Source of the DNA: an uncultured Chloroflexia bacterium | GTDB taxonomy: Bacteria; Chloroflexota; Anaerolineae; B4-G1; SLSP01 | Assembly (NCBI GenBank): GCA_963751345.1 | Contig: CAVVUS010000044.1 | Span: 1-64,000, forward strand | Direction of reading: 5' to 3' | Length of the DNA stretch: 64,000 nucleotides | Shown: positions 1-64,000 of the stretch, piece after piece | How positions within the stretch are numbered: the stretch's first letter is position 1 | Layout: each line of letters starts with the position of its first letter | Notes under the pieces: generated by a model | Databases searched by the model: none | The model's input: only the letters and a program-made list of their open reading frames with translations | What the model was told of the DNA's origin: nothing | Position numbers and translations under genes: made by a program

Positions 1-437
1 GGGCAGTAGGGGCACGTCGGGGAGACCATCGCTTGCATATGCACGGGCCGGTCGACGCGCGCAAGCTGCGCGAGGATGCTCTCGGGCAATCCGTGCCGGC
101 GCTTGCCGACGTCGACGATGGCCTCGATGAGGCTCATGAACTCGTAGCCTGCGGGCACGCCGTAGAAGCGGATGCCGTAGTCCTTCTCGCCAATCGGGAT
201 GATCGCCGGGATCTTGTCGATCTGGTAGGTCTGGACTTGTGCGGCGTCGCCGACGAAGTCGTAGACCTCGGCCGTGATCCTGTCGTTCAGCTCGGCGAGC
301 TCCTCCACCAACTCCCGCGTCATGCGGCAGTAGTCGCACTCGAACGCCTGGGTGAACACCACCAGGCGTACCGGATGATCAATTGCGGCCAAAATCGAAC
401 GGACCTTCTCTCGATCCTCAGCCTTCAAGACTGCCAT
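1..437 (-). CDS. Protein-disulfide oxidoreductase (two thioredoxin folds, PDO/GlrX-like), 3' end runs off the window
   Basis: Hand translation from ATG at 437: MAVLKAEDREKVRS...FTQAFECDYC...DKIPAI...GIRFYGVPAGYEFMSL...MVSPTCPYC. Two CxxC motifs. AAGGAGGA RBS lies in the end of the upstream gene. Absent from the ORF track because it is truncated. Confidence 0.9.
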   Translation of the reverse strand, partial: MAVLKAEDREKVRSILAAIDHPVRLVVFTQAFECDYCRMTRELVEELAELNDRITAEVYDFVGDAAQVQTYQIDKIPAIIPIGEKDYGIRFYGVPAGYEFMSLIEAIVDVGKRRHGLPESILAQLARVDRPVHMQAMVSPTCPYC

Positions 438-438
438 C

Positions 439-2604
439 TCATCCTCCTTGCGTCACGATCTCAATCCACACACTGCCCTGCAGGTCGCTGCAGTCGACGG
501 TATAGACGCCGTCCGCTGCGTCCGCCTGCACGATCTCGCCGTTGACCCGCACCTCGGTTGGGGCGGCCTCCGCCGTCCAAGCGAAGCGTCCCCCGTCGAG
601 CAGCACGATGGTCGTCGTCTCCCCCGCGGTGAGCCAATCCGCGATAGTCGCTGCGGCGACGTACTTGTCCACCAGGCCGATGGGCGTGATGGTGTCCCTT
701 TCCGGGATGATGGCGTAGAGGGCCGACGCGTTCGGCGGGAGTGACACCGGCAGCTCGTCGTCTCGCCCAACGATCCGCGCGGCTCCGCTGAAGTGCTCGT
801 AGATGACGAAGCGCTCGCCAAGCAGATCGGGAACATCACTCGGGCGGATGGCGCCGGACACGGTTTCGCCCTCCAGGCTGATGTTGACCGCCGCGACGAT
901 GCCAGTGTCCCCGACCTTCGACCACGTCTTGAGCGGGATGGGATCGTGGCTTGGATCCCGCAGCAGACAGTCCTCGGTGATCATCGCGGGGCGGTCGCAG
1001 CGCAGGAGCCGCCCATCCGACAGGATGAGTGGCCAAAGCTGCGCGGGATCGGTGGCACCGACGCGGTCGCTGACGTAGACCGGCCCACCGCTGATGGCCC
1101 GCAAGACGGCGTGGGTCGCTGCGTGGGCGTGCCGGGTCCACCACATATCCCAATCCAGCCACATGAAGGGCGCGTGGTAGTATGCGTTGTAGGCATTCTG
1201 CAGCGCGTGCTCGACGAAGCTGTCCTGCTCCTTGGGGAAGAAGTCGTCGCTATTGCGGTTCACAGCGGAGGCCGACCGGTGCCAGATGTTCTCGGTGGCC
1301 ATCCCCATACAGTTGATCATTGTGTTTCCGAAGTTCTTGCCGACCGAGGCCTCGAGGGCATCGTGGGCGGCTACGGCGGCCGTGCCGATGGCCAACTCCT
1401 GCTGCCAGAATGCGGGCAGGCCGCTCTGGCAGTCGACTTTGACGAAGTCCACGCCGGCGTTTCTGAGTTGCGTGTGCCACGCGTCCCAGAAGGCGAAGGC
1501 CTTGGCCGGATCAGCGACCGGCACGATCTTGCCGGTGCGCGTGGTGTGGAGGGCGGTGGCCAAATCGCGCGCCAGGTCACTTCCGGGATGGATGCCCTGC
1601 CAATAGCCGCAGAGGGTGTGCCACACACCCAGCCACGCGACGCCGGTATCGTCGGGTGAGGCCGCTCCCTTGAGGGCATCGATAAACGGGGCGAACCCCT
1701 CCGGGAACTTATCCGCATCCGGTTCGAATGCCGTGAGCGCCGTGTCGACGTGCCGCATCCAGCCGTCATCGACGATCATCCAGCGCACGGGCACTTCTTG
1801 GTCGCGGAATTCCTGTGCCTTGGCGAGGATGCCCTCCGCCGAAACCTGGCGGTAGAACGCATCCCAACTGCACCAGCCGAGGTACTCGAAGGGCTCGGGG
1901 TAGCGCTTGTGCCAACGGAGTTGGTAGGGCGTGCCCAGGGCAAGCATCCCGGCGGTCGCATTGCGCTCGGGCAGATCGAAGGGCGATGCTCCGCTGGAGA
2001 TGGCGAACATCACGGTCTCAAGGTTCCAGTAGCCGGGGGCATAGGCCGCGGTCAGGATGGCAATGCCCTCATCGGTGCCCGACATCTCCGTCTTGAGCAC
2101 GTCGTCTGCCACAGCCAGCAAGTGATGGTAGAGCCCGGCGGTCCGCCATACGACCGATTGCGTGCGCGGCGGGAGTGCACGGATGTCGGCGCCGAAGTGG
2201 GGGCGGGTCCACCAGTCCTTGTGCAGGTAGTTGGCCATCAGCCCCGCGACGTCGCCCATGCCCTGAACGTCCAGCCGCAGACCGCCAAAGGCTGCCAGCC
2301 CCTTGGCTCGCGAGCCGATCCCGCCTCCCTTCAGCGACGAGAACCCGGCCGAAACGACCATCGTCTCGGCATAGGCCTTGAAGCTGAGCGTGAGCTCTAA
2401 CGTCTCGCCGGCGTCGCGGTAGGTCAGCCGGTACAGGACGAAAGTGCCCAGTGGGTCGCTGCCTTCCTCGCTGCTGCGGTCCACCAGATCGGGCCGGATG
2501 ACCGATCCGTCGTCGAGCGTCAAGACCGGGGCAAGGCCTGACAGCACCGTCTCGTCCTGGAACGTCACGTGCACTTTCTGTGATTCGATCTCAACATCGT
2601 ACAT
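439..2604 (-). CDS. Sip1/raffinose synthase family alpha-galactosidase (GH36)
   Basis: 721 aa with motifs GWCSWDAFY, IVDDGW, GVWHTLCGYW, FVKVDCQ, RNSDDF, RAISGGPVYVSD. GAGGAGG RBS. Confidence 0.9.
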   Translation of the reverse strand: MYDVEIESQKVHVTFQDETVLSGLAPVLTLDDGSVIRPDLVDRSSEEGSDPLGTFVLYRLTYRDAGETLELTLSFKAYAETMVVSAGFSSLKGGGIGSRAKGLAAFGGLRLDVQGMGDVAGLMANYLHKDWWTRPHFGADIRALPPRTQSVVWRTAGLYHHLLAVADDVLKTEMSGTDEGIAILTAAYAPGYWNLETVMFAISSGASPFDLPERNATAGMLALGTPYQLRWHKRYPEPFEYLGWCSWDAFYRQVSAEGILAKAQEFRDQEVPVRWMIVDDGWMRHVDTALTAFEPDADKFPEGFAPFIDALKGAASPDDTGVAWLGVWHTLCGYWQGIHPGSDLARDLATALHTTRTGKIVPVADPAKAFAFWDAWHTQLRNAGVDFVKVDCQSGLPAFWQQELAIGTAAVAAHDALEASVGKNFGNTMINCMGMATENIWHRSASAVNRNSDDFFPKEQDSFVEHALQNAYNAYYHAPFMWLDWDMWWTRHAHAATHAVLRAISGGPVYVSDRVGATDPAQLWPLILSDGRLLRCDRPAMITEDCLLRDPSHDPIPLKTWSKVGDTGIVAAVNISLEGETVSGAIRPSDVPDLLGERFVIYEHFSGAARIVGRDDELPVSLPPNASALYAIIPERDTITPIGLVDKYVAAATIADWLTAGETTTIVLLDGGRFAWTAEAAPTEVRVNGEIVQADAADGVYTVDCSDLQGSVWIEIVTQGG

Positions 2605-2624
2605 GGCTACCTCCTCGGTGTGTG

Positions 2625-4488
2625 CTAATCAACGACAAGCGCCGAGATCCGGATGGTGCGATCCGGCACCTCTTCGCCGTTGCCTAATGTGATGGGCAGT
2701 CTCTGTTCTCCGGGCCAGGTATACATACCCGCCTGGATCGTGTAGGTGCCGGGACCGAGGCCGTCCGGGAGAAAGAGCTCCGTCGGCACCGTCACCCCGG
2801 GTTCCCACGCGCTCGTCGGCAGGATGCCGTCCAGCGGCGGGCCATCCAGCTGCGCGACGACCGTGCCACTCGCATCCAGCAGGTGGATGAAAAGGTGGTC
2901 GTCACCCTTTACCGGCGCCACAGCATCCCAGAAGAGCGTGATCTGGACCGGCCTGCCCTCGCCAACGGGTGGCGTGGGCAGGATCGTGTACCCGATCAGC
3001 CGGATCACATCGCCGAGCTGCGCCTCCAGTGGGGCATCCACGGGTGGCGGTGGCGTCAGGTGGTAGACCTCCAACTGCTCGTCGATAGGGAGATCGTCCC
3101 CGTGCATCTCAACCCAGTTGCCGAGGGGCTGAAGCCGAGAGAGCCGCCCGTAGGCCAATACCAGATGGCTTGGATTGTACTTCAGAATCGCGTTCACCAC
3201 GTCCGCGGCCGTGAGGTAGCCCGTGGAGATGCGTTTGGCCGACGTGTCGACCATCGACGGGGGCACGGGCCGCCCCGCCATGAAAGCTACAAGTTGGTTG
3301 TCGACGATGACGAACCTTCCGGGATCTGCCGAGTGCTTCAGGAAATCCAGGAGCGTCAGGTCTGTCTGAGGCCACGCTTCCCACGTTATCGGTGCAACGA
3401 TCGACCCAAGCGCGACGACCATCCCCGACCGCGACGACGCCACCCCTGTTGATGACAGTGCGCCACACCGGATAGCGGCGACCAGCGATGTCCGCAGCCG
3501 ACGCAACGCCACCGCCGATCAGCAAGCTCAGCGGCGGGAGGAGCAGCAGGAGATAGTGGCCCCACAACGGCTCCAATCGCAGCATGTAGCCCAGGAGCAG
3601 CCCCAGCCATAGAAGGATGGCGACCAGGGCCGGCCTTTGCCGCCGGATGGACGCAAGCAGAAGCACGGCGACGCCGGCAGCCAGCGTCGCGAGTCCGTGT
3701 TGGGTCAGCAGGAACTCCCACAATCGCGCGCCGTTTGCCGCCGTCTTGGCTTGCAGTCCTGGCCCTAACGGGGCTACATTGTAGTGATAGACCCAGGTGA
3801 CGAACGCGCCCGAGGCAACGGGGACGAGCCATGCGGCGGTCACCGCGGCTGCGCTAACGCTGAAGGCAAGCGCCGGACGGACGCCCTGCCTCAGGGCGGC
3901 TTGGACCGACGTCCTGGGCCATAGCAACAGTACCAGCGCCGGCACGATGCCGAAGATCATCAGCGGGTGAATACCTACGGCACAGCCGTAGGCGGCGCCG
4001 CTCGCGGCGGCGAATGCCGCCCGTCTGTGCCGGCGGTAACGTACTGCGGCCCAGAGCGATAGTGTCAGCAGCGCGAGTGCGGGCAGGTCCTGGGTCACGC
4101 ACGCCATCCGCATCAGGAACGTGGGGAAGAACCAGAGGGCGGTCATCGTGGCGACACCGGCAAGACGGCCGAAGGCCGCCCTCGCGAAGGCCCCCAGGGC
4201 GGCATAGCCGAGCGTGGTGACCAGCAGCACGGCATAACGGGCTGCATACAGCGAAGTGCCGGCAAAGCGCAGGGCGGCCTGCAGCCACCAGATGAGGAGG
4301 GGTGGTTTGTTCAACACGATCTGGGAGTAGAGCGCATAACCCTGATTGGCCAGATAGCTTGCCTGGAGTGCGGGCCCCTCGTCGTACTCGGCCAAATACG
4401 CGGTGAGATGCGCAGCGACCACACCAAAGACCAGCACCAGCAGCGCCAGCTTGGTCAGGCGGAACCCCCATTGTGTTTTCGTCCTCAC
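2625..4488 (-). CDS. ArnT/PMT-like (GT-C) membrane glycosyltransferase with Chloroflexota-type C-terminal domain; one frameshift near 3425
   Basis: Joins ORF 3109..4659 (YDEG, NKPPL, many TM helices) and ORF 2625..3512 (IRLIGY, LFW, FIHLLD..G..VAQLDGPP, GMYTW). Likely start is GTG at 4488. Confidence 0.75.
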
Positions 4489-4529
4489 ACCCCGAATCAT
4501 ATCGTAAACGCGACGAAGCGCACTCGGGG

Positions 4530-4564
4530 AACCTTGCGAAGGTTTCCGAAACCTTCGCAAGGTT
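4530..4564. repeat. Perfect 17-bp inverted repeat (REP-like palindrome)
   Basis: AACCTTGCGAAGGTTTC-C-GAAACCTTCGCAAGGTT. Confidence 0.8.
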
Positions 4565-4571
4565 GGGCGCG

Positions 4572-4612
4572 AACGCCCTCTGAGGCGCAACGCCCTCTGA
4601 GGCGCAACGCCT
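4572..4612. repeat. 17-bp tandem repeat, about 2.4 copies
   Basis: AACGCCCTCTGAGGCGC x2 followed by AACGCC. Confidence 0.85.
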
Positions 4613-4640
4613 TTGACATCGTTGCGCCCTGTGCTACACT
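4613..4640 (+). promoter_or_regulatory. Sigma70-type promoter
   Basis: TTGACA (4613-4618), 16-bp spacer, TGn-TACACT (extended -10) upstream of the 4756 gene. Confidence 0.65.
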
Positions 4641-4755
4641 TGATCTGGTGCAGTTTCACTTGAACGATGACTGCCTTCCGATGGGCGCGATGGCGGATTG
4701 CGTGCGTGGGTGGTCGTCGAGAGCTGATATAGCAGCGTCAGTTAGGGAGGGATCC

Positions 4756-5127
4756 ATGGACAAGAAGTTCAGAGTACTGCGGATTATCGGCACGATCTAC
4801 AAGATCCTGGGCATCATCGCGGCAGTTCTTACGGTGATCGGTTCCCTGGGCATCTGCCTTACATCGGTCCTGGGCGGCACGATGATGAACCAGGTCCAGC
4901 GTCAGCTTGGGGGGGCATACGGAGCCTACGGCTTCATGAACGGCCCCGTCGCAGGTGTGATTGCTGCGGTTGTTATCCTTCTCTACGGGGCGATTATGAC
5001 GTTCATGCTCTACGGGCTGGGGGAGGGCATCTACCTGCTGTTGGCGCTGGAGGAAAACACGCGCGCCACGGCGGCGTATCTTCAGCAGTATAGCACGGAC
5101 GTGGCTCCACCCACCGACGGGGCGTAG
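4756..5127 (+). CDS. Small two-TM membrane protein (123 aa)
   Basis: GGGAGG RBS. MDKKFRVLRIIGTIYKILG...GEGIYLLLALEENTR; two hydrophobic helices. Confidence 0.8.
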   Translation: MDKKFRVLRIIGTIYKILGIIAAVLTVIGSLGICLTSVLGGTMMNQVQRQLGGAYGAYGFMNGPVAGVIAAVVILLYGAIMTFMLYGLGEGIYLLLALEENTRATAAYLQQYSTDVAPPTDGA

Positions 5128-5139
5128 CCCACAATATAT

Positions 5140-5170
5140 CTCGCGGCGCCCGAGAATCGGGCGCCGCGAG
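5140..5170. terminator. Hairpin between convergent genes
   Basis: 14-bp stem CTCGCGGCGCCCGA-GAA-TCGGGCGCCGCGAG. Confidence 0.7.
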
Positions 5171-5190
5171 TTCTTATCTGACAGCCCTGC

Positions 5191-6477
5191 TCACTCTCGG
5201 CGGATCACGTCGATGCCGCCCATATAGGGGCGCAGTGCCTCCGGCACGACTACGGAGCCGTCCGGCTGTTGATAGTGCTCCAGGATCGCGATCATAATCC
5301 GCGGCAGGGCCAGCCCGCTGCCGTTGAGCGTATGAACAAACTCGGGTTTCGCCCCAGGTTCAGGCCGGAAGCGCACGTTCGCCCGACGCGCCTGGAAGTC
5401 GGTGCAGTTGCTGCAGGAGCTGACTTCCAGCCAGGCATCCTGGCCGGGTGCCCAGACCTCGAGGTCGAAGCCCTTTGCAGCGGCGAAGGAGATATCGCCG
5501 GTGCAGAGCTCCAGCACGCGATAGGGCAGCTCGAGCCTGCGGAGCAGGTCCTCTCCGAGTGCCACCATCGAGGTCAGCTCGTCATCGCTCGTCTCGGGAT
5601 GGACGAACTTGTACATTTCCACCTTGTCGAACTGGTGCCCCCGTTTGATGCCTCGCACGTCACGGCCCGCGCTCATCTTCTCACGGCGGAAGCAGGGCGT
5701 GTAGGCGACGTAGCGAAGGGGCAGTTGCTCTGCCTCGAGAATCTCGTCACGGTGCAGGTTGGTGATGGCGACCTCGGCGGTCGGCAGGAGCCATAGGTCA
5801 TCTTCGACGTCGTGGTAGAGGTTGTCCTCGAACTTCGGCAACTGTCCCGCACCCACAAGCATCTCGCGTTTGACTACAAACGGCAGGTAGAACTCCGTGA
5901 AGCCGTTCTCCCTTGTGTGGACGTCAAGCATCCAGAAGATCAGCGCTCGCTGCAGCCGCGCCCCTGCGCCCTTGAGGACATAGAAGCGGCTGCCTGCCAG
6001 ACGCACGCCGCGCTCGAAGTCGAGGATGTCCAGTTCGGGGCCGAGATCCCAGTGCGCTACCGGCTGAAAGCCTTCCCTCTGAAAGTCGCGATGGTCACCC
6101 CAGCGGCGCACCTCGATGTTGCTGCTTTCATCCGGGCCTACCGGCGTGCTCTCATCCGGGATATTGGGAATCCACGCCATGTCCGTCTGCAGGCGTTCCT
6201 CGACGTCGCGGAGTTCCTCCTCCATACTGGAGAGCCGGTCCCCGACGTTGCGCATCTCCAGGATACGCGCGTCGCGCTCCTGCTTGTCTCGCATCCGGCC
6301 AATCTCTTTCGAGACCCGATTGCGCTCGGCCCGAAGAGATTCCACCGACTGCAGCAGGTCTCGCCATTGGGTGTCCAGGGCGACAACGCGATCCACAATC
6401 GCAGGATCGTCATTGCGTTTGCGTAAGGCCTCACGGACGAGCTCCGGGTTGTCGCGAATGAGTTGAATATCGAGCAT
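5191..6477 (-). CDS. serS: Serine--tRNA ligase
   Basis: MLDIQLIRDNPE start, coiled coil, PNIPDE, LLPTAEV, FRREKMSAGRDVRG, HQFDKVE, EVSSCSNCTDFQARR, HTLNGSGLA. Confidence 0.98.
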   Translation of the reverse strand: MLDIQLIRDNPELVREALRKRNDDPAIVDRVVALDTQWRDLLQSVESLRAERNRVSKEIGRMRDKQERDARILEMRNVGDRLSSMEEELRDVEERLQTDMAWIPNIPDESTPVGPDESSNIEVRRWGDHRDFQREGFQPVAHWDLGPELDILDFERGVRLAGSRFYVLKGAGARLQRALIFWMLDVHTRENGFTEFYLPFVVKREMLVGAGQLPKFEDNLYHDVEDDLWLLPTAEVAITNLHRDEILEAEQLPLRYVAYTPCFRREKMSAGRDVRGIKRGHQFDKVEMYKFVHPETSDDELTSMVALGEDLLRRLELPYRVLELCTGDISFAAAKGFDLEVWAPGQDAWLEVSSCSNCTDFQARRANVRFRPEPGAKPEFVHTLNGSGLALPRIMIAILEHYQQPDGSVVVPEALRPYMGGIDVIRRE

Positions 6478-6769
6478 AGCTTTTCTCCCGAAATGTGAAC
6501 ACTGTGAACCGATCATCCCTTCGTTCTGAAAGGGTGAACGACGCTGATTATCCCACCAACCATGTCTTTGTCCAGATTGGGCCTCGCGCACGATTCCCGA
6601 TGCATGGTAGAATCTGAACCGGCCGTCCAGGCCAGTTACCTGTGTCCGGTTGCCGGTTCCAGCAGACTGCTTTGAGCACATCCCATGCGCACGTCCAAGC
6701 GACAACTGACACCCGTGAACTGCCTTTGGATGGCACAGGAAAACATGAACAATGACAGGGAGGATTAGG

Positions 6770-7880
6770 ATGAGACGATGGCTATGGCTTCTGGCAGGTG
6801 CAGCGCTGTTCGTCGCGCTTTCGTGTTCGCTCTTCGGCGGTGGCAATCAGGCTGATGATGAGCCGGGTGTTGTCGCGACGATGCCTGCCGATGAGCAGGA
6901 AGGTGGCGAATGCGCCGGTGGCGACGATGTGCAGACGATGGGTGAGCGAGCCGCCGGCAGCACCGGAGGATGACGGCACGCTGTCTGTGGATAGCGATGC
7001 GATGAGCCAGCTAGACAGCTATCGCGCCGTGATGACGTGGCGAGTGGAGAAAGCCGACGGCAGCGTCGAGGAGCTCACCATCGCGCAGGCCGCGACGCGC
7101 GACCCCGCTGCACAGCAGTTCAGTATGACCTCGGTCGACGGCGAGGGCATGGAAGTGATCCAGATCGGCGACCAGATGTGGATGCGGTACGGCGACGAGT
7201 GGATGCAAACCAGCTCTGACGAGGCCTCCGGCGTGGAGGACACCTTCGGCGATTTCCTGACTACCGGTGATAGTTGGGTCTCCGATCTGGGCTCCGGTGA
7301 CTACCGGGACCTGGGTACAGAGACCGTCAATGGCGTGCAGACGCGCCATTACCAGGCGGACTACTCCAGCGCGTGGCTGGGACTGCTCGCGGGATCCGGC
7401 AGCGATGGCGAGATTACCGATGGCGTCGCCGACATATGGATTTCCGATCAGGCAGACTTGCCGAAGTTCGTCGTGAAGTACGTCGTGCAGATGGAGGGCA
7501 CGATCGACGGGGATCAGGCGACCGCGACGCTCAACGAGGAAGTCACGGATGTCAACGGCTCGATCACGATCGAGGCCCCAGAGGGCGTGGCGCAGGGCGG
7601 GCTGCCGGAAGGCGTTGATCTCTATCCGGGAGCGACGAGCCTGACGACCTTCGGGACGATGACGACGTTCAGCACGGCCGATGATGTCTCGACCGTCAAC
7701 GCGTTCTATCAGGATGCCCTGAGCGGCGCGGGATGGACGTCAAGTGAGGACGGGATGGAGATCGAGGGGATGGCCAGCAGCACATGGACCAAGGATAACC
7801 AGACCCTGACGCTGATGATCACGACCGGCGACGATGACACCGGCTCCGACGTGATGTTCTCCATCGAGGTAGCAGAGTAG
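6770..7880 (+). CDS. Acidic lipoprotein (LolA/LppX-like fold suspected); frameshift near 6900-6960
   Basis: MRRWLWLLAGAALFVALSC lipobox in ORF 6752..6973. The body continues in ORF 6798..7880 (IQIGDQMWMR, GTETVNGVQTRHY, DIWISD). Confidence 0.7.
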
Positions 7881-7928
7881 CGTCGCGGCCGACCCTGGTG
7901 GTTGCGACCCTATTCGGGAGCGTGCGTC

Positions 7929-8960
7929 GTGCTGAGCTCTGAGCACCTTCAGCAACTGGCGTCAGAGGCGGGGCTGGATCTGGTCGGCGCAATGCCGGTC
8001 GGGCCCAGCCCCGCCTGGCATGCCTATCAGGCGTGGGTGGCGCAGGGCTATGCCGGGGAGATGGCGTACCTGACCCGCCCGGAGGCGTTGCACCGCCGCC
8101 AGGATCCGCGAAACCTGATGCCGGAGGCGCGGAGCGTGATGGTCGTGGGAGCCTCCTATGCCGGCGCTCCTGCGCCTCCGCTACCGGCGCTCACCGGGCG
8201 GGTCTCACGCTACGCCTGGCGCGGCGACTACCACGACTGGGTGCTCGCGCGGCTGAAGCTTCTGGTGGAGTCTGTGGGCCGAGCCCTGTCGCGGCCACTG
8301 GCATCGCGGTGCTACGTCGACACCGGGCCGATCCTCGAACGGGCGTGGGCGACCGCCGCCGGGTTGGGGTGGTTGGGGAAGAACACGAGCCTCATTTCCC
8401 CCCGAATGGGTTCCTTTCTCTTTCTCGGCGTGGCACTGCTCGACGTGGACTTACCCTGCGCGCCTGTGCCCGAGCGGGCGCTGCCGAGTTGTGGAAGTTG
8501 CACGCGCTGCCTCGACGCTTGCCCAACCGGAGCGCTCGTGCGACCGGGCGTTCTGGATGCGCGCCGCTGCCTTTCGTATCTGACGATCGAGCATCGGGGG
8601 GCCATCCCCGAGGCGCTGCGCGCCTCCCTAGGCGACAGGGTCTTCGGCTGCGACACGTGCCAGGACGTCTGCCCCTGGAATGGGCGTCCCCTGGCAGCGC
8701 ATCAGGGCGAGGCTGCGCCGGCGGTCGCGTCGCTTGGATTGCCCGACCTGCTGACCCTCGATGCGACGGCCTTCCGGGCACGATTCCGCGCTCTGCCCAT
8801 CTGGCGTGCGACGCCCGTGGGCCTCGCACGGAACGCCGCGGTGGTACTGGGCAACCTGGGCGATCCTGCAGCGCGTCCCTATCTCGTTGAGGCTGCCGCT
8901 CATCATCCTGACGGCATGGTGCGTGACCACGCCCGGTGGGCATTGGAGCGACTGCCGTAG
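7929..8960 (+). CDS. queG: tRNA epoxyqueuosine(34) reductase
   Basis: GRVSRYAW, YVDTGPILERAWA, GWLGKN, CGSCTRCLDACPT, CLSYLTIE, FGCDTCQDVCPWN, C-terminal HEAT repeat. Confidence 0.96.
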   Translation: MLSSEHLQQLASEAGLDLVGAMPVGPSPAWHAYQAWVAQGYAGEMAYLTRPEALHRRQDPRNLMPEARSVMVVGASYAGAPAPPLPALTGRVSRYAWRGDYHDWVLARLKLLVESVGRALSRPLASRCYVDTGPILERAWATAAGLGWLGKNTSLISPRMGSFLFLGVALLDVDLPCAPVPERALPSCGSCTRCLDACPTGALVRPGVLDARRCLSYLTIEHRGAIPEALRASLGDRVFGCDTCQDVCPWNGRPLAAHQGEAAPAVASLGLPDLLTLDATAFRARFRALPIWRATPVGLARNAAVVLGNLGDPAARPYLVEAAAHHPDGMVRDHARWALERLP

Positions 8961-9016
8961 GGTGGCGAACGAGCCGTCTGCCCCCGGAGCCGGCGCGAAG
9001 GGTCGGAGAGCTGCGA

Positions 9017-9245
9017 GTTCCGGGCGGATCTGTGATCCGCCCGCGACAAGGGGCCCCCACCGAAGGACAGCAGACACGTCGCACACCCACGCTCGTCGCG
9101 CCGCAAGCCACCATCACCCGTATCCGCCCGCGGATCGCAGATCCGCGGGGAACAAGCAGGTCCGCAGATGGCTGGGAAGGTCCATGTGGGCCTGTGATCC
9201 GCCCGGCGGGTGGCAGAGGCTGCGGATCACAGATCCGCGGGGAAC
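9017..9245. repeat. Cluster of REP-like palindromes (GTTC-tailed GCGGATC-N3-GATCCGC)
   Basis: Copies at 9017-9043 (forward), 9127-9153 (inverted), 9192-9204 (partial) and 9222-9245 (inverted), between convergent genes. Confidence 0.8.
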
Positions 9246-9301
9246 AGGCAGGTCCGAAGATGGCGGGGAGGCCCTGGCGGGCCTACGTTCCTGTCCGCGT
9301 C

Positions 9302-10936
9302 CTACCGGATGCCGAGGACGTAGCGCAGGGCGAGGGAATTGGTGAGCCGCTCGACGGGTGCGAGGTCGTCGGTGAAGACGAGGTCGCTTGCTCCCGGAGC
9401 TCTCATGTTGTCCAGGGCCTGCTGCGCCAGATAGCTCAGCCGGGGATCCTCCAGCAGCGGCAGGTTGGCCGCGAGGTTGGCCGGGGTGCTCGGACGGACG
9501 GTGGCGACGACGATGGCGTTGAAGCTGCCCGGCACCTCGATGACGTGCACTGACGGGAAGACCTTCCCCATTGTGTTGGCCATCGCATCGACGAGGCGCC
9601 AGTCACCTCCGGACGCTCCCGTTCCGGGCGTATGTCCTACGTTGATGGCCACCACGCCGTCGTCTCGCAGGTGGTCCCTGACGGCCTGGAAGAACTCGAT
9701 CGTCGTCAGGTGCCACGGGATGTAGGGCAGCCGGTAGGCGTCGACGGCGATGAGGCTATACCGGTGATCCGACTGAAGCAGATAGGTGCGCCCGTCCGCG
9801 ATGTGCACGTCGAGGTTCGGCATGGTCATGCCGAAGTAGGTGCGACCGGTCCGGATGATCGCCGGGTCGATCTCCACGCCGTCGATAGGGAGCGGGCCAT
9901 AGACCTCGGTGAACTGCGTCGCGGTTGTGCCGGCGGCAAGGCCGACGATGAGCAGATCCTCGATCCGCTCCGGCCCGTAGGGCGGTGGGTTGAAGTAGGG
10001 CGCGATCAGGTAGTCATCCCACGGCCCGCCGGTCAGGAGAGCCAAGGGATCGCCGTCTCCCTCGTAGAGGGCGGGCGGCGTGTAGATGGAGTGGATCCCC
10101 TGTCCCTCATTCAACAGCAAGAATCTCCGCCCGGACCCGTCTTCCACAACCTGGATCAGGTTGTAGGTGGATTCCTCCTCGTGAATCAGGTTCGTCTGGG
10201 GCTTGATCGTGGCAGGCTCCCACACGAAGAGGCCGCCCAGGATCAGGATGGTCCACGCGAGGGACCAGAAACGGCGGCGATGGGTGGACCAAAGCCCCCA
10301 CAGGCCGGTCAGGAGTGCGATCAGCGCCAGCAGGAGAAACGTCCGCCGCGTCCCGATCGCGGGAATCAGCACCAAGTTCGGTAGGAAGGTGCCGATGAAG
10401 CTGCCCAACGTCGAGACGGCGGTGAAGCCGCCCACGGCGCCCCCGGTGCTGGCGACGTCCCTGACCGATAGCCGAATCGCGAAGGGCGAGACACACGCCA
10501 GAAGCGTGACCGGGGCCGCGAAGAGCACCAAGACCACCACGAACGGACCCGCAATCAGGCCCAGATTCCATACGCGCATTCCCCGCGCCGCGGCCAGGAG
10601 CAGGGGCCGGGACGCGATGGGGATGACGCTTATCGCCAGCCCCGCCAGAGCCAGGACGGTGTACAGCGTCGCCGCGCTCGGGCGGCGATCCGCCCATCGC
10701 CCACCGAGGGCGTAGCCCGCAGACAGGTAGAGTAGGATCAACCCGATGACGACGGACCAGACGAGGTCTGTGGTGCCAAACGCCGGGGCCAGTAGCCGCG
10801 CTGCGGCCAATTCAAGCGCCAGCGACACGAGGCCGCCGACGAAAACAGTGGCCAGCAGCCGGGGTCGCGAGACCGGTGCCTGGGATGCCGGCTCCTCCAC
10901 GAGACCCGGCGGTGCACCCAGGGACAGACTATCCAT
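9302..10936 (-). CDS. Fused MFS-like/spermidine synthase-like membrane protein
   Basis: N-terminal TM domain (LELAAARLLAPAFG, GSFIGTF). C-terminal class I SAM fold (IVGLAAGT, GVEIDP, DGR, VDAY, PWHLTTIEFF, FTDDLAPVE). ATG overlaps the ubiD stop (TGATG). Confidence 0.9.
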   Translation of the reverse strand: MDSLSLGAPPGLVEEPASQAPVSRPRLLATVFVGGLVSLALELAAARLLAPAFGTTDLVWSVVIGLILLYLSAGYALGGRWADRRPSAATLYTVLALAGLAISVIPIASRPLLLAAARGMRVWNLGLIAGPFVVVLVLFAAPVTLLACVSPFAIRLSVRDVASTGGAVGGFTAVSTLGSFIGTFLPNLVLIPAIGTRRTFLLLALIALLTGLWGLWSTHRRRFWSLAWTILILGGLFVWEPATIKPQTNLIHEEESTYNLIQVVEDGSGRRFLLLNEGQGIHSIYTPPALYEGDGDPLALLTGGPWDDYLIAPYFNPPPYGPERIEDLLIVGLAAGTTATQFTEVYGPLPIDGVEIDPAIIRTGRTYFGMTMPNLDVHIADGRTYLLQSDHRYSLIAVDAYRLPYIPWHLTTIEFFQAVRDHLRDDGVVAINVGHTPGTGASGGDWRLVDAMANTMGKVFPSVHVIEVPGSFNAIVVATVRPSTPANLAANLPLLEDPRLSYLAQQALDNMRAPGASDLVFTDDLAPVERLTNSLALRYVLGIR

Positions 10937-12429
10937 CAGAGACCCAGTTCCTTCCAGAGGCTGTCGACGCGGGCCTTGACCTCCGGATCCATCCGGACGA
11001 CCTCGGGCCACCCACGTGGGTGGCCCTCTTCGGGCAACTTCGCCGTCGCGTCGATCCCGATCTTCCCGCCGAACGCCGAGAGCGGGGCGGCGTGATCGAG
11101 TTGGTCGACGGGGCCGTCGGCGACCATGACGTCACGCGTCCAGTCGACGTTGCCCAGCGCTTGCCAGCCCGCCTGCACGGGATCATGGATGTCGACCCAG
11201 TCGTCGACGATCACGATAGCCTTGGCCAGGCTTAGCAGCGCCAACCCCCACAGCCCGTGGATGACTTTGCGTGCGTGGCCGGGGAAGCGTTTCCTGATGC
11301 TGACGAGCACCAGGTTGTGAAAGAGGCCGGGCACCGGCATCGCCAGGTCGACGACCTCGGGCAGGAAGAGTCGGATCAGAGGAAGGAAAAGCCTTTCCGT
11401 GGCCTTGCCCATCCAGTAGTCCTCCATCGGCGGGATGCCCACGACGGTCGCGGGATAGATCGCATCCTCGCGCCGGGTGATCGCCGTGACGTGGAAGACC
11501 GGGAAGGGCTCCACGGGCGTGTAGTAGCCGGTGTGGTCGCCAAACGGCCCCTCGGGCCGATGCTCGTTGGGATCGACGTAGCCCTCAATCACGATGTCGG
11601 CGTTGGCCGGCACCTCCAGGGGTTGGGTCACGCAGTCCACGAAGGGGACGGCACGCCCGCGCAGCCAGCCCGCCAGCCAGTACTCGTCGATGTCCGGTGG
11701 CAGGGGAGCTGAGGCTGACCAGATGCAGGCCGGATCGCCGCCCAGCACGATGGCGGCAGGGATCTTCGGCTTGGCCTCCTCCCGTGCCACCCTCTCGTGC
11801 TCGGCCCCGCCCTTGTGACGCTGCCAGTGTACCAACAACGTCGTATCGTCGACCTTCTGCAGCCGGTACATTCCGACGTTGCGCGTGCCCTTCACGGGAT
11901 CGCGGGTGATGACCTGGGGCAGCGTGACGAACGGCCCGCCATCCTTTGGCCAGCACGTGAGGATGGGAATATCGGCGAGCGAGGGCGCTGCGGTCTCGAC
12001 AATGGCCTGCACGGGGGCACGGTGTGCCCTCCGCGGCTTGATGCCGGCGTCCCGCAGGGCGCGCACGAGGTCGCCCCCGCGGCTCAGCGCGTCGCCGAGC
12101 CCGCCGGGCGGCCGCAGATCGATCAGCTCCTCCAGCCTGCGGCGCAGGTCATCGAGTTGGTCGACGCCGAGCGCCCACGCCATCCTCTCGGCGCTGCCGA
12201 ACATATTGATCAGCACGGGCATCGTGCCCCGCGGCGGGGGATCCCCGGGCGTCCGAACGCCTTTGACGTTCTCGAAGAGCAGCGCCTTGTTCTGTGGCGC
12301 CGGACCCTTGCTGACGCGATCCACGATCTCGGTGATCTCAAGGTCCGGAGAGACGGCAGTGCTAATCCTGACCAACTGCCCGCGATCCTCCAGCAGACTG
12401 ACGAAATCGGCCAGGCTACCATATGGCAT
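10936..12429 (-). CDS. ubiD: UbiD family decarboxylase (menaquinone biosynthesis decarboxylase, MqnL-like)
   Basis: LEITEI, ALLFENV, WPKDGGPFVTLP, RNVGMYRLQ, EGPFGDHTGYY, GIPPMEDYW, GGKIGIDATAK. Confidence 0.95.
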   Translation of the reverse strand: MPYGSLADFVSLLEDRGQLVRISTAVSPDLEITEIVDRVSKGPAPQNKALLFENVKGVRTPGDPPPRGTMPVLINMFGSAERMAWALGVDQLDDLRRRLEELIDLRPPGGLGDALSRGGDLVRALRDAGIKPRRAHRAPVQAIVETAAPSLADIPILTCWPKDGGPFVTLPQVITRDPVKGTRNVGMYRLQKVDDTTLLVHWQRHKGGAEHERVAREEAKPKIPAAIVLGGDPACIWSASAPLPPDIDEYWLAGWLRGRAVPFVDCVTQPLEVPANADIVIEGYVDPNEHRPEGPFGDHTGYYTPVEPFPVFHVTAITRREDAIYPATVVGIPPMEDYWMGKATERLFLPLIRLFLPEVVDLAMPVPGLFHNLVLVSIRKRFPGHARKVIHGLWGLALLSLAKAIVIVDDWVDIHDPVQAGWQALGNVDWTRDVMVADGPVDQLDHAAPLSAFGGKIGIDATAKLPEEGHPRGWPEVVRMDPEVKARVDSLWKELGL

Positions 12430-12526
12430 GACGTACCTCCCAGGTGGACAGCAACCAGTGACGAGTGACAGGTGATGGGATATGGCGAGAACTCTGAGCC
12501 GATCACGTATGACTGACGACTCTCTA

Positions 12527-13300
12527 TCAACTGCGCTGCCTCGCCCAGGGACAGAGACGGCGCTCCAGGACGTCGACGCCGGCCGTTAGCCCAAAACCGA
12601 GAAGGCTCATCGCCAAGATGCCCGCGTACATCCGCGGGTAGTCAAAGAGCGTGTTTCCTTCCAGATAGATATAGTATCCGAGGCCGTAGCGGGTGGCGAA
12701 GAGCTCGGCGACGTAGAGCACGGCCACCGCCGTGCCGATGGACTGCCGGACCGCCGTCAGCACGGCCGGCAGGCTGGCGGGAACGTAGACATAGCGGAAG
12801 AGCGCGCGGCGGCCCGCGCCCAGGCTGCGGACGCTTGTCAGGAGCTCGGGACGAATGGCGGCGGCCGCATCCCGAACCAGCACGAGGATCTGGAAGAAGA
12901 GGATCAGCGTGATGATCGCAATCTTGGGCAAGTTGCCCACGCCGAGCACCAGCAGGACGATGGGGACCAGCACGACCTTGGGGATGGGATAGAGCAGATA
13001 GACGAAGGGTGCAAGGATGCTACTCACGCGACGGCTCTGCCCGAGGATCAGCCCGGCCGGGGCCGCCGTGAAGATGGCGAGACTGATCCCTGCGACGACG
13101 CGCCACAGGCTGGCCAGGAAATGGCGGCCCAAAGTCCAGGGCAAGTCCGTCAGAAAGATCGCGAGCACCTTGGTTGGAGGGGGGAGGACCGGGACCGCAA
13201 GCAGGATGGCCGTGAGCTGCCAGAGCAAGAGCAGGGCGACCAGTGCGGCCAGCCTGGACGGCAGCAGCCACCGGTTCGCGGACCCGGATACTCCGGTCAC
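12527..13300 (-). CDS. NitT/TauT family ABC transporter permease
   Basis: LPPP, SLWRV, YPIPKVVLVP, RSLGA..LFRYVYVPASLP, AELFATRYGLGY. Confidence 0.93.
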   Translation of the reverse strand: MTGVSGSANRWLLPSRLAALVALLLLWQLTAILLAVPVLPPPTKVLAIFLTDLPWTLGRHFLASLWRVVAGISLAIFTAAPAGLILGQSRRVSSILAPFVYLLYPIPKVVLVPIVLLVLGVGNLPKIAIITLILFFQILVLVRDAAAAIRPELLTSVRSLGAGRRALFRYVYVPASLPAVLTAVRQSIGTAVAVLYVAELFATRYGLGYYIYLEGNTLFDYPRMYAGILAMSLLGFGLTAGVDVLERRLCPWARQRS

Positions 13301-13338
13301 TCGCGTGCGCCCTCAGCTGCCGGATGCGTGCATGGTGC

Positions 13339-14118
13339 TCACTCACCGGCGTCGAGAATCTCGCGGAGCCGCGCACAGGTGGTCTGGTAGGCGGTGGAAC
13401 TCCGATAGGCATCGTCGGTCACGTGCTCATTGTCGATCACATTGGTGGCCCTGTTGGGTGGCGTCTTCAGCAACAGGACTCTCTGCCCAATGTAGGCTGC
13501 TTCCTCGATGCTGTGGGTCACCAAGACGACGGTGAGATGCGCCTCAGCGCATAAGCTGAGGGTGAGATGCTGGAGGCTTTCTCGCGTCGGGGCATCCAGC
13601 GCAGAGAAGGGCTCATCCATCAGTAATAGGTCCGGGTCCATGACCAAAGCACGGGCGATCGCAGCGCGCTGACGCTGACCGCCCGACACCTCGCCGGGGA
13701 ACCGGTCTGCAACCTCGGCGATGGCCAGGCGGTTCAGCCAGTGGTCGACACGAGACCGCGCGTCGCCTGCGGCTAGGGCGGCCCCACGAGGGGCGTGACG
13801 CCCGTCGGGGCCATAGAAGCGTTGGATTCGCAGGCCAAGTTCGACGTTGCCGCGAATGGTAGCCCAGGGCAGGAGCCCGTACTCCTGAAGGATCAGGCTG
13901 GTGCCCGGACGTGGGCGGGCGAGGGGAGTGTCTCGAACGATGATCTCTCCCTGTTGCGGACAGAGCAGCCCCGCAAGGAGCAGCAGGAGCGTGCTCTTGC
14001 CGCAGCCTGATGGCCCCAGGATGGACCAGACCTCGCCTTGCGCGCCTTGCCAGGCAAACGACTCAAAGACCGGGAGGCCACCGTCGTAGGCAAAGGTCAC
14101 CCGGTCTAGCGCAAACAT
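13339..14118 (-). CDS. NitT/TauT family ABC transporter ATP-binding protein
   Basis: Walker A GPSGCGKST, LLPWAT, VSGGQRQR, LLLMDEPFSALD, VTHSIEEA. Confidence 0.95.
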   Translation of the reverse strand: MFALDRVTFAYDGGLPVFESFAWQGAQGEVWSILGPSGCGKSTLLLLLAGLLCPQQGEIIVRDTPLARPRPGTSLILQEYGLLPWATIRGNVELGLRIQRFYGPDGRHAPRGAALAAGDARSRVDHWLNRLAIAEVADRFPGEVSGGQRQRAAIARALVMDPDLLLMDEPFSALDAPTRESLQHLTLSLCAEAHLTVVLVTHSIEEAAYIGQRVLLLKTPPNRATNVIDNEHVTDDAYRSSTAYQTTCARLREILDAGE

Positions 14119-14308
14119 CGCTGCCTCTGCCGGACGGCTGACGCCAAATCCGGCCCTGCCGCGGCCCGGGCACCTGCAACGCGCGACCTCGCCGAGTCTC
14201 GCCCGCTCTGCCTCGGGTCGATACGTGCGCAGGGGCTGCTGTCGCGCCGCAGTTGTATGCGTGCGCATGCAGGCGGGACGCCCGCGGTCCAACGTGTTGG
14301 CAGCCGGG

Positions 14309-15265
14309 TCAGTCGTGCAGATAGGCATCGGTGATGCTGTCTTCATAGGGCAGGGCGGTGTCCAACCGTCCTGTGTCCTGCAACCATGAGAGGACGTCGG
14401 CGAACTGGGCGGGCGTGGCGACCTCGGGTCCGGGATAGTCCGGCAGGACGTAGCTGCCGATCAACGGCGCGGGGACGATTTGTTTCTCGGAAAGGAGATC
14501 CGACCAGCGGCCCTTATCTGCGTTGATCGCTGCGCTAGCGTCATCGATGGCACGAATGAACCGCCTCACGGCGTCGCTGCGATCGCGGACGACGTCGGCC
14601 CGCATGGCGTAGAGGCTGCAGCTGTACTCGGGATGCGCCGAGTCGTCGATGATGAGTGTGGCGCCCTGCATCGCGGCAAGCGAACCGAGTGGTTCCGGCA
14701 GCGTCGCCGCCGCTAACTCCCCGGCACTGAGGAGCGACATCCGGTCCGGGATGCGGGGCACGGCAAGGGTCTCGATCTCGCTATAGGGCACGCCGGCTGC
14801 AGCGAGAAGCCGATCCGTCACGTACTCGATGACCGTCCCCTCGGAGACACCGACCGGAACGCCGGCCAGATCTGCCGGCGTCGTGTACCCAGAAGCTGCG
14901 GAGGCCAGGATGCGGAACTGGGGCGACTGCGCGGTCGGCACCATTGCGTAGCGCAGCCCGATCACCTGGGTCGCGTCATGGTTGTAGAGTGCAAGCGCGA
15001 CCAGGTCGGTGATCATGCCGTCGATCTGACCTGCCTGCAGGAGCTGATCTCGCTCGGCGGCCGAACTGGCTGGGACTAGCTCAACTTCGATGCCCTCATC
15101 CGCAAAGTAGCCCTCTTGCTGCGCGACGTAGAGTGGCAGCGCGTCGACGATCGGCAGCACGGCAATGCGCAGCGGGGTGGGGACAGCCGTGCCGCCACAT
15201 CCGCCCAAGAGAGCACCAAAGGAGACTGCAAGCGACACCAGCATCAGCTTCTTGAACTTGATCAT
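14309..15265 (-). CDS. ABC substrate-binding lipoprotein (SsuA/THI5-like), paralog A
   Basis: LGGC lipobox; LRIAVLPIVDALPLYVAQQEGYFADEGIEVELV; LPEP. Confidence 0.92.
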   Translation of the reverse strand: MIKFKKLMLVSLAVSFGALLGGCGGTAVPTPLRIAVLPIVDALPLYVAQQEGYFADEGIEVELVPASSAAERDQLLQAGQIDGMITDLVALALYNHDATQVIGLRYAMVPTAQSPQFRILASAASGYTTPADLAGVPVGVSEGTVIEYVTDRLLAAAGVPYSEIETLAVPRIPDRMSLLSAGELAAATLPEPLGSLAAMQGATLIIDDSAHPEYSCSLYAMRADVVRDRSDAVRRFIRAIDDASAAINADKGRWSDLLSEKQIVPAPLIGSYVLPDYPGPEVATPAQFADVLSWLQDTGRLDTALPYEDSITDAYLHD

Positions 15266-15346
15266 GGTCCTGTCTTCACCACTCAGTCAGGCCGGTTCGT
15301 ATTACTACGAACCCCGATCATCTGCCTCACAGGCTCCCACGTGGCG

Positions 15347-16303
15347 TCAATGCTGCACGTAGGCGTCGGTAACCACGTCCTCATAGCGGACGTCTGTGGT
15401 CAGTTGTCCTTTATCCTTCAGCCATGCCACCACGTCTGCGAACTGCGCCTGCGTGGGAACAGAGGATTCCGGAAGTTCCGGCGGGACGTAATCCGCCTGC
15501 AGCGAAGCCGGCACGAGCGACTGTTCGGAGAGGAGGCCCGACCAGCGGGTCTTGTCGGCGTTGATCGCGGCGCTGGCGCGATCGAAAGCGCGCACGAAGG
15601 CCGCCACGGTTGCCCCGCGATCCCTTATCACGTCGGCCCGCATCACGAAGATGCTGCAGCTATACTCCGGGTGAGTCCGGTCGTCAATCACCACGCGTGC
15701 GCCCTGCTGAATGGCCAGAACGCTGAGTGGCTCCTGCAGCATCGCAGCCGCGACCTCGCCGGAACTGAGGAGCGCCATCCGCTCAGGTATGCGGGGCACC
15801 CCAACGAACTTTATGTCGCTGGGGTCCAGTCCTTCCGCGGTAAGGAGCCGGTAGGTCACGTACTCGATGACGGTCCCCTCGGAGACACCGATCGGCACGC
15901 CGCGCAGGTCCTCCGGCGACGTGATCGAGGATTTCCCGGACGCCAGGATGCTGAACTCTGCCGAGCTCGCCGTGGGAACCATCCCATATCGCACCGCGAT
16001 GACGTTGACACTGTCGCGATTGTAGAGTACCAGTGCCGGAAGGTCCGTCACCCCGCCGTCGATCTGCTTTGCCTGAAGAAGCTGGTCACGGTCAGGGCTC
16101 GAGCTGACCGGCACAATCTCGACCTGGATGCCCTCGTCGGCAAAGTAGCCTTCCTGCTGTGCCACATACACCGGCAGCGTGTCGATGATCGGCAGCACGG
16201 CAATTCGCAGAGGCGCATCGTCGGATGCCTGTGCCCGGCATCCCGCCAGGGCGCCCACGAGCACAGCGACAGCGCACATTACCCGGACAGATCGCTTTCC
16301 CAT
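15347..16303 (-). CDS. ABC substrate-binding lipoprotein (SsuA/THI5-like), paralog B
   Basis: LAGC lipobox; visibly homologous to 14309..15265 along its whole length (VAQQEGYFADEGI, GVSEGTVIEYVT, HPEYSCS). Confidence 0.92.
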   Translation of the reverse strand: MGKRSVRVMCAVAVLVGALAGCRAQASDDAPLRIAVLPIIDTLPVYVAQQEGYFADEGIQVEIVPVSSSPDRDQLLQAKQIDGGVTDLPALVLYNRDSVNVIAVRYGMVPTASSAEFSILASGKSSITSPEDLRGVPIGVSEGTVIEYVTYRLLTAEGLDPSDIKFVGVPRIPERMALLSSGEVAAAMLQEPLSVLAIQQGARVVIDDRTHPEYSCSIFVMRADVIRDRGATVAAFVRAFDRASAAINADKTRWSGLLSEQSLVPASLQADYVPPELPESSVPTQAQFADVVAWLKDKGQLTTDVRYEDVVTDAYVQH

Positions 16304-16334
16304 TTGGTCTTCCCCCCATCGTGGTAAACCTACA

Positions 16335-17081
16335 CTAAGACAACGAAGCCAGCAGGAGTTCATCATTATAGGGCCGCACGTACTCAATACTCGGCACCTC
16401 ATTCGGGTCGGTGGTCAGGTAGATCAGTGTGGTCAGAGAAGCGGTAGCCGGGTACTTGTCCGTGATGCCGAATCGCGCCAAGGAACGTCTGAGCGAAACT
16501 TGCACTCCCTCATGCATCGTGTGCAGCACCGTAAAAGCGATGACGTCGCCGTGGGTGACCACGACCACGTGTTGGCCGGGGAATCTCGCCCGGACGCCAG
16601 CGACAAACCGGGCGCCGCGAGCGCCGATCTCCTCCGGCACTTCGAAACCCCCGTCAACGCCGGTGTAGAGATCCCATCCACGGGCCTCGACCTCCTCCGC
16701 GGGGTGACCTTCGAAGTAACACCGAATCTCATCGACCAGGTCCGTCCGCGAGATGGCCAGGTCCTGATGGTGGTGCTGAAGGATCTCCGAGGTCTCAACG
16801 GCGCGCTGCTGCGGGCTTGTGAAGACGGCGGCGAGTTCGGCGTCGCGCAGATGCGCGGCAGCGGCTTCCACCTGCTGCCGTCCCACTGTGCTCAACCCAA
16901 AGCCAGGCAAGCGGCCGTAGATGACGTTATCGGGGTTGTGAACGTGCCCGTGCCGTACCAGTGTGATGCGGGTCGGGGCTGTGGGAGTGTGAGGTGGGGC
17001 AGCCCGCCTTTCTCGGACGGCACCCAACGGTCTGCTGTGGATCTCTTCCTTCGTCGAAGCTTGGTCTTTACTTGGCGTCAT
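16335..17081 (-). CDS. Histidine phosphatase (phosphoglycerate mutase-like) family protein
   Basis: LVRHG, SPQQRAVET and VVTHGD catalytic motifs; start uncertain. Confidence 0.88.
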   Translation of the reverse strand: MTPSKDQASTKEEIHSRPLGAVRERRAAPPHTPTAPTRITLVRHGHVHNPDNVIYGRLPGFGLSTVGRQQVEAAAAHLRDAELAAVFTSPQQRAVETSEILQHHHQDLAISRTDLVDEIRCYFEGHPAEEVEARGWDLYTGVDGGFEVPEEIGARGARFVAGVRARFPGQHVVVVTHGDVIAFTVLHTMHEGVQVSLRRSLARFGITDKYPATASLTTLIYLTTDPNEVPSIEYVRPYNDELLLASLS

Positions 17082-17107
17082 ATGCCGGTTGTCTCTGTTT
17101 GGCCCGG

Positions 17108-17978
17108 TCAGGCGGTCACCAGGTAGGATACCGCGACGCTCAGGAAGAGCGTGACGCTGATGATCCCGTTGACATTGAAGAAGGCAACGTTGATCCTTGT
17201 CAGGTCCTCCGGCGCGACCATTCGATGTTCGGCTACAAGCAGCGCGCTGATGATGACCAGCCCAACACCGTACGGCCACGCGAGCCTCTGGACGATGCCG
17301 ACGGTGGCAAGCAATCCCACCGTCACAACGTGGCTCAGCGTGGAAAGCCTCAGAGCAGCCGGCACGCCAAAGCGCGCCGGAATCGCGTGCAGCCCACATG
17401 CCCGATCGACATCTGCATCCTGGCAGGCATAGATCGTGTCAACCCCGCCCATCCAGAAGGTCACAGTCGCCAGCAGAAGCCAGGCCACGATGTCGCCGGA
17501 CGTGAATAAAGAGCCACGGATGGCGACCCAGGCGCCGATCGCCGCCAGGCCATCGGTGAAACCGAGCATATAGTTGGCGAGCCACGTGAAGCGCTTGGTG
17601 AAGGAGTAACCGACCAGGAAGAAGAGGGCGACCGGCAGAAGCTTCAGTGGCAGGGGGCCCAGTCGCCACGCGGCGATCACCAGTATGATGGTGGCCACAG
17701 CCACGCCGATCCAGGCTTGCCTGGCCGTGATGCGCCCACTCACGAGGGGGCGATTGGCCGTCCGAGGGTTCTAGCGCGTCATAGGCACGGTCGGCCAACC
17801 GATTCGTCGCCATCGCCATCGTCCTGGCAGCCGCCATCGCGATGGTGATCCAGAGCACCTGCCACCCTCTCGGCCATCCGCTTGCAGCCAGGAGCATGCC
17901 CACGTAGGCAAAGGGCAGTGCGAAAATGGTGTGCTCGAACTTGATCAGCTCAAGGAAGTCACGGATTCCTCTGAACAT
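17108..17978 (-). CDS. ubiA: UbiA-like polyprenyltransferase (MqnP-like); frameshift near 17770
   Basis: IKFEHTIFALPFAY, AARTMAMATNRLADRAYDA in ORF 17439..17987, then YSFTKRFTW, DTIYACQD and AFFNVNG in ORF 17108..17743. Confidence 0.9.
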
Positions 17979-18021
17979 GGTCGACATTATACCACGTTGG
18001 GCGAAGGCCCGGCGAGACCGA

Positions 18022-18450
18022 TCAGGGGGATGGGCTCGGACGCGAGGACAGGGTGCTGAGCAAGATGCCGGCGACCTGTGCGGTCAGAAACTCCACGAAG
18101 ATGAGGATCTGTGATATGCCGCGGCTAAGCGCGCCGATGGTGCTCATCGGGCCGCGGATGTGGAAGAGATAGAGATAGCCGACGATCAGCACGCCCAGCG
18201 CCGTCGTCGCGGCGAGGCCAAACAGGTGCTCCGCCCCGTTCCGGCCCCGATGCAGGAAACGCTCGGCGACCGCGCCGGTGACCGCCCCGCCAGCAGCGGC
18301 TATACCGCAGCCGGCCAGCGTGGATCCGGCGAGGTTAGGCCCGACCCAGCCCAGGGCAATCGCGATCCACGCCAGCGCCGGAGGCGCCAGGAGCAGGCCC
18401 CCGACGCCTAGCCATAGCTGCCCGTGAGGTGCGCCTGAGGATGCGTTCAC
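18022..18450 (-). CDS. Four-TM membrane protein of unknown function
   Basis: 142-aa hydrophobic ORF in the same strand run, 6 bp from the upstream gene. Confidence 0.65.
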   Translation of the reverse strand: MNASSGAPHGQLWLGVGGLLLAPPALAWIAIALGWVGPNLAGSTLAGCGIAAAGGAVTGAVAERFLHRGRNGAEHLFGLAATTALGVLIVGYLYLFHIRGPMSTIGALSRGISQILIFVEFLTAQVAGILLSTLSSRPSPSP

Positions 18451-18456
18451 GCTGAG

Positions 18457-18768
18457 CTACTGCGATCCTGCGTTAGCCGACTTCGACTGCTGGACACTGG
18501 CTACCGCGTGGACGATGACGACGACGCCCAACGCGATCCACAGGAGGCGAGCCCACCAGCGGCCTTCGGTCGCTGCCATACCGCCGACGAACAGCAGGAG
18601 TCCGGCGTCCAGCGCAAGCGCGTACTTGAGTTCGTTGAGCTTGTGGCGGGTCCTGACGTGCGCCTGATAGGCTGCATATCGCGCCCACGACCACGTCGCC
18701 AGGAGAACAGAGAGCCCGAGAATCCACAGGCCGTTGCGAACTACATCCCACACGTCAATCACGTTCAT
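18457..18768 (-). CDS. Small three-TM membrane protein
   Basis: AGGAGG RBS; NGLWILGLSVLLATWSWA. Confidence 0.75.
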   Translation of the reverse strand: MNVIDVWDVVRNGLWILGLSVLLATWSWARYAAYQAHVRTRHKLNELKYALALDAGLLLFVGGMAATEGRWWARLLWIALGVVVIVHAVASVQQSKSANAGSQ

Positions 18769-18774
18769 TCCCTC

Positions 18775-20607
18775 CTACTGAGCGGGGCCCCAGAGCTCGA
18801 AATTGTCGAAGACGAAGACCGCCAGGCCATCGGTCGCCGCGGTGGAAATCGAGAGACCCGCCTCACCTGACGTCAGCACATCATCCTCGGCCACGTCAAC
18901 GGATTCGTTATTGATGTAGAGCTCGAACCGGTTTCCCTGACCGATGACGGATAGGGTGTTGACTGCCCCGGAGTTCACACCCGTCGTCTGTGTCCAGTCC
19001 ACGATGGGCTGCCAGGCGATGCCGGTCCAGAGACTGAACTGGTAGTAGCCGTCATCCCGCACGCTGAAGAGATAGTAGCTACCTTCAGTGTGACGCAGCA
19101 CCAGGCCATAGGCTGCACTCTCAGGGCCGCTGAGGCGCTGTACGTCCACGGTCACGTAGAAGTCCTCGACAGTGCCACGATCGTCGCCCAGTTCCGGCGT
19201 GCACCACCGTCCGACAGCTTGGGAGGCGTCGATCTCCCAACGATAGGTACCACCCGTGACCTGACGGCTGACGGTGCCCCAGTCGTCCTCGTAGTCGCTC
19301 TCGATCCAGTGATTTCCGTTGCTGTCAAAGGGATCGGTAACAACGGACTCCCAGTCAGCCGGAGGAGATGGCGCCAGGGCCACGGGCGGAAACAGAGTCG
19401 GCGTTGCCGTGGGCGCGGGGGTCTGCGTCGCGATCTGCGTGTCAACCGCCAGGGGTGCTCCTTCGGAAGCCGGTATGGCCGTGGTCTGAGGGCCGCCCAA
19501 TGGCGTCTCCACTGCTGTGAGGCCATCAGGTGTCGCGGGAGATTCGGTAGGCGCCGCTGCAGCACCCAGCAGCGGGAGGTCGATGCGTGGCATGCTCACG
19601 TTCTGGTTCAGCCACAGCCCCAGCAGTGCAGCTGCGAATATGACCACTGTAGAGGCGGCCAGCCCGGTAATTCTGGGCCACGGCGACTCTCCCTGTTTGG
19701 GGAGGAAGGGCGCCGGCTGTGGATTCTGCGCGTTGGCCGGCGCCGACTTCCGGCTGATGGCGTCGGACATCTCGGTAGCCGTCGGAAAGCGCCTGTCGGG
19801 CGGGAGTTCCATCGCCTTGAGCACGACGGCCCGCATCTCAGCATTGACACGGGGCGCGAGCGCCTTGACCTGCAGGAATCTGTACGGGTTGGCGGTCCGC
19901 TCGCCGGCAGTCAGCGGCTGTTCTCCCGTGAGGGCATGATAGAGTGTCGCACCGAGGCTGTAGATGTCGCTGCGGGCGTCGATCTGGCTGGTCTTCATCC
20001 CCCACCGTTCGGGAGGCGCATACTCAGGTACGCCCATCACGCGTTTGGCGGTCCAGGTTCGGGGGTCATTCGGATCCCAGAGGGCGATGATCTCGAAGTT
20101 GGTGAGCAGCGCGCGATCATCAGGCGTGATGAGGATGTTGGCGGGCTTGATATCGCGGTGGAGAACTCCCTGCTGGTGAGCATAGGCCAGCGCGTCGAGG
20201 ATCTGCTGAGACCAGGCCACCACGCGACTTCCCTTGAGCGCGCCCTCTCGCTTGATCATCTCGTCCAGGGTCTGGCCCGGCACGGCCTGGAGTATCAGAT
20301 AGGCGTTAGCCTCGGTGCCGATGGCTTGCGCACCGCTGCCCATATCGGCGGGAGAGCAGAAATGATCCAGGACCCGCACGATATGGGGATGGCGCAGGCC
20401 CTGCAGGAGCTCTGCGCTCTCGGCAAATGTCTGCTGGAGGTCCCGAAGCTCCGCCGGGCTGAGGTCCGGCTGGGAGATCAACTCTTTGATGATGACGGGT
20501 TCGCCGGCCTCCAGGTCCCAGCCGCGGTATTGGGCCTCCAGCGCGCCAATCTCCAGCATGCGGTCGACGCGATAGCGGTTGTGGAGGGTGGTGCCAAGGC
20601 TAAGCAT
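18775..20607 (-). CDS. Membrane Ser/Thr kinase-fold protein (probable pseudokinase) with PT linker and extracellular beta-sandwich domain
   Basis: LHNRY, IIKE, LRHPHIVRV, LHRDIKPANILI, YAPPE, SDIYSLGATLYHALTG. One TM helix, then a DUF1080/lectin-like domain (YGLV.R, N.LSV, LYIN). Confidence 0.9.
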   Translation of the reverse strand: MLSLGTTLHNRYRVDRMLEIGALEAQYRGWDLEAGEPVIIKELISQPDLSPAELRDLQQTFAESAELLQGLRHPHIVRVLDHFCSPADMGSGAQAIGTEANAYLILQAVPGQTLDEMIKREGALKGSRVVAWSQQILDALAYAHQQGVLHRDIKPANILITPDDRALLTNFEIIALWDPNDPRTWTAKRVMGVPEYAPPERWGMKTSQIDARSDIYSLGATLYHALTGEQPLTAGERTANPYRFLQVKALAPRVNAEMRAVVLKAMELPPDRRFPTATEMSDAISRKSAPANAQNPQPAPFLPKQGESPWPRITGLAASTVVIFAAALLGLWLNQNVSMPRIDLPLLGAAAAPTESPATPDGLTAVETPLGGPQTTAIPASEGAPLAVDTQIATQTPAPTATPTLFPPVALAPSPPADWESVVTDPFDSNGNHWIESDYEDDWGTVSRQVTGGTYRWEIDASQAVGRWCTPELGDDRGTVEDFYVTVDVQRLSGPESAAYGLVLRHTEGSYYLFSVRDDGYYQFSLWTGIAWQPIVDWTQTTGVNSGAVNTLSVIGQGNRFELYINNESVDVAEDDVLTSGEAGLSISTAATDGLAVFVFDNFELWGPAQ

Positions 20608-20654
20608 CGGGCTCGCCGCCCAAGCTTGGGTCGGCCCCCGCATCGAGGGCAGGG

Positions 20655-21689
20655 CTACAGCGTGCTGTCAAAGAGCCGGCCCTGCGCCAATCGATCATCC
20701 ACGATGCCCAGATGTTCATACGCCAGTCGTGTGGCCACGCGTCCGCGGGGCGTGCGCTCAATGAACCCCAGCTGAAGCAAGTAGGGTTCGACCACGTCCA
20801 TAATGGTGTCGGCAGCCTCGCCGATGGAGGCCGCAATCGTGTCGAGTCCGACCGGGCCGCCATCGAACTTGCGGATGATGGCGTCCAGAACTCGCCGGTC
20901 GAGATCGTCAAGGCCTCGGTGATCGATTTCCAGGAGCGACAACGCCTCAGTGGCGATATCACCGGTGATGACACCATCGGCCCGAACCTGTGCATAGTCG
21001 CGGACCCGCCGCAGGACGCGCAGGGCCACGCGCGGGGTGCCGCGACCGCGGCGCGCGATCTCGTCGCGTCCATCGGGCTCCAACGGCACGTGGAGTGCCT
21101 GCGCAGCTCGCGACACGATCTCCTTCAGAGCCTCCTGGTCGTAGAAGTCGAGGCGAAACACCGCGCCAAAGCGGGTGCGGAGGGGTGCCGAGAGTAAGGC
21201 GAGCCGCGTGGTCGCGCCCACCACCGTGAAGTGGGGGAGGTTCAGTCGAACGGAGCGAGCCCCCGGGCCCTGACCGATGACGAGGTCAAGGGCGAAGTCC
21301 TCCATCGCAGGGTAGAGGATCTCCTCCACGGCCTTGCCCAGGCGGTGACACTCGTCGATGAAGAGAACCTCTCGTTCGTGCAGGTTACTGAGGATCGCAG
21401 CCAGGTCCCCCGCACGCTCGATTGAGGGGCCAGCCGTGATACGCAGATTGGCACCCATCTCGCGGGCGATAATGTGGGCCAGAGTCGTCTTTCCCAGCCC
21501 CGGGGGACCGTAGAAGAGAACGTGTTCGATGGGCTCGGTACGTGCGCGAGCGGCCTCGATCAAGATGCGCAGGTTCTCGCGCACACGGTCCTGGCCGATC
21601 AGGTCATCCAGGCGGCGGGGTCGCAGGGCCCGATCCAGTACGATTTCCTCTGGGTCTGCTTCCGCGGAGATGGTGCGGCGATCATCCAT
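20655..21689 (-). CDS. ruvB: Holliday junction branch migration helicase RuvB
   Basis: [56 protein letters not shown]. Confidence 0.98.
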
Positions 21690-21767
21690 GCGGCGACTTG
21701 TTCCTTTGTTCTAGGTCCATTCGCCTCTTTATGCCACGTTTCGACGATTTGGCAATGCAAACCACGC

Positions 21768-23069
21768 TCACGGCTCTAACATCGCGGGCTGACCGTTGAT
21801 CGTTATCGCGACGTCATCGACCGTCGAGAACTGGCGCAGCGTCGCCTCGATCTGCTCGCGGATCTGGGTCACCTGCAGGGCGCCGCCCGAGTGCGCGCCG
21901 AGCTCCACGGAGAAGTCGGCGTAGGCGACCCCGTCGATAATCTTGAGATCACGTATGGTGACCCGCTCGCCCCAGCCAGCATCGCGGCCCGGATATGCCA
22001 GCACGGCCTGTGGACTTGGGATGGCAGAAGTGAAGCCTTCGACGTTGCCGGGGACCGGGCCCCAGAGGAGTGCCTCGAGCGAGGCCCTGGCGATGCCCAG
22101 CGTACGGGGCACACGGATCGTCTGCGGGACTATCTCCTCGCCGCGGGTCCAGTAGACGTTCGTCGCCATCGTGTCAGGGTCCTGTGGGTTGAGGATCGTC
22201 AGCGGCTGCCACGCCAACGGGCTGCCATCGGGTGTGTGGATCTCCACCGCGGCGGCTTGCGTCGGGGGATAGTCCGGCCCTGCGCCGATGCGGTCGAGCG
22301 GAACAATCAGCAAGCCCCGACCATCGAGCCCACCAAGCGTCGTAAAGTCGTGGGAGAACTGGTTGCCATCCGCCCACCGCACGGTCACGTTGACCTGCTG
22401 CCCCGGTGTCCCGAGCCGAGCGAGCAGCTTGATCGGCAGCGTGACCTCTGCTCATCGGTGCAGGCTGCTCCACGTAGCCACCCCCGGGGAAGCCTGCCAG
22501 GGTGACGTCCTGGGAGGCCTGAGCGACGATGCTGCCATCGCGGGGGCTGTAGTCCGTGACCTCAACCCGACCGGCGCCGGGGATGCCGCCGTAGGTGATC
22601 GTTGCCTCAAAGGTCGCCGGCCCGCCGATGTCACCCTCGGCGATGATGGGTGTTTCGGCCGCAAGTTGTCCCTTGGCATCGAACACGCGGACCACCAGAC
22701 CGCCCTCAAACGGCATCACGAGCGTCTGACCGCGTACCAGCATGGGGTTGTCCACTTGTTGTCCCGGCCCGGGCACGACAAGCGTGATGGCCTGCCCGGG
22801 ATCGTCGGCGCCGCCGTGGGTGTGGGTGTGGCGGTTGGCGATGGCAGCGGCGTAGCCGTCGCGGTCGGGGTAGCGGTCGGCGACACGACGGTCGGCCCCG
22901 GTGCCGTGGTGGTGGGTCCGGCGGTTGGCTCGGTCTGGGCCTCGACGGTGGAAGCGGGTGTCTCCGTGACAACCCAGGGCAGAGGCGTCGGGGTCCCAGC
23001 GAATAGCCTGCAGCCTGCCAGCAGGGGCAAGAGTGCCAACAACGCCAGCCATCGCCGTGACCTGTGCAT
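21768..23069 (-). CDS. Lipoprotein with PT-rich linker, Gmad2 Ig-like domain(s) and C-terminal GerMN domain; two frameshifts (near 22795 and 22450)
   Basis: LLAGC lipobox in ORF 22716..23117; PFEGGLVVRVFDAKG in ORF 22174..23151; LEALLWGP..GFTSAIP..AYADFS..QIEATLRQFSTV in ORF 21768..22388. Confidence 0.78.
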
Positions 23070-23154
23070 AGCTATCCTCCCTCGTCTGTCCTGATGAAGG
23101 GTCTGGCCTCCCGGCACATTCCTGCCCGTGGGGCCAGACCCTCACGACCAAAAA

Positions 23155-24045
23155 CTAGCGATTGCCGGCGTCGATCGCCAGCGCGATGCCGCCGAGCACG
23201 CCCGCCTGGTTTTTCAGTTGGGGTGGCACGATGTACACATCGTTATCGCTGGTGATCATCGGAGATTGGATGTAGCCATGAAGGAGCGTTCTCACCTCAT
23301 CTCGAATCATCGGGAAGAGCCCTGACTGGTCCATCACGCCGCCGCCCAGGATGATGCGCTGTGGGGAGAGGGTGACGATGTAGTTGGTCAGGCCAAGGCC
23401 AAGATAGTGAGCCTCCAGCGCCCAGGCGGGATGGTCCGGCGGCAGGGTCTCCGCCCGCCGGCCCCACCTGGCCTCAATGGCCGGGCCACACGCCAGACCT
23501 TCGAGGCAGTCACCGTGATAGGGACACTGTCCCTCGAAGGGATCCTTTTCGAAGTCGTGCGGGACACGCAGATGGCCCATCTCGGGGTGCATCAGGCCGT
23601 GGATCATCTTCCCCTCAACGATGGCGCCGCCGCCGATGCCGGTGCCGACCGTCAGATAGAGGCATGAGTCCAGCCCCTGTGCGGCGCCCCAGCGGTGCTC
23701 GGCCAGTGCGGCCGCGTTGACATCGGTGTCGAACCCGACCGGCACGCCGAGGGCCCGGCCAACGGCCCCGCCGAACTCCGTGTGTGCCCAGCCCGGTTTC
23801 GGCGTCGTCGTGACGTAGCCGAAGGTGGGGGACTTTGGATTGGCGTCGAGAGGGCCGAAGCAAGCAATTCCGACGGCGCGCAGGCCGTCGAACTTGCGGA
23901 AGAAGTCAATCGCTTTGCCAATGGACTCATCGGGGCTGCCCGTCGGGTACCGGATCTCCTCGATGATATCGCCGGGCCCGGTGCCCACAGCGCAGACGAA
24001 CTTCGTGCCGCCGCCCTCGATACCGCCGTACAAGGTCTTAGTCAT
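23155..24045 (-). CDS. ROK family fructokinase (ScrK/GmuE type)
   Basis: [59 protein letters not shown]. Confidence 0.95.
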
Positions 24046-24401
24046 TGTGCTCGCTTTCTCTGGAGATGGTTGGGAACAGACGAGCGCGCGGTGGGTCGAT
24101 GGTGACTTCGTTATATTCCCGCGACCGATCTCGCTCGCTCCTGGGCAATTCTAGCACCCGGCGTTGAGAGCGCAAAGGCATGCACGGGCTGGTTCGCAGG
24201 ACCCAGCCACGTGGCGAGCCCGCAGACAGGCCGAAAGGGTAGGCTCCGATCCGGTCTGTGGTATAGTCCAGGTCGCGGCAGGGAACAGATACACTGTATG
24301 GAGGCGCCGGTGTAACCCGGCCGGCGTCCGAGCCACACCGGTTTGGTGCACCGTGCGCCTGGCCCAACAGCACGCCTGCCATCTGAAGGGGGATCGCAAT
24401 T

Positions 24402-25373
24402 ATGCTCCGTCTCGTAGGTCGTCGTCTGCTTCTTATCCCGCTCGTACTCCTCCTGGTCGACTTTCTGGGATTCGCTTACGCACACGTGGCCAGGCCGATT
24501 CGTGCTGCCCGGAATCCCTCGCTTGCAGGTCTGATCACCCCGACGCCGTTGTTTCCGGCCTATTTCGGCTATGTCGAGGGGTTCGCTCATCTTGACTTCG
24601 GCCGGATTCCCGGAAACCAGGCGCCCATCGTGGCGGTGGTCGCGCAGGCCGGGCCTGCGAGCCTGACGCTGCTTGGCATTGCGCTCTTGGTGGGCACTGT
24701 GTGCGGCGTTGGGCTGGGGATCGCGGCGACTCGTCGAAGCCCGCCTCGTACTGCGAACTGGCTGACGATGCTTACCACCGGGGGGCTGTCGATGCCCACC
24801 TTCTACCTCGGTACCCTTTTCATCATCGCTCATGCTCTACCTGACGATAAGGGGGGCTACAGGAGGATCGACGGTCCTGCCGACGAGCGGCTTCGGGTGG
24901 GACGCGCACCTCGTGTTGCCCGTAATCACACTCACGCTGCGACCCACAGTGCAGGTTGCGCAGGTGACCTCGACGTTGTTGGTGCAGGAGCTGGGCAAGG
25001 ATTATGTGATGGCCGCACGGGGTTTCGGCTACCGGTGGTATCGTATCCTGCAGCCGGACTCGCGATGCGCAACGTGCTCGCCCAGATCGTGCTGGCGCTC
25101 AACAATACCCTCCGCTTCATGGTAGGCGAACTCATCGTCGTGGAATACCTCTTCGGCTGGCCGGGCGTGGGGCGCTTGATCGCCAACACCCTGGTGCCCG
25201 CACAGCTCAGCAACCAGTCGAGCTCTCCGATGTTCCTCGACCCGCCGACGGTGGCAGCGATGCTGACGATCCTGGCCGCCGTTTTCCTCTTCGCCGATCT
25301 TGGGACGGCTGTCTTCGTTCGTTCGGTTGATCCTCGGCTCGGTTTGCTGCAGCCGGAGGTGGGCGATGTCTAG
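24402..25373 (+). CDS. Opp/Dpp-type ABC permease (DppB-like); compensating frameshifts near 24830 and 25060
   Basis: SMPTFYLG; HLVLPVITL and QELGKDYVMAARGFG (EAA loop) in frame 24832; IVVEYLFGWPGVGRL; VDPRL. Confidence 0.85.
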   Translation: MLRLVGRRLLLIPLVLLLVDFLGFAYAHVARPIRAARNPSLAGLITPTPLFPAYFGYVEGFAHLDFGRIPGNQAPIVAVVAQAGPASLTLLGIALLVGTVCGVGLGIAATRRSPPRTANWLTMLTTGGLSMPTFYLGTLFIIAHALPDDKGGYRRIDGPADERLRVGRAPRVARNHTHAATHSAGCAGDLDVVGAGAGQGLCDGRTGFRLPVVSYPAAGLAMRNVLAQIVLALNNTLRFMVGELIVVEYLFGWPGVGRLIANTLVPAQLSNQSSSPMFLDPPTVAAMLTILAAVFLFADLGTAVFVRSVDPRLGLLQPEVGDV

Positions 25374-27600
25374 CCTCAGTGCGAAGCATTGGGACTGTCG
25401 GTCCGCTATCGTGCGCCGGCGCGTCAATCGCCCGCTGATAATCTGGGACTGCGATAGTGGCCCTGGTGGTGCTGGCTGCCGTAGCCGGACCCCAACTTGC
25501 TCCTGCCGATCCCATGGCCGAGACCAAAGTGCATCAAGGTCGGGGATACGTGGGTGACGCCGCCATTCCCTGCGTTCATGGTGCCGGGGTTCCCGCTGGG
25601 ATCCGACGCCTTCGGCCGCGACCTGTTACAGCCGGCTTCTGTGGGCCGTCGGGCCCACGATGACGATGGTCGTCACCGTCGCGAGCCGTCCGGCTGGTGC
25701 TAGGCGTCATCGTCGGTCTCATCTCCGGATGGTCGGAGGGGCGCCCGGCGCACGCCCTGACCTCACTGACGGCGGCGGCACTCTCCGTGCCGACGTTGAT
25801 CGTGGCGCTGGTCGCGATTGCGGCCATTGGCGTCGAATGGGGAATCTGGGCCTTCATCATCGGGCTGTCGGTCACGGGATGGGCGGAGAGCGCCCAGTCG
25901 ATCCGGGAGAAGGCGCGCGAGCTTCGTGGGGAGGAGTTCATCGCCGCGTCACGTGCCCTAGGTGCCAGCCAGAGCCAGATCCTCGTCAGCCACACGTTGC
26001 GTCACGTGATGCCGATGGTCTGGATGCTGATGGCGTTCGAGATCGGAAACACGCTGACGGTGACGGCCGCGCTGGGTTTCCTGGGCTACTTCATCGGGGG
26101 CGACGTTTGGATCGAGGTGAGCGACTTCGTCGCCCGACGCGTCAGCGGCGCGCCGGAGTTGGGTCAGATGCTCGCGACCTCGCAGGTGAACATCCTCCAA
26201 CCCTGGGCGATGTTCGCCGTGGGCACGGTGGTCTTCATCACGGTGCTGGGTTTCAACCTCCTGGGGGAAGGGCTGCGACGCCGGCTGGCATTGAAGCAGG
26301 CTACAAGGCGTACGTTCTATGGGCTGTTGGTCTCCGACGTCCTGCCCTGGGTCGACGCAGCGATGGTCGGCCCGGCCCGCAGCAGGGGCACGTCGCCACC
26401 CCGTTGTGGCGGGCGCGCTGGCGTTCATCCTCGTGGCCACGCCGGTGGGCCTGGTGGCGTGGCATTCACTCGAGGGGGCGTCAGGGGAGGCGGTACTGGA
26501 GACAACTGACCAGGCGTGGGCCTCGGATTGGCACGACGTCTACGGCACGATGCACACGAGGGCTATCGGCCCACAGAACCCGCACGTTCTCTGGGTCTAT
26601 AAGACGCCAGACGGACTGAGCGGCGGTCCGGCAGTCTCCGCCGACGGCGCGCTCTACGTGAGCGGGAGAGGCGGCTCGTTGGCCTCGATCTCGCCGAGTG
26701 GTGAGTTGCTGTGGACCACGTCACTGGTGACCTCGACCATCGGTGGGCCTACGTTGGTGGGTGGCACAGGAGGCGCTGCCGTTTCCGTCTACGTTGCCGA
26801 CGTCGAGGGCGGCGTCACGTCGGTCAGCGGCGAGGGCGAGGTTTTGTGGCGCCAGGTACCCGAGATCCAGCGGGTCGCGACCAGCGGGCCCATCGTAGGG
26901 CCAGACGGCACGGTCTATATCGGCTACGGCAGCAACTTTCGGGCCCTTACTCCTGACGGTACGGAGATCTGGACGACAGAGATGCGCTATGGCATGTACG
27001 ACCTGCCCCCTCAGCTGAGCTGGAATGGTCAGTGGGTCTTCCGCCAGGACCAGGTCGTGGAAGCCGCGACGGGCGCCATCGTCGATTGGGCGTCGACCGA
27101 GGGCGTCGATGCTTACATCACCGGCGAGGACGCCGCACGTATGCCCGTAGCGGCAACTTGGTGATGACCTTGTCCGAGACGAAGGACGGCGATGTCGAGG
27201 TAGCGGGTACCACACGCTGGGACTCCGGCGCTTTCACGTTCATCCGGCCACGATATGCGGGTGTCACCAGCGACGGCGTGATGTGGCTGGGCTACGTGTC
27301 GTACCGGAACGCCATTTTCGTCTGGCTGAGCCCTGATGGGCGGGTCTACAATCAGGCCCAGACTCAGCCCAGCTTCAGGGCGGCGCGCTCATCGGCCTGG
27401 ATGGTGATAAGACAGCCTATTTCTGTGGCACCTTACGTGATGGGACGGACCGGTGCTATGCTTTGACGATGACCGGCGCCGACTCGCTCTGGGAGTTGGA
27501 TCTTGGTCGTGACATGGTGATCGCGGGTGGGGCCATTGTCGATGGACGGCTCTACGTCGCCACCCTGGAAGGGACGCTGTTCGCACTCGGGGATAAGTAA
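25366..27600 (+). CDS. Opp/Dpp-type ABC permease (DppC-like) fused to a PQQ/BamB-like beta-propeller; several frameshifts
   Basis: FPLGSDAFGRDL, EFIAASRALGAS, LGFLG, PELGQML, FNLLGEGLRR. Then an extra TM helix and repeats GPAVSADGALYV..GELLW and GPIVGPDGTVYIG..GTEIW. Ends DGRLYVATLEGTLFALGDK* at 27600. Confidence 0.75.
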
Positions 27601-27709
27601 CGTCCGAATGGCATCGGGATCTTCCGGAAAGGGTGCGCGCATGACGCTGCGTTGTCATCCTACCAAGCTTGTCTATACTTGGCGACACACTTGACTCAAT
27701 GCTGGAGGG

Positions 27710-28420
27710 ATGGCTATGCCGATCCGTAGTGGACTCGATCAGGAACTGAACCAGTTGCGCGACATGCTTTTCCGGATGGAGGGGCTCGTCAACGAATCGC
27801 TGCGGAGGGCGATGGAATCGCTGAAGAAGCGGGATGACGAGCTGGCGCAAGCCGTCATACGCGATGACGCCGTCGTGAACCAACTGCGCTACGACATCGA
27901 GCAGTTCTGCGTCAATACGATTGCGACCCAGCAGCCTGTCGCCACGGACTTGCGCACGATCATGGGCGTTGTTCACGTCGCGGTGGAGATGGAACGTATG
28001 GGGGACCACGCGACAGGCGTCGCAAAGATCACGCTGAAGATATCTGACGAGCCGCTGCTCAAGCCGCTCATCGACCTGCCCCGGATGGCCACTATCGCGA
28101 CCGAAATGCTTCACGAAGGCGTCCGGGCGTTCATCAACAATGACGCCGAGAAGGCCCGAGGGATTATCGATCGCGATGACGACGTCGATGCGCTGCACGA
28201 CCAGATCTTCCGTGAGCTGCTGACCTACATGTTGGAGGATCCCACGACGATCCGCCGAGCGACGCATCTGATCTGGGCGTCCCACGCCGTGGAGCGCTAC
28301 GCTGATCGTGCCACGAATATCGCCGAGCGCACGCTGTTCGTCGCCACGGGGAAACTGGCCGATCTCACTTCAGAGTCGCTTGAGGTTGACCGCACGTCCG
28401 AAGAACTACACGAGGACTGA
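27710..28420 (+). CDS. phoU: Phosphate signalling complex protein PhoU
   Basis: QQPVATDLR, EMERMGDHA, KPLIDLPRM, DDDVDAL, ERYADRATNIAE. Confidence 0.96.
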   Translation: MAMPIRSGLDQELNQLRDMLFRMEGLVNESLRRAMESLKKRDDELAQAVIRDDAVVNQLRYDIEQFCVNTIATQQPVATDLRTIMGVVHVAVEMERMGDHATGVAKITLKISDEPLLKPLIDLPRMATIATEMLHEGVRAFINNDAEKARGIIDRDDDVDALHDQIFRELLTYMLEDPTTIRRATHLIWASHAVERYADRATNIAERTLFVATGKLADLTSESLEVDRTSEELHED

Positions 28421-28434
28421 CGCACCCTTGGGCC

Positions 28435-28497
28435 GAGACCTTTGGGGTTTTCCTAGTCCAGCAAGCGCTTGCTCGACAAGGAAATCCCAAAGGTTTT
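28435..28497. terminator. Long hairpin between convergent phoU and GH127 genes
   Basis: ACCTTTGGGGTTTTCCT ... AGCAAGCGCTTGCT ... AGGAAATCCCAAAGGT. Confidence 0.65.
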
Positions 28498-28543
28498 CGT
28501 CGGCAGCGGATGGTCTTTTCGAAGAAGCTCTCCTGATCGTGTC

Positions 28544-30475
28544 CTACGCTTGGCGGAGCCAGACCTGCATCGCCCCGACCTCGCGGTTGGCCCAGGCGAA
28601 ATAGGGAACGGCGGTTATCCTGATGGGCTGCAGGGCCTCTGCCTTGGGCTGGGCCCGCCGGTAGAGCGCGTCCTCCCACCCTGCGCCCGGCTGGGCAACC
28701 AATCCCTCTCCCTCGATGATCTCCACGCCACCCAGCAGATCCTTGCGGAAGGCGGTCGTGAGTTGAGCCTCCGGCGGTAGGACCACGTCGCGTAGATCCA
28801 CGCCCGGATGATCGGCTGCCTCCAGGCAGTAGAGTAGGGGACCGCGCATCAGCGCAATGCGTCCGGCGTTCTCCAGTGCGTACGGGTGCGCCTCGACGCG
28901 TCGGACAGGCATCGGAAGCTGGATGCAGACCGAATCACCGACGGCCCACGTCCGATGGATGTGCAGATAGTGACCAGGATCGACGTCACCGGGACAGGCG
29001 CCACCATTGACGCTCACGCTGGGTCGTTCTGCTTCGCTATCGGCCTCGCACCAGCCTGGGATTCGCACGTTGATGGAGAATGTGCCCGCGGTGAGCAGCT
29101 CCACGATGACTTGGCCGTTCCAGGGATAGAGTGTCCGCTGAATGAGCTTGATCGTGCGACCGTCAGGTAGTGTGATCAGGGCTTCGTTGGGTGCATAGGT
29201 GTTGAGCCAGATTGCGTCGCCGTCGACACTGTACAGGTAACCCGGCATCTGAGCCAAGGTGCGCGCGATGTTCGGCGGGCAGCAGGCACACCCAAACCAG
29301 GGCTGCCGTTGCGTGACCTTGCCGCCAGGTTCAGGCTGACCATCCGTGGCCAGGGGATTGACGTAGAAGTAGTTTGTGCCGTCGAGGGAGAGGCCGGGCA
29401 ACGCGGCATTGTACAGTGCCCGCTCCATCAGATCCATATAGGTGGATGCGCCGTCTAGCTGCAGCATGCGCCACGCCCACATCACGTTGGCGATTCCGGC
29501 ACACGTCTCGGCATAGGCGCGCGCGTTTGGTAGTTCGAAGTCCGCGCCCACCGACTCTCCCTGATGTCGTGCGCCGAGGCCGCCGGTGATGTAGACCTGG
29601 CGCATGGCCATATGATCCCATAGGCGCTTGACCGCTTGCCGGAGGCCGGGATCTCCTGTCTCCGCGACGACATCTGTGGCGCCGGCACTGAGGTAGAGCG
29701 CTCGCACTGCGTGTCCCGTGAGGCGGTCGAGCTCGCGGAATGGCACGTGATCCTGATGATAGGGGCTGCCGCCAACCACGCCCTGCCCGCGGGCATCGAT
29801 GAAGTACCGGGCCTGGTCAAGATACCGTGAATCACCGGTCGCGCGATACAGCTCGACAAGCCCCATCTCGATCTCCGGATGACCCGATGTCCCGGCGCGT
29901 TGGCCGCTGCCGAGACCGAAGGTCGTGCAGATCAGGTCGGCGAGGCGCCGTGCCACGTCGAGGAGGCGGGTGGTCCCCGTCGCACGGTAATGTGCCACCG
30001 CGGCCTGAAAAAGATGTCCGGCGCAATAGAGTTCGTGGAGGTCACGTAGGTTTGTCCATCGCTCGCCCTCGCGTTCAAACGTGAAGTACGTGTCAAGGTA
30101 GCCATCCGCTCCTTGGGCCTCCTCGATGACGGTGACGACCTCGGCGACCAGATCGTTCAGCTCAGCGTCCGCGCCATCTGCGAGGGCCCAAGAAGCCGCC
30201 TCCAGCCACTTGTAGACGTCGCTGTCGTTGAAGTAGATGCCCTGGAAGTCGACGTCGAGGTGACCGGCGGCACGACGGAAATTGTCCAGCCGTCCGGTGG
30301 TCTCCAGGTAACAGAGCTGCGATCGAAGGGTTACCGTACGCGTCTGCTCACGCCGGGAGCGCCAAAAGCCCTCCGTCAGGTCGACCGCGGTGAGCGGCAC
30401 CGGCCGTAGTTTCGCGTAAGGACTCTCAGACGTATCGACGACGAACGTTTGTGGTGGCGTGGTTCCTGGCTGCAT
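28544..30475 (-). CDS. GH127 beta-L-arabinofuranosidase family glycoside hydrolase
   Basis: FNDSDVYKWLEA, HELYCAGH, GHPEIE, GHAVRALYL, YAETCA, CACCPPN, MRGPLLYCLE, PYFAWANR. AAGGAG RBS before ATG 30475. Confidence 0.95.
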   Translation of the reverse strand: MQPGTTPPQTFVVDTSESPYAKLRPVPLTAVDLTEGFWRSRREQTRTVTLRSQLCYLETTGRLDNFRRAAGHLDVDFQGIYFNDSDVYKWLEAASWALADGADAELNDLVAEVVTVIEEAQGADGYLDTYFTFEREGERWTNLRDLHELYCAGHLFQAAVAHYRATGTTRLLDVARRLADLICTTFGLGSGQRAGTSGHPEIEMGLVELYRATGDSRYLDQARYFIDARGQGVVGGSPYHQDHVPFRELDRLTGHAVRALYLSAGATDVVAETGDPGLRQAVKRLWDHMAMRQVYITGGLGARHQGESVGADFELPNARAYAETCAGIANVMWAWRMLQLDGASTYMDLMERALYNAALPGLSLDGTNYFYVNPLATDGQPEPGGKVTQRQPWFGCACCPPNIARTLAQMPGYLYSVDGDAIWLNTYAPNEALITLPDGRTIKLIQRTLYPWNGQVIVELLTAGTFSINVRIPGWCEADSEAERPSVSVNGGACPGDVDPGHYLHIHRTWAVGDSVCIQLPMPVRRVEAHPYALENAGRIALMRGPLLYCLEAADHPGVDLRDVVLPPEAQLTTAFRKDLLGGVEIIEGEGLVAQPGAGWEDALYRRAQPKAEALQPIRITAVPYFAWANREVGAMQVWLRQA

Positions 30476-30711
30476 CACTTGCTCCTTAGGGTATCGGGCG
30501 ACCGGGCTACCAATGGCCTCGACCGCATCTGTATCATAGTGGGCAATCTCCGGGCATTCTAGTCCCGAGTGGTGCTGTAGCAACCACACCTCTGCCATGG
30601 CATCTCTTGGGCGTAACAGACGCCCGGTGATCGGTACCTGGGACGACGAGTCCTCCGCCGACTGTGGGTGCAACGAGCGCATTCCACCGATCGTGCACCC
30701 TCGGCTGCTTA

Positions 30712-30720
30712 TGCTATAAT
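30712..30720 (+). promoter_or_regulatory. Extended -10 promoter element
   Basis: TGCTATAAT 32 bp upstream of the histidine kinase start. Confidence 0.55.
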
Positions 30721-30752
30721 CGGACTATCATACAAACTCCTGGATTCTGCCC

Positions 30753-33146
30753 ATGACCCACACGTTGCGCTACAGACTCTCGATGCTCATCGGGCTGGCT
30801 GCAATCGCGGCGCTCCTCGTGGTGACCCTACGGGCACCTGCCCTGCCGAGCGCCATTCCGATGATGTTGGGCTTGAGCATTCTGATTCTCTTTGCCGACA
30901 CCTACAGCATTTCGATCGGTGGAGGCGAGGTCTCGCTTATGCCGATGACCGTCACGGGCGCGTACCTTATGTCGGGCACCACGATCATCGGTTGGGCCGT
31001 CCTGCTGAGTTCGCTTGGCTACGCTGCTGTGCGATACCGGCGCGGTCGCCTGAACCCTGCCTCTCACGAACCACGCGGTCGGGCGTTGGTTGAGGTGACG
31101 GCTATGAACCTTGGGATGCACGAGCTGGGCATCCTGGCTTGCGCAGCCGTCTTTGGGGCGTTGGGCGGTCATGTGCCCCTTATGCAGGTCACCCGTCAGG
31201 CAGTTGGGCCGCTGCTGTTGTCAGGGGTGGCCTATCTCGTCGTGAATCACGGGCTAGTGACCGTCTACTTCGCCACACGTGGCCGGACCGCCCTGCAGAC
31301 CTACCTGCAATCACTGCCACGGGCCCTCCTCTTCGAGGGAGCCCCTCTCATCTGGGCACCTCTCATCGCGCTGATCTACACCGGACTTGGGCTTCCCTAC
31401 TTCGTGCTGTTCGCATTCGCTTTGATTACCTCCTCACTGATCAGTCACTCTCTGGCCGTTACGAGCCAACGTCTTCAGCGGCGCCTGAGAGAACTCGGCG
31501 GCTTGCAGGCCGTCGGTCAGGTCCTGAGTGTGAGCCTCGACGTGGAGACGATTCTGTCGGCGATCTATGCGCAGGTCACACAACTCATGCCCACGCGCTC
31601 GTTCTACGTGGCTCTCTACGATCCTGAGCTGGGCGAGGTATCTTTCCCTATGGTGATCGAGGAGGGCAAGCGTGTCCAGGGCACGGCGCGAAGGGCGAGG
31701 CGAGGGCTTACGGAGTATGTGCTCGAAGTCGGCGAGCCTCTGCTCATTGCCCAGGATGTAGCGAAGCGTGCTGCTGCGTTGGGCCTGGAGCACCTCGGCC
31801 GCGAAGCCACCTGTTGGCTGGGTGTCCCCATGACGGCGGGTGACGAGGTCCTGGGCATGATGGCAGTGCAATCCTTCGAAGCGCCCGAGGAACTCGACCG
31901 TTCGCATCTCGAGATTCTCGAGACGATTGCCGCTCAGGCCGCGATCGCGGTCAAGAACGCGCGTCTGTACGAGCGGACGGACGAAGCGTTGGCTCGGCGG
32001 GTGCAGGAGCTCGATTCGGTGCTCCGCACCACGCACGATGGCGTCATCCTGTTGGACCTTGAGCTGCGGGTCCTTGCCGTCAATCGGGCGCTGGCCGATC
32101 TCGTCGGCATTGCCCAGACAGACCTCGCGCGCCACCCCATCGATGCCCTGCAGCCTGGCGGCGATCCATTGATCGCGCGGATTGGCTACGAACTCGACGG
32201 TCTGCGAGATGACTGCGCCCATCTGCTCAAGGGTGACGTAGAACAGATCGAAGCGGTCATCGTTCTTGGGCCCACGAGCCTGCACGTGAACCGCACGCTG
32301 ACGCCGGTGCGTGACGGCGAAGGTTCCATCACGGGCTGGCTGTTGAACTTCCGTGATCTGACAGAGGAGCTCGAACTGAAGCATCTACGGGAGGATCTGA
32401 CCGGCATGCTGGTGCACGACCTGCGCTCTCCGATGTCGTTGGTACTGGCCAGCCTATCGATGCTTCCCGAGGCCATAACGCGGCGGGAACAGGAGCAGGT
32501 AGATCGCCTGGTTGCCATTGCGCAGCGCAGCGGCGAGCGCATTCTGACGCTCATCGACGATCTGCTCGACATCAGCCAGTTGGAGCGGGGACAACTGCCG
32601 ATGAGCATTGAGTCCACCTCAATTGAGGAGCTCTTCCGCGAGGTGACCGCGCGCTATCTGCCCATGGCTTCAGCGAACGACATTGTGTTGGCGGTCGATG
32701 CGGGCGACGCGTTGCCGCCGGTTGGCGTCGACGGCTCTCTCATCCTGCGTGTGCTATCGAACCTGGTGGACAACGCACTGAAGTTCACGCCCAATGGGGG
32801 CGAGGTCAAGCTGTGCGCCCGTGAGGATGCGCGCACTGCACCGGGGGCTGTGATCGTCAGCGTCTGCGACACGGGCCCTGGGATCCCGTATGATGCACGC
32901 CCTAAGTTGTTCGAGAAATTCCAGCAGGTACCGAACATCCATGGAAGGCGGCGAGGAACCGGCCTCGGCCTTCCCTTCTGCAAGCTGACGGTCGAAGCCC
33001 ACGGAGGCCAGATCTGGGTGGACAGTGAGGTGGGTCAGGGGAGCACTTTCTCACTAACGCTCCCGATTGTCGCTCCGCCGTTGTTGTCCGGCGCGTCTAT
33101 CGCCGATCGTCGCAGCGGGGCCGGTGAGGAAGCCAGCAGGGCATAG
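30753..33146 (+). CDS. Membrane sensor histidine kinase (multi-TM, GAF, PAS, HisKA, HATPase)
   Basis: GAF (WLGVPM, IAAQAAIAVKNARLY), VHDLRSP, NLVDNALKFT, DTGPGI, GTGLGL, GSTF. Confidence 0.95.
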   Translation: MTHTLRYRLSMLIGLAAIAALLVVTLRAPALPSAIPMMLGLSILILFADTYSISIGGGEVSLMPMTVTGAYLMSGTTIIGWAVLLSSLGYAAVRYRRGRLNPASHEPRGRALVEVTAMNLGMHELGILACAAVFGALGGHVPLMQVTRQAVGPLLLSGVAYLVVNHGLVTVYFATRGRTALQTYLQSLPRALLFEGAPLIWAPLIALIYTGLGLPYFVLFAFALITSSLISHSLAVTSQRLQRRLRELGGLQAVGQVLSVSLDVETILSAIYAQVTQLMPTRSFYVALYDPELGEVSFPMVIEEGKRVQGTARRARRGLTEYVLEVGEPLLIAQDVAKRAAALGLEHLGREATCWLGVPMTAGDEVLGMMAVQSFEAPEELDRSHLEILETIAAQAAIAVKNARLYERTDEALARRVQELDSVLRTTHDGVILLDLELRVLAVNRALADLVGIAQTDLARHPIDALQPGGDPLIARIGYELDGLRDDCAHLLKGDVEQIEAVIVLGPTSLHVNRTLTPVRDGEGSITGWLLNFRDLTEELELKHLREDLTGMLVHDLRSPMSLVLASLSMLPEAITRREQEQVDRLVAIAQRSGERILTLIDDLLDISQLERGQLPMSIESTSIEELFREVTARYLPMASANDIVLAVDAGDALPPVGVDGSLILRVLSNLVDNALKFTPNGGEVKLCAREDARTAPGAVIVSVCDTGPGIPYDARPKLFEKFQQVPNIHGRRRGTGLGLPFCKLTVEAHGGQIWVDSEVGQGSTFSLTLPIVAPPLLSGASIADRRSGAGEEASRA

Positions 33147-33161
33147 CCCGCGCAGGGCGAG

Positions 33162-33500
33162 TCAGTACCGCAGCACAGATTCGTAGCTCTTCCTGACCAT
33201 CGTCATCACTCGCTTCAGACGCTCCAGATCATCGACCATGACCTGGAGCCAACGCTCGATTTCCCGTTCCCCGGCTTTGAAGGATTGCGCCTCATACGTC
33301 GCTTCCAGATCCTCGCGGTCACGCTTGCGTATCTGTGTAATGACGACGCCGTCTGTGACGAGGAAGGCGAAGAGCTTACCGTCCACGAGGTACGCCGGGC
33401 AGCCAAACATCCGGCGCGTCGTGACCTTGGGCCAATAGAGGACCTGGCTCTCGAAGGCCTCGCGCAGCGCCTGGGCTTCAGATTCGGAATAGTAGATCAT
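33162..33500 (-). CDS. TfoX/Sxy N-terminal-like protein
   Basis: RRMFGCPAYLVDGKLFA motif. Confidence 0.8.
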   Translation of the reverse strand: MIYYSESEAQALREAFESQVLYWPKVTTRRMFGCPAYLVDGKLFAFLVTDGVVITQIRKRDREDLEATYEAQSFKAGEREIERWLQVMVDDLERLKRVMTMVRKSYESVLRY

Positions 33501-33516
33501 TGCGATCGCTTGTCAC

Positions 33517-35187
33517 TCAAGGGGTACCGGCCTCGATCTTGTCCAGCAAGTAGCTTACCGTCCCGTCATCGTAGCGGACGAGATCATGCGGCATGCGCGC
33601 ATCATACCAGGCCGTTTGCTCCCGGCTTTGCCCATCTGCATCGTCCCAGACTAGAACCACTTTCCATGTTACATAGGTCTTGTTAGGTGTCCAGGTCGGT
33701 TCACCGGTCTTGATCCTGAGGAAACCATCAGCGACCTGGACCTCGCCTTGCTCGTTTGCCTGGGCGACGGGGATGGGTCCCCCGTAGGGGATCTGAAAGG
33801 GTAGGGCGGCGGCCCGCCACGCCCACTCGTACGACATAAGCGTCCGCGTCGCCGGCACGGTCACCAGGCTGGGTTCTTGAGTACCGACCTGCACGACCAG
33901 GTCCGGTGAGCCGTCCGGGGCAGGATAGGTCATCTCGACGCTGTCGGAGCCTTCGGTGGTCCGGCGGGCCGTGAGTGCCGATAGGCCGAGGGCCGGTTCG
34001 GTCCACAGTGTCGACAATGTCCACTTTGTCGGTTCTGCCTGAAGGGACAACGGGAGGTTGAGCGATCCGAGGGGAAGTCCCTGCAGGCGCTGCGACAGTC
34101 CCGGGACCTCCGTCGTCAGATCGAAGCCTGCGTGATCGGCGTCGCAGGACAGGCTGACCATCTCGTCCTGCACGGCCCGCGCACACTGTGCCCTGCCGAT
34201 CTCGCGCCCAAGCGGGTCCTGGATGCTGTAGGTCCACCGGACAGGCTGTTGCCACGAGGTGGGCACGTCGAGATTGAGGTCGTCGTGGAGCACGGTCTGT
34301 GGAAACCGGCTGACCAACACCTCGGAACCTGCTGCATATGCGTAGACCGCTGCGAGTGCTAACAGGGGAATGGCCCATGCCCATCGGAAGAGGGCCGGCG
34401 CTCTCGCCTCGGTTGGGGGCGTCGGTACAGGCTCCGTCGTTTTCCAGAGCAGCCAGAGAGCAGCGAAGGAAAGTGGCGTCAGTAGGGCAGCCAGGCAGAG
34501 CGCCATTATCGTCAGTCCGCCCACCACCGTCGCAGGCGCGAAGCTGGTCGCGATCAGCAGCACGGTGGCGATGGCGTTGAAGGCTGAGTGCAGCGCCATG
34601 CCGGGAAAGATCGACCCCGTGCGCCAGGCGACGAAGCCCAGCGCCAGCGCAACCGGCACGAGGCTGAACACGCCTTGGAACCGCAGGTGGTAGAGGGCGA
34701 AGATGAGACCGCCAACCACCACGCCTACCCAGGCGTGATGGCGCTCGTAGGCGCGCTGCACGTAGCCGCGGAACATCAATTCCTCGCAGATGGGTGCCAC
34801 GACCACGGTTGTCAGAGCCAGGGCTATGGCTTCGAGGGCGTTGGCAGGAAACTGCGACGGTGTCGCGGGCGCCGTGTAGCCAAGGATCAGGGTCGACAAC
34901 AGGTTGAGTCCCACGCCCGTGATCCAGAGGCCGGGCAAGGCCGCGAGCGTCAGAAGGATGGTGCGACGCTCGGGTAGGTGGAGCCTGGCCGTCTGGAGGA
35001 TCGAGAGCCCCTCCAGACGCATGAAGAGCAGCGCTGTGACAGCCAGGGAGATCTCCACGATGATGCCGATGCCATAGCGGGCGAGAGGATCGGTCTCAGA
35101 GCGGCCGGCGAAGACCAGCACAGCAATACCGATGACCAAGTAGAGATTGGCCATCAGACGAGAGGGAAGCCGTCGCGGCGCGTTCAT
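33517..35187 (-). CDS. CPBP (CAAX/Abi) intramembrane metalloprotease with large extracytoplasmic C-terminal domain
   Basis: APICEELMFRG, FALYH, LHSAFN. Confidence 0.9.
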   Translation of the reverse strand: MNAPRRLPSRLMANLYLVIGIAVLVFAGRSETDPLARYGIGIIVEISLAVTALLFMRLEGLSILQTARLHLPERRTILLTLAALPGLWITGVGLNLLSTLILGYTAPATPSQFPANALEAIALALTTVVVAPICEELMFRGYVQRAYERHHAWVGVVVGGLIFALYHLRFQGVFSLVPVALALGFVAWRTGSIFPGMALHSAFNAIATVLLIATSFAPATVVGGLTIMALCLAALLTPLSFAALWLLWKTTEPVPTPPTEARAPALFRWAWAIPLLALAAVYAYAAGSEVLVSRFPQTVLHDDLNLDVPTSWQQPVRWTYSIQDPLGREIGRAQCARAVQDEMVSLSCDADHAGFDLTTEVPGLSQRLQGLPLGSLNLPLSLQAEPTKWTLSTLWTEPALGLSALTARRTTEGSDSVEMTYPAPDGSPDLVVQVGTQEPSLVTVPATRTLMSYEWAWRAAALPFQIPYGGPIPVAQANEQGEVQVADGFLRIKTGEPTWTPNKTYVTWKVVLVWDDADGQSREQTAWYDARMPHDLVRYDDGTVSYLLDKIEAGTP

Positions 35188-35218
35188 CTGGTGCCCATCC
35201 TGGTGGAGTTCAACGGCT

Positions 35219-35758
35219 TCAGATGCGGCCGGTCCCGACCTCGAGGCCGGGGATGCGAGCGCGCTTCTCGACGTGGTGCATAGCCCACGTCATCAGCAGG
35301 ACGATGATGAGGTAGATGATCCCTATGAACGGCAACATGACCATCTGGTTGTAGTATCTGCTCATAATCCGTCGCGCCTCGCCAAAGAGGTCTGACACGG
35401 CGATCAGGGAGACGACGGACGTGTATTTCACCATATAGGCGACTTCGTTGGACCATGGCGCCACGACAAGTCGCATGGCCTGGGGCAGGACGATGTTCAC
35501 GATCGCCTGATAGCGGGTCATGCCGAGGGCGCGTGCCGCGACTGTCTGGCCGCTTCCGATCGCCTGGATCGCGCCACGGAAGTACTCGGCCTGGTAGGCG
35601 CCGCTATTCAGGCCCAGCGCAACATAGGCCGCTGCCATCGGGGAGAGGACGAGCAGACCGGCGGGAAAGCCGAGGCCCACGAGCACTGCCAAATCTCCGT
35701 AGGTCTTGTGCAACCCGGTCACGCGGATAATGGGGCCGCCCAAAGGCTCGCGTATCAT
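35219..35758 (-). pseudogene. Chimeric polar-amino-acid ABC gene: ATPase N-terminus joined to permease C-terminal half
   Basis: IIRVTGLHKTYGDLAVL (GlnQ-type start) followed in frame by LGLNSGAYQAEYFRGAIQAI..GQ..AARALGM..IVLPQA..KYTS (HisM/GlnP type). The N-terminal permease helices are missing. Confidence 0.65.
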
Positions 35759-35773
35759 CTGGCTTCGCTCAGG

Positions 35774-36277
35774 TCAGGCCTGCGCCTCGTCCTTTTCGAG
35801 AGGAGTGTAGAAGAGGTGGGATTCGCGAATGCTTAGATTGCTGGAACGGAGCTTGCCTGCCAACTCCGCCGCGATCCGCTGCATCACCTGAAAGCCAATC
35901 TCCGGGTAGTCTCTGCAGACCCGCAACAGACGGTCCCGCGGGATCCTGATGAGCTGTGCATCGGTGCTGCACCTCGCCGATGCCGTCCGCCTGCCATCCT
36001 GCTCGACAAGGGTCACCTCGCCAAAGGTGCTGGTGGGCGCCATCACGGCGACGGCAATCGGCGATTCTCCCTCACTCCGCGGTTCCAGGACGATTTCCAC
36101 GACGCCCTGTGCGATCACGTAGACGGAATCTCCCGGATCCTCTTCGTGGAAGACGTAATCGCCTGCGAGCAGTCTCATCTCTTCGCACGTCATCAGGATG
36201 ATGTCCATGTAGGAGTCCCTGAGACCTTCGAAGAGCCCCGAAGAACCGAGTATTCGCCTGCTTTCCTCGATATGCAT
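35774..36277 (-). CDS. Stand-alone cyclic nucleotide-binding domain protein
   Basis: FHEEDPGDSVYVIAQG, FGEVTL, RTASA; no HTH. Confidence 0.88.
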   Translation of the reverse strand: MHIEESRRILGSSGLFEGLRDSYMDIILMTCEEMRLLAGDYVFHEEDPGDSVYVIAQGVVEIVLEPRSEGESPIAVAVMAPTSTFGEVTLVEQDGRRTASARCSTDAQLIRIPRDRLLRVCRDYPEIGFQVMQRIAAELAGKLRSSNLSIRESHLFYTPLEKDEAQA

Positions 36278-36296
36278 ATCTGGCTCTCGATCTCGC

Positions 36297-36785
36297 CTAG
36301 ATCTCGAGGCGCGTCAGAACACCGGTGGTCAGGTCGAGGGTGGCGAAGCTAGGGCGATGCCACAGCGTGCCGCCCAGGGCGCCGGGGTTGATGACGCGGG
36401 TCCTGCCAATCAGATGCTCCGTCTGCCGATGACTATGTCCCACGATCACGTAGTCGTAGGAGCGGGACGTCACCAGCTCACGCGCTGCGTCCGACTGACC
36501 GTTGTGGACCACGGCGATGGTCACACCATCCAGGCTCAGAGTCTGCCGGTCACGGAGCCGCCCCGGTCCGAAAAGCTGCTGAGCGGCGTGGGTAAGTGCG
36601 GTATCGTGATCCATATTGCCTCGCGCGATCCAGACATCAAAACTCTTGAACAGCCGCAAGGTGTGGGCGGCTGTCACGTCGCCGGCATGCAGAATCGTGG
36701 AGATCCCGTCAAGTCGAAGCTGAGCCAGCGCCCGGATGATGTTGGCGTGGCTGTCGTGGGTGTCCGATACAAGCCCTATTCGCAT
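36297..36785 (-). CDS. YfcE/MJ0936 family metallophosphoesterase
   Basis: SDTH, HAGD, GNMD, GHSH, INPG. Confidence 0.92.
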   Translation of the reverse strand: MRIGLVSDTHDSHANIIRALAQLRLDGISTILHAGDVTAAHTLRLFKSFDVWIARGNMDHDTALTHAAQQLFGPGRLRDRQTLSLDGVTIAVVHNGQSDAARELVTSRSYDYVIVGHSHRQTEHLIGRTRVINPGALGGTLWHRPSFATLDLTTGVLTRLEI

Positions 36786-36823
36786 GCGACGTCGTCAGTA
36801 TTGTGGGCCGAGCCGGACGCGTA

Positions 36824-37468
36824 CTACGAGGCGCGGACGTCGACGACTTCAACGCCGATCCCGTCCATTGCCCCGACCAATGCATCCTTGTCAATACAGC
36901 AGACCTTGATGACCAGGTTGCCGTGTCTCTGTTGCTCACTGTAGAACGTGCCAAGGGCCACGATATCGCCCCCGATAGCGGCGATCGCGCCCGCGATCTT
37001 GCTCAGCGTCCCCGGCTCGTCGTGGACATGGATAGTGAGCCGGATTCCCTCGTCGCGCGCGCCCATCATCTCGATGAGAACCTTGAAGATATCGGTCTCG
37101 GTAATGATGCCCACGACGAGTCTGTCTCGCACGACCGGGAGCCCGCTGACCCCACTGTCCACCATAACGCGGGCCGCTTCCTCCAGCGGTTCATCCTCGG
37201 TGACAGTGACGACGTCCCTGGCCATGATCTCCTTGACCTTGAGCTTGGAGAGCAGGTAGCCGATCTCGTAAACGTTGAGGCTGGTTGCGGGTGAAGGAGA
37301 GGCATAGAGCAAGTCCTTCTCGGCCACAATCCCTACAAGGTGTCCCCGCTTGTCGACGACAGGCATGCGCCGCACCTTCTTTTGCCGCATCAGGTTCAGC
37401 GCTTCGGATACGGAGGTGTCCGGCGAGACGGTCACCGGATTCTGGGTCATCCTGTCTTTGACGAACAT
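36824..37468 (-). CDS. CBS-pair plus ACT domain protein (AcuB-like)
   Basis: Two CBS domains (SPSPATSL, GIITETDIF) plus C-terminal ACT (DEPGTL). Confidence 0.92.
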   Translation of the reverse strand: MFVKDRMTQNPVTVSPDTSVSEALNLMRQKKVRRMPVVDKRGHLVGIVAEKDLLYASPSPATSLNVYEIGYLLSKLKVKEIMARDVVTVTEDEPLEEAARVMVDSGVSGLPVVRDRLVVGIITETDIFKVLIEMMGARDEGIRLTIHVHDEPGTLSKIAGAIAAIGGDIVALGTFYSEQQRHGNLVIKVCCIDKDALVGAMDGIGVEVVDVRAS

Positions 37469-37566
37469 CGTTGTCTCCTCATGCTAAAGTGGATTCGGAT
37501 ACCACTCCGATTATGCTATTATGGCATAGCTCGTCCGTTTGGCAAACTCAGCAAGAGGAGGCAGTC

Positions 37567-38658
37567 ATGCAGTCGGATTCCCCAATTCGGGTTGATCGAC
37601 AGGCTCTGGAGGGTTTCTGCCGCGAGGTATTTCGGACGTTGTCGCTCTCCGAGGCGGACGCAACGATGGCAGCCGAGGTCCTCGTTGCTGCGGATGCCCG
37701 CGGCATCCCCTCGCATGGTGTGGCTCGCCTGCCCCGGTACGTGCACGGCCTCGAGATCGGCCTGATGCGCCCGGACGCGACGCCTGAGACGATTCGTGAG
37801 ACGCCGTCATCGCTGCTGATCGATGCGTGCGGCGCGATGGGCGCGCCGGTCAGCGTGCGGACGATGCGCGCGGTGATCGCAAAGGCGGCGGAGTCCGGCG
37901 CAGCTTTCGGCTGTGTGCGGGACTCGAACCACTTCGGTATCGCAGGGTACTATGCCATGATGGCCCTGCAGGCCGACATGATTGGGTTTGCGATGACCAA
38001 CACGGCCGCGCTCGGCGTGCCGACCTTTGGCCGCGTGCCGCGCTTTGGCACTAATCCGATGGCTTTCGCAGCGCCGGCGGCTGAGGAGGGTGCCTTCGTG
38101 CTCGACATGGCGACGACTGTGGTGCCTCGCGGCAAGATCGAGGTGTATGAACGCCGTGGGAAGCTGCTGCCGGAGGGCTGGGCTGTCGACGAGGAGGGGC
38201 ATCCGGGCACAGATCCGGTGCTGATCCTGCAGAACCTCACGGATCAGATCGGCGGCATTCTGCCGTTGGGTGGCTTGGGTGAGACCTTTGGTGGCCACAA
38301 AGGCTACGGCCTAGCCGTGATGGTGGATATCCTGTGCGGCGTTCTGTCAGGAGGTGCCTTCGGCGCTGACATAGCCGATGCCCGAGGGTCCAGTGCCCGC
38401 GTGAGTCACTTCTTTGGCGCGATCAAGATTGAGGCTTTCCGCGAGCCGCACGGCTTCCGGCAGGATATGGACCGGCTGCTCCGCTCCCTCAGGGAGAGCC
38501 CTCCTGCCGAGGGCGCCTCACGGGTCTACTTCGCCGGGCTCAAGGAGTTCGAGCACGAGGCGGATTCCCTGCGCGCCGGCGTGCCCCTCACAGAGAAGGT
38601 CTACGGCCAACTCGTGGAGGTTGGTAATCGACTTGGCGTCGACGCTCCGACGGCCTAG
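37567..38658 (+). CDS. Ldh_2 family oxidoreductase (malate/L-lactate/ureidoglycolate dehydrogenase family)
   Basis: ADARGIPSHG, SNHFGIAGYY, GTNP, LDMAT, GHKGYGL; GAGGAGG RBS. Confidence 0.93.
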   Translation: MQSDSPIRVDRQALEGFCREVFRTLSLSEADATMAAEVLVAADARGIPSHGVARLPRYVHGLEIGLMRPDATPETIRETPSSLLIDACGAMGAPVSVRTMRAVIAKAAESGAAFGCVRDSNHFGIAGYYAMMALQADMIGFAMTNTAALGVPTFGRVPRFGTNPMAFAAPAAEEGAFVLDMATTVVPRGKIEVYERRGKLLPEGWAVDEEGHPGTDPVLILQNLTDQIGGILPLGGLGETFGGHKGYGLAVMVDILCGVLSGGAFGADIADARGSSARVSHFFGAIKIEAFREPHGFRQDMDRLLRSLRESPPAEGASRVYFAGLKEFEHEADSLRAGVPLTEKVYGQLVEVGNRLGVDAPTA

Positions 38659-39149
38659 CGCAACCGCGGGATTCGGAGAAAGAGAAGCTGGCCCAACTGC
38701 AACGCGTCGAGCTGCTTCCAGACTGCCTTGCGCTTGCCACGCTCGTTTCTCAAGAGCTTGTAAGACCGAAGCCACGGCAAGAAGACCTGAAGCAACAGCC
38801 ACAGCGCCAGGGCGGACAGAGCCGTCTCGATCCACAGTCCTGATGTGAGGGCACTGAGCAGGAAGATACCGATGAACGCGAGCCCGCTGCCGGCGGTCGC
38901 GTGGGTGGTGGCATTCCACCATACGGGGGTACGCTCCTGCATAACCGCGGTGAGAGCCACAGGATAAGCCAGGAAAGCCGTGAAGAACAGCGCCCCAGAA
39001 AGGGCTTGTCGGGCGGGCTGGCCTGCTGACAGGCTGAGAAAGCTCAGGGCAATGCGCCCAAGCATATGGAGGATGATGGCCCAGATCAGCCCGGCGAACA
39101 TCGCCATACGGTTGAAATGTGCCGCAGGTTCCACCGCGCTAGACCCCAT
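38655..39149 (-). CDS. Four-TM membrane protein of unknown function
   Basis: 164-aa hydrophobic ORF whose stop overlaps the Ldh_2 stop. Confidence 0.6.
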   Translation of the reverse strand: MGSSAVEPAAHFNRMAMFAGLIWAIILHMLGRIALSFLSLSAGQPARQALSGALFFTAFLAYPVALTAVMQERTPVWWNATTHATAGSGLAFIGIFLLSALTSGLWIETALSALALWLLLQVFLPWLRSYKLLRNERGKRKAVWKQLDALQLGQLLFLRIPRLR

Positions 39150-39305
39150 TGCCCAGCTTCCCTGAAGTCGCGCCGGTCTCCCAACCGCGGGCTCTCGCCA
39201 GCGATCGTGTCCTGCATGACCTGGACGGCATAGCAGGCGACGAATCTCAGCGGGATGATCGGATTGAAGATGCTCAGGAACACAAGCCCACGGCCCGTCA
39301 ATGGA

Positions 39306-40190
39306 CTATGTCAGCCCAGCGATACGCTTGGCAGCCGTCAGCGTGTTCTGAAGCAGCATAGCGATGGTCATGGGGCCAACACCGCGTGGCACGGGGGTGA
39401 TCCAGCTCGCGACCTCCTTGACCTGGTCAAAATCGACGTCGCCCACCAGCCGGTAGCCGCGCTTTGCCGATGGATCGTCGACGCGGTTGATGCCGACATC
39501 GATCACGACCGCACCTGGCTTGACCCAGTCTGCCTTCACCATCTGGGCCCGCCCCACGGCTGCCACCAGAATGTCGGCTCGTTTGACCACGGAGGGCAGA
39601 TCGCGGGTGCGCGAGTGGCAGATCGTCAGGGTGGCGTTTCTCTTGAGCAGGAGCATAGAGACCGGGAGTCCAACGATATTGCTGCGCCCCAGGACGACGG
39701 CTTCTTTGCCTTCGATCTCTACCCCGATCCGATCCAGCAGCTCGATAATGCCCGATGGAGTGGCCGGGGCGAAGAGGGGATCGCGTCCTTTCATCGCCAG
39801 CCGCCCGATATTGATGGGATGGAAGCCGTCCACGTCCTTCTTCAGATCGATAGCACTGAGGATGCTCTCCTCATCGAGATGGGCGGGCATGGGAAGCTGG
39901 ACGAGGATCCCGTGTATGTCCGCATCGGCATCAAGATCGCGCACTACGCTTTCCACCTCATCCTGGGATGCGTCCTTGGCCAGCTCGATGCCGACCGAGT
40001 GTATCCCCACCTCGGCACACCGGCGCCGCTTCATGCGCACGTAGGTTTGGGAACCAGGATCGTCGCCCACGAGCACCGTCGCCAGTCCGGGCACGAGGCC
40101 GCGCTCGGCCTTGAGCCGGGCGACCTCGTCGGTGATTTCCCCCTGGATGGTCTTTGCGATTGCCGTCCCGTCGATTAGCTGTCCTGTCAT
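39306..40190 (-). CDS. folD: Methylenetetrahydrofolate dehydrogenase/cyclohydrolase
   Basis: [62 protein letters not shown]. Confidence 0.98.
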
Positions 40191-40250
40191 GGTTCCTCCT
40201 TCGCTGTGATAACTCGGTTTCTGGCTATCGGCCACCGTGGCGCATGGCGG

Positions 40251-42014
40251 TCACGAAAGGCCGACAATCCTTCCGTCCTTGATATCGATGTTGAGGAAGT
40301 TCGGCGAGCTGGGCAACCCCGGCATCGTGCGGATGTCACCGGCCAACGGATAGAGAAAGCCGGCGCCGACGCTGGCCCGGATATCGCGGATCGGGAAAGT
40401 GTAGCCTTTCGGAACGCCTTTCAGGGCCGGGTCGTGGCTCAGCGAGAGGTGTGTCTTGGCCATACAAATGGGCATTTTGTCATAGCCCAGGTCGGTGTAG
40501 AGCTGGATCTTGGCCTCTGCCTCGGGGCTGTAGTCCACACCGTCGGCACCGTAGACCTCACTCGCCAGCTTGTCGATCTTGTCCTTGATGGGGAGATTCA
40601 GGTCGTAGAGAAACCTGAAGTCAGCGGGTTCCTCGGTTGCGCGGACGACAGCCTGGGCCAACTCGGCAGCTCCCTCACCGCCGTCGGCCCAATGGTGGGC
40701 TACGACTGCCTCGAAGGCACCGGCCTCCATTGCTGCGTCGTGGATGACGGCCCATTCAGCCGGTGTGTCGGTGGGGAAGGCGTTGATGGCGACCACGACG
40801 GGGATTCCGAACTTCCGGGCGATGGCGATGTGTGCCTTGAGGTTGGGTGTGCCCGCCCTCAGCAGGTCGAGGTGCTCTTCCGTGTACGCCCTGTCGAGGT
40901 CGCGTCCGGGTATCACCCGTGGCCCGCCGCCGTGCATCTTGAGCGCACGGACGGTCGCCACCAGGACGACTGCGCTCGGAAGGAGCCCGGACGCGCGGCA
41001 CTTGATGTCGAAGAACTTCTCCATGCCGATGTCTGCGCCGAAGCCCGATTCAGTGACAAGGAAGTCGGCCAGTTTCACGCCGAGCTGGTCAGCGATGACC
41101 GACGAGTTGCCGTGAGCGATGTTCGCGAAGGGCCCGGCGTGCACAAAGGCAGGCTGTTCTTCGAGTGTCTGCAGCAGGTTTGGCATGATAGCGTCCATCA
41201 TCAGCACCGTCATCGCGCCGGCTGTGCCGAGATCCTCCGTTGTGATCGGCTTCGGGTTCCTGACCGCGTCGTCAGTGCCGATCACGATCCGGCCGATTCG
41301 CTCCCGCATATCCTCCAAGCTCGTCGTGAGCGCCAGGATAGCCATCAACTCGCTGGCCACACTGATATCGAAGCCGGTCTGGCGTACCGGACCGTCAGCC
41401 TTGTCGCCGAGGCCGACGATGATGCTCCGGACTGCTCGATCATTCATATCGACCACGCGATTCCAGGTCACCGAGTAGGGGTCGATGTGGAGCTTGTGAA
41501 GTCCCTGCTTCTCGAAGAAGCTGTCACTCCAGCGCCCTTCGTGGTAGATACGCGCATCAATCGCCGCCGCACAGAGGTTGTGCGCCACGCCGATCGCGTG
41601 GATATCACCCGTCAAGTGTAGATTGAAGTCCTGCATCGGCACGATTTGGCTATACCCGCCGCCCGCCGCCCCGCCCTTGATGCCAAACGTCGGTCCCATC
41701 GAAGGCTGGCGGATGGCGGCCATCGCTTTATATCCGAGGTATCCCAGGGCCTCGGTCAGGCCGACCGTGGTCGTGGTCTTGCCCTCACCCAGGGGCGTTG
41801 GCGTGATGGCGGTTACATCGATGTACTTCGCAGTGGGACGGCTCTTGAGTTTGTCCCGGACGTCGAGATGCACTTTGGCCTTGTAGTTCCCATAGAGCTC
41901 CAGGTCGCTCTCGGCAAGGCCGATCGACGCCGCGACCTCGCGGATCGGACGAATATCCGCCGCCTGCGCGATCTCAATGTCCGTCGGGACGGGTTTCACT
42001 TTTCTCACGGCCAT
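40251..42014 (-). CDS. fhs: Formate--tetrahydrofolate ligase
   Basis: [69 protein letters not shown]. Confidence 0.98.
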
Positions 42015-42038
42015 CGCTTCACCTCCTTACGAGTGCGA

Positions 42039-42470
42039 CTAGAAAGCACCGATCTGGCAACTTGCGATCTTTACGCTGAGTCGTTCCGCCACCCAGCCGA
42101 TCTGCATGCGCGAAATGCCAAACTCGCTCGCGAGGCGCCACGCCTCAGCGCAGGCGAGATGCCCTTCCGATCTGCTGGCCGCCACTATGGCGGCCTCCAG
42201 GCCGTCGGGTGTGTCAAGCGCCTCGACGCCGCTGGCCTGCCAGCCGTGTTTCCCCGGATAGCCGAAGAGCCCCAACTGGCACCGAGTGAACCTGACCCTC
42301 ATCAGATCGGCTGTCTGTCCGACGGCTGAAGGCTTGACGCCGAGGGCCTGCGCTACGGCGAATGCGTCCGCGCAGCCAAGTTTCTCCTCTGTCAGAGCGT
42401 CGTGGATGGCCGCTGCGATGGTGGCATCCGGCGCGACGTCCGGCGGCAGCTTCTTGTCTTTGAGTGCCAT
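42039..42470 (-). CDS. Conserved hypothetical protein with two Cys-containing internal repeats
   Basis: LGCADAF...RCQLGLF and LACAEAW...SCQIGAF; GGGAGG RBS. Confidence 0.8.
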   Translation of the reverse strand: MALKDKKLPPDVAPDATIAAAIHDALTEEKLGCADAFAVAQALGVKPSAVGQTADLMRVRFTRCQLGLFGYPGKHGWQASGVEALDTPDGLEAAIVAASRSEGHLACAEAWRLASEFGISRMQIGWVAERLSVKIASCQIGAF

Positions 42471-42606
42471 ATAGCCCTCCCAATCACGATTGTGGCTTCA
42501 CGAACCCTGTGGTCCCCAGGATATACTCGATGGTCGCCGGGCACAAGTGACGACCTGCCGGCGGAACAACGAGCGTCTCGCGGTGCCTCGCCGTCGCACT
42601 TAGGGG

Positions 42607-42634
42607 TTGACGGACGTATCTCCGACTCTATAAT
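42607..42634 (+). promoter_or_regulatory. Sigma70-type promoter of the two-component operon
   Basis: TTGACG-16 bp-TATAAT. Confidence 0.65.
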
Positions 42635-42708
42635 TCCTGTTGGAGGCAGAGAAGGTTGTCGTTCCCACTATGTCGGTCTAGCGCCGCGAGCGCTTCGGAG
42701 GTTGCCGG

Positions 42709-43407
42709 ATGGCCAGGCACATTCTAGTCGTCGATGACGATGCCCTCCTGCGCCGCAGCCTGGCCTTCAACCTGGACAAGGCCGGATATCGCGTCAGTAC
42801 AGCGAGATCAGCCGAGGATGCCTTGGCGACGTCGCAGCTCGACCCACCGGATTTGGTCCTCCTCGATATCGGACTTCCCGGCATGGATGGTCTCGACGCC
42901 TTGCGTCGCCTCCGTCAGTACGGGGACGTCCCCGTGATCTTCCTCTCTGCACGGCGGCGCGAACTGGATCAAGTCCTCGGCCTGGAGCTGGGTGGCGACG
43001 ACTATGTGACCAAACCCTTCGATGCTGACGTGCTGCTCGCACGTATCAAGGCTGTCCTTCGCAGGAGTGGGGTGGATGGCGATGTGGGCATCCAGGTGGA
43101 GCCCCTCACGGTGGGCGACCTGACCATCAACCCTGCGGCCCATACGGTTGCGGTGAACGGCACGTATGTGGACCTCTCACCCCGCGAGTTCGATCTGCTC
43201 TATGCACTGGCCCAGGAGGCGGGTCGACCGGTTTCCGTCGACGGATTGCTTGCGCGGGTGTGGGGGGCCGAATACGCCGGTGAGCCACAGGTGGTCTACG
43301 TGCACGTCCGTTGGCTGCGGGAGAAACTCGAACCGGAGCCGAGTGCGCCCCGCCGTATTCTCACGGTTCGGGGTGTGGGCTACAAGCTGGTACCATATGA
43401 AGCCTAG
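42709..43407 (+). CDS. OmpR/PhoB family response regulator
   Basis: ILVVDDD, LLDIGLP, GGDDYVTKPF, wHTH (LSPREFDLL, VHVRWLREKLE, TVRGVGYK). Confidence 0.96.
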   Translation: MARHILVVDDDALLRRSLAFNLDKAGYRVSTARSAEDALATSQLDPPDLVLLDIGLPGMDGLDALRRLRQYGDVPVIFLSARRRELDQVLGLELGGDDYVTKPFDADVLLARIKAVLRRSGVDGDVGIQVEPLTVGDLTINPAAHTVAVNGTYVDLSPREFDLLYALAQEAGRPVSVDGLLARVWGAEYAGEPQVVYVHVRWLREKLEPEPSAPRRILTVRGVGYKLVPYEA

Positions 43408-45217
43408 GGGCGGGTGGCTGCGGTCGCTGCGGGCACGGTCCGTGCTTAGCCATATCGTGCCGATATTGGTCGTGATCCCGATCGTCGGCATCGCGCTGAC
43501 GTATTTGCTGGGGACCCAAGTGCTGCTGGCGAGTCTTTCCAATGACCTGGAGCGCCAGGCCGGTTTGGTTGCTGCTGCTGCGGTGGCGTATCCGCAGGTG
43601 TGGTTCGATCAGAACGAGGCCCGGGCGTTCACGGCCCTGGTCGGCGAGCGTCTGACGGCGCAGGTAGCCCTGGTGGATCCGTCGGGCACCCTCCTGGCGA
43701 CGACCGACCCAGCCGAACAGGCGCTCGTGGGTCAACAATTGCAGCTTACCGGTCTGTCGGAAGCCTTGGCTACCGGGCAGATCGTCCGCGTGAACTACGG
43801 CGAGCAGCCCGGTACGGGCGCGGCCGAGGTATTGGTTCCGGTATTCGTCAACGGTCGGATCGCAGGCGTGATCCGGTTGACGGATCCGCTGTCGAGCGTG
43901 TACGCGCGGTTCCCGAGGACGCGCGCGCTCATCATCGGGGTCCTCGCTGCCGGACTGCTCGTAGGCGTCGGGATTGGTTGGTTCCTGGCTCTGAGCCTGG
44001 AGCGTCCCCTGGCGCAGGCCACCCAGGCGATCACGAAGATGTCGGGCGGAGAGCCACTCACGCAGCTTCCGGAACAGGGACCACAGGAGATCCGGCTGCT
44101 CCTTCGCGCCTTCAATACGCTGACGGGTCAACTGCGGAGCCTAGAGAAGGCGCGCCGGCGACTGCTGGCCAACCTCGTGCACGAGATCGGCCGCCCGCTG
44201 GGCGCGTTGCTCTCCGCGGCGCAGGCGCTTCGTGGCGGTGCCGACGAGGACCCGGATCTTCGTCGCGAACTCGTCGCGGGCATGGAGGTCGAGGTCGCCC
44301 AGATGCGGCACGTGCTGGACGATCTGACCCACCTCTACGATCGTACGATAGGCCCATTGGAGCTCGAGCGCAGACCTGTCGATCTGCGGGTCTGGCTTGC
44401 CCAGGCCATTGTGCCCTGGCGCGAGTCCGCCCAGAACAACGGTCTGACCTGGCAGGTGGCGCTTTCGCCCGACCTTCCTGAGGTGCGGATCGATGGGGAT
44501 CGGCTCGCGTCGGCGCTGGGGAACATCCTTAGCAACGCCATCAAGTTCACGCCGTCTGGCGGCGAGGTCGCGGTTTCCGCAGGTATGGAGGGTGACGAGG
44601 TTTGGGTCAGCGTCCGCGACACCGGGCCAGGCATCCCGTCTGAAGAGCTTGGTCGTATCTTCGTCCCGTTCTACCGAGGCGCGACGGGACGCCGGTTCCC
44701 ACAGGGCATGGGGCTTGGCCTGAGCATTGCGCGTGATGTGGTCAGCGCGCACGATGGTCGCATTACGGTCGAGAGCGATGTAGGGTTGGGGAGCGCCTTC
44801 ACGATCTGGCTGCCTGCGCCCTCGCCGAGGTTGGTGAATTGGAGAGCCCTGCCACCTCGGTTCCTGCTCAACCACCCTCATCGAGCCTCGCGGAGGCTTA
44901 AGGTCCTCTTAAGGTATCCTGTCACTCCTCTTAAGGACATCGCGCTCCTCCTGTGTTACGCTGATGACAACACTGAAAGTGGGTCATCACGGGTCCGCAA
45001 GGAACCCATAGGAATACAGGAGGAACGAGATGGTGAGGAAAAGACCTTTGGCGTGGATATCGTTGGTCGTGGCTTTTGCCGTGACCGCATTGACCGGCTG
45101 TGGAGCTGCCAGCCCGCTGGCTGCCCAGGTTGTCTCGGCGAATCAGCAGACGGCTCAGACTGCACAGAACGCACCTGCCGCATCGGCGCCGGCCTCGGGA
45201 TCGGCGCAGACGATTAG
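43397..45217 (+). CDS. HAMP sensor histidine kinase; the HATPase domain ends near 44820 and the sequenced frame reads on into htrA
   Basis: Two TM helices, HAMP, VHEIGRPL, NILSNAIKFT, DTGPGI, GMGLGLSIA, GSAFTIWLP. True stop is probably near 44837, with an indel suspected. Confidence 0.88.
   Translation: MKPRGGWLRSLRARSVLSHIVPILVVIPIVGIALTYLLGTQVLLASLSNDLERQAGLVAAAAVAYPQVWFDQNEARAFTALVGERLTAQVALVDPSGTLLATTDPAEQALVGQQLQLTGLSEALATGQIVRVNYGEQPGTGAAEVLVPVFVNGRIAGVIRLTDPLSSVYARFPRTRALIIGVLAAGLLVGVGIGWFLALSLERPLAQATQAITKMSGGEPLTQLPEQGPQEIRLLLRAFNTLTGQLRSLEKARRRLLANLVHEIGRPLGALLSAAQALRGGADEDPDLRRELVAGMEVEVAQMRHVLDDLTHLYDRTIGPLELERRPVDLRVWLAQAIVPWRESAQNNGLTWQVALSPDLPEVRIDGDRLASALGNILSNAIKFTPSGGEVAVSAGMEGDEVWVSVRDTGPGIPSEELGRIFVPFYRGATGRRFPQGMGLGLSIARDVVSAHDGRITVESDVGLGSAFTIWLPAPSPRLVNWRALPPRFLLNHPHRASRRLKVLLRYPVTPLKDIALLLCYADDNTESGSSRVRKEPIGIQEERDGEEKTFGVDIVGRGFCRDRIDRLWSCQPAGCPGCLGESADGSDCTERTCRIGAGLGIGADD
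44897..44936 (+). promoter_or_regulatory. 11-bp-phased direct repeats, candidate response-regulator site upstream of htrA
   Basis: CTTAAGG at 44897, 44908 and 44930; CTGTCAC at 44919. Confidence 0.6.
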
Positions 45218-46682
45218 TTCGGGCGTCATCGCAGGCCTGGAGAGCGCGCTGGAGCAGGTCTATACAAACGTAAGCCCTTCGGTCGTCTACATTGAGGTGC
45301 GGCAGGCAGGGACGGCGGCGCAGAATCTCCCGGGCTTCCCCTTCAGCACACCCCAGAGCCCCAATGGAACTCCCCAGTACCAGTATGGCTCCGGATCGGG
45401 TTTTGTCTGGGATATGTCCGGTGACATCGTGACCAACAACCACGTTGTCAATGGTGCAGACCAGATCATGGTGACATTCTCCGACGGCACGACGGTGCCG
45501 GCGACCGTCGTTGGCACGAACCCTGACAGCGATCTCGCCGTCATCAAGGTCGACGTGTCATCCAGCCTGCTTCACCCCGTGACGATGGGAGACTCCACGG
45601 CGGTCAAGGTTGGCGAGGTAGCGATTGCCATCGGCAATCCTTACGGCCTGGAGAGCACGATGACCGTGGGATTCATCAGTGGGCTTGGACGCTCGCTGCC
45701 CGTGCAGTCGTCGTCGAACAGCGCCGGCCCGACGTACAGCATTCCGGATGTTATCCAGACGGATGCGCCGATCAATCCCGGCAACTCCGGTGGCGTCCTG
45801 CTCAATGACCAAGGCGAGGTCGTGGGCGTGACTGCAGCCATCGAGTCAGCGTCCGGGGCTTCGGCGGGGGTCGGTTTCGTGATCCCGTCGGCGATCGTCG
45901 AGAAGGTCGTGCCCAGCCTGATCGACCAGGGATCCTATGCCGTGCCTTATCTGGGAATCAGTGGCGCGACACTTGACACACAGCTCGCCACCGCGATGAA
46001 CCTTGATCCCAATCAGCACGGTGTGCTGGTGGCGGACGTGGCGGCGGGTGGCCCAGCCGCTCTGGGTGGCCTACTTGGCAGCACGAACACGGCTACCATC
46101 GATGGACAGCAGGTTCAGGTCGGAGGTGACGTGATCGTCGCGATCGACGGCCACAACTTGAAGACCTTCGAGGACCTGGTCGCCTATCTCTGGGACAGCA
46201 CTCAGGTGGGCCAGCAGGTGACGTTGACCGTACTGAGGAACGGTCAGAGCCAGCAGATTGACGTCACGCTCCAGGCGCGGCCCGGAGCGCAGGTGGCCAC
46301 CGCCCCGCAGACAACGCAGGGTGAGACGAATCAGAGCGCCTGGCTCGGCATCACCGGGACGACGCTCTCTGCCGATATCGCGACCGCGATGGGGTTGCCC
46401 CAGAATCAGCAGGGGGTTCTGGTGAACGATATCGTGGCCGGCAGCCCGGCAGACCAGGCCGGGCTGCAGGGGGGTGGTACGACGACCACCATCGGTGGGC
46501 AGAGCGTAAGGATTGGGGGGGACGTGATCGTCGGCTGGGATAGCACGACAGTCACCGATTACACGCAGCTTCAGGGGCTTGTGGCGGCAGCACAGCCTGG
46601 GCAGACTGTCACGCTGCATATCCTGCGGAACGGATCGTCGATGACGCTTCAGGCCCAGCTTTCGGCCCGGCCGACGTCGTAG
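45030..46682 (+). CDS. htrA: HtrA/DegP family lipoprotein protease with two PDZ domains
   Basis: LTGC lipobox, GSGFV, TNNHVV, DLAVIKV, IQTDAPINPGNSGG, two PDZ (YLGISG, WLGITG); AGGAGG RBS. Confidence 0.95.
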   Translation: MVRKRPLAWISLVVAFAVTALTGCGAASPLAAQVVSANQQTAQTAQNAPAASAPASGSAQTISSGVIAGLESALEQVYTNVSPSVVYIEVRQAGTAAQNLPGFPFSTPQSPNGTPQYQYGSGSGFVWDMSGDIVTNNHVVNGADQIMVTFSDGTTVPATVVGTNPDSDLAVIKVDVSSSLLHPVTMGDSTAVKVGEVAIAIGNPYGLESTMTVGFISGLGRSLPVQSSSNSAGPTYSIPDVIQTDAPINPGNSGGVLLNDQGEVVGVTAAIESASGASAGVGFVIPSAIVEKVVPSLIDQGSYAVPYLGISGATLDTQLATAMNLDPNQHGVLVADVAAGGPAALGGLLGSTNTATIDGQQVQVGGDVIVAIDGHNLKTFEDLVAYLWDSTQVGQQVTLTVLRNGQSQQIDVTLQARPGAQVATAPQTTQGETNQSAWLGITGTTLSADIATAMGLPQNQQGVLVNDIVAGSPADQAGLQGGGTTTTIGGQSVRIGGDVIVGWDSTTVTDYTQLQGLVAAAQPGQTVTLHILRNGSSMTLQAQLSARPTS

Positions 46683-46704
46683 TCCATCTCGTACCTCTGT
46701 TGGA

Positions 46705-46738
46705 CACAAGCGCTCCGGGGAAACCCGGGGCGCTTGTG
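46705..46738 (+). terminator. Hairpin after htrA
   Basis: CACAAGCGCTCCGGG-GAAA-CCCGGGGCGCTTGTG. Confidence 0.7.
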
Positions 46739-46825
46739 ACGTTGTGGCGACGGCTGCGTTCCGTGCTACACTGACCTCGTCGCCATTTGGCTAACAGCGT
46801 GGTCTTAGTCGAGGGAGGGAGAGGT

Positions 46826-47293
46826 ATGTGGCAGGAGTTCAAGAAGTTCGTAGCTCGTGGCAACGTCATGGACCTGGCAATCGGCATCGTCATAGGCAGC
46901 GCGTTCGGCGCCATCGTCCAGTCACTCGTGAAGGATATCATCATGCCGCCGATCGGTCTGCTCCTCGGCAAGGTGGACTTTTCGAGTCTCTACATCAATC
47001 TGTCGGGCCAGTCGTATCCGACCCTGGATGCTGCCCAGCAAGCGGGTGCCGCCACCATCAACTACGGCCTCTTCATCAACACGATCATCAATTTCCTGAT
47101 CATCGCCTTCGCCATCTTCCTGATAGTCCAACAGGTGAACAAGCTCTCGCGGAAACCGGAAGCTGCGGCGGCACCGACGACGAAGAAGTGCTCCTATTGC
47201 TTCACGGATATCCCGGTTGCCGCCACGCGGTGCCCGAATTGCACGTCGAAGCTGGAGGTGCCCGCCACCGATCCCGCGGGCGCAGCTGACTGA
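46826..47293 (+). CDS. mscL: Large-conductance mechanosensitive channel with C-terminal zinc ribbon
   Basis: [46 protein letters not shown]. Confidence 0.96.
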
Positions 47294-47341
47294 CGGGGTC
47301 CCGGGCCGCCGAAGCGATCTGCGCCTCTGTGTAGGGGTCAG

Positions 47342-48722
47342 TCAGTCGCCCGTGCCCAGCACGCTGTTCAGGAACCTCCTGACGAAGCCTGGCGGCTCTT
47401 CAGCGTGAACTTCGGCCGTCTGACCACTGATGGCCACGGTATAGGTGATGCCGTCATACCGGTAGTTGGCAATCCATATGGGCACCAGCAGCAGCTTGTA
47501 GGTCTGGACGGAGAGGCTGCGCGAGAAGATCTTCAAGTCCTGTAACTTGCCCACCTCGCTCTCCGCCTGACGTTCGACGTCGGAGCGCGCGTGATCGAGT
47601 ACGCGGCGGCGGGCGACCAGCGAGGCATCGGACACGGTGATTTCGTGGATCTCTGCGGGCCAGTCGGCCAAGTAGGCGGGGTCGTAGGGAACCGCCGCGC
47701 TCAGGTCGAAGCGCTCAAAGATCTCGTGCAAGGCATAGGGGACCCTATGGGTCGCGGGCACGACGACGTCGCCGACCAGCACGTAGTGGTCGCCCTCGCG
47801 AACAGCCGAACCGCCGGCAAGTTGGCGCGGCTGGCGTGCTTGCGGGCCGCCAAAGGCGGAGATCAGGCTTCCGAAGTCGTCGTGGTCGTCGGCCTCGATG
47901 CCACGCCAGCCAAGGTTGCCCATCAGGTCAAACGTCCACATCGGCAGGTAGAGCCCTCGCGCCCTGGTCAGGCTGCACCTGCCGGTCTCCCGCCTTGTGA
48001 TCGAGCCAGGTACGGAACGCGCGCTGCGCCTGTGTGGCCTCGACCGCGAACGGGATCAGGCCTTCAGGTTGGACCATCGCCGGCGAATCGACCTCGACGA
48101 TGTGGCTCGATCCGCAGTAAGGGCAACGCGCTGAGAGTTCGAGCTTGGCCACGAGCGTGGCCTGGCATCCCTGGCAGCGATAGACGCGCGTCCCGGCTGG
48201 AAGCGCGTGGCCTATCGTGGTGGCGTTGGCGACCACAAAGTCATCCTCGTCGATCTGTCCGGCACCTCGAAGGGCCGACAGGGCCGGTGCACGATAGCCG
48301 CAGTAGGCGCACTCGACCACGGCCTTCGCGGGCTCGAAGCGCATCTGTCCCGCGCACTGAGGACAGATCATGCGTGTCGCTTCTACGGGCCTGGGGTCTG
48401 CAGGCGCCGTCCCGCCTGCGGGCGGCGCAACCGGCGCGTTGGGATCCACGATCTGTCCGGGATCCAACCGACCGTCCAGGATGGCGAACTCGCGGTGAGC
48501 CTCCGCGTCGGTTGGATCGATCGCCAGCACCGACTCGAGGTGATCCCGTTTCTCCTCAGGGTCCTCGGTGATACGGCTCAGCCACAGGTGGGCCTGGGCG
48601 ATCTGACCGTAATCGCCATCCAGGGTCAGTGCGCGTTCGAGATAACTGCGTCCCTCATGTAACTCCCCCGCACGGATGGCGGCAATGCCATAGACCAGCA
48701 TTCTGCGGACGGTTTCGGACAC
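47342..48722 (-). CDS. TPR plus multiple zinc-ribbon protein; frameshift near 47960
   Basis: AHLWLS..LESVLAIDP, CPQC/CAYC, CQGC/CPYC, PEGLIPF, then WTFD..LLLVPIWIANYRY..ISGQT. Confidence 0.78.
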
Positions 48723-48737
48723 GGCGGTCCTCCTTCA

Positions 48738-49970
48738 CTAGGGCTGGTAGACCACGGGATCCTGCGGGACGCCGTTGTAGCGAATCTCGAAGTGCAGGTG
48801 TGGGCCTGTCGAGTTGCCGGTGGTGCCACAGTAGCCTAGGAGTTGGCCCTGTGCCACAGCCTGTCCGAGGGCTACGGCGTAGCTGTTGAAGTGCCCGTAG
48901 TACGTGATGAACCCGTTGCCATGATCCACCCGCACCAAATTGCCGTAGCCACCGTTCCATCCGGCGGTGATCACCGTGCCGCCATCTGCGGCGTAGATGG
49001 GGTCGTTCAAGTGACAGCGGTAGTCGAGGCCGATGTGAGTTGGGTTGCGGGGGCCGTGGAAGGTGTAGCCCGAGACTTCGTAGGATCCCGTAGGGAGGAT
49101 GAAGTATCCGTTGGCGATGGCGTTCGCGGGCGGCGACACCGGCTCCGAAGGCGGCCGGGCGGCTCCCGTGCTGAGCGACGGGACCGGGGTCGGCGGCAGT
49201 GGCGGCTCCCAATCGAAGTCGGGACCGATGCCGCCGGGGATCAGCAGCATCGTGCCTTCGGCAAGTAGCTGGCCTGGCTCGACGGTGTTCCACGTATTGT
49301 ACAAGGCAGACGTGTCCACTTCATAGGTTTGGGCAATGTCGGCGGGCGTTTCGCCGGCCTGGACGGTGTGGTAGACCGCATCGACCGGTGGGATCTGCAA
49401 GGGCAGGCCGGGTTGAAGCAGCCATGGCGCGCCCTGGAGCACCTCCATGTTGGACCAGACGATAGTGTAGGGGGAGAGCTCGAACTGCTCGGCTATGCCG
49501 AAAACGGTGTCCCCTTCTTGCACCACGTACGTGATCACGTCAAGGCGCGGCCGCTTCGGCACCGTCGTGTCAGGCTTGGCCTGACGGGTGATGCCCGATG
49601 CGAGCTGCCCGGAGACCGCCCGCGGCGATTCGTAGCCGACCTCATTGCTGTTGGCCGTCGGGAGGGGTGTCTGCTCAGACGTCATTCCCGCCGGTGCGAC
49701 ACGAGCCTCGGGTGGTTCGAGCGCCAGTGTGGCCAGAGGCTGCAGGTTTTTCACGACGCCCACCGCCAGGGCCAGTGTAACGATGGCCAAATGGGCACTG
49801 TACCTGCCAAGGATGGCGTTGAGCCGCGGTCGCTGTGCTAACGTGTTCCGCAGTGAGGTCAGGACACACGATATTCTGGTTGTTAGCCTGCCGGCCAAGG
49901 CAAAGGCCGTATTGAGCGGGATAAGCTTCTCACGCTCGGCAGGCTGTCCTTCAGACGCGTCGCTATTCAC
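48738..49970 (-). CDS. LysM plus M23 peptidoglycan endopeptidase
   Basis: Two LysM (YVVQEGDT, HTVQAGET), HIGLD, GYGNLVRVDH, GNSTGPHLHFEIR. Confidence 0.94.
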   Translation of the reverse strand: MNSDASEGQPAEREKLIPLNTAFALAGRLTTRISCVLTSLRNTLAQRPRLNAILGRYSAHLAIVTLALAVGVVKNLQPLATLALEPPEARVAPAGMTSEQTPLPTANSNEVGYESPRAVSGQLASGITRQAKPDTTVPKRPRLDVITYVVQEGDTVFGIAEQFELSPYTIVWSNMEVLQGAPWLLQPGLPLQIPPVDAVYHTVQAGETPADIAQTYEVDTSALYNTWNTVEPGQLLAEGTMLLIPGGIGPDFDWEPPLPPTPVPSLSTGAARPPSEPVSPPANAIANGYFILPTGSYEVSGYTFHGPRNPTHIGLDYRCHLNDPIYAADGGTVITAGWNGGYGNLVRVDHGNGFITYYGHFNSYAVALGQAVAQGQLLGYCGTTGNSTGPHLHFEIRYNGVPQDPVVYQP

Positions 49971-49999
49971 GGATAATCACTCCGAACTATGGGATTACG

Positions 50000-51553
50000 C
50001 TATCGACTCAGCAGCTGCTGCGGGAGCTCAGTGAGCTCCCGGCTGCCGAATGCATAAGCGGCAATTAGAAAGGCAGTGGCGCCGACGGCAAGGCCGCCGA
50101 CACTCGCGACAAGAAGCCCCGCACCTGACGTGAGGCGGCTGAACCCAAGCACCGCCAGCCCCATCACCGCCGTGACAAGCCCGGTGCGCAGCAGAGACAA
50201 GCCCAGCGCGCCGCCCTCGACACCCCCGAGGCGCCTACGCGCGATGGCCAACAGGATGATGACCTGGAGGGCGACGCCGAGCGAGTTGCCCAGCGCCATA
50301 CCCACGTGCGCCATCGGGACCAGCAGGGCCCATCCGACTGCCAGGTTGGTGATGAACCCGGCCGTGGCGGCCCAGAACGGCGTCCACATATCACGTTGGG
50401 CGTAGAAGAGCCGGCTGGTGACCTCCAGCGCACTGTGAGCCACCAATCCAATCGCGAAGGCCTGCAGCCCGCGATAGACTCTCTCCGTCGCCGCTGCGTC
50501 GAATGCACCACGCTGCAGGAAGATCGCGGTCAAGGGTCGGCCCAAAACGACGAGCCCGACGGCAGCAGGTATCGCCAACGCGAGCACAAGCCGCAGCGCC
50601 CAGGCCGCCGTGGCGCGGAGTCCCTCACGGTCGCCGGCATTGGCGCGCTGCGAGAGGGTGGGGAAGACGGTGAGGCCCAGCGCCGTGCCGATGATGGTCT
50701 CGGGGAACTGCATGAGGCGCCAGCCATACTCATAGCTGGAGATCGCGCCCGCCGCGAGCCTGGACCCTAGGAATGTGGGCAGCACAAAGTTGAGATAGGT
50801 GACGGCCAGTCCCATGACGCGTGGTCCCATCAGGCGAAGTACCTCCCGCAGGTCCGGGTGGCGCAGCCTGGGATACCAACGTGCGTGATAACGTATGAGA
50901 CCCGGGACAAGGATCAGGAAGTGGCCAACGGTGCCGGCGAGCCCGCCCCACGCCAGACCGTATACCCCCATGGTGGGTGCGAGAAAGAGCGCCCCGACGA
51001 TGCGTCCCATCGTGTACGAGAGCGGGGCCATCGCCGGCAGCAGAAAGTGCCGGTGTGCCTGGAGTGTGCTCATGACGATCCCGCTGACCGATGAGATGAC
51101 CGTCTGAAGGAGGACGAGCCGCATGAGGTGTGTGGCGAGATCGGCGCGCACGGCATCGAATCCGGGCGCAACTGCGCGGATCACGTAGGGCGCGAAGATC
51201 GCCGCCGCCGCACTGATCCCCGACACGATGATCAGTGCCCAGTTGATGACGACGGACGCCAGGGACCAGGCGCCCTCAGGGTCGTCACGCCCACGGTCGC
51301 CGCGCTCGATGTAGGCCGACAGCACAGGGATGAGCGCCGTCGCCATCGCGAGTCCGGCGACGACGTTGAAAAGCGCGTCCGGCAGCTCAAAGGCGGCGTA
51401 GTAGGCGTCCAGGGCCGCCGAGGTGCCGAACGCCCGGCCGACGGCGGCATCGCGCACAATCCCCAGGAGCTTGTCGATCGCAAAGAAGGCAGCGACCAGC
51501 GTGGCGGAGCGTGCTACCTGGCCATTCAGCGCGCGCGACGGTGTCTGTGACAC
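50000..51553 (-). CDS. murJ: Lipid II flippase MurJ (MviN)
   Basis: LLGIVRD..FG..DAYYAAFELPD, RLMQFP, FPTLS, LQRGAF, RLFYA. Confidence 0.93.
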   Translation of the reverse strand: MSQTPSRALNGQVARSATLVAAFFAIDKLLGIVRDAAVGRAFGTSAALDAYYAAFELPDALFNVVAGLAMATALIPVLSAYIERGDRGRDDPEGAWSLASVVINWALIIVSGISAAAAIFAPYVIRAVAPGFDAVRADLATHLMRLVLLQTVISSVSGIVMSTLQAHRHFLLPAMAPLSYTMGRIVGALFLAPTMGVYGLAWGGLAGTVGHFLILVPGLIRYHARWYPRLRHPDLREVLRLMGPRVMGLAVTYLNFVLPTFLGSRLAAGAISSYEYGWRLMQFPETIIGTALGLTVFPTLSQRANAGDREGLRATAAWALRLVLALAIPAAVGLVVLGRPLTAIFLQRGAFDAAATERVYRGLQAFAIGLVAHSALEVTSRLFYAQRDMWTPFWAATAGFITNLAVGWALLVPMAHVGMALGNSLGVALQVIILLAIARRRLGGVEGGALGLSLLRTGLVTAVMGLAVLGFSRLTSGAGLLVASVGGLAVGATAFLIAAYAFGSRELTELPQQLLSR

Positions 51554-51576
51554 GGTATTCTTCGCGATGTCCCTGT

Positions 51577-52884
51577 CTACTGCCCGATCTCAGCGAGGAC
51601 GTCGAGCGCAGGCTGCCAGCCCTCGTGGTACTTGAGTGCGGCATTTAGGTCAGCTTCGGCGCTCGTCAGGTCACCCTGGGCGATGCGCGCCTTTGCGCGC
51701 CACAGATAGGACTCCTCCAGGTCGCTCGCCGTGGCCAGCGTAGCATTTGCCAGGTCGACGACGTCGTCATAGCGTCCTATCTGATAGTAGGTCTCGTAGG
51801 GTCCGAACTGATACCAGAGCATTCGATAGTAGAGACCAAGTTCCCGCGTGGTGTCATAGGCCACAGCAGCCTCGTCGTAGCGCCCAAGAGCGGTCAGGTT
51901 GGTGCCTACCGTGAACCAGCCGTACGTCACCCAATCCGAACCGCACGTCGCGTAGGCGAAGCACGCGTCAGGCGGCGTGCCGATCTCCGCCTGCGCACGT
52001 GCCAGCGCTTGCTCGTACATCGACGTGTCATCCATATCCGGGCCGATGAGTGTTGTCAGCTCGTCCCAGCGATCGGGTGACGCGACTACGAGATAGGTCC
52101 AATCAAAGACACGCCAGAGTTCGCCGAACTCTGCGTAGGACATATAGGTGGGCGGATCGTAGAGCGAGTCGTACAGGTTGAGCTCTTGGGTCGTGTCGTC
52201 GTATCCGATGACCAGCCTGAAGTGGCCGAGTTGGTCGCGTGCATCGCGGACATACCACGTCTCCACGATCACGGGATAGCCGGCTCGCAGGAGCGCCTTG
52301 ACCCCGTCAAGCGTACCTCCGGCGCGGACAATGGCCTTCAGCCCGCGGTCCTCGGCATACGCTGCCATCTGTTCGATGCCGACGTGCTTGTCCTCGGGAT
52401 CGGGCTTCAGCACCGGGGCGATATCGGACTGCCGGTCGTCGAGACCCCAATACGACATTGCCATCCCCAGAGTGGTCGGACCGCAGTTGTTCCAGCCCTG
52501 TCGCTCGTGGCGGATGCCCTCAAGCAGCACCTGTGCCGGCGGCGTGGGAGTGATGGTGGGCGTTGGGGTGGGTGTCTCGGTGGGTAGGGGCGTGATCGAG
52601 GGTTGGGGCGTGCTGGTGGGCGGCGGGGTCAGGGTGGGGGTCGGTAGGGATGTCGGTGGTGGGTCCGTCGCCGATGCCGCCATTGCCGCTGGAGGCGCAA
52701 CCGCCGCACCGAGCGGCGTGGGAAGCGTCAAGGGGTGGTTACTGTGACGTAGCTCCTGGAGTTGTGCCGGAAGCAGACTGGCGTAGCGGCCCGGAAGGGC
52801 CCGCACGACAGTGGGGATGGCTAACAGAGCGGTTCCTACAAGAGATAGCGCCACGATGACTACGATGTAGTGTATCTTACGCAT
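51577..52884 (-). CDS. C39-like cysteine peptidase with PT linker and C-terminal TPR
   Basis: QGWNNCGPTT, GHFRLVIGYD, LYDS, RMLWYQFGPYE. Confidence 0.85.
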   Translation of the reverse strand: MRKIHYIVVIVALSLVGTALLAIPTVVRALPGRYASLLPAQLQELRHSNHPLTLPTPLGAAVAPPAAMAASATDPPPTSLPTPTLTPPPTSTPQPSITPLPTETPTPTPTITPTPPAQVLLEGIRHERQGWNNCGPTTLGMAMSYWGLDDRQSDIAPVLKPDPEDKHVGIEQMAAYAEDRGLKAIVRAGGTLDGVKALLRAGYPVIVETWYVRDARDQLGHFRLVIGYDDTTQELNLYDSLYDPPTYMSYAEFGELWRVFDWTYLVVASPDRWDELTTLIGPDMDDTSMYEQALARAQAEIGTPPDACFAYATCGSDWVTYGWFTVGTNLTALGRYDEAAVAYDTTRELGLYYRMLWYQFGPYETYYQIGRYDDVVDLANATLATASDLEESYLWRAKARIAQGDLTSAEADLNAALKYHEGWQPALDVLAEIGQ

Positions 52885-52920
52885 GGAGCACACTATACCA
52901 GATTTCGCGGGAGGGCAAGG

Positions 52921-53167
52921 TCAAGGGGCGGGCTGAGCCTGCGGCTCGTCGCGGTACGCCCATCTGAGACGGTCCAGACGATCGAGGTAGTTCAACACAT
53001 CTGTCGAGTCCGTCCACTGGTCGATCGCGCCCAGGCGAGGAGGAAACGCGAGCACTTCGGGATCCGTGATCTGTGACTCGAATGGCATCTGTGAAACGTT
53101 CCGCGTGGATGACAAGAAAGGGACGGTCGAAGAACTGCAAGAAGCGCACCAAGGCTCCTTTGTCCAC
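52921..53167 (-). pseudogene. C-terminal fragment resembling DUF4037-domain proteins
   Basis: FFDRPFLVIHAERFTDAI, frameshift, then ITDPEVLAFPPRLGAIDQWTDSTDVL. Family assignment from recall. No N-terminal part upstream. Confidence 0.55.
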
Positions 53168-53280
53168 GTCTGTGTGAGAGCATATCCTCGGCCCACAGTA
53201 TCACGTCCCGGTCGTCGTGCAAGCCGGGCGGGAGTTGCGACAGGCCGGGTGCGAGAGGGCAGGAAGCGGGCGCCTGATGG

Positions 53281-54769
53281 TCATCCAATGACAGCGTTGA
53301 GGCGCCGGAGGGCAGCCTCGCGCCCGATCGCCTCGAGTGTCTCATAGAGTGATGGCGTAGCTTGGCGCCCTGAGATGGCAATCCGTAGCGCCATGTAGAG
53401 CTCCCCGCGCTTCCATCCGAGAGCCTGGACCTGGGCATCGAGCACGGTCGCGAGGCCCTCCGAAGTCCATTCGTCAGCATGCAACCTTGCGAGTGCCCCG
53501 GCGGCCGTGGCAAGCGCTCTCTGCAGCACCGTCCACGTATGACGCCGTGTGAAGCGATTCTGGCCCAGTAACTCCAGACAGCCTCTCAGGGTCCGGGTCA
53601 TAGAAGAAGAAGGAGAGCAGGTCGGGTGCTTCGTTGAGCGTCTTCATGCGTTCTCGGACCAACGCCACGATACTTTCCGTGCGCTCCGTCTCCCGGGCGG
53701 ACCGGTCCATCACCGAGATAGGCTCTGCAGCACTAACGAGCGGCAGGACTCGCCGCGTCAGATCGGGTACCGGGAGATGTCGGATATAGTATCCGTTCAT
53801 CCACAGGAGCTTGTCCCGGTCAAAGATGGCATTGGACGGACTGCAGCGGCCCAGCGAGAACGACGCCAGCAAGTCGTCAAGGGACAGAATCTCCCGGTCT
53901 GTGCCCGGACTCCAGCCGCTGAGCGCGAGGTGGTTGAGCATAGCCTCCGGCAGATATCCCATCTCCTGGAATTCCCCGATGTAGACGGCGCCGGTGCGCT
54001 TGCTGATTTTCGACCGATCGGGGTTGAGCAACAGGCCGACGTGGGCGAAGGCCGGCGGATCGAAGCCCAGTGCTTCGTAGATCTGCAACTGGGGAAACGT
54101 GTTATTGAGATGCTCAGCCCCGCGGATGACGTGCGATATCTCCATCAGATGCTCATCAATGACTGTTGCGAAGTGATAGGTCGGCATCTTATCGGATTTC
54201 ACTATCACGGGATCGCCGATCAGCGCCGCGTCCTGCTCGACGCGGCCTTGCACGAGGTCCTCCAGCACCATAGGCTTGGGCGTGAGTCGCAGCCGCAGAA
54301 CGTTCGGCCGGCCTGCTCGCAAGCGAGTCTGCACTTCGGAGGATGTGAGCGACGCGCAGCGTCCGTCATACCTCGGCGGGTGGCCCTCGGCCAGGGCGGC
54401 CCCGCGCTGAGCTGCGAGCTCGTCCGGCGTGCAGAAACAGCGGTAGGCCCGCCCGCTGTCGAGGAGCCGCTGCGCATGTTCACTGTACAACTCCAACCTC
54501 TCCGACTGCCGGTAGGGGCCGTAAGGTCCGCCGATGTCCGGCCCCTCGTCCCACTGGAGTCCTAACCACTGCAGCCCTTCCAGGATGCCCTGCTCAGATC
54601 GAGCGGTGGACCGCCGGCGGTCGGTGTCGTCGATCCTGAGGATGAACCGTCCCTGGTGCTGCCGTGCGAAGAGCAGATTGTACAGGGCGCTTCGCGCTGT
54701 GCCTACGTGGCAGTGCCCCGTTGGACTCGGCGCGATTCGGACGCGAATCGGGCTGGTTGGACTGGTCAT
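53281..54769 (-). CDS. gltX: Glutamate--tRNA ligase (possibly a second, tRNA-Gln-related paralog); frameshift near 53580
   Basis: RVRIAPSPTGHCHVG, LRIDDTD, WDEGP, YRQSER, YRCFC, PTYHFA, HVIRGAEH, KISKR. Anticodon domain LRIAISG..TPSL..IGR..LRRL lies in ORF 53281..53601. Confidence 0.93.
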
Positions 54770-54792
54770 GGGTCTCTCCTGGTCTCTTGGGG

Positions 54793-54828
54793 GAACAAAA
54801 AACCAGCCTACTTGCGGGTAGGCTGGTT
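54793..54828 (-). terminator. Intrinsic terminator (attenuator) in the gltX leader
   Basis: Minus strand: AACCAGCCTAC-CCGCAA-GTAGGCTGGTT followed by TTTTGTTC, about 24 nt before the gltX ATG. Confidence 0.85.
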
Positions 54829-54860
54829 GGTGACTCAGGTCGTCGGTCAGCTACGAAGCG

Positions 54861-54932
54861 TCAACCGTCCCGCACGGTAGGGGGGATGGACTGCTGCTCA
54901 CGCTGCTGCCGGCCGACCAATGGGTGGATCAT
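54861..54932 (-). CDS. Putative leaderless attenuator leader peptide MIHPLVGRQQREQQSIPPTVRDG
   Basis: 24 codons including CAG CAG CGT GAG CAG CAG. ATG is 6 nt after the -10. The 3' end is complementary to the terminator 5' arm and loop. Confidence 0.75.
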   Translation of the reverse strand: MIHPLVGRQQREQQSIPPTVRDG

Positions 54933-54938
54933 ATTCGC

Positions 54939-54966
54939 ATCGTACAGTGGATGGCCTTATTGTCAA
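54939..54966 (-). promoter_or_regulatory. Sigma70 promoter of the gltX leader
   Basis: TTGACA (54966-54961), 16 bp, TACGAT (54944-54939). Confidence 0.75.
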
Positions 54967-55131
54967 ATGGTGCCGTCCGCCACCCTCGATGGCAGACGGC
55001 CGAGGAGGGGAGGTCATCGTGAGTAGCCATCGCACGGACGATTGTGGTTCACGCGCCCCGGGCGTACAATCTGCCAACGTCGTGCCCAGCCATACCTCTG
55101 GCGGCTGGGGACCTCAGCAAGGAGACATCGC

Positions 55132-55497
55132 ATGAACCCACCAACTTTCTCAGGGTGGCACTATCGATACCTCATCATCGCGCTGGAGCAGCGGGACCCG
55201 CCGGCGCCGTGGGGCATCCACACGAACCTCGCGTTCAACGATGTTCCCGCCTGCAACTGCCCGGCGACCTTCCATAGTGGCCTCGATGTGCACGGACGTG
55301 AACTCGGCGGGTTCTTCAATACCGACGCGACGCGGACGATCGACGCGATGGTCCCGCCCATCTCGCCGGCGACGTGGCTCACCACACCGAACGGTGCGCC
55401 GATGCTGCGCGAGGCGATTGGTGCGGCGGCCCTCTTCGAAGGCGAGATGAGCCATCACGTCCACTTGCCCCTGGCGTTGGGATTGGGGGCGGCGTGA
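55132..55497 (+). CDS. Small protein ending in an LPLxL-type tail; possibly a remnant of a secreted protein
   Basis: AAGGAG RBS; ends HHVHLPLALGLGAA; stop overlaps the xylB GTG (GTGA). Confidence 0.5.
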   Translation: MNPPTFSGWHYRYLIIALEQRDPPAPWGIHTNLAFNDVPACNCPATFHSGLDVHGRELGGFFNTDATRTIDAMVPPISPATWLTTPNGAPMLREAIGAAALFEGEMSHHVHLPLALGLGAA

Positions 55498-57008
55498 GGA
55501 CCTCGCCCCTGCTCGTCGGGATTGACGTTGGCACCTCCAGCACCAGGAGCATCGTGGTGACGCCGGACGGCGACGTGCTGGGCTTGGCCGCCCGCGAAAC
55601 GCCGGTCGATACGCCCCGGCCCGGCTGGGCCGAGCAGGACGCGGACGTGTGGGTCGAGACCGCGCTGTCGACGACGCGCGCCGCAATGGCTGCGGCGGAC
55701 GTCGTCCCGGAGGCCGTGCATGCTATCGGCCTATCGGGCCAGATGCATGGCACCGTATGTGTGGGCGAGTCGGGGCGACCGCTGCGCCCTGCTGTGATCT
55801 GGGCCGACCAGAGGACGGTGCAGCAGGTCTCAGAGATCCGCGCGACGCTCGGCGCGGATCAGCTGGCGGCGTGGACGGGGAATCCACTGGCGACCGGCTT
55901 TATGCTGCCGACGTGGGTCTGGCTGCGCGAGCGGGAGCCGGACGTTCTGGCAGCCACGCGTTGGCTGATGCTCCCCAAGGATTACGTCCGCTATCGTCTG
56001 ACCGGCGAACCGGGCACCGAACCGAGTGATGCTTCCTCGACCTCGCTCTTCAATCCCGCAGAACGTCGATGGAGCGAGCCGCTGCTGGCGGCGCTTGATC
56101 TGCCGGACGGGTGTCTGCCGCCCGTCCATCTCTCCACGGCTGTCGCCGGCGGCCTGTTGCCCGATATGGCCGAGGCCGCGGGGCTGCGGCCGGGCACCCC
56201 GGTGATCTATGGTGGGAGCGACCAGGCGATGCAGGCGTTCGGGAATGGCGTGGTCTCGCCGGGCGTGGTCTCGTCCACCATCGGCACGGGAGGGCAACTC
56301 TTTGCGCCGACGGATCGGCCCGTGGTCGACGCGCCTCGGCTGCGGATGCACAGCTTCTGTCACGTCCTGCCCGACCTCTGGCACGTCGAGACCGCTATGC
56401 TTTCGGCAGGGCTATCGCTACGTTGGCTGAGGGATCAGGTGCTGGGTGTGGCCTCCTACGACGAGATCGTGGACGAGGCGCAAGGTGTGCAGCCGGGGGC
56501 GGATGGCCTCCTCTTCCAGCCCTACCTCGCCGGCGAACGCACGCCACACATGGATCCGCGCGCCAGAGGCAGTTTCGTCGGGTTGACGCGACGGCACACA
56601 CGCGCGCACCTAGCGCGGGCCGTGATGGAGGGCGTTGTCTTCGGCATGCGGCAGGGGCTCGACGTGATGCTGTCGTTGGGCGTGCCCGTGGACCGGATCG
56701 TGGCCTCTGGGGGCGCGACACGGCATCCGCTGTGGCTACAGTTGCAGGCCGACATCTACGACCGGCCTATTCACCGCACCGCCTCAGGGGAGGCCGCGGC
56801 GATGGGCGCCGCACTGCTGGCGGGCGTGGGTGTGGGCCTGTTCGCAGATGCACAGACTGCCATTCGCAGTGCCGTCCGCTGGCACGAGGGTGTCGTCCTG
56901 CCCGATCCGGGTCGTGCGAATCTCTATCAGCGTCACTACCAGCTCTACTGCGACCTATATCCTGCATTGGCGTCGACTGATTGGTCGCTGGGGACAACGG
57001 CTCAGTGA
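55494..57008 (+). CDS. xylB: Xylulokinase (FGGY family)
   Basis: GIDVGTSSTR, GLSGQMHG, IWADQR, LPKDYVRYRLTG, TIGTGG, PYLAGERTPH, ASGG. Confidence 0.92.
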   Translation: MRTSPLLVGIDVGTSSTRSIVVTPDGDVLGLAARETPVDTPRPGWAEQDADVWVETALSTTRAAMAAADVVPEAVHAIGLSGQMHGTVCVGESGRPLRPAVIWADQRTVQQVSEIRATLGADQLAAWTGNPLATGFMLPTWVWLREREPDVLAATRWLMLPKDYVRYRLTGEPGTEPSDASSTSLFNPAERRWSEPLLAALDLPDGCLPPVHLSTAVAGGLLPDMAEAAGLRPGTPVIYGGSDQAMQAFGNGVVSPGVVSSTIGTGGQLFAPTDRPVVDAPRLRMHSFCHVLPDLWHVETAMLSAGLSLRWLRDQVLGVASYDEIVDEAQGVQPGADGLLFQPYLAGERTPHMDPRARGSFVGLTRRHTRAHLARAVMEGVVFGMRQGLDVMLSLGVPVDRIVASGGATRHPLWLQLQADIYDRPIHRTASGEAAAMGAALLAGVGVGLFADAQTAIRSAVRWHEGVVLPDPGRANLYQRHYQLYCDLYPALASTDWSLGTTAQ

Positions 57009-57310
57009 TCGCTCATCGCCCCAAATTGACAGAGGAGATGTGGACGCCAATACCCCGTCGCCTCCCTGGTTCTGGAGCCCCGGTGTCTGTCGTGTCTATC
57101 TCAAGCGCTTGCATCGTGGTCATCGAGTTCGGCACCCGGCGGATGATCGCGCCATAGGTCAGTGTCCCGCTCTACACCCTTCTTGTACAAGACGGAGTAG
57201 TTGTTGTACAATCCCTCTCATACCGAAAGCTAACTTTCTGGTGCGGTCGGCGTACGTGCGCCGGTCGCCAGGGGAGTCAGCCTGAGCCATCGGCTGTGAG
57301 GAGGTGAGCT

Positions 57311-58601
57311 ATGGTTTCGCTGCGACGTATATGCCTCGCGGTCGTCACCCTTTCGGCGGTCCTGCTGTGCGCCAGCACGCCTGCGGCTGCATACCCTCAG
57401 GGGCAGACCGGCTCCGCCCCGCCTGTCCTGGGCTCCGGGCCCTTGTCGGGCGTCATCCGTGCCCCCGACGGTTATGCCACGCCGGCAGCGCCCGTACCGG
57501 AGTCCACGGGGACCGTGGCTGCGACCGGCGGGCTGCGGGCGGTGGCCGTTGTCGGAGACGTGGGCAGCGTGACGGCTACCTATAAGCAGGATATGGACTC
57601 CGCCGTGACGGCCCTGGAGGCGCACGGTGTTACGGTGACGCGCTTCACCTATGGTGAAGGTAGCTTCACCTGGGCGGATATCGTGGCGGCGGCACAAGGG
57701 TGCACACTTCCTGCTGTATATGGGCCATGGCGTTTACTGGGGTGGCACGTGCACCAACCCCACGAGTGTAGGGGGCTTCTACCTGGGACCAGGGCAGTTT
57801 GTGTCACCAGGTGCAGTCTACACAGACCTTGCGGGGCGACTGGCTGATGATGCAGTGATCATCTTCAGCCACGCGTGTTACACTGCCGGCAGTACTGCGT
57901 GCGATGCGAGCGGTCAACCGGGCGTGGCAGAGGCCGAGCGCCGCGTGACGCTCTATGCTGAGGCCTTCACCCATCTTGGTTTGCAGGCGTACTTTGCCAA
58001 CAACTACTTCGGGTCGGCCGCGGCCATCGTCAACCGTCTGCTCGACGATTCATCATTCCGGAGTAGCGTTGGCGACGTCTTCCGTGCCACGTACCCCAAC
58101 GGTTCAGGCAACCATCGCGATCTCAGTTACCCGGTCCCAGGCTACGATCTCTGGCTGAACGGCAGCGATGGGAATTGGGATCACGGCTTCGTGGGGCAGC
58201 CGTCCTACGTCTTCAGTGGGGACCTTGTTGTGCCTGAGCTGGGCGGACTTCCGGCGACGCTTGGCTTCCTGCACAGCGAATACGATCACGTCACCACACC
58301 CGCGGTCGCCCATCTCACTCCCGCCAATGTGACGACAGATGATCAGCTGACCTGGAGTGTGACCAAGGTCGGGAACTGGTTCAGCGTCGCGCCTCTTTCG
58401 GGCACAACGCCCGACGGATTCACGTTGTCTCCGGGAACCTTGGAGGCTCTGCCTCCCGGGTCCTACACGGGGGCGATCACCGTGTCGGTCACAGATCCCG
58501 CGGACGCCGTGGCGACTCCTCAGCGGATCGAGGTGTTCCTCCGGGTGACCGACGGGCCACTCTACATCGCGTACCTTCCTGCGGTCGCCAAGCACCCGTA
58601 G
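57311..58601 (+). CDS. Secreted protein with BACON/Ig-like C-terminal domain and YLP tail; frameshift near 57700
   Basis: GAGGAGG RBS; signal peptide ending AAAY; YMGHG and FSHACY (caspase/gingipain-like His-Cys spacing possible); W..V.PLSG..LPPGSYTGAITV; YIAYLPAVAK. Confidence 0.75.
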
Positions 58602-58734
58602 TCGCCTAACCCAAACCTTGCCAACGATATCCACCCTCAGACCCACACAGCCCGTCATCTGGATCATCGGCGGGCGTGCTATGCTGTCAGTGATAGCCTG
58701 GATCGGCCGGGTTTCGCACTAAGGGAGGTAGACT

Positions 58735-59004
58735 ATGATGAAGCTGATGCTGCGGCATACGGTTCAGGACTTCGCGCGATGGAAGGTTGTCTTCGACCAG
58801 CACGAGTCCGCCCGCAAGGATGCCGGCCTGACGGTGGAGCATATCTGGCGGAACGCTGACAACCCTAACGAGGTCATTGTACTGATGGACGTCGCCGATG
58901 TGCAGGCGGCGCAGTTGTTTTCTGGTTCGGCTGAACTCAAGGAGGCCATGGCTGAGGGAGGCGTGATGGGGCCGCCCGACGCGGTCTTCCTTACGAGCGA
59001 TTGA
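58735..59004 (+). CDS. Small dimeric alpha-beta barrel (ABM/cyclase-like) protein
   Basis: RHTVQDFARWKVVFD..NPNEV..LKEAMAEGGVMGPP; GGGAGG RBS. Confidence 0.8.
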   Translation: MMKLMLRHTVQDFARWKVVFDQHESARKDAGLTVEHIWRNADNPNEVIVLMDVADVQAAQLFSGSAELKEAMAEGGVMGPPDAVFLTSD

Positions 59005-59074
59005 GGCCACACCACATATGACGGGGCAGGTCCCCAGGCATGCGGCGACCAGAGGACCTGCCTGACCCTACGTG

Positions 59075-60364
59075 CTAGAAGGGGCGGGGAGCTGCGCCCA
59101 TCAGGTAGCCGAAACGTTCCATCAACTGCTCCGGCGTCATGTTGGTCTGTGCGGCCATTCTCGAGATCAGGATGTCGTCGTCGGCGTTCTCTTCCTTGAG
59201 ACGCACCATCAGCTTGTACGCTGAGTGGTACTGGGCGGAGTCCACATCGACGATGCGCACCTCGGTGCGCCCGGTCTCAGGATCCATCATGTCGTCAAAG
59301 GGGATCGGGACCACATGGCCATTCTGGATCGTCACGGTAGCGTGGCTGCCGCCGCTGAGCAGGAACTCAACCGCAGCCTGCCCGATGCTCCGCGTATAGT
59401 CGATGTCGTAGGGACTGGGGTCACAACTGCGGAGTTCGTACCCAATGTCCTTACTGACGAGGCGCATATCGATGCCGATCTCCTTGAGCTCGGTGCGAAC
59501 GGCCTTGCGCAGCGTGTCCCCGATGTTGATCTCGGCAAGTCGGACGTGGCCGTGCTCGTCCCTCTCAGCATTGTTAATTTCGTCAAAGTCTGACGGATCC
59601 ATCAACTCGACCAGACCCTCGGCAACCACGGCGACGCCGTGGTTGCGTCCCTCCGCGAGCCTGCGCAAGATCGATGCGACGAGGACGTCCACGACCTCCT
59701 GCATCCGCACTCTGCGCCCACGCCACTCCTCTGGGATGAGGGTAAGGGTCGCGCCCGAGCTACGGCCTATGGCGAGGGCAAGATGCCCGGCTTTGCGGCC
59801 CATGGCCACGACGATATACCATCTCTGGGTCGTCAAGGCGTCCTCCATCAGGCTCAAGACGATGCGCGCACCCGTGTCGCGGGCGGTCTCGAACCCGAAG
59901 GTGGGAATCTCGTAGGGCAGGGGCAGATCGTTATCGATGGTCTTCGGCGCGTGTGCGGTGCGGATCCGAACCCCAAGGTTCTCGTCAGCGTAGCGAGCCA
60001 CGCGGTAGGCAGAATAGGCCGTGTCGTCGCCGCCGATGGCCAGAAGGCAGCTAATGCCGTTGTCGATGAGGGCCTGACCACACTTGCGCAGCAGCGCCTC
60101 GTCGCGCGTTGGGTTCGCGCGGGACGTGTAGAGAATCGATCCGCCGCGGCTGTAGATGCGCGTGACGTCATCAAACGTGAGGCTCTGTCCGACGACCTTG
60201 CCCTCCATCAAGTGCTTGAAGCCCTCGCGGATGCCAATGACTTCCATCCCGTTGTTGAGTGCTTCAATCGTCGCCGCGTGAATCACGCCGTTGATGCCGG
60301 GGGCGGGGCCTCCGCCCACGAGAATACCGAGTTTGCCGTGTTTGGATTCGTAGATCATGCCCAT
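59075..60364 (-). CDS. pfp: Pyrophosphate-dependent phosphofructokinase
   Basis: GGGPAPGINGVI, SRANP, IGGDDT (Asp, PPi type), PKTIDNDL, MGRKAGHLA, GYELR. Confidence 0.93.
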   Translation of the reverse strand: MGMIYESKHGKLGILVGGGPAPGINGVIHAATIEALNNGMEVIGIREGFKHLMEGKVVGQSLTFDDVTRIYSRGGSILYTSRANPTRDEALLRKCGQALIDNGISCLLAIGGDDTAYSAYRVARYADENLGVRIRTAHAPKTIDNDLPLPYEIPTFGFETARDTGARIVLSLMEDALTTQRWYIVVAMGRKAGHLALAIGRSSGATLTLIPEEWRGRRVRMQEVVDVLVASILRRLAEGRNHGVAVVAEGLVELMDPSDFDEINNAERDEHGHVRLAEINIGDTLRKAVRTELKEIGIDMRLVSKDIGYELRSCDPSPYDIDYTRSIGQAAVEFLLSGGSHATVTIQNGHVVPIPFDDMMDPETGRTEVRIVDVDSAQYHSAYKLMVRLKEENADDDILISRMAAQTNMTPEQLMERFGYLMGAAPRPF

Positions 60365-60504
60365 AGGTTGCCTCTCTTCAATGATTGTAGGTTTGCTTGA
60401 GCCGCAGGACGGCCAGCCTCGGCGAAGTATAACGTAAGTTAGGTCTCAGGCAATGACACCTAACCTTGCCCGTTTACCGGTTGACTGCGCGACCCAAAGG
60501 CAGA

Positions 60505-60891
60505 TCAACTACCCATGGGGGTGCCACGCTGCGCGAGCTGGAGCGCGATACCCCACGGGTCGCGTAGCATTACGAGACGCGTCCCGTCGGCTGAAGTTGA
60601 GTCCGAGAGCTCCGAAGCTCCGGCAGCGAGCAGCCGGGCCTTCGTCGCGCCCATATCCTCCACTGCGAAGGCGACGTGGACGACGAGAGGGTCCTGTTGT
60701 GTGTAGTCGGGAATCGGAGCCTTGGTGTTGGCATAGAGCTCGAAGATCACCCGGCCCGTGGCGTCGGCCAGGAATCGCATATAGGGTGGGCCATCGCCCG
60801 AACGCACGATGCGCATACCGCAGTTGTCGACGTACCACTCTGCCATCGATCTGGGGTCGGGCACATTGAGGGCGACGTGTTCGAAATACAT
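60505..60891 (-). CDS. VOC (glyoxalase/bleomycin resistance) family protein
   Basis: FEHVALNV, HVAFAVED, LRDPWGIALQL; GAGGAGG RBS. Confidence 0.9.
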   Translation of the reverse strand: MYFEHVALNVPDPRSMAEWYVDNCGMRIVRSGDGPPYMRFLADATGRVIFELYANTKAPIPDYTQQDPLVVHVAFAVEDMGATKARLLAAGASELSDSTSADGTRLVMLRDPWGIALQLAQRGTPMGS

Positions 60892-61167
60892 ACTGGGGCC
60901 TCCTCTGGTGTTATTGCCGCGCTTGATGGCATCCGATGACGGCTCTTGCGCGAGCACGGTAACGATGTCGTCCGATTGTACCTGCAAGCCCCTCAGGCGC
61001 AACAGCCCGGCCCTGCAAAGGCTGGAGTGGCATCGGTTTGTGTGGAGCCCAGTGGTCAGGTCTCACTCACCACCTAGAGTAGGGCGCCCGACGTGTCGCA
61101 GGAAAGCCACGCACCAAGCGTCAGGTTTGCGTCAAGTATTCCAGCAGACATCTGCTATTCTATATGT

Positions 61168-61254
61168 AGATCGCGCAGGAACGCGAGTGACATTAGATTC
61201 TCCTCCTTCTGGAGAACCGGAGGCATTGGGGACAGCCTCCGGTTCTTCACGTCT
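61168..61254 (+). ncRNA. Candidate sRNA copy 1 (anti-SD seed plus 3' hairpin)
   Basis: TGCTATTCT extended -10 at 61153-61161; CAT-N6-CTCCTCCTT; 14-bp stem 61211-61248. Confidence 0.55.
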
Positions 61255-61388
61255 ATGGAAGTATCCTCGGGTAACCAAACCTACTTCAGACCAACTGCGG
61301 CTGATTTTCCCGATACTGTAGGGATGACGTCAGCTAAACATCAGATAATCGTCAGGCGTGATCGCCATAATTATGCTATATTTATCAT

Positions 61389-61472
61389 ACAAAACAGGGA
61401 CGCACACGACGTGAGATTTCCTCCTTTTGGAGAGCCGGAGGCTTCGGGGGCAGCCTCCGGCTCTTCGCGTCT
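61389..61472 (+). ncRNA. Candidate sRNA copy 2 (paralog of copy 1)
   Basis: TGCTATATT extended -10 at 61374-61382; TTCCTCCTTTT; 14-bp stem 61429-61466 with a compensatory change relative to copy 1. Confidence 0.55.
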
Positions 61473-61701
61473 CCAGGCCCAGTGGCGCTAAGGCCGGGCG
61501 CCTTCAGCCAGCCCCTGGGCCCCGTGCAAAGCCTTCCTTCCGTTTCATTCTAGGTAGGGGACGAACTCAGGCGGTATCGTGACGTAGCCTTGCATCGAGT
61601 CGAAGGCATCTCCGGTGGCCATAGGATAGGGCTCCGCCAACCAGGGATGAATATCGGAGACTTACGCGTGAAGCCGGTATCCCGGCCCGTGACACCCCAG
61701 A

Positions 61702-63568
61702 TCAGTAGACGACATCCATTCCACAGGTATCCGGGTTGCCAGAGCACCGAAACCGAAGCTCGTACCGGTGCCCCTTGTCGTCGATCAGATAGAGCGGTTC
61801 CGCGTGCTGCAGCGCTGCCCCGGCTTGCGGACACCATCCGAGCTCTTCCTTGATGCAGTAACGGGTCGTCATAACGACCCGCCCACGCATGTCGAGGCCC
61901 GATTCTGCGGCAGGCTCGATCTCGGTCACGCCGTGGCGACGATAGAAGTCCGCTGCTCTCTCATTCAGGACGTTGCCGCGGAACGTGAGTGTGCGTTCGG
62001 GGTAGGAGGCGTTGCTGGGCTCGGCGCGCCCTGCCATCACCGGCCGGTTAGTTTCACGGACAGCCGCCAGTCGCTCCAGCGCGTCGCGGCGCGCCTCGTT
62101 GAGTGCCGAGAAGCTGAGGAAACACGGCTCAGACCACGCAAGCGTGACGGACTCGCAGCGGTAGGGTGTGCCTCCGGTCTTCGCGAGTTGCTTCCGGGCG
62201 GTCTCCTCGGCTTGATCCGGCTTGCGGGCGATGACTTTTTCTCCGGCTAGCGACACTGTGGCGAGGTTGCCGTCCTCGTCCTCGACCTGCAGTCTCAGGC
62301 CGGTCGGCATTTCTCGCAAGGGTGAAATGCACTCCGATGGTGCGCTCAGGCCGTGCCTCCTCGATCTTGCGGAAGAAGTCGTGATCGTGGTTGCGATAGA
62401 TGCGTAGGCCTGCGCGAATGCCGTCCATGGTGTTGGGCGTCACGATGAGCGCCTGCCCTCTGCGTTGGCTGCCGTTCACGAGCGTCCCGGCCAGCTTGGC
62501 ATCGGCGCCGAAGAAGGCGAGGCCGTCTCCGTTGTGAAGCTCGACGTCGGTGTTCAGCCGGAAGTGTCGATCGTCAACCGCTGTCACAGACCCTATGAGT
62601 TCGCCCAGCATCTTGGGGGTCTCGATGGAGCCCGGCGATTCCTCTCGCCCGTGGAGGAAGTACGACGTGAAGCCTCGGTTGAAGGTCTTGTCGACGTCTG
62701 GCGACAACGCCCACCGGCTCATGCCCGACGAACTCCGGCGCAGGCCACGGCTCTGCATCTGGCGGTCGAGGGCCCGGCGATAGGCGCTGACGACATTGGT
62801 GACGTAGGCAGCGTCCTTGAGCCGCCCCTCGATCTTGAACGAGGACACGCCGGCATCGAGCATCTCGCCCAGGTCCTCCATCCGGTTCATATCGCGTAGT
62901 GATAGAAGATGGCGATCCCGGACCAGCACGTGTCCTTGGGCATCGGCGAGGTGATAGCTCCGCCGGCATGGTTGCGCGCAATCCCCGCGATTGCCGCTAC
63001 GGCCGCCCACGGCGTAGCTCATATAGCATTGGCCGCTGTAGCTGACGCACAGCGCTCCGTGCACGAAGGCCTCCAGCTCGATGGACTCTGTCGCGTCGCG
63101 AATGGCCCGGATCTCATCAAGCGTCAGCTCGCGGGCGAGGATGGCGCGGCGAAAGCCGACTTGCTCCAGGAACCGAACGCGCTCGGGCGTCGCGTTGTGC
63201 ATTTGGGTGCTGGCGATAAGGGAGATGGGGGGCAGGTCGCATTCGAGCAAGCCGACGTCCTGGACGATGACGGCGTCGACGCCGATGCGGTGGAGATCGC
63301 GGATGAGTTCAACCGCCGCGGGTAGCTCGTCGTCGTAGAGCAGCGTGTTGACCGTGACGTACACTCGCGCCCAATAGATGTGGGCGTAGGCGACCAGGGC
63401 CGCGATATCGTCGAGGTCGTTGCCCGCCCTGGTGCGGGCGCCAAAGCGCGGCGCGCCGATGTAGACGGCGTCGGCGCCCGCGTCGATGGCGGCTTTGCCG
63501 CAGACGAGGTCGCGGGCGGGCGCAAGAAGCTCAGTTGCCTACATCACTTGGTTCTCGGTACTCGTCAT
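61702..63568 (-). CDS. U32 family peptidase with DUF3656 (RlhA-like rRNA hydroxylation protein); in-frame TAG near the start and frameshift near 62310
   Basis: ELLAPA..GADAVYIG..FGAR (hand-translated), ASTQM, LARELT, FVHGALCVSYSGQC, RSGNRGDCAQPCR, KIEGR, QLAKTGGTPY, MTTRYC. Confidence 0.88.
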
Positions 63569-63611
63569 TGATAGGGTGCATGCTATCAGGGGACGGGCGT
63601 GGGGTCAATGG

Positions 63612-64000
63612 TCAGTCCCCAAGGTTGACGGTCAGGCTCTCAGGCGTGAGCTTGTCCCACGCGCCGCGCTCAGGGCCAAGGTACCAGACACCGCCGTCGA
63701 GGGCGAGTAGGTAGGTTCCGTTGTACTTGTAGCGCGTCGTGCGTTGGAGCGCGGTGGTGTAGCCTTGCTCGCCATCGGTAGCCCACCCGAGCCGGTCACG
63801 CACGCCGGGCTCGTCGCGCCAGACAAGGCCAAAGCCACGGATCGGCTGCTGCAGCCCCTCCGGCGGCTGAAGCTCCGGGTCGCGGTCGGGCATGCCCTCC
63901 TGCCAGCGGTCCTCGAAACGCGTCCACCTGGTGGTGATCCCCACATCGTCGAAAAGCACGTAGACCACGTCCTCGGCGCCAACCCACACCATCGTCCCGT
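63612..64000 (-). CDS. C-terminal part of a secreted or surface protein; 5' end outside the window
   Basis: PPEGLQQPIRGFGLVWRDEPGVRDRLGWA motif, typical of Chloroflexota extracellular proteins. Confidence 0.75.
   Translation of the reverse strand, partial: GTMVWVGAEDVVYVLFDDVGITTRWTRFEDRWQEGMPDRDPELQPPEGLQQPIRGFGLVWRDEPGVRDRLGWATDGEQGYTTALQRTTRYKYNGTYLLALDGGVWYLGPERGAWDKLTPESLTVNLGD

Follow-up and report, generated by a model that had tools for sequence, protein, structure and literature searches.

A predicted glutamine-codon leader-peptide attenuator upstream of a second glutamyl-tRNA synthetase gene in an uncultured Chloroflexota bacterium

Described attenuators and their nearest likenesses

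Among leader-peptide attenuators described so far, the amino acids sensed are Trp, His, Phe, Leu, Thr, Ile/Val, and, in mgtL, Pro. Those of Escherichia coli trp, his, and pheST (pheM) each consist of a short upstream open reading frame (uORF) with a run of the cognate codons, together with protector, antiterminator, and terminator helices. Streptomyces trpRS1, an auxiliary, indolmycin-resistant synthetase, is governed by a Trp-codon attenuator. Full-text literature searches returned no described leader peptide that senses Gln, and no such leader before gltX or in the Chloroflexota.

The locus analyzed here lies in a 64,000-nucleotide stretch of DNA (contig CAVVUS010000044.1; hereafter the window) and consists of a leader on the minus strand before gltX2, a gene for glutamyl-tRNA synthetase (GluRS). 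Although there are no expression data, we consider it likely that this leader attenuates transcription by way of a translating ribosome (leader-peptide attenuation), in the manner of trp, his, and pheST, and is as such a real addition to that class, with a Gln specificity that had no match in our literature searches. The scheme common to the E. coli leaders, a uORF with a codon run followed by three alternative helices, is predicted to recur here; the form of the leader found in the window's genus also has a stop codon overlapping the antiterminator strand, and pheST, like gltX2, is a synthetase operon. The gltX2 leader differs from these systems in that it would sense Gln (and some Glu), in its Chloroflexota host, in preceding an accessory paralogue, and in its probably leaderless mRNA; moreover, the gltX2 uORFs of other genera run to 35 to 77 codons, with the antiterminator 5' strand (region 2) far upstream of the stop.

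Other likenesses are partial. With trpRS1 it would share an auxiliary synthetase induced as the cognate charged tRNA falls, but there is no evidence that the gltX2 enzyme is antibiotic resistant, and the codons sensed in its leader specify Gln whereas the amino acid used by the enzyme is Glu. With T-box leaders it would share the sensing of tRNA charging and a terminator/antiterminator choice upstream of a synthetase gene; it would, however, sense charging via a translating ribosome rather than by direct tRNA binding, and it matches no T-box model. In bacilli, histidine leader peptides are described upstream of hisS paralogues and of hisZ (PMC2965389), and the hisS case is similar in placing a duplicated synthetase under a leader-peptide attenuator where T-boxes are the norm, although the amino acid and the phylum differ and there is no sequence relation.

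Leader architecture and occurrence

The initial annotation of this DNA had proposed a Gln-codon attenuator built from a promoter, an ATG, a CAG/GAG run, and an 11-bp terminator, each of which is present on the minus strand where it was placed. The sigma-70-type promoter (54939 to 54966) has its -35 element, TTGACA, at 54966 to 54961 and, after a 16-nt spacer, its -10 element, TACGAT, at 54944 to 54939, matching the consensus at 10 of 12 positions in a pattern scan that found two promoter-like sites in 4 kb (0.4 expected from shuffles). The uORF (54861 to 54932) comprises 23 codons plus a stop and encodes MIHPLVGRQQREQQSIPPTVRDG. Its ATG (54932) lies about 6 to 7 nt past the -10 element without a Shine-Dalgarno sequence, so placed that the leader mRNA is probably leaderless, with the transcription start unmapped. 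Within the uORF, the putative regulatory run CAG CAG CGT GAG CAG CAG (54891 to 54908; QQREQQ) contributes four Gln codons and one Glu codon.

Downstream, the intrinsic terminator (54794 to 54828) consists of arms at 54828 to 54818 and 54811 to 54801, a CCGCAA loop (54817 to 54812), and a T run; its stem has 11 pairs, 6 of them G-C, TTTTTTGTT comes next, and the predicted fold is worth -21.2 kcal/mol. Terminator-like sites numbered 2 against 1.2 expected from shuffles, that of the leader far exceeding the scan threshold. Assignment of this terminator to the neighboring gene could be ruled out because the hairpin has its T run on the minus strand only and the upstream gene (ATG at 55132, plus strand) diverges from gltX2. 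A gap of 28 nt separates the terminator from gltX2 (53281 to 54769, minus strand), whose ATG at 54769 follows a Shine-Dalgarno-like AGGAGAG (54780 to 54774). T-box, riboswitch, and small-RNA readings of the region were dropped: a permissive Rfam scan of 54500 to 55300 gave only five matches, at chance level and all far under their gathering scores (best E = 1.4), with none to T-box or glutamine riboswitch models.

We also scanned the whole genome (5.4 Mb) for ORFs of 12 to 90 codons in which a single non-common residue filled four or more positions of an 8-codon stretch and which ended 35 to 80 nt before a hairpin and T run. Of seven matches, the gltX2 leader was the only one enriched in Gln and, on a reading of the peptides, the sole stand-alone short ORF, the other six resembling 3' ends of longer genes. 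The scan is insensitive, since its threshold also missed the aspS leader described below. No uORF with a terminator was seen upstream of gltX1 or glnS in this genome.

We assembled 11 Chloroflexota loci with 60 to 100% identity to residues 1 to 389 of the window's enzyme. When 114 sequences were placed in a tree, ten of these loci fell together with a support of 0.993; they make up a Chloroflexota clade of their own, with sisters in the Bacillota, that we refer to as the GluRS2 clade. The class was sampled with 401 genomes, and a second class sample (371 genomes) gave the same six matches as the first and no additional loci; a scan of genome contigs yielded only two Chloroflexota loci above 60% identity, along with two Bacillota loci at 58%, and a metagenome scan yielded one locus above 60% (L123). 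The order of one member (G215) comprises only 5 genomes, and only 3 of 71 genomes in the family of the window's bacterium carry a GluRS2 copy. The clade genomes are metagenome bins where titled and otherwise mostly multicontig drafts.

A Gln/Glu-rich uORF and a strong terminator (-18.6 to -29.8 kcal/mol) precede the gene at 9 of the 11 loci, an arrangement that spans different families and retains its link to gltX2 across them. The absence of a conserved uORF from orthologous leaders, which would have refuted the annotated attenuator, is therefore not what is observed. The leader is absent from two clade members (L118 and L122) and from both Bacillota sisters (L040 and L041). Eight of the nine leaders have a TTGACA-16/17-TAnnnT site 5' of the uORF, with the promoter of the window repeated in the related genome G002.

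Alternative pairings, codons, and competing readings

In the window, the strand with the Gln codons (54918 to 54882) is predicted to pair with 54873 to 54838, which includes region 2 and the sequence beyond the stop, and the resulting protector hairpin (1:2; 54838 to 54918) is the minimum-energy fold (z = -2.66). A protector had been annotated as a small ACCGU/ACGGU hairpin, but the one predicted is this long 54918-to-54838 structure and not the small helix alone. For the six long leaders, RNAalifold gives a consensus made up of the terminator and a hairpin that encloses the Gln run, and 12 of its 29 pairs show compensatory change.

Region 2 (54862 to 54874) is composed of UGCGGG (54874 to 54869), AC, and GGUUG (54866 to 54862), and the uORF stop UGA (54863 to 54861) overlaps it (GGUUGA), which is consistent with the annotated expectation that a ribosome at the stop would cover this strand. 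The other antiterminator strand (region 3; 54813 to 54825), made up of CAGCC (54825 to 54821) and CCCGCA (54818 to 54813), sits inside the 5' arm and loop of the terminator. All the elements from which an antiterminator had been proposed, including CAACC at 54829 to 54825, are present, and pairing of this kind is indeed the minimum-energy fold of the RNA left free by a ribosome halted at the last Gln codon before synthesis of the 3' arm; in that fold, however, GGUUG pairs not with CAACC but with CAGCC (with one U-G pair), across a 2-by-2 internal loop. The duplex is predicted at -19.3 kcal/mol, and 3 of 500 shuffles are equally good. Across the clade, the energy of the duplex between region 2 and the 5' arm is equaled by only 0 to 34 of 500 shuffles in eight of nine leaders, with L119 at chance level (211 of 500).

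To approximate folding during transcription, we folded, for each leader, the RNA between the edge of a ribosome halted on the final Gln codon and the last base of the terminator loop. In the minimum-energy folds without the 3' arm, the 5' arm pairs with region 2 in all nine leaders (6 to 14 arm bases); with the ribosome at the stop (+15 nt), only 0 to 7 arm bases pair upstream. The count of sequestered arm bases is not unusual in most leaders, being matched or exceeded in 0 to 115 of 200 shuffles. In full-length folds that include the 3' arm and mask the ribosome footprint, the terminator persists in eight of nine stalled states and only L123 flips; antitermination thus rests on a kinetic, cotranscriptional argument, and note that folds ending before the 3' arm were adopted after the full-length ones, which is a modeling choice and not a result.

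The predicted pairing between region 2 and the arm is group specific: region 2 sequences of the genus type reach -15.3 to -19.5 kcal/mol with genus-type arms and -6.3 to -15.6 with long-type arms, and those of the long type reach -14.8 to -28.0 with long-type arms and -7.9 to -18.6 with genus-type arms. Within the genus, GCGGGACGGTTGA is invariant across the three leaders, and the G004 terminator stem is formed from different bases with the antiterminator partners CAGCC and CCCGC retained. In the six long leaders, 88.1% of antiterminator cells are paired, compared to 33 to 58% when the partners are slid, and this helix is conserved rather than covarying, with double-sided change in 1 of 15 pairs and shuffles reaching the observed covariation values in 393 of 500 cases (its structure was derived from one of the six sequences on which covariation was scored). 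Of the helices for which covariation had been anticipated in orthologues, the protector has a consensus with compensatory pairs and the antiterminator shows little compensatory change.

That the Gln run is one strand of a conserved hairpin, that region 2 is conserved as RNA, and that translation is unshown would all suit a structured RNA switch that binds a metabolite, protein, or tRNA independently of translation, its Gln codons a mere by-product of CAG/CUG pairing. Open frames are common in G+C-rich DNA, such that an open frame alone is little proof to the contrary. Against such a switch, beyond its lack of a match to any Rfam family, stands the behavior of the codons. The runs contain 4 to 11 Gln and 1 to 3 Glu codons, in which CAA/CAG and GAA/GAG vary synonymously and departures from CAG are mostly CAA, GAA, or GAG, a codonwise Gln/Glu pattern; the window and G002 have four Gln codons each, at shifted positions. 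Furthermore, the stop in the Gln frame falls 21 to 34 nt before the 5' arm of the terminator and 51 to 63 nt before the T tract in nine of nine leaders, whereas the first stop in the other two frames may fall anywhere between -100 and +76 nt, counted from the arm. The start codon lies either 0 or 25 to 29 nt past the predicted transcription start in all eight leaders with a promoter, and a sister leader at aspS-gatA-gatB (see below) carries an Asn/Gln run of very different sequence. On this evidence, we regard a translation-independent switch as unlikely.

Less credible still is the view that the ORF stands alone as the gene of a functional small protein with a Gln-rich middle, its transcript ending at the hairpin and gltX2 being expressed from elsewhere. 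Promoter and terminator do flank the ORF as in an ordinary small gene, and five leaders encode peptides of 60 to 77 residues with common N-terminal features such as AGVFAC or AAVCP. Peptide length nevertheless varies from 21 to 77 residues, with poor conservation outside the Gln/Glu run (the window and G002 differ by 12 mostly nonsynonymous base changes), and the best-kept stretch, the motif AUCCCUGG that follows the run, encodes Ile-Pro in one set of leaders and (Arg)-Ser-Leu in another; because it is read in two frames, it is conserved as RNA, as expected of region 2. The linkage to gltX2 is maintained across families, and the T tract and the aligned start of gltX2 lie 16 to 48 nt apart in eight of nine leaders (81 nt in L039), a gap that contains a Shine-Dalgarno sequence and, in our reading, leaves too little room for a -35/-10 promoter in those eight (as judged from length and not from a scan). 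A gap too short for a promoter implies that gltX2 depends on readthrough, and we give a stand-alone small protein very little credence.

The second GluRS and its genomes

The gene behind the leader had been annotated as gltX. It does encode a GluRS, but it is a second copy, and a single additional base near 53585 to 53586 disrupts its reading frame (ORFs 53474 to 54769 and 53281 to 53601). The same genome holds a full gltX (gltX1, on contig C22), glnS, asnS, gatA, and gatB; with 435.2 bits for gltX2 and 530.7 bits for gltX1, the gene in the window is a predicted accessory second GluRS. The break is probably an assembly error: one 249-nt contig from another sample (run X2) lacks the letter at 53586, and the bin's gatB is likewise split, into four pieces in different frames (gatA is intact), which makes indels look like a property of the assembly. 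Contigs from four DNA runs cover parts of gltX2, and none covers 54722 to 55150; no RNA run is on record for this DNA. The suggestion that the promoter, ORF, and hairpin are a chance arrangement or relic without regulatory role, before a decaying pseudogene, could appeal to this frameshift and to the rarity of the copy within the family, yet it can hardly be sustained when the arrangement is kept at most clade loci in different families, the G002 and G004 orthologues are open over 522 and 521 codons, gatB is equally fragmented, and the extra base is missing from another sample.

The annotation also implied that the bacterium needs the indirect route to Gln-tRNA(Gln), a premise that does not hold, since glnS is present (741.8 bits). 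Six of eight clade-bearing genomes searched, this one included, have glnS; it was not found in the other two, G178 (84% complete) and G431 (a single contig). Five other clade-bearing genomes contain two gltX genes and one gatB apiece. The GluRS2 enzymes of Helicobacter pylori and Thermotoga maritima (PDB accession numbers 3akz and 3al0) are comparable in that they, too, accompany a GluRS1 in cells that have GatCAB; the setting differs from the classical one of a tRNA(Gln)-charging GluRS2, in which there is no GlnRS. Co-occurrence of GluRS2 and GlnRS is reported in other phyla, including some proteobacteria, in a study (PMC3927822) that makes no mention of Chloroflexi and states that sequence markers of the kind of Arg358 in the enzyme from Thermus are not transferable between phyla. 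The best solved relative of gltX2 is T. maritima GluRS1 (396.5 bits), followed by several GluRSs, with T. maritima GluRS2 at 332.7 bits; similarity to solved relatives is not informative as to the specificity of GluRS2. That it charges tRNA(Gln) is inferred solely from the codon bias of the leader and from genome content.

Predicted regulation and a companion leader

A second leader occurs in the same genome, where an Asn/Gln-rich uORF and terminators lie upstream of aspS-gatA-gatB. Its DNA is present in 14 of 15 other genomes of the genus searched, and the C-terminal part of the uORF or its Asn-rich run is readable in all 14; the Asn/Gln codon run is quite unlike the gltX2 leader in sequence. 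The presence of this leader suggests that, in this lineage, ribosome-sensing attenuators fill the role that T-boxes have in Firmicutes.

For gltX2, we propose that transcription would start at the TTGACA-16-TACGAT promoter and that the uORF would be translated immediately. With an ample supply of Gln-tRNA(Gln), and less critically of Glu-tRNA(Glu), the ribosome would reach the stop codon, which overlaps the antiterminator strand; where leaders are longer, as in other genera, re-formation of the protector behind the ribosome may serve instead. Either state would allow the terminator hairpin to form, and transcription would stop before gltX2. With charged tRNA scarce, the ribosome would stall on the CAG/GAG run and occupy the 5' strand of the protector, and the freed UGCGGG..GGUUG would pair with the 5' arm and loop of the terminator before the 3' arm exists, permitting readthrough into gltX2. 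The parts of the leader, their conservation, and their alternative pairings are computational observations; translation of the uORF, the response of readthrough to tRNA charging, and the blocking of antitermination by stop placement in the long leaders are inferred. Given that the leader and terminator are conserved in related bacteria, the likeliest reading is that a shortage of charged glutamine tRNA turns gltX2 on, although neither expression nor readthrough data bear on this.

By inference, GluRS2 would ease this deficit by supplying GatCAB with Glu-tRNA(Gln), and it may or may not charge tRNA(Glu) as well. A broader and only tentative proposal, which we would not yet favor over its negation, is that Anaerolineae that own GlnRS keep the ancient indirect route to Gln-tRNA(Gln) as an inducible backup under two attenuators, a Gln(/Glu) leader controlling a tRNA(Gln)-charging GluRS2 and an Asn/Gln leader controlling aspS-gatCAB. 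The GluRS2 gene of G431, the single-contig genome in which glnS was not found, lacks the leader, which would fit constitutive use of the route in that genome. Were the backup proposal true, shortage of Gln or nitrogen, or inhibition of GlnRS, would lead to the charging of tRNA(Gln) via Glu-tRNA(Gln) and GatCAB. If confirmed, these leaders would mean that regulatory codons can predict, from sequence only, which tRNA an uncharacterized GluRS paralogue serves, and that conditional control allows one cell to have both the direct route (GlnRS) and the indirect one (GluRS2 plus GatCAB), a point of relevance to the old problem of why the two are retained together in some bacteria.

Architecture and conservation of the gltX2 leader

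The minus-strand element preceding gltX2, which encodes the second glutamyl-tRNA synthetase of the window (GluRS2), is most likely a genuine and conserved ribosome-sensing attenuator that precedes an accessory GluRS gene; expression data are lacking, and translation of the uORF, its leaderless start and the response to tRNA charging are all inferred. The promoter (TTGACA at 54966-54961, 16 nt, TACGAT at 54944-54939) is separated by six bases from the ATG (54932) of a 23-codon uORF, MIHPLVGRQQREQQSIPPTVRDG, that contains the run CAG CAG CGT GAG CAG CAG (54908-54891) and stops at 54863-54861. A terminator hairpin of 11 pairs with the loop CCGCAA (54828-54801) and TTTTTTGTT follow, and then AGGAGAG and the GluRS start codon at 54769. 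Rereading the minus strand confirmed every position that the initial annotation had assigned to the promoter, uORF, codon run, hairpin and gltX.

The T run lies on the minus strand only, and the hairpin is therefore not the terminator of a neighboring gene. The intergenic region is divergent: on the plus strand (55132-57008), a 121-codon ORF without a family match starts at 55132 with an AAGGAGA of its own upstream, and next comes an FGGY-family carbohydrate kinase whose listed ORF overlaps it. A permissive Rfam scan of 54500-55300 returned chance-level matches only.

A Gln-rich frame with scattered Glu codons, then a strong terminator, precedes gltX2 at 9 of 11 Chloroflexota loci, with peptides such as MIHPLIDQQRREQQSMPSILRDG (same-family genome G002), (L)MRSTVVFEQEQQPIPRNPRDG (same-family genome G004), and, in part, ...QIQVQQEQQQQQQQRESLARAAIPGPGRASP (locus L038) and ...AQAQLQSEQSEQQQQQQSIRAARRSLEAGFR (locus L120). 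Each run in these nine leaders has 4-11 Gln codons and 1-3 Glu codons, with CAA and CAG, GAA and GAG all in use. TTGACA-16/17-TAnnnT lies upstream of the uORF in eight of the nine, and the predicted transcription start is 0 nt from the first in-frame start codon in the window and G002 and 25-29 nt from it otherwise. From the stop of the Gln frame to the 5' arm of the terminator is 21-34 nt, and to the T tract 51-63 nt, in all nine; the first stops of the two other frames fall anywhere between -100 and +76 nt of that arm. The gap from T tract to gltX2, within which the Shine-Dalgarno sequence falls, is 16-48 nt in eight leaders (81 nt in L039), which, judged from its length and not from a scan, leaves too little space for a promoter in those eight.

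At L118, L122 and both Bacillota sister loci no leader is present, and gltX2 directly follows a long same-strand ORF. Because L118 and L122 are nested inside the GluRS2 clade (FastTree), loss or relocation of the leader would be the simpler history there, an inference that depends on the root.

In the long uORFs of L038, L120, L121 and L123, the Gln run is preceded by a hydrophobic segment with a Cys (AGVFACP, AGVFACR, AAVCPI and AGIPACP), perhaps an inherited feature of either the peptide or the RNA, with a role as yet unknown. Genome G247 has an additional TTGACA-18-TATAAT site ahead of the leader promoter (L120:430-560); a hairpin and T run (GGGCGCTCAAGCGCCCTTTTT) lie within ~40 nt downstream of it, and together they resemble a tiny transcription unit of their own.

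Predicted competing RNA structures

Without a ribosome, the window RNA is predicted to form a protector hairpin (54918-54838; z = -2.66) in which sequence immediately past the stop pairs with the Gln codons, and the terminator folds separately. RNAalifold recovers the same arrangement from the six leaders with longer uORFs ("long leaders"): the Gln run lies inside one hairpin and the terminator forms another, with changes on both sides in 12 of 29 pairs. To represent the stalled state, we restricted folding to the segment that begins at the edge of a ribosome halted on the last Gln codon and ends with the terminator loop; in 9/9 leaders the 5' arm then pairs with sequence immediately downstream of that ribosome. 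With the ribosome at the stop (+15 nt), 0-7 arm bases are paired upstream. In the window, the antiterminator first proposed survives in amended form: UGCGGG pairs with CCCGCA as claimed, and the stalled-state fold gives GGUUG the partner CAGCC (54825-54821), not CAACC.

The duplex energy of region 2 (the 5' strand of the antiterminator) with the 5' arm and loop is equaled by 0-34 of 500 shuffles in eight of nine leaders (211 of 500 in L119). The terminators of the genus-type leaders (window, G002 and G004) and of the long leaders are unrelated in sequence, and in a duplex matrix a region 2 of either type suits terminators of that type. Although G004 builds its terminator stem from other bases than the window does, it retains CAGCC and CCCGC, with which the invariant GCGGGACGGUUGA pairs. 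Downstream of the Gln run, the conserved AUCCCUGG is read in two different frames among leaders and is therefore kept as RNA. Among the long leaders, the antiterminator shows conservation rather than covariation (1 of 15 pairs compensatory; shuffles equal the observed value in 393/500), and 88.1% of cells are paired versus 33-58% with slid partners. A plain count of sequestered arm bases is no better than shuffles in most leaders, and with the 3' arm included the terminator is still the minimum-energy fold of the stalled state in 8/9; the switch must therefore be kinetic.

Distribution and integrity of gltX2

Of 71 family genomes, three (the source genome G000, G002 and G004) carry a GluRS2 orthologue of >70% identity. 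A class sample of 401 genomes added G136, G178, G215, G247 and G431 (60-69%), a genome contig scan L038 and L039 (64-65%; MAGs titled Chloroflexota and Anaerolineales) and two Bacillota MAGs (58%), and a metagenome scan one further locus, L123 (65%). In a midpoint-rooted FastTree phylogeny of 114 GluRS fragments, excluding metagenome loci and short matches, the ten Chloroflexota GluRS2 form one clade (support, 0.993) with the two Bacillota sequences as sister (0.999), and GluRS1, the canonical copy of G000, falls outside it.

The window gene matches the bacterial gltX model (436 bits) at profile positions 2-374 only, the remainder of the anticodon-binding domain being encoded in a second frame (ORF 53281..53601). 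When the gene is compared with the unbroken G002 orthologue (495 residues), a one-base break can be placed at ~53585-53586 (minus strand, 53570-53600), dividing gltX2 into ORFs 53474..54769 and 53281..53601. A 249-nt contig from another sample (single contig, depth ~4) lacks one letter at 53586 and differs at six others, and gatB of G000, outside the window (C10:223253-224686), is matched by four consecutive pieces in different frames, a sign that this assembly may contain many indel errors. On these two grounds the break is probably an assembly indel rather than decay, which is not proven.

Proposed glutamine specificity and possible role of GluRS2

Leader peptides govern synthetase genes in pheST and Streptomyces trpRS1. 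For synthetase paralogues under leader peptides, the hisS paralogues of bacilli are a precedent (PMC2965389). Our full-text literature search found no paper on a Gln-codon leader peptide, no attenuator of gltX or gatCAB and no leader-peptide attenuation in Chloroflexota; the attenuator is of a known kind, and its amino acid specificity is new. From codon content alone, the Gln bias suggests that expression would answer to Gln-tRNA(Gln).

The G000 assembly (49 contigs, 93% complete) has a full gltX (C22, 530.7 bits) and a full glnS (C30, 741.8 bits) elsewhere, so that the window copy counts as an accessory GluRS2 and the organism has no strict need of the indirect pathway. It also has asnS (430.9 bits), gatA (574.9 bits), tRNA-Gln (CUG and UUG) and tRNA-Glu (CUC and UUC). 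Two gltX genes occur in 7/7 other clade-bearing genomes searched and gatB in 5/5 where sought. glnS is present in six of eight, G000 included; none turned up in G178 (84% complete) or in G431 (single contig), whose GluRS2 gene lacks a leader. Counts this low do not permit a test. GluRS2 together with GlnRS is reported from proteobacteria (PMC3927822), and solved relatives do not settle GluRS2 specificity.

A second candidate leader-peptide attenuator lies outside the window (G000:C10:219240-219611; L211:1130-1501), before the aspS-like gene heading aspS-gatA-gatB. It comprises TTGACA-17-TATAAT, AGGAGG, the uORF MLLLNQYQQINDNDNPGVRLWEGRA and two hairpins with T runs, and its DNA is shared by 14 of the 15 further genomes of the genus that were searched, where the uORFs are Asn and Gln rich (e.g., ...NRNQNNNNNPGVRLWEGRS and ...IQQLNQQQNNNPGVRLWEDRS) and end in NPGVRLWE(G/D)R. 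By inspection, GCGUGCGCCUGUGG in this conserved end is close to complementary to the terminator arm CCACGGGCGCACGC, and on that reading the aspS leader shares the design of the gltX2 leader. Its Asn/Gln content fits the two products of GatCAB and supports the interpretation of the gltX2 leader. That GluRS2 serves as a tRNA(Gln) back-up is tentative, at best an even chance; a response to Gln-tRNA(Gln) would be sensible were GluRS2 to supply GatCAB with Glu-tRNA(Gln).
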